The translations under genes and the position numbers were made by a program. Under the pieces are notes generated by a model. It searched no databases and had not been told where the DNA came from. It worked only from the letters and a program-made list of their open reading frames with translations. From Vitrella brassicaformis CCMP3155 (lineage: Eukaryota; Protista; Chromerida): DNA of 13,370 nt. Numbering within the stretch: position 1 is the stretch's first letter; every line of letters starts with the position of its first letter. Positions 1 to 13,370 of this stretch are shown one piece after another. The stretch spans positions 1 to 13,370 of the forward strand of contig CDMY01000880.1 in the NCBI GenBank assembly GCA_001179505.1, read 5' to 3'.

Positions 1-1170
1 GCGATCGCGACGAGGAGCGGCGGGAGAGGCGGCAGCATCGCGAGCGCGAGAAGGAGGAGACGGCCAGGGGCACTGCCACCACCCCCACACCCCCGTCCAC
101 GCAGCCAACGGCCGCTGACGAGAGGTCCACGTCACCAGCAGCTGCAGCAGCGGCAGCGGGGGGTGGTGCAGGGGAGGGGACGAGCCCTCAGCCTGCGTCA
201 GCGGCCCCTGCTGATGAGGACCGGGTAAGGCAAAGAGGCCGGCAGGTGGTGAGGTGGATTCTTCATTCCTTCTCTGCTGGCTCATGTGGGCGGTTTTTGG
301 TCGTCATCTCAGGAGGTGCCGCTGGTGGAGGGAGCAGTCAGTGTGGGAGGTGACAACACAGTTGCACCAATCAAGCCGGTCGTCGCGCACGGCGAGGAGT
401 CGTCGGTGGCTGGCGACAGAGATGGCCGCAACGCGTGGGCGGACGTGAGCGACGACGAGGACGTCCTGCCGCACCCCCACCAGCACCGCGGCGAGAGTGG
501 AACCCCGCAAAGGCGTGACGGTATGTCTGTGGGCGAGTGAATCGATGGAAACAGCCTGGTCGATCCCTCGTGTGTGCGTGTGGCTTGCTTGGTGCATAGG
601 AGAAGGAGGAGGAGGAGCGCGATGGCGAGCGAGAGCTTGACGGTGGCGGCGGAGGTGGGCGTCAGCGTGATCGACCCTCTCGTCCGCCGGGCAGGGACAG
701 ATACAACGAGCATGACGACAGACGTGAGTCGAGTCGAGTCGAGAGAGTGGCACACACACATTCATTCATTCATTCAGACACTCACACGACGACACACAGA
801 CACAGGCACGGCCAGGCGTCACATGACCTGCTGTGTGTGCAGGTCGTGGCGGTGGAGGTGGCGGTCGCGGCCCGCGCCCGTCGCTGGGGCGGGCCAGGTA
901 CTTCGAGAGGGAGAGGTGCCCGCCCGTCCCGGAAACCGTAAGCACTGTGATCCATCCATCCATTCATCCATCCATCCATCCGTCCATCGAGTGGTTCGTG
1001 TGTTGGTTCGTCAGTATAATGGCCCGTATGGCTTGATGCTGCACAACGTACCCTACAAAGCCACCAAACGCGACGTGGAAGACTTCCTCAGACCTTGCAG
1101 AGTCAGACAGACAGCACAGCACAGCCACCCAGACAACCCTCCCTCCCACGCCCACCTTGTCGCCTGTGCA

Positions 1171-1204
<34 letters not shown>

Positions 1205-4200
1205 TGTGTGTGGCTGTGCAGGCAAACCACATAAGGCTCGATGTCGACGCTCGTAACCCTAGCAAGAACATCGGCAGATGTGAGCGACCACGCACACACC
1301 CCCACGCCACGCGCCTCACCGCCTTGTCACATGTCGCGCACACTCAGGTTACGTCCAGTTCGACAACCGTCGCGACTTTGAGTTGGCATGGACACACGAC
1401 GGCCTGGTGGGTGCGGACACACTCACACACAATCTTCAATCACACGCAGGCACACACTGCCTCCATCCATGTGTTTCAGGAGATGTTCGGTCGCGAAATC
1501 CGCATCAGCCTGGCCGACGAGATGAAGGGCGCCATCGGCGGCCGACGCGACGACAGAGACAGGCCTGGATACAGCTTCACACGCAGAAGGCAAGACTGAC
1601 AAGCCCCTCCCCCCCAACACAGACACAGACACAGACACAAACACAGACACGCAGTGCACAGATCTTTATGTGTATGTGTGTGTGTGTGTGCAGCAGCAGG
1701 GAGGATGACTATCATCGTGACTCGGGCTACCATCGCGGCTATGGCGGTGGGGATGGGGATGGCGGTAGGCGCTCGGACAGGGACCGAGACAGAGGTAAGA
1801 TGGACACCCCAGACAGCAAAGTCATCCATCCAGCCATGTGTGGCCACACATGGCTGGATGGGTTGCAATGCAGGCGACATGACCCCAGCGAGCGGCGTCA
1901 GCCACGGCGGGCGGCAGCCCGTGATGGCCGCGCAGGGCCGCGTGATTGAATTCCTCACCTCGTGGGAGCCCTCGCGGTATGACAAGCCGTCGCCGGTGAC
2001 GGTGCGGGTGGTGCGGCGCTCTGGCCTCGTGGTGGGCGAGGTGCACCCGTACTCGATGGAGGCCAAGGTGTGGTGGTACATCGACCTGCATCACAAGGTG
2101 CATGGGCCCTTCAGCAGCCAGCAGATGCACGAGTGGGACAAGGCATACACGTTCTTCGACGACGCCCACGTCCTCTTCAGCCTGTGGTGCGACCTCGCGC
2201 AGCACCCGCAGCCCTGCCCGCCACACCAGCAGCCCCTCTTCGCCCACGGATTATACCCCAAGTACAGCTTTTTCGCCGAGAACGACCCCCGCGGGCCGGC
2301 ATTCACCTTCCCCGTCTCCACCATCCCCCTGGGCATCGTCACGACCCTTTCGGGCCCAGGGTGCCTCCACATAGTCCCCCAGCGTGGGCTTCCAGCACGG
2401 CCAGGGGGCGGCGGGAGGAGGGGTTGGGCCTCCCGCACAGGGCGGCATGGGGCACCATCACGTCGACGACCACGGCAACGGACCCTACAACGCCGCCAGT
2501 GCTGCGATCGAGGCCGGGAGCGACCGACAGCTGTCGCAGCCGATGGAGCCTTTGGCTCGGGAGGTCTCGCTGCCGTCTGCAGCATCCCCCCCTCAGCCGA
2601 CGGCCACTGATGAAGATGGTGTTGGGAGTGTGAAGCCAGCTGCCCCCGACGGCAGCCAAAAGGACGGGGGCATCGGTGTTGGTGCTGTGGTCGAGCACAA
2701 TCAGGAGTCGCCTGTGGTGGACGGCGAGGTTATGGAGACCGTGCCGACCGAGACACAGCAGGAAAGAGTCGAGGAGACTGTGCAGCCCCCACCCGTGGAG
2801 CCTGCCAAAGTCGAGGAGGGAGAGGTGGCCGAGCCCGCAGCGCCACAGGAGGAGGAGGCGCCTGCTGAGGGGCAGAAAGAGGCTGAGCCGGTCGAGACAC
2901 ACGCCGAGCCGGCCCCTGTGGCTGAGAAAGAGGCTGCCCCTGTTGAGGAAGCCAAGGGAAAGGCGGCCAAGGAAGACACGGCCAGTGTAAGCGACACACC
3001 ACAACACACTGCATTGTCTTGCCGATGAGTGTCACGGTGGTCTGTCCGTCTATCTCCCTCTGTTGTGTTCGTCAGTCATCCCGTCCCCAGGAGGCCTCTC
3101 GCGTCCCATCCTGCACCCCCGGGCAGCCAACCAGGTATGGCCCGCCCGCACTTGTGTCCCGCTGACTGCAACCACTGAATGCCTTTCTGTCCGTGTCTGT
3201 CTGTCTGTGTGCAGTGTGATAACGTCCCGCCGTGTGCTCAAGGGCAGCGACCTGCGGAGCGATCGCGACGAGGAGCGGCGGGAGAGGCGGCAGCATCGCG
3301 AGCGCGAGAAGGAGGAGACGGCCAGGGGCACTGCCACCACCCCCACACCCCCGTCCACGCAGCCNNNNNNNNNNNNNNNNNNNNNNNNNNNNNNNNNNNN
3401 NNNNNNNNNNNNNNNNNNNNNNNNNNNNNNNNNNNNNNNNNNNNNNNNNNNNNNNNNNNNNNNNNNNNNNNNNNNNNNNNNNNNNNNNNNNNNNNNNNNN
3501 NNNNNNNNNNNNNNNNNNNNNNNNNNNNNNNNNNNNNNNNNNNNNNNNNNNNNNNNNNNNNNNNNNNNNNNNNNNNNNNNNNNNNNNNNNNNNNNNNNNN
3601 NNNNNNNNNNNNNNNNNNNNNNNNNNNNNNNNNNNNNNNNNNNNNNNNNNNNNNNNNNNNNNNNCTGCTTTTGTGTGTGCTTCCAGCGCCCCCCCTGCGG
3701 CCGTTGGAGAGTTCGCTTGCATGACAGAGCCTGTCGTTGAAGCTGCCGAGGTTGTCCAGAAGGCCAAGAAGGAGAACAAGAAAGCTGAGGTGCCGCTGGG
3801 GGAGGGAGCAGTCGGTGCGGGAGGGGAGGCAAAGAAGGAGATGCCCGTCGAGGAAGAGGTTGGTGCATCCACCCCTAGAACAATAGCGCTCACCCATCTC
3901 GATGTCACTGTGTCCTTGCTCTGTCACATACGGTTGCGTGCAGGCCCCTCAAGCCCAAGAGCCTGACGGCACACCAGTCGGCCCACATGTCGAGGATACG
4001 TCGCCCGAGCACCGCCACTCACCGACGAAGACCAAGGAGGAGGAAGCTGTCGCTGGTCAGGAGGCCCCTGTGCCTATGGGTCAGGCTGAGGCCGCGCCAG
4101 CCGGGCGCGAGACACCGGCGGGCAAGACAAAGGTGGACAGGGAGGAGGCGGTGATGGAGCCGGTCAGGGAGGAGCCCTTGGTGCCTGCCAAGCAGGACAC

Positions 4201-7200
4201 CATCGCAGCAGAGTGCAGCGCGCCGCCCGAGACATCTCCATCATCGAGTCCGGTGAGTGCCAAGGAGGCTGAGGAGTGGCCAGCACCAGTGGAGAAGGAG
4301 GGAAAGCCCGTGTCAGAGGAGGTCAAGTCGGACGAGGGCTACGAACCCGACTTCGAAGACCAACAGGAGGGACAAGCAGACAGGTATTGCATCGAACACA
4401 CACATACACCTGCACGCGTTGTGCTGTCATGCCTCGTTTTGTGTGTGCTTCCAGCGCCCCCCCCCTCGGCCGTTGGAGAGTTCGCTGGCAAGACAGAGCC
4501 TGTCGTTGAAGCTGTCAAGGTTGTCCAGGAGGCCAAGAAGGAGAACAAAAAAGCTGAGGTGCCGCTGGGGGAGGGAACAGTCGGTGCGGGAGGGGAGGCA
4601 AAGAAGGAGATGCCCGTCGAGGAAGAGGTTGGTGCATCCACCCCTAGAACAATAGCGCTCACCCATCTCGATGTCACTGTGTCCTTGCTCTGTCACACAC
4701 GGTTGCGTGCAGGCCCCTCAAGCCCAAGAGCCTGACGGCACACCAGTCGGCTGCGACCGACAGCTGTCGCAGCCGATGGAGCCTTTGGCTCGGGAGGTCT
4801 CGCTGCCGTCTGCAGCATCCCCCCCTCAGCCGACGGCCACTGATGAAGATGGTGTTGGGAGTGTGAAGCCAGCTGCCCCCGACGGCAGCCAAAAGGACGG
4901 GGGCATCGGTGTTGGTGCTGTGGTTGAGCACAATCAGGAGTCGCCTGTGGTGGACGGCGAGGTCATGGAGACCGTGCCGACCGAGACACAGCAGGAAAGA
5001 GTCGAGGAGACCGTGCAGCCCCCACCCGTGGAGCCTGCCAAAGTCGAGGAGGGAGAGGTGGCCGAGCCCGCAGCGCCACAGGAGGAGGAGGCGCCTGCTG
5101 AGGGGCAGAAGGAGGCTGAGCCGGTCGAGACACACGCCGAGCCGGCCCCTGTGGCTGAGAAAGAGGCTGCCCCTGTTGAGGAAGCCAAGGGAAAGGCGGC
5201 CAAGGAAGACACGGCCAGTGTAAGCGACACACCACAACACACTGCATTGTCTTGCCGATGAGTGTCACGGTGGTCTGTCCGTCTATCTCCCTCTGTTGTG
5301 TTCGTCAGTCATCCCGTCCCCAGGAGGCCTCTCGCGTCCCATCCCGCACCCCCGGGCAGCCAACCAGGTATGGCCCGCCCGCACTTGTGTCCCGCTGACT
5401 GCAACCACTGAATGCCTTTCTGTCCGTGTCTGTCTGTCTGTGTGCAGTGTGATAACGTCCCGCCGTGTGCTCAAGGGCAGCGACCTGCGGAGCGATCGCG
5501 ACGAGGAGCGGCGGGAGAGGCGGCAGCATCGCGAGCGCGAGAAGGAGGAGACGGCCAGGGGCACTGCCACCACCCCCACACCCCCGTCCACGCAGCCNNN
5601 NNNNNNNNNNNNNNNNNNNNNNNNNNNNNNNNNNNNNNNNNNNNNNNNNNNNNNNNNNNNNNNNNNNNNNNNNNNNNNNNNNNNNNNNNNNNNNNNNNNN
5701 NNNNNNNNNNNNNNNNNNNNNNNNNNNNNNNNNNNNNNNNNNNNNNNNNNNNNNNNNNNNNNNNNNNNNNNNNNNNNNNNNNNNNNNNNNNNNNNNNNNN
5801 NNNNNNNNNNNNNNNNNNNNNNNNNNNNNNNNNNNNNNNNNNNNNNNNNNNNNNNNNNNNNNNNNNNNNNNNNNNNNNNNNNNNNNNNNNNNNNNNNACA
5901 GAGATGGCCGCAACGCGTGGGCGGACGTGAGCGACGACGAGGACGTCCTGCCGCACCCCCACCAGCACCGCGGCGAGAGTGGAACCCCGCAAAGGCGTGA
6001 CGGTATGTCTGTGGGCGAGTGAATCGATGGAAACAGCCTGGTCGATCCCTCGTGTGTGCGTGTGGCTTGCTTGGTGCATAGGAGAAGGAGGAGGAGGAGC
6101 GCGATGGCGAGCGAGAGCTTGACGGTGGCGGCGGAGGTGGGCGTCAGCGTGATCGACCCTCTCGTCCGCCGGGCAGGGACAGATACGACGAGCATGACGA
6201 CAGACGTGAGTCGAGTCGAGTCGAGAGAGTGGCACACACACATTCATTCATTCATTCAGACACGCACACGACGACACACAGACACAGACACGGCCAGGCG
6301 TCACATGACCTGCTGTGTGTGCAGGTCGTGGCGGTGGAGGTGGCGGTCGCGGCCCGCGCCCGTCGCTGGGGCGGGCCAGGTACTTCGAGAGGAAGAGGTG
6401 CCCGCCCGTCCCGGAAACCGTAAGCACTGTGATCCATCCATCCATTCATCCATCCATCCGTCCATCGAGTGGTTCGTGTGTTGGTTGGTCAGTATAATGG
6501 CCCGTATGGCCTTATCCTCGACAACATCCACTACGAGGCCACCAAACGCGACGTGGAAGTCTTCCTTACACCTTGCAGAGTCAGACAGACAGCACAGCAC
6601 AGCCACCCATACAGCCCTCCCTCCCACGCCCACCCTGTCTGTGCATCTCTCTCTCTCTGTGTGTGTATGTGTGTGTGTCTGCCGTGTGTGCGTGTGTGGC
6701 TGTGCAGGTGGACCACATGATGTTGGAAGCCGACCATCGCAACCCTGTCAAGAACCTCGGCAGATGTGAGCGACCACACACATGCACACACCCCCAGGCG
6801 CCTCACCGCCTTATCACATGTCGCGCACACTCAGGTTACGTCCAGTTCGACAACCGTCGCGACTTTGAGTTGGCATGGACATACGAAGGCCTGGTGGGTG
6901 CGGACACACTCACACACATTCTTCAATCACACGCAGGCACACACTGCCTCCCTCCATGTGTTTCAGATGATGCTGGGTCGGAGAATCCGCATCAGCACCG
7001 CCGACGAGATGAAATACGCCGTCGGCGGCCGACTGGACCCAGCAGCCGCAATCCGCTGCAACGACAACAACACTACCACCAGCAGCACCACGAGATGCCG
7101 AGGGCGGGCCAACGGGGCCTTGTTGCAGAGGACGCCCAATGGCAGAGGAGGGAGAGGGGGGCGCGGCCGAGGTCAGAAATACATACACAAACCAGATAGA

Positions 7201-7291
7201 TGACAACCAAAACACCAGCTTAACCGCATTGCATTGCTTGCTGTGTGTGTTTGCCGTTGCTGTGTGTGCAGCCTGGCCGGGAAGAGAGTAA
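1..7291 (+). CDS. Multi-exon RNA-binding protein, 5'-partial, with 2 eIF4B/4H-like RRMs, a DRYG-like tract, a GYF domain, acidic Pro/Ala-rich repeats and an RGG-like C-terminus; spans two assembly gaps
   Basis: Inferred exons: <1-224, 313-(444, 520 or 528), 600-654, 843-937, 1015-1101, 1222-1279, 1348-1406, 1480-1589, 1694-1794, 1874-2986 (frame break near 2375), 3076-3134, 3215-3364>gap, 3687-3858, 3944-4383, 4455-4627, 4713-5219, 5309-5367, 5448-5597>gap, <5898-(5926, 6002 or 6010), 6082-6136, 6325-6419, 6493-6579, 6708-6765, 6835-6893, 6967-7171, 7272-7291 (…AWPGRE-TAA). Phases are consistent except at the junctions listed under findings. Whether this is one gene across both gaps or tandem paralogs cannot be proven from this window. 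Confidence 0.75.
1015..1546 (+). other. RRM copy 1 (eIF4B/eIF4H-like), split over 4 exons
   Basis: Spliced peptide YNGPYGLMLHNVPYKATKRDVEDFLRPCRANHIRLDVDARNPSKNIGRCYVQFDNRRDFELAWTHDGLEMFGREIRISLADE. It has RNP2-like LMLHNV and RNP1-like GRCYVQF, and resembles my recollection of the eIF4B RRM (PYTAFLGNLPYDVT…NPERLKGFGYAEF…LGNRRIRVDVAD). Confidence 0.85.
1590..1693 (+). other. Non-canonical GC-AG intron
   Basis: Donor AG|GCAAGA in phase 2 joins the acceptor TGCAG|C in phase 2. I found no suitable GT donor before the in-frame stop at 1597-1599. Confidence 0.65.
1826..1861. repeat. Perfect 36-bp palindrome inside intron 1795-1873
   Basis: CCATCCAGCCATGTGTGG|CCACACATGGCTGGATGG is an exact reverse complement with no spacer. 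Confidence 0.97.
2068..2181 (+). other. GYF domain
   Basis: VWWYIDLHHKVHGPFSSQQMHEWDKAYTFFDDAHVLFS matches the GYF signature W-x-Y-x-D…GPF…M-x-x-W…(G)YF, with a degenerate final GYF motif. Confidence 0.8.
3365..3664. other. Assembly gap (300 N)
   Basis: Run of exactly 300 N. Confidence 1.
3669..4751 (+). repeat. Direct repeat 3669-3982 / 4437-4751 (K/E-rich exon, intron and next exon start)
   Basis: Offset 768-769 bp with a few percent divergence. Encodes AVGEFA(C/G)(M/K)TEPVVEA…KKENKKAEVPLGEG…KKEMPVEEE. Confidence 0.93.
5598..5897. other. Assembly gap (300 N)
   Basis: Run of exactly 300 N. Confidence 1.
6493..7033 (+). other. RRM copy 2 (diverged paralog of copy 1)
   Basis: Spliced peptide YNGPYGLILDNIHYEATKRDVEVFLTPCRVDHMMLEADHRNPVKNLGRCYVQFDNRRDFELAWTYEGLMMLGRRIRISTADE. 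The first three RRM exons have the same lengths as in copy 1 (87, 58, 59 nt) and the intron phases match. Confidence 0.85.
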
Positions 7292-7582
7292 GGGTATTTC
7301 TATGTGTGTTCAGTGGATTGATTTGTCGCGTTGATACCTAATCTTTCTCTTTGTTGCCTAGTCAGTGCCTGGCTCCTTGCCCGCATCGCCCGCCTGTTTT
7401 GCGTGTTTTGCTCACCTACCTTTGCCTGACCCTGACTGTGGCCGTGGCGTGGCTATTTGCTGCATCCTTCCGGTGCCGGCATCCCATCCTCCTTCCTTAC
7501 CTCCTGTTGGCCTGCCTGCCTGGGGGTGTGTGTTATTTGCCGGCCAGTCAGTTACATCGTATCAGTAGAGGGTGAGTGCCAC

Positions 7583-7882
7583 NNNNNNNNNNNNNNNNNN
7601 NNNNNNNNNNNNNNNNNNNNNNNNNNNNNNNNNNNNNNNNNNNNNNNNNNNNNNNNNNNNNNNNNNNNNNNNNNNNNNNNNNNNNNNNNNNNNNNNNNNN
7701 NNNNNNNNNNNNNNNNNNNNNNNNNNNNNNNNNNNNNNNNNNNNNNNNNNNNNNNNNNNNNNNNNNNNNNNNNNNNNNNNNNNNNNNNNNNNNNNNNNNN
7801 NNNNNNNNNNNNNNNNNNNNNNNNNNNNNNNNNNNNNNNNNNNNNNNNNNNNNNNNNNNNNNNNNNNNNNNNNNNNNNNNNN
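7583..7882. other. Assembly gap (300 N)
   Basis: Run of exactly 300 N; both flanks share AGTGCCAC. Confidence 1.
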
Positions 7883-8280
7883 AGTGCCACTATTGATTGA
7901 ATATATATGTTGAAACGAACAAACGGGTCTCTCTGTCTGCCTGTGTGTTTGCGTCTTGGTGGGGGCGTGGCGGGTGTCTGTGTCTGTGTGGCCGGATGGA
8001 TGGAGTGGTGTACTTGAGTGTCTTTGTTGCGCCGCGGGCAGGGCTCCCTCCCTCTCCCTCTACCTCTCTTGCCTACGCCCGCGTCTGTTGAGTGCAATAC
8101 GTGCCAGTCCATTGAGTCCGTGACACAGACAGCCAGACACGCAAACAAACAGACAGACAGACAGAGGGGTGCCGTCCCATTGTAGCTACCCATACAGACA
8201 GACGCCCACACGCCCGTATGCCACACCACGCCACACCATGCACCGAACCAGCCAGGCAGCCGCTCGAGAGGCATTGGGTG

Positions 8281-8520
8281 GATGTCGTCTGTCTGGTGTG
8301 TATGTGTGTGATGTGAATGGTGTGGTGTGTCGTGTTGTGCTGTATTGTATTGTATTGTATTGTGCTGTGCTGCATAGGACGTTCCTTCCTTCATGCGCGC
8401 GTGTGTGAATGGCTGGTTGGCTTGCCTTGCCCTGCCTGTCTGTCTGCGTGGATGGATGGATGGATGCCTGTTTGCTTGTGCCGTTTGCTTGTGATCTGGG
8501 TGTCTGGCTGTCTTGTTGTC
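8281..8520. repeat. Simple-repeat-rich intergenic/3'-UTR tract: (TG)n, (TGTAT)n, (GATG)n, (TGTC)n
   Basis: Visible in the sequence; lies between the convergent 3' ends of gene 1 and the Tim17-family gene. Confidence 0.85.
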
Positions 8521-8906
8521 TTGCTAGTATTTCTCGACTTCTTTGCTTTGATTGGATGTGTCTGACTAACGTTTCTGGACATGTCAACAATAATGTTTCG
8601 GCCGCCTGATAAGTATGATTCGCGTTGAGGTCAACGAAGACAATGTTGCATTGCCAACCACACACAGGAAATATGGGCAGCAAATCATAGTCATGGTCAG
8701 CGGAACACCACGTGTAGACGCATCCATGTCCCTACCGACGATACTGTACACACACATCCTGCCTGCCTGCCTGCCTGTCTGCCTGTCTGCCTGCCTGTCG
8801 ATGGATCGATCTTTCTGCATGCATCTCGGCTCCATCGTCGGACCACGCCGCATTCTGTAAGTGCCCCCGACCGACAGCAGCAGACGGCCGGCGGATTTGT
8901 CTGTCG

Positions 8907-9752
8907 TCATGCTGGATCTCTCCACAAGTTGGTGGACTTCTTGTCCGTGTCGACGCCGTGCACCACTATGCTGCTCACCACGTTCACACATCACATAGAC
9001 ACAGACACAGGTGTCAAGCCGCTGGTTTGCCTTGTGTGGTGGATCGCTTCTCTCACCTGAACGCAGCGCTGCCGAGGACGGCCGTGGCGAAAAAGTTGGC
9101 CGACTCACGACCAACTACCGAACTGCACACACACACACACAAACACACCGGACTACACACCAGACAACCCCACTTGGAGACCATTCGTCTGTGTGTGAGT
9201 GTGTGTGTGGGGGTTTTCTCCCTCACACGAGTGCGCCGGCCACAGCCCCTCCAGTGCCGGCGTCCAGCGGGTAGGGCACCCCGATGCGCCGCAGAGCACA
9301 TGACATGAACGACGTCACAACTGAGCCAACGCACACAACCGTCCATCAAACACACAGACAATCCGACAATAAAGCAGCCTGTCTTGTCTGCAGTGCGTCT
9401 GTGTGTGTTTGGCTGTTGGATGGACAGATGACTTACAGCACCAAGATCCGAAGTACAGGGCGGTCTTGCCCGTCAGCAGACTCCGACGGCCAATCCACCG
9501 CACGCCGCGCAACACTGACGAGTGTGGGTGGATCTTGCCCGAAGAGGGCGGCCGAGATGATGACACGCCTGCACTCGGCTGCTGATGAGTGGGAGTGGCA
9601 TTGCTGCTGCTGCTGCCAGGTTTGCGCTTGGGTGTGTGGAGTTCTTTGGCGAATAGAATGCCGAAGACTGTGCCCGATACGATGCCGCGGAAGAAGGACT
9701 CGACGCTGCCGTCCAGACAGGCCACCTCGGGCGGCACCACCACCAGCGACAT
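8907..9752 (-). CDS. Tim17/Tim22/Tim23 (PRAT) family membrane translocase subunit, 179 aa
   Basis: Exons 9752-9437, 9320-9227, 9122-9057 and 8970-8907 total 540 nt. All introns are GT-AG and phase-consistent. Protein: MSLVVVPPEVACLDGSVESFFRGIVSGTVFGILFAKE…TGKTALYFGSWCFVTSFMSCALRRIGVPYPLDAGTGGAVAGALVSVVGRESANFFATAVLGSAAFSIVVHGVDTDKKSTNLWRDPA*. It has four Gly-rich (GxxxG-type) hydrophobic segments in the family arrangement. Subfamily is not determined. Confidence 0.75.
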
Positions 9753-9995
9753 CGATTCTATGGATAGACGATGAAATGAGAGGAGGAGATGAGATCTCAA
9801 CTCACTGCCAACTTCTCACTGCCCGCTGAAGGACGGACAATGTCATGTTGATGATCTCTTCTCAGGTCACTCTTCGTGTCTACACCTCCCCAGGGATTTG
9901 AGCTCGCGGGCAGACTTGCAGATCTGACTCATCTCAGTGCCGCGTGACACCGAGGGCCATGGCCTGAGCGCATTAAGCAATCGTCTGTTGAAGTC
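9753..9995. promoter_or_regulatory. Putative compact bidirectional promoter between the divergent Tim17-family and GAA1 start codons (second copy 10767-11024)
   Basis: 243 bp (258 bp in the second copy) between head-to-head ATGs. CTCA(C/G)TGCC occurs three times (9801, 9815, 9933). Promoter function is inferred from gene arrangement only. Confidence 0.55.
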
Positions 9996-10376
9996 ATGGG
10001 TGTTGTCCGCGACGGCGTGGCGACCTTCTTGGCGCCCCGTCTGCGGCAGATCTCCCTCCTGGTGGCCCTCGCAGGCGCCATCTGGCTCAGCATGTTCGAC
10101 GCATTCGACAGACCAACAGTCATCGAAGAGCACGGCCTCGTCCCGGGCTATGCACAGCACGGCTTCAGCACATCACACAGCAGCCAGCAGCTGGGCGCCA
10201 TGAGGCAAGAGCTAAGAGAAGCGACGGCTGACGGATCATCTTCAAGGTCATCGTCTCATGCTGCTGCTACTGGTGCTGGTGGTGGTGGTGGTGGTGGTGT
10301 GGCGGGGCACCTGCAGTCGGCCCTTGAGCAGTCGGGCCTGCCTGCCTACAACATCAGCTGGAGCTGCTTCGATGGG
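9996..10376 (+). CDS. GPAA1: Second copy of the GAA1 5' end, cut off by an assembly gap (alternative haplotype or paralog)
   Basis: Open reading frame nearly identical to 11025-11390. It differs by substitutions and in-frame indels only (extra Ala; Gly7 vs Gly3) and runs into the Ns at 10377. Confidence 0.7.
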
Positions 10377-10676
10377 NNNNNNNNNNNNNNNNNNNNNNNN
10401 NNNNNNNNNNNNNNNNNNNNNNNNNNNNNNNNNNNNNNNNNNNNNNNNNNNNNNNNNNNNNNNNNNNNNNNNNNNNNNNNNNNNNNNNNNNNNNNNNNNN
10501 NNNNNNNNNNNNNNNNNNNNNNNNNNNNNNNNNNNNNNNNNNNNNNNNNNNNNNNNNNNNNNNNNNNNNNNNNNNNNNNNNNNNNNNNNNNNNNNNNNNN
10601 NNNNNNNNNNNNNNNNNNNNNNNNNNNNNNNNNNNNNNNNNNNNNNNNNNNNNNNNNNNNNNNNNNNNNNNNNNNN
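10377..10676. other. Assembly gap (300 N)
   Basis: Run of exactly 300 N. Confidence 1.
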
Positions 10677-10766
10677 GAAGACTGTGCCCGATACGATGCC
10701 GCGGAAGAAGGACTCGACGCTGCCGTCCAGACAGGCCACCTCGGGCGGCACCACCACCAGCGACAT
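10677..10766 (-). other. Duplicate of the first 30 codons of the Tim17-family gene, truncated by a gap
   Basis: Identical to 9663-9752 (MSLVVVPPEVACLDGSVESFFRGIVSGTVF). Confidence 0.8.
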
Positions 10767-11024
10767 CGATTCTATGGATAGACGATGAAATGAGAGGAGG
10801 AGATGAGATCTCAACTCACTGCCAACTTCTCACTGCCCGCTGAAGGACGGACAATGTCATGTTGATGATCTTGATGATCTCTCAGGTCATTCTTCGTATC
10901 CAAACCTCCCCAGGGATTTAAGCTCGCGGTGGAAAGGGGCAGACTTGAAGATCTGACTCATCTCACTGCCGCGTGACACCGAGGACGATGGCCTCAGCGC
11001 ATTAAGCAATCGTCTGTTGAAGTC

Positions 11025-13370
11025 ATGGGTGTTGTCCGCGACGGCGTGGCCTCCTTCTTAGCGCCCCGTTTGCGGCAGATCTCCCTCCTGGTGGCCCTCG
11101 CAGGCGCCATCTGGCTCAGCATGTTCGACGCATTCGACAGACCAACAGTCATCGAAGAGCACGGCCTCGTCCCGGGCTATGCACAGCACGGCTTCAGCAC
11201 ATCACACAGCAGCCAGCAGCTGGGCGCCACGAGGCAAGAGCTGAGAGAAGCGACGGCTGACGTATCATCTAGAAGGTCATCGTCTCATGCTGCTACTGGT
11301 GCTGGTGGTGGTGTGGCGGGGCACCTGCAGTCGGCCCTTGAGCGGTCGGGGCTGCCAGCCTACAACATCAGCTGGAGCTACTTCGATGGGGAGGTGCGGG
11401 GCACGACAGTTGTGGCGGTGGTGCCGTCTGCTCGTGGCGACTCGAGGGAGAGCATCGTGCTCGTCATGGCCTCGGACTGGCGCGACAGGGACGACACGGC
11501 CACTCCCGCAGTGGGGCTCGCACTGGCGGACTACCTGCAGACGGTTCAGTGGCTTGCGCGTGACGTCATTGTGATCTTCACCGACCGGACGCTGCCGTAC
11601 GCCGCAGGTCAGACACACACAGACAGGCAGACGGCTGTGAATGGATGGATGTGTGTGGTTTGTCTGCAGGGGTCCGTGCGTTCCTTGACGGCTATTTGCG
11701 TGACAAGGCGCCCTTTCCCCGCAGGGGCCTCATGCGCCAGGCCGTCATATTCGAGATCGACAAGGACCGCCCCAACCAAGTCGCCGTGACACTGGACATC
11801 GGTACGCACAGCATTTGCAACTAAATGGGTCTTGCGTATGTGTGTCTGTGTGCAGAGGGTGTGAACGGTCTGCAGCCGAACCAGGACCTGGTCAACGCCT
11901 ATGCGATAGAGGCCAAGCAGGACGGCATTAGAGCGGAGCCCAGAGAGGCCTGGGATTCCGTCAACCGAATGGCCACCGATGCCGGGGCCGACCGAATCCA
12001 CTCGGCCTTCCTGCAGTAAGTCCATCATGCACACAATCATAAGGCAATGAAGTGTTCGCTTCCTGCCCTTGTTGCCGTCAGGCGTGCCATCCCTGCGTTG
12101 ACCGCAGTGGCCTCGTCTAACCCGCGGGGCGGCAACGGCCAGCCCAAACTGACTCAGCTGGGCGGGTAAGGTCCATGTGTACTGATCCCCTTCCCTCTCT
12201 CTGAGTATGCTGTGTGTGTCTTATGTGTGCATGCAGCTCGTTGGAGGGCATCTTGCGTTGCCAGAGCAGCGCTCTGCAGGCGCTGCACCATTCCTTCAAC
12301 TTCTACTTCTTCACCAGACCCAACAGCCACGTGTCGTCCGGCCTCTACCTCTACCCCGTGTTCGGCATGCTCATGCCGCTCGCCGCAGCGGTCAGCCAAT
12401 GGATGGATGGATGGATGGATTTGTCTGTCTTGGCTGGTGCTGGTTTGGTCGTCAGACGTTTCAGTGTCGGGTGTTTAGTGACGTGGGAGCTGTGATGCTT
12501 GGCGCGACCGTCATGCTCTCGGGCGTCATCGCAGGCAGCCTCACGTCTTTCGCACTGGCCACACAGGTGAGATCGGTCACACACAGCCAGAAAGCGGGGA
12601 ACTTTGGTTTGCATGCTGGCCCTTGTCTCTTCTTCAGAGTGGTCTTGTGGACCAGCTGTCATCTTGGGGCATTGGGGGTCTGCTCCCATCAGCATCCTCC
12701 CTCCTTCGCTGGAGGCATGCAGGCCTCCTCACCCCGTCATGCACACCAGCAGCTGCACACGACAAGCGCCAAGTGCGGACGGCCAGAAAGGTCAGCACAT
12801 CGAGAGGCTGCACTCCACGGCACCGCACCACTCACCGTGTGCTGTGCTGTGCTGTGTGTTGCAGAAGGCGTCTGTGTGGGTGTGGGTGGCGCTGATGGGC
12901 TACGCCGCCGTCGGTCTCATCTGTTTGGTCAGTGAGGCGCTCATTCGACAGCCACGATCATCACGCCAGCCAGCCAAAGGCGACAGCGTGGCAAAGGGGA
13001 ACGAAGCGACGGGTGAAGGGGAGCCGAGCATCCGTGAGATGCCGCCGCTGTGGATGTGCGTCAAGAGTGTGGCGAGGGCGATGGCCATTCTCACATTGGC
13101 ACCACTCACGGTGAGCGAGCCAAGCCGAATCCATCCATCCATCCATTGATTTGGTGTCGACCCCCTTCCCTTTTGTTTAGGTGTACAACTGGGCTGCGTC
13201 AGTGTACTTGACGCCATTAGTGGTGCCGCCGCTCCTGCTGGTGGAGCCTCTTACCTCACTCATCGATGCGCCACAGCAGCCGACGACCGCCCAATCGCCC
13301 CCGCAGCACAGCGGCAGATGGCGGTGGAAATGGCGGCCTCGGCTGCGACGAAGCCATCTGTTCGTCCTGC
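11025..13370 (+). CDS. GPAA1: GPI-anchor transamidase subunit GAA1/GPAA1, 3'-partial
   Basis: Exons 11025-11607, 11670-11801, 11856-12015, 12082-12165, 12237-12390, 12456-12566, 12638-12790, 12865-13110 and 13181->13370 are all GT-AG and phase-consistent. Gaa1 motifs follow an N-terminal TM segment: EEHGLVPG, ARGDSRESIVL, VGLALADYLQTVQWLARDVIVIFTD, LDIEGVNGLQPNQDLVN, HSAFLQRAIPALT, SLEGILRCQSSALQALHHSFNFYF…VSSGLY, then multiple C-terminal TM segments. Confidence 0.92.

Follow-up and report, generated by a model that had tools for sequence, protein, structure and literature searches.

Does a single gene of the chromerid Vitrella brassicaformis join an RNA-binding module resembling a translation initiation factor to a GYF domain, and is such a protein made? 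Vitrella is a free-living relative of the apicomplexan parasites. The question is raised by a stretch of 13,370 nucleotides from strain CCMP3155 (hereafter the window; all features described lie on its forward strand), for which an initial annotation had proposed a lineage-specific translation-control protein. At the DNA level the locus is a real, lineage-specific, exon-shuffled chimera: the in-frame DNA arrangement, the identities of two domains and the paralogy all hold. Expression of the fusion is putative.

The gene is one copy of a tandemly duplicated RNA-binding gene related to the translation factors eIF4B and eIF4H, in a locus that contains assembly gaps, among them 3365-3664 and 5598-5897. 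The window begins within exon 0, the 3' part of which (1-224) is acidic, proline/alanine-rich coding sequence of repeat family D7 and recurs at 3259-3364 and 5492-5597. Sister copy 2 (5898-7291) consists of a WAD-motif exon, exon 2, an RGG exon, an RRM (RRM2) and a different tail, rich in N/T/S and then in RGG, with neither a DRYG tract nor a GYF exon. In an alignment of both copies, exons 1-3 and their introns hardly differ (5 differences in 595 nt), and the RRM exons, which share the same exon structure, differ at 44 of 270 nt. According to the duplication map and the alignment, homology breaks inside exon 7, at 1545 in copy 1 and 7032 in copy 2; the sequences beyond are unrelated, and in copy 1 they begin with the final 45 nt of the RRM exon. 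Further downstream, the segment 2515-3364 comprises an acidic region termed X, two short exons and another copy of exon 0. It duplicates 4748-5597 (repeats D3 and D7) and probably supplies the 5' part of the following member of the family; one RNA contig spans 2660-2986, with a splice at 2986/3076. Judged from these sequences, members of the family appear to combine an acidic N-terminal region and a WAD-motif exon with an RGG linker and an RRM of the eIF4B/eIF4H type, copy 1 being one tandem member.

The WAD motif lies at 436-444, within NAWADVSDDED (430-462), in the sole open frame of exon 1 (313-520), the codon-position GC of which (0.80/0.48/0.77) is coding-like. In the six-frame translation of the window (26,736 residues) the tripeptide occurs three times, two of these occurrences being the motif and its duplicate. 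The motif is thus present where the initial annotation had placed it, and rare, but it is not N-terminal as in eIF4B. The reading frame upstream of the WAD exon is open to base 1 and is joined from a further exon by junction 224/313, which is present in RNA contigs X1 and X2 and in transcript L002; within the window, the motif is preceded by 110 or more coding residues. Modelled on the duplicated X region, the complete acidic extension would be roughly 300 residues long.

The relation of the motif to the RRM is set by intron 1 (521-599). The acceptor used in transcripts starts exon 2 at 600 and breaks the frame, while 520/598, 2 nt upstream, keeps it. Joints at 519/599 (cut +1) are found in RNA contigs X1 and X2, transcripts L002 and L004 read GTGACG/GAGAAGG at the exon 1/exon 2 junction, and every full-length transcript uses 520/600, upon which the WAD frame runs into a stop at 638-640. 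Since this splice shifts the WAD frame, those mRNAs carry the motif in another frame than the RRM; the frame-keeping 520/598 occurs in one X2 contig only. Exon 2 (600-723) is acidic and R/D-rich (EKEEEERDGEREL...RPPGRDRY..., with one PPGR motif), is coding in the RRM frame (codon-position GC 0.83/0.51/0.63) and is contained in L002, L004 and P0051, the protein derived from the sister-copy transcript. Exon 3 (843-937) encodes a glycine/arginine-rich linker (RRRGGGGGGRGPRPS...PPVPET), and its junctions are confirmed in a sister-copy transcript.

RRM1 (1015-1545; exons 1015-1101, 1222-1279, 1348-1406 and 1480-1545) is identical to the sister RRM2 at 66 of 90 residues (73%). Among 177,635 PDB sequences, the top three matches of P0051 are eIF4H (2dng, E 8.2e-5) and eIF4B (2j76, 3.6e-4; 1wi8, 1.2e-3), followed by RBM12 (E 0.015). 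With exon 4 of copy 1 alone, eIF4B again ranks first, but at E 0.68. Judged from the sister protein and from exon 4, the RRM of copy 1 appears to be of the eIF4B/eIF4H type, in agreement with the initial annotation; no other solved RRM scores as well with P0051 as those of eIF4H and eIF4B. As an RRM it is divergent. Against Pfam RRM_1 (PF00076), P0051 scores 12.8 bits, below the threshold of 20.7 (E 0.11), in an alignment that spans profile positions 3-70 of 70; Arg replaces the aromatic residue at RNP1 position 3, and the Atlas neighbours are all RRM clusters. Pfam scans of the RRM exons one by one and of the frame-1 read-through (1015-1599) gave no RRM match. PDB sequence searches with exon 6, with exon 7, with a profile of two exon-4 sequences and with the read-through of exons 5-6 of copy 2 gave no match, and neither did a word search with the read-through 574-1599, which was limited by a 0.55-1.75x length window. 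Nor did an exon-8 28-mer or a 22-mer common to both RRM copies match in a collection of metagenome contigs; as L002 contains the 22-mer, that collection lacks the sample and these negatives carry no weight.

The D/R/Y/G-rich tract that had been described downstream of the RRM is indeed there. It comprises 52 residues at 1546-1794, 79% of which are D, R, Y or G (by composition, D11, R14, Y4 and G12), and is encoded by the end of exon 7 (to 1589) and by exon 8 (1694-1794) on either side of a predicted GC-AG intron (1590-1693) that is rich in (CA)n/(GT)n; the composition starts at 1546, ahead of this intron. Junctions 1589/1694 (GC..AG) and 1794/1874 (GT..AG) match in phase and form one frame free of stops, and the open reading frame runs unbroken over five introns, the splice sites of which are good. 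The modelled fusion junction reads DRDRDRG/DMTPASG, with the junction peptide DRDRDRGDMTPASG. The in-frame RRM-to-GYF junctions of the initial annotation are therefore phase-compatible in the DNA, but no RNA contig lies on 1569-1904, so that they are predicted from sequence alone.

GYF domains bind proline-rich motifs. The conserved part of exon 9 (1874-2340) contains a GYF core at 2071-2166, and its flanks are conserved with a paralogue, CEM13503.1. The Pfam GYF profile (PF02213) matches residues 66-97 of the translation of 1876-2607 with 32.5 bits against a cut-off of 25.7, the match being limited to profile positions 1-32 of 45, and the nearest PDB sequences are GIGYF1, Smy2 and GIGYF2 (E about 1e-3). 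An AlphaFold model of the exon from a 25-row alignment had a pLDDT of 55 overall, so only its core was used; there the beta-beta-alpha element reaches 76-88, confidence being low outside residues 61-95. The best nine Foldseek matches of the model are all GYF domains, with an rmsd of 0.4-1.3 A over the core (28-30 columns; Smy2, GIGYF). This domain is real, and closest to those of Smy2 and GIGYF1/2. In copy 1, A-Y-T-F stands in place of the G-Y-F triad, and the C-terminal third lies outside the profile match and is modelled with low confidence. A word search with the GYF exon, limited by the same length window, gave no match.

Exon 9 has a strong codon bias (GC3 0.92), and an ATG sits 5 nt into it. 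Past the conserved part, frame 1 runs on to a stop at 2608-2610 (2341-2610) with non-coding codon-position GC, and from about 2396 it is frame 2, that of the acidic region, which is coding-like. A candidate 58-nt intron (2338-2395), by which the GYF exon would be spliced into the acidic frame, has a weak donor, no structure and no RNA support. A DNA variant lacking 2342-2385 does not restore the acidic frame either.

CEM13503.1 (P0001; UniRef A0A0G4FIM2, 'GYF domain-containing protein'; locus L001) is a protein of the same strain, V. brassicaformis CCMP3155, and its last exon is the paralogue of the GYF exon, with 62% amino acid identity (tblastn) and 79% nucleotide identity over about 127 codons. 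The shared sequence extends outside the GYF domain, to PSPVTVRVVR, GQHPQPCPPHQQPL and DPRGP.FT.PVS.IPL.IV. The GYF exon of copy 1 is a diverged duplicate of this exon, indicating a recent origin of this architecture through exon shuffling or segmental duplication. The two genes otherwise differ. In CEM13503.1, the GYF exon follows unrelated exons, the upstream 936-aa model having a weak BTB_2 match and no RRM, and no RRM was found within 10 kb of it. CEM13503.1 keeps the canonical triad and stops 6 codons past the conserved 'SIPLSIV', whereas in copy 1 the former is altered and frame 1 runs on past the latter. CEM13503.1 is also transcribed (L003, MMETSP Transcript_45482), and in this mRNA its GYF ORF is likewise out of frame with the upstream ORF.

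Transcription is documented for copy 2, by L002 (JGI), L004 and protein P0051, and all transcript contigs recovered (X1 record 2, L002, L004) are from copy 2; no RNA contig carries the copy-1-specific exon 5. X1 covers 2513-2986 but not 1569-2464, and X2 contigs show a close variant of exon 9 transcribed over 1989-2736, across the duplication boundary at 2515. Among 1.84 billion cluster representatives, searched exhaustively, no predicted protein with the copy-1 GYF exon was found; the same collection holds products of both the paralogue and the sister copy. The divergence of copy 1 from its paralogues is close to neutral, with a pN/pS of 0.74 between RRM1 and RRM2 and a dN/dS of 0.91 between the two GYF exons.

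In eIF4B, a WAD-acidic motif lies upstream and a DRYG region downstream of the RRM (PMC8762332, citing Methot et al. 1996 for the DRYG region). In its DNA, copy 1 shows the same order of WAD-acidic motif, RRM and D/R/Y/G-rich tract. The sister RRM aligns over its full length with those of eIF4B (1WI8, 2J76) and eIF4H (2DNG), sharing a 'PY' before beta-1 and, in the sister copy, G-x-C-Y-V-[EQ]-F at RNP1 and 'IR(V/I)..AD' at the RRM end; a G/R-rich segment ahead of the RRM is a further likeness to eIF4H. Unlike eIF4B, copy 1 lacks the C-terminal arginine-rich RNA-binding region, the GYF exon following directly after the DRYG-like tract, and its own R-rich frame-1 tail (2341-2607) has non-coding codon-position GC. 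Copy 1 also differs from both factors in the long coding extension before the WAD motif and in that the Vitrella gene is multi-copy and tandem.

Proline-motif readers of the GYF class are used in GIGYF/Smy2 repression complexes. The GYF core of copy 1 shares W-x-Y-x-D...GPF....M..W with Smy2 and GIGYF1/2, but it lies C-terminal to an RRM and carries the AYTF triad. A regular-expression scan of the joined copy-1 model found neither the 4EHP-binding YxYxxxxL-phi nor the YxxxxL-phi motif. Because the 4EHP-binding motif is missing, copy 1 does not count as a member of the GIGYF-like repression adaptors, contrary to what the initial annotation had supposed. The searches likewise returned no described instance of the fusion: in a local phmmer run, the joined copy-1 RRM matched none of the 50 hits of the exhaustive GYF search, none of the 47 GYF relatives checked has a similar RRM, RRM_1 is not among the 25 commonest families in a Pfam scan of these 47, and no description of an RRM and GYF combination was found in the literature searched.

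We incline, if only slightly, to the reading that copy 1 is a member of the tandem family with an exon-shuffled DRYG/GYF end, a young chimera that is weakly or not expressed and under relaxed constraint. In this reading, copy 1 continues past the RRM into the D/R/Y/G tract and over the 79-nt intron into a terminal exon of the Smy2/GIGYF type. If spliced and translated as modelled, it might bind RNA through the RRM and RGG; the DRYG-like tract, if made, could self-associate or contact eIF3-like partners, and the GYF domain could dock proline-rich (PPG-type) ligands. A functional lineage-specific translation-control protein, in which a WAD-RGG-RRM-DRYG module is coupled to a GYF adaptor and links mRNA or eIF4A/eIF3 contacts to proline-motif partners, is a less probable proposition, which we regard as doubtful. 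The intact ORF with good splice sites across its five introns, both domain identities, the codon bias of exon 9, the single X2 contig with the frame-keeping junction and the transcribed exon-9 variant all speak for such a protein, but no fusion transcript or protein model was found, the dominant 520/600 junction disrupts the frame, divergence is near neutral, neither a 4EHP-binding nor an eIF4E-binding motif is present and the arginine-rich C terminus of eIF4B is missing. Of the initially proposed translation-control fusion, the features and their in-frame order in the DNA thus stand, but the fused product is unseen, and the transcripts come from a sister copy that has no GYF and in which the frames are broken. 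On present evidence, copy 1 is not an established translation regulator.

It is improbable that the GYF exon lies outside the RRM1 transcript, either in a separate or overlapping unit with the acidic region 2396-3364 or as a dead duplication fragment. The X2 contigs that run from 1989 through 2736 across the 2515 boundary, the partial coverage by X1, the ATG near the start of exon 9, the coding-like frame 2 and the out-of-frame GYF ORF in the mRNA of the paralogue would all fit such a unit; against it, the gap between exons 8 and 9 is merely 79 nt, with canonical GT..AG sites and matching phase, and conservation with the paralogue begins upstream of any ATG able to start a stand-alone GYF protein. 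Rather less probable still is an assembly artefact, in which RRM1 was wrongly linked to the DRYG/GYF part across the (CA)n/(GT)n-rich intron, the draft scaffold being rich in repeats. The scaffold does contain four N runs and near-identical repeats, DNA depth is lowest over 1569-1680, where repeats are skipped, and the N gap at 7584-7882 is demonstrably spurious, its flanks overlapping by 8 nt in L002. However, no N occurs between 1 and 3364, divergence from copy 2 begins at 1545, within exon 7 rather than in the repeat, the final part of exon 7 that is specific to copy 1 already shares the D/R-rich composition of exon 8, and DNA contigs from two studies tile 1701-2456, overlapping with zero differences.

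One feature recurs among the transcripts. In two independent cases, a conserved domain ORF lies +1 to a long upstream coding ORF and has no usable AUG, namely from the WAD exon to the RRM (L002, L004) and from the upstream ORF to the GYF domain (L003). That Vitrella joins ORFs one nucleotide out of register into one protein, through programmed +1 ribosomal frameshifting or a non-canonical 3' splice site, strikes us as very improbable; if it did, the WAD-RGG-RRM-DRYG-GYF protein would really be made and recoding would be a feature of the lineage. An expressed fusion would physically link an RNA-binding module of the eIF4B/eIF4H type with a proline-motif reader of the GIGYF/Smy2 class, a pairing seen in no relative checked, and would offer a dated example of a new gene architecture formed by exon shuffling inside a tandem array. 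Even if copy 1 is non-functional, the locus shows that RRM genes of the eIF4B/4H type form a multi-copy family in chromerids, that their domain exons diverge about five times faster than their introns and that frame breaks occur in their transcripts, all of this being relevant to the annotation of translation factors in alveolates.

A minor observation concerns intron 8 (1795-1873), the predicted 79-nt GT-AG intron, which contains a perfect 18-bp hairpin at about 1824-1863. Its folding energy is -39.6 kcal/mol (z -4.67), matched by 0 of 200 shuffles. The idea that the introns here are all fold-backs was rejected, as intron 8 alone folds better than its shuffles.

The WAD motif, RRM, D/R/Y/G tract and GYF domain reported for copy 1 (the RRM1 gene) are all present in the DNA, and their arrangement there is real. 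The window DNA is eukaryotic and GC-rich, with short GT-AG introns. It begins within exon 0 (to 224), which is spliced to exon 1 (313-520), carrying NAWADVSDDED. These are followed, all on the + strand, by an acidic, R/D-rich exon 2 (600-723), exon 3 (843-937; RRRGGGGGGRGPRPS), RRM exons 4-7 (1015-1101, 1222-1279, 1348-1406 and 1480-1589), exon 8 (1694-1794) and the GYF exon 9 (from 1874). The D/R/Y/G tract (52 residues, 79% D/R/Y/G) starts at 1546 inside exon 7 and continues through exon 8. Junctions 1589/1694 (AAG/GCAAGA...CAG) and 1794/1874 (GAG/GTAAGA...CAG) are both phase-compatible, so that the RRM, the D/R/Y/G tract and the GYF domain lie in a single ORF. 'WAD' occurs three times among 26,736 six-frame residues, two of these being the copy-1 motif and its duplicate. 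The motif is a long way from the N-terminus, as the ORF has no upstream limit in the window: exon 0 is joined by splicing to exon 1 and, in the repeated units, itself follows a long acidic region. Before the motif lie 110 or more residues within the window, or ~300 if the repeated units are taken as the model.

Both domain assignments of the initial annotation hold. The GYF exon scores above Pfam's own threshold (PF02213, 32.5 bits versus 25.7), and its closest solved sequences are GIGYF1, Smy2 and GIGYF2 (E ~1e-3). Its AlphaFold model is poor overall, with core residues 61-95 at pLDDT 76-88; in a Foldseek search of the PDB with this core, nine GYF structures rank top. The G-Y-F triad of GYF domains is replaced by A-Y-T-F in copy 1. 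Tested one by one, the copy-1 RRM exons yielded no domain assignment, human eIF4B being the first, non-significant PDB match of exon 4 alone (E 0.68). The RRM was typed via P0051, a protein of 217 aa encoded by a contig of a JGI transcriptome. It represents the sister copy (copy 2, 5898-7291) as one uninterrupted product, and its RRM is identical to that of copy 1 at 66/90 positions. The top three PDB sequence matches of P0051, eIF4H (8.2e-5) and two eIF4B RRM entries (3.6e-4 and 1.2e-3), align across the whole domain, the next RRM being RBM12 (0.015); P0051 falls below the Pfam RRM_1 threshold (12.8 bits). Judged from these alignments, the RRM is a divergent one of the eIF4B/eIF4H type. Taken with the WAD-acidic motif upstream, the G/R-rich linker and the DRYG-like tract downstream, this RRM gives copy 1 a resemblance to eIF4B/eIF4H that, at sequence level, goes beyond composition.

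When the GYF exon was compared exhaustively with 1.84 billion cluster representatives, a sole close relative emerged (67% identity), CEM13503.1 (P0001) of Vitrella brassicaformis CCMP3155. At its locus, L001, the paralogous terminal exon (62% aa and 79% nt identity) is preceded by exons unrelated to those of copy 1, with no RRM within 10 kb. The remaining matches were proteins with several GYF domains. RRM_1 was absent from the 25 commonest Pfam families among 47 relatives scanned, the copy-1 RRM matched 0/50 of the GYF-search matches in a local phmmer comparison, and no described RRM+GYF or eIF4B+GYF protein was found in the literature searched. On these grounds the RRM+GYF architecture looks lineage-specific; it appears to have arisen by terminal-exon duplication.

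The paralogous exons, otherwise 79% identical, share 31 identical nt (CCGTCGCCGGTGACGGTGCGGGTGGTGCGGC; window 1988-2018, L001 9933-9963). Predicted intron 8 contains a perfect 18-bp hairpin at 1824-1863 (CAUCCAUCCAGCCAUGUG / CACAUGGCUGGAUGGGUG-type palindrome; z -4.67 versus shuffles). This hairpin, located precisely where the DRYG exon and the GYF exon acquired next to it are separated, may be a foldback element or a rearrangement scar. In the DNA contigs of runs X3 and X4, roughly half the depth at 2342-2385 and 2240-2295 comes from a variant with a 44-nt deletion, clustered substitutions and 1-nt indels, pointing to a further paralogue or an allele of the GYF exon tail.

Copy 1 is part of a tandem array, on a draft scaffold, in which 416-1551 is repeated at 5898-7038, 2515-3364 at 4748-5597, and 1-106 at 3259 and 5492; the window contains four N runs. 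Homology between the RRM genes stops at 1545/7032 inside exon 7, beyond which copy 2 has an unrelated N/T/S- and RGG-rich tail, without DRYG tract or GYF exon. The RRM exons (1015-1545 and 6493-7032) differ at 44/270 nt (16%), synonymous sites included (pS 0.205, pN 0.151, ratio 0.74). Differences number 8/253 (3%) in the three introns that separate these exons and 5/595 in the ~600 nt upstream. Simple neutral decay does not describe this pattern, nor does simple positive selection. Exon 6 (RNP1) is an exception among the RRM exons (2/59 nt). For the GYF exon and its paralogue, dN/dS is 0.91, despite a GC3 of 0.92. Past 2340, frame 1 is no longer coding-like and frame 2, an acidic region, is coding-like from ~2396; the paralogue has a stop 6 codons beyond the conserved block.

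Exon 1 is open in the WAD frame only and is coding-like there, while exon 2 is coding-like in the RRM frame; to bring the two frames together, exon 2 would have to start at 598. In every full-length transcript, however, the acceptor is the AG at 598-599. Exon 2 thus begins at 600 and the WAD frame ends at the stop at 638-640; the RRM frame then has no AUG ahead of the RRM. Junction 520/598 was seen in one contig of RNA run X2. Possible reasons for the break are a minor isoform, a third paralogue whose acceptor lies upstream, or a gene pair that has recently been disabled. In the mRNA of the GYF paralogue (L003), the GYF ORF is likewise +1 to the upstream ORF. This break, of the same kind as that between WAD and RRM, is found in genome (L001:9808-10294) and mRNA (L003:527-1014), and the GYF part of the locus is annotated as a separate 97-aa protein.

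Spliced RNA-derived contigs, which come from two of the public runs, confirm junctions 224/313, 520/600 and 2986/3076 and the RRM introns. The contig covering the RRM has the tail of copy 2 and its 13 exon-4 differences, and JGI transcripts L002 and L004 are copy 2 end to end. Neither the RNA-derived contigs nor the JGI transcripts covered 1569-1904. No predicted protein with the copy-1 GYF exon was returned from the 1.84 billion cluster representatives, a collection containing the products of both the GYF paralogue and the sister copy. Run X2 shows transcription of a sequence closely related to exon 9 (1989-2736). The working fusion of initiation factor and repression adaptor that had been proposed gains no support from the expression data at hand. 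Most likely, copy 1 belongs to a tandem family that evolves fast and is a chimera formed there recently by exon shuffling, its expression unproven; a terminal GYF exon would have been duplicated from another Vitrella gene and shuffled onto an RRM gene of this family.

Transcript L002 shows the N run at 7584-7882 to be spurious: the sequences on either side of the run share an 8-nt overlap there (AGTGCCAC on both sides). L002 passes straight over the run to ~9442 with two more splices, so that the 3' region of copy 2 is very long. In the acidic upstream exons 3689-3982 and 4458-4751, an internal repeat, EVPLGEGAVGAGGEAKKEMPVEEE, resembles the WAD-exon start EVPLVEGAVSVGG (313-352); from their sequences, the N-terminal regions of the family are probably built of repeated modules. 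Among the contigs of X2 and X3, RNA and DNA alike, loose ends at window position 408 mark a WAD-exon version whose 5' part is not the same (…CCCCCTACCGACGGGTCGTCTC) and which has 7 differences; this shows that the family numbers three members or more, including one outside the window. Downstream, 9987-13370 (+) holds a gene for a GPI transamidase component resembling Gaa1 (Pfam PF04114, 35.3 bits, matched at 11025-11606), the first exon and promoter region of which are duplicated about another N gap (9663-10376, repeated at 10677-11390).

Follow-up and report, generated by a model that had tools for sequence, protein, structure and literature searches.

The RRM modules and their family

The window analysed here, a stretch of 13,370 nucleotides from the assembly of the chromerid alga Vitrella brassicaformis CCMP3155, contains two copies of an RRM, each split over four small exons (E1 to E4) and preceded by an upstream block (Table 1). 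We compared copy 1 over positions 1015-1546 and copy 2 over positions 6493-7033. Three further RRM copies were found in the assembly (C98, C613, and C176), bringing the total to five. Judged from their sequences, these five constitute a small Vitrella family of eIF4B/eIF4H-type RRM modules, with copy 1 and C98 assigned to type A, and copy 2, C613, and C176 to type B. Pieces of the family are spread over at least eight scaffolds; when we searched for further RRM copies, we found C265 to be a member without RRM exons and C303 to hold the upstream block alone. A word search for relatives outside Vitrella matched only Vitrella proteins. Two public models are used below: P0003, a gene model from this scaffold that predicts both RRMs on a single transcript, and P0001, the protein model of C613. 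Other repeats on the same scaffold show 96.5-99.4% identity.

Table 1. Coordinates of the RRM modules, neighbouring exons and assembly gaps in the window.
Feature	Positions	Strand	Remarks
Copy 1 upstream block, exons and introns	416..1014	+	Near-identical to 5898-6492
Copy 1 (type A) E1: beta1/RNP2 and helix 1, YNGPYGLMLHNVPYKATKRDVEDFLRPCR	1015..1101	+	AG/GT borders, open frame; within the P0003 RRM_1 match
Copy 1 intron 1, CT/GT microsatellite	1102..1221	+	First ~75 nt nearly invariant in 5/5 copies
Copy 1 E2: beta2 and loop 3	1222..1279	+	15/58 vs copy 2, the most diverged exon
Copy 1 intron 2	1280..1347	+	All differences in 1292-1310 beside E2, the shoulder of the divergence peak
Copy 1 E3: RNP1/beta3 and helix 2	1348..1406	+	2/59 vs copy 2, both non-synonymous
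Copy 1 intron 3	1407..1479	+	2/73 vs copy 2 (6894-6966)
Copy 1 E4: beta4 and start of DRYG-like tract; GC donor at 1590	1480..1589	+	Exon end agrees with P0003
GYF-domain exon 3' of copy 1	1874..2350	+	Pfam GYF
Assembly gap, copy 1 contig to next contig	3365..3664	.	Flanks not colinear with copy 1
Assembly gap 5' of copy 2	5598..5897	.	Flanks match copy 1's 1-106 and 416 onward
Copy 2 upstream block	5898..6492	+	Begins right after gap 5598-5897; partner of 416-1014
Copy 2 (type B) E1	6493..6579	+	1 difference from C613
Copy 2 E2	6708..6765	+	Identical to C613 and C176
Copy 2 E3	6835..6893	+	Placed by global alignment
Copy 2 E4 fused to Asn/Thr-rich and RGG tail	6967..7171	+	Reading frame and P0003 C-terminus
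Copy 2 last exon; TAA stop 7289-7291	7272..7291	+	Sequence read; agrees with P0003 end ...AWPGRE

The RRM of copy 1 matches Pfam RRM_1 (PF00076) at amino acids 183-251 of P0003 with 28.5 bits (E 1.5e-6; cut-off 20.7). This is the sole RRM_1 stretch of P0003, the copy 2 RRM lying below the gathering cut-off; P0001, which is near-identical to copy 2, scores 13.6 bits (E 0.064, below 20.7) over profile positions 4-70 of 70. Searched one at a time, the RRM exons are too short and gave no Pfam match, and a PDB search by single exon returned nothing for E2, E3, and E4 and only a match of E 0.7 to eIF4B for E1. The best PDB matches of type A are 2dng (2.9e-5), 2j76 (3.1e-5), and 1wi8 (7.1e-5), the next being nucleolin (7e-3), and type B, represented by P0001, matches the same three structures (4.6e-5, 1.3e-3, and 2.6e-3, respectively). 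Both types match these solved eIF4B/eIF4H RRMs colinearly, over the full domain and above other RRMs, and by sequence similarity we classify them as eIF4B/eIF4H-type. They share with these proteins a WAD motif upstream and, after type A, a tract rich in Asp, Arg, Tyr, and Gly. In eIF4B proper, a DRYG region and an arginine-rich C-terminal region that binds RNA come after the RRM, and foreign domains are absent. The predicted Vitrella proteins differ in adding a GYF domain after type A and, in the C613 model, an MIF4G domain before type B, although these gene models bridge gaps and may fuse neighbouring genes. The RNP1 of the window also departs from the RRM norm, with Arg and Cys at positions that usually carry Phe/Tyr and Gly/Ala.

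Downstream of E4 the two copies go separate ways, and homology between them stops near position 1546. The GYF exon that follows copy 1 is recognized both when translated alone (E 7e-8) and within P0003 (29.5 bits; cut-off 25.7), and it has paralogues at C551 and C447. The tail of copy 2 E4 matches two pieces of C98 (166855-166941 and 167658-167774) that are contiguous in type B. We considered a spliced-cDNA origin for this type B 3' end and rejected it, as the C98 spacer lacks GT/AG borders at its junctions and corresponds to a deletion.

Divergence and conflicting trees along the gene

A sequence-only reading of this DNA had reported that the RRM exons of the two copies are far more diverged than the adjacent introns. 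Global alignment of 416-1546 with 5898-7033 reproduced every one of its counts; its E2 borders were one base off. The upstream blocks differ by five substitutions and one indel of 4 nt, E1 by 13/87, and the first 66 nt of E4 by 14/66 when aligned by codon, or by 11/66 plus two indels in a free alignment. Two introns had been left uncounted; they have 6/117 and three microsatellite indels (intron 1) and 2/63 and two indels (intron 2). Altogether, the RRM exons differ at 41/270 sites, compared with 11/326 in the four introns (odds ratio 5.1, Fisher p = 3.2e-7). Three of the four RRM exons are thus about 15-26% different, while introns and upstream exons are near-identical: 522 nt of upstream sequence hold four differing sites (0.008), the upstream coding exons differ at 2/324 sites with synonymous sites included, and the longest identical run, 289 nt, was reached in 0 of 20,000 permutations. 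Divergence does not become uniform after proper alignment, which the sequence-only reading had named as grounds for abandoning its claim. The contrast is also independent of any gap, both RRM copies lying within gap-free contigs (1-3364 and 5898-7582). At the protein level, 24 of 90 codons carry an amino-acid change; these sit on beta1, beta2, loop 3, and beta4, and the RNP1 stretch GRCYVQFDNRRDFELAWT is unaltered.

Substitution rates were obtained from whole codons, exon by exon and leaving out one split codon, and all counts come from 270 exon sites, of which about 55 are synonymous. Between copies 1 and 2, the RRM exons have a dS of 0.24-0.32 and a dN of 0.17-0.21 (dN/dS 0.67-0.71). Their dS is about ten times the intron divergence of 0.034; with 11.8 synonymous differences over 57 sites, the probability of 12 or more at the intron rate is 4e-7 (binomial). 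This comparison of dN/dS with intron divergence, proposed in the earlier reading, shows that synonymous sites far exceed introns. On the internal branch separating types A and B (A|B), dN/dS is about 1.05 and pS is 0.107 vs 0.024 for introns (p = 0.01). Diversifying selection alone, one of the two explanations offered earlier, therefore cannot explain the pattern in young duplicates, and dN/dS is not above 1 in the pair or markedly so on the branch.

Site patterns among four copies (copy 1, copy 2, C613, and C98) show that different segments of the gene have different histories. Over 427-937 there are 13 informative sites, and all of them pair copy 1 with copy 2 and C613 with C98. E1, E2, and E4 together have 28, every one of which places copy 1 beside C98 and copy 2 beside C613. 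The tree thus switches abruptly between 937 and 1033 (13:0 vs 0:28). E3 carries a small patch of the first kind, two of its informative sites joining copies 1 and 2 and one joining copy 1 and C98. Upstream, copy 2 is much closer to copy 1 (0.8%) than to C613 (5.4%), but in E1, E2, and E4 it differs from C613 at only 1/211 sites. The A-like blocks of copy 1 (1033-1132, 1205-1310, and 1480 onward) exceed the exon borders by 17-31 nt, so the mosaic is set by tracts and not by splice sites; divergence is mostly tied to exons, as had been claimed, but not exactly so. We also considered C176 as a simple recombinant and discarded the idea, its E4 interleaving A and B states without a single clean breakpoint.

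Introns are not slow in general, since on the terminal branch of C98 they have changed like exons (23/250 and 21/267, respectively). The intron deficit is found only on the A|B internal branch (28/212 in exons, 6/250 in introns) and on the copy 1 branch (11/267 and 3/250), as expected if B-type neighbours had converted copy 1 in patches. Copy 1 introns are too near to B-type copies, relative to the sister copy C98. C98 itself is 6-10% from the other copies outside the RRM exons, with a dS of 0.4-0.5 inside them.

Possible origins of the mosaic

The explanation that we favour, and hold to be probable though far from certain, is mosaic concerted evolution, in which gene conversion would have homogenised all but islands of old A/B divergence in the folded-domain exons. 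Recurrent gene conversion or unequal recombination among the paralogues would hold the upstream exons, introns, and E3 within about 1-3% of each other, and E1, E2, and E4, encoding beta1, beta2/loop 3, and beta4, would have escaped it and retained an older divergence that includes synonymous sites. This reading draws on paralogues within one genome. The sequence-only reading had proposed a related scenario, conversion homogenising non-coding DNA while selection preserves two old, functionally distinct RRMs. Its conversion component fits the tree switch better than diversifying selection does, and the introns are indeed homogenised, but so are upstream coding exons and E3. Selection for two functions is a step further: with copy 2 below the Pfam threshold and an A|B dN/dS near 1, we can only infer that two working RRMs were maintained. 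The islands may persist because converted, chimeric RRMs are selected against, whether on account of distinct functions or of co-adapted residues. Alternatively, type B may have diverged during a relaxed or adaptive phase and now be too different for heteroduplexes to form; relaxed constraint followed by conversion blocked by divergence itself is as possible as preserved functional distinctness. The homogenised stretches between islands measure only 72-170 nt, so the model needs short tracts or many events, and since C98 is on another scaffold and just 6-10% different outside the RRM exons, conversion must be ectopic and family-wide.

If the duplication were instead recent and the introns reflected its true age, the exons would have been accelerated by positive selection or relaxed constraint together with clustered multi-nucleotide changes. 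In line with this, replacement divergence on the A|B branch (pN 0.112) is 4-5 times the intron divergence, each of the seven purely synonymous codon differences adjoins a replacement, with none in E3 or in mid-E1, and the alterations fall on beta1, beta2, loop 3, and beta4 with RNP1 intact. We consider this unlikely nonetheless: synonymous and replacement divergence are elevated to the same extent, dN/dS (0.7 for the pair, 1.05 for the branch) does not rise clearly above 1, and the tree switch is left unexplained. Moreover, copy 1, C98, and type B are about equally distant from each other in E1 and E2. The pair of copy 1 and C98, with a dN/dS of 0.2-0.3 and a dS of 0.4, looks like ordinary old divergence under constraint. 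The young pair of copy 2 and C613 differs at 4/270 exon and 9/327 intron sites; it has no exon excess and reveals no exon-directed mutation process. CpG decay was also dismissed as the source of the rapid change in exons: by eye, CpG transitions make up only about 2 of the 13 differences in E1. The opposite possibility, that exons give the true age and that purifying selection on intron or upstream RNA or DNA (splicing fold-backs or regulatory elements) keeps the rest alike, draws on the near-invariance, in all five copies, of the bulk of intron 3 and the start of intron 1, C98 included, and on a perfect 10-bp terminal inverted repeat in intron 1 of both window copies (GCACAGCCAC/GTGGCTGTGC), whose aligned stretches are invariant in the other three copies too. 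Such constraint is quite unlikely to account for the pattern, as it cannot yield a switch of topology and sits poorly with the intron changes on the C98 branch and with upstream coding exons that are near-identical down to their synonymous sites. The predicted folds of the introns are no better than those of shuffled sequence (z -1.5 to +0.3), and in an Rfam search of the introns no family reached its gathering score, the matches being weak, low-complexity sequences that resemble microRNAs.

Short tracts from a diverged donor, perhaps unassembled, might also have overwritten E1, E2, and E4 of a recent duplicate. The affinities of copy 2, with C613 in these exons and with copy 1 upstream, are compatible with such exon-sized imports, and the mixed states of C176 E4 indicate that exchange inside exons occurs. 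We think this very unlikely: B-type introns accompany B-type exons in C613 and copy 2, the assembly holds no close A-type donor for copy 1 (the nearest, C98, is 10-17% apart in exons), no intron-less RRM copy was found in the assembly searches, and the apparent spliced junction of the B tail is the plain deletion described above. Whichever copy received the import, this reading would not account for the similarity of A and B introns. Finally, a short-read assembly that collapsed the copies or joined the introns of one to the exons of another, or a homogenising base correction, could mimic a mosaic, and the sequence-only reading had named a chimeric assembly as what would undo its claim. The scaffold invites such doubts, being 13 kb long with four 300-N gaps, three of them flanked by duplicates (1-106 = 3259-3364 = 5492-5597; 9663-9857 = 10677-10871) and the fourth by an 8-nt repeat, and Velvet with k = 75, gap fillers, and iCORN were used in the assembly. 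Upstream, copies 1 and 2 have exact runs of 289, 104, and 76 nt in common, where collapse is possible, and the identity of 416-704 could come in part from repeat collapse by the assembler. Inside 978-1700, however, the longest exact run of copy 1 with any copy is 72 nt; chimerism within the RRM region is unlikely because no shared run there reaches k. No graph node is available for a path swap, and at least six swaps would be needed. The introns of copies 1 and 2 are similar and not identical, and comparisons with C613 and C176, whose scaffolds are large and separate, give the same contrast. An artefact as the source of the pattern is therefore highly improbable in our view.

The gaps bear on how the two copies are arranged. 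At gap 5598-5897, the flanks are consistent with continuity, about 309 nt being missing relative to copy 1 where 300 N are written, and C613 is unbroken across the same stretch. Gap 7583-7882 looks spurious, agtgccac standing on both sides and C613 running through. The stretches on either side of gap 3365-3664 lack colinearity with copy 1, which leaves the physical adjacency of copies 1 and 2 unproven.

Related systems and significance

In the phospholipase A2 and three-finger toxin genes of snake venoms, introns are more conserved than coding exons, and accelerated evolution has been proposed. The RRM copies resemble these genes in that divergence between paralogues is higher in exons than in introns and dN is near dS. 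Venom proteins, however, are secreted toxins to which strong positive selection is ascribed; in the divergent Vitrella exons dN/dS does not exceed 1, in samples that are small, one lineage pair shows plain purifying selection, and exchange between copies is directly evident.

The red/green (LW/MW) opsins of primates are a closer parallel: introns are kept near-identical by conversion while certain exons have diverged, a pattern credited to conversion plus selection (PMC3924837, section 3.2). As in the opsins, divergence peaks at exons, exon and intron trees differ, neighbouring segments of the same Vitrella copies back conflicting trees, and silent divergence in the islands exceeds that of the flanking non-coding DNA. 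The cases differ in scale and setting: in Vitrella three of four small exons are islands, with only short homogenised stretches between them, and members on other scaffolds take part, the adjacency of the window copies depending on gaps, whereas the opsins are neighbouring paralogues. Opsin spectral-tuning residues are known and orthologues prove the concerted evolution; the Vitrella case is known from paralogous sequences. This kind of pattern is already known from opsin genes, and the Vitrella RRM family would most likely add a further case. Interlocus conversion appears to have left comparable patterns elsewhere: islands of divergence are reported for GOT1 paralogues in the copepod Tigriopus californicus (PMC3728101), and a mosaic for the tandem HMA4 copies of Arabidopsis halleri (bioRxiv 10.1101/2025.10.29.685298). 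There, too, homogenised and divergent segments alternate and lasting islands are read as targets of selection; the proteins and organisms are different.

The family would offer a chromerid alga's example, clean and open to quantification, of divergence islands that persist amid conversion. Chromerids are free-living relatives of the apicomplexan parasites, and the dynamics of their paralogues are hardly described. Overall, intron, and exon identity give different ages and trees for the same Vitrella duplicates, and anyone who dates them or builds trees from a single class of sites will be misled. Nothing here requires that Vitrella paralogues generally keep near-identical introns and disordered-region exons while folded-domain exons drift apart, and we give this generalization very little credence. 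If true, it would imply either that ectopic conversion in short tracts is unusually frequent between scaffolds, in which case its rate and tract length would be worth study, or a homogenising process aimed at introns, such as repair templated by excised intron RNA. The part that has been kept, or has become, different between the copies is the beta-sheet face of an eIF4B/eIF4H-type RRM, which makes this difference a lead on RNA or partner specificity in translation-initiation-like factors.

Divergence of exons and introns between the two RRM copies

The duplicated RRM module of the window is encoded by four exons in each copy (E1 to E4), with RNP2 in E1 and RNP1 in E3. Global alignment of copy 1 and copy 2 reproduced the difference counts of the sequence-only reading (see table) and confirmed its claim that the exons are more diverged than the introns, with 41/270 differences in the RRM exons against 11/326 in the RRM introns (Fisher p = 3e-7); the border it had placed for E2 was one base off. 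Amino-acid changes affect 24 of 90 codons and leave the RNP1 stretch untouched. The longest identical run between the copies measures 289 nt, a length reached in 0 of 20,000 permutations. Because both RRM copies lie within gap-free contigs (1-3364 and 5898-7582, respectively), the contrast is independent of gaps.

Coordinates of the RRM module, its genomic copies and the intron 1 inverted repeat (window positions unless a scaffold is named), with differences between copy 1 and copy 2
Feature	Coordinates	Differences, copy 1 vs copy 2
Upstream block	416-1014	5 substitutions + one 4-nt indel
E1		13/87
Intron 1		6/117 + 3 microsatellite indels
E2	1222-1279	15/58
Intron 2		2/63 + 2 indels
E3		2/59
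Intron 3		2/73
E4, first 66 nt		14/66 (codon alignment)
Type A RRM, copy 1	1015-1546	
Type A RRM, scaffold C98	C98:164124-164693	
Type B RRM, copy 2	6493-7033	
Type B RRM, scaffold C613	C613:6217-6928	
Type B RRM, scaffold C176	C176:14193-14776	
Inverted repeat, copy 1	1119-1128 + 1210-1219	
Inverted repeat, copy 2	6597-6606 + 6696-6705	

Nei-Gojobori counts, made exon by exon, gave dS 0.24-0.32 and dN 0.17-0.21 for copy 1 vs copy 2 (dN/dS about 0.7), and dS 0.37-0.42 and dN 0.08-0.11 for copy 1 vs C98 (dN/dS 0.2-0.3). About 12 synonymous differences were seen in 57 sites where about 2 are expected at the intron rate (p = 4e-7), which makes the RRM exons older than the sequence around them and not just faster at replacement sites. 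Diversifying selection, the first explanation proposed from the sequence, fails when taken alone, given a dN/dS of about 0.7 and synonymous divergence far above the intron rate. Nor do the exons mutate preferentially, since the young pair of copy 2 and C613 shows nothing unusual (exons 4/270, introns 9/327).

Gene family and public gene models

The genome contains five RRM copies. Scaffold C303 has the upstream block only, and C265:2150-6270 (minus strand) carries the upstream block, a DRYG-like tract, the SIFGTGKPRDEKE motif and an RGG tail, with 0/4 RRM exons; paralogues of the GYF exon are found on C551 and C447. Window 5234-9859 is colinear with C613:4950-9246 at 90-94% identity. As this homology ends inside gap-free contigs on both sides, C613 was ruled out as an allele and represents a separate segmental duplicate. 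The C176 copy (C176:13920-14777, protein model P0004) is without the upstream block, has a partial E2-intron 2-E3 duplicate in front of it, carries a 27-nt deletion spanning the E3/intron 3 border, and interleaves A-type and B-type states in E4. It is probably a decaying copy, read through by the public model.

Taken singly, the RRM exons fall short of the length that Pfam and PDB searches need; public gene models were retrieved by a profile-free search in which the upstream exon was the query. The model from this scaffold (P0003, 1431 aa) merges the two RRMs with a GYF domain and Glu/Pro-rich repeats in one protein, bridging the gaps. Its first RRM, from copy 1, passed the Pfam RRM_1 cut-off (28.5 bits vs 20.7), its GYF domain is likewise above the Pfam cut-off, and the closest solved structures to the copy 1 RRM are those of the eIF4H and eIF4B RRMs (E 3e-5). 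The type B model from C613 (P0001, 841 aa; C613:1-7000), is 94% identical to copy 2 across the RRM region; its RRM scores only 13.6 bits against RRM_1, yet this domain aligns over its full length with the eIF4H/eIF4B RRMs (E 5e-5 to 3e-3). From these Pfam scores and PDB matches, copy 1 and copy 2 both class as eIF4B/eIF4H-type RRMs, type B being the more degenerate. P0001 joins an N-terminal eIF4G-type MIF4G domain (E 2e-24; top PDB match eIF4G2) to this eIF4B-like RRM: either two initiation-factor-like modules are truly fused here, or the predictor merged two genes.

In copy 1, an Arg/Asp/Glu-rich exon (600-723; copy 2: 6082-6205) is not in frame with exon 313-520, which precedes it, and the public model skips it there; the end of the copy 2 counterpart is used, and the C613 model includes the exon. 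The exon after the DRYG-like tract (window 1874-2990) is a chimera, which follows the eIF4B-like family (C98, C265) to ~1916 and from ~1986 matches GYF-domain genes on C551 (83-94% DNA identity) and C447. Near 2350-2384 the frame is broken, and the public model splices the stretch out as an intron.

Conflicting trees and the origin of the mosaic

Informative-site patterns were compared across copy 1, copy 2, C98 and C613. All 13 sites in 427-937 join copy 1 with copy 2, whereas all 28 in E1, E2 and E4 support the pairs copy 1 + C98 and copy 2 + C613; E3 has two sites for copy 1 + copy 2 and one for the other grouping, and the exon topology appears at six sites in introns 1 and 2. The C98 terminal branch carries 21/267 changes in exons and 23/250 in introns, so introns are not generally constrained. 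Intron deficits on the internal branch between types A and B (exons 28/212, introns 6/250; pS 0.107, pN 0.112, introns 0.024) and on the copy 1 terminal branch (exons 11/267, introns 3/250) place the introns of copy 1 closer to type B than they should be, as expected from patchy conversion. A-like blocks in copy 1 (1033-1132, 1205-1310, 1480 onward) extend 17-31 nt past the exon borders and the intron 2 differences all adjoin E2, so that the mosaic is set by tracts, not by splice sites.

Mosaic concerted evolution is the best reading, and we favor it with moderate confidence. Conversion among family members would homogenise the introns, the upstream exons and E3, leaving the stretches for beta1, beta2/loop 3 and beta4 as old islands. 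These may persist through selection against chimeric or converted RRMs, or because divergence from a relaxed or adaptive type B phase (dN/dS about 1) now blocks heteroduplex formation. The second explanation of the sequence-only reading, conversion of non-coding DNA around two old RRMs, is thereby preferred, with the corrections that upstream exons and E3 belong to the homogenised part, that the divergent blocks run past the exon borders, and that relaxed constraint could account for the islands as well as selection could. The pattern matches that of the LW/MW opsins, in which introns are homogenised and divergence peaks at an exon (PMC3924837).

Accelerated evolution focused on the exons would likewise set them apart, but both the synonymous excess and the copy 2 vs C613 pair, which is without exon excess, speak against it, and introns held by constraint are at odds with the C98 branch. 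Exon-sized imports from an unsampled donor and an assembly artefact are further, unlikely alternatives. The assembly comprises 1064 scaffolds and 72,700,666 bases (PMC4501334). It was built from short reads with Velvet (k = 75), then SSPACE, GapFiller, IMAGE, iCORN and REAPR. Exact runs of 289, 104 and 76 nt common to copies upstream of the RRM permit collapse, which could have exaggerated the identity there. Inside 978-1700, however, the longest exact run between copy 1 and any other copy is 72 nt, shorter than k, so the de Bruijn graph has no node for swapping copies; the exon/intron contrast also recurs against C613 and C176, both large scaffolds.

Intron 1 repeat and scaffold structure

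A perfect 10-bp inverted repeat (GCACAGCCAC / GTGGCTGTGC) lies near both ends of intron 1 in each window copy, and the corresponding aligned sequence does not vary among the five copies; in predicted fold energy, the entire intron does no better than shuffled sequence.

The window, which makes up all of scaffold C880, has four gaps, each of exactly 300 N. Gap 5598-5897 is flanked by the equivalents of 1-106 and of 416 onward in copy 1, which leaves ~309 nt missing vs 300 N, and C613 is unbroken across the corresponding stretch. Gap 7583-7882 is probably spurious, since the 8-nt agtgccac stands on both sides (window 7575-7890) and C613 runs through (C613:7303-7310). At gap 3365-3664 the joined sequence is non-colinear with copy 1, and 1-106, 3259-3364 and 5492-5597 are mutually 100% identical, so the contig order is only putative, and with it the adjacency of the two copies. 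Rfam mir-343 matches below threshold (33.8 bits vs a gathering score of 70) at 33-103, 3291-3361 and 5524-5594, on the minus strand of this identical GC-rich repeat, are most likely due to chance. A Gaa1-like GPI transamidase gene (Pfam Gaa1, E 9.5e-9) has its upstream region and first exon duplicated across gap 10377-10676 (window 9663-11390): 9663-9857 is 100% identical to 10677-10871, and 9908-10376 shares 92-97% identity with 10937-11390. Similar contigs seem to have been strung in tandem in this scaffold.
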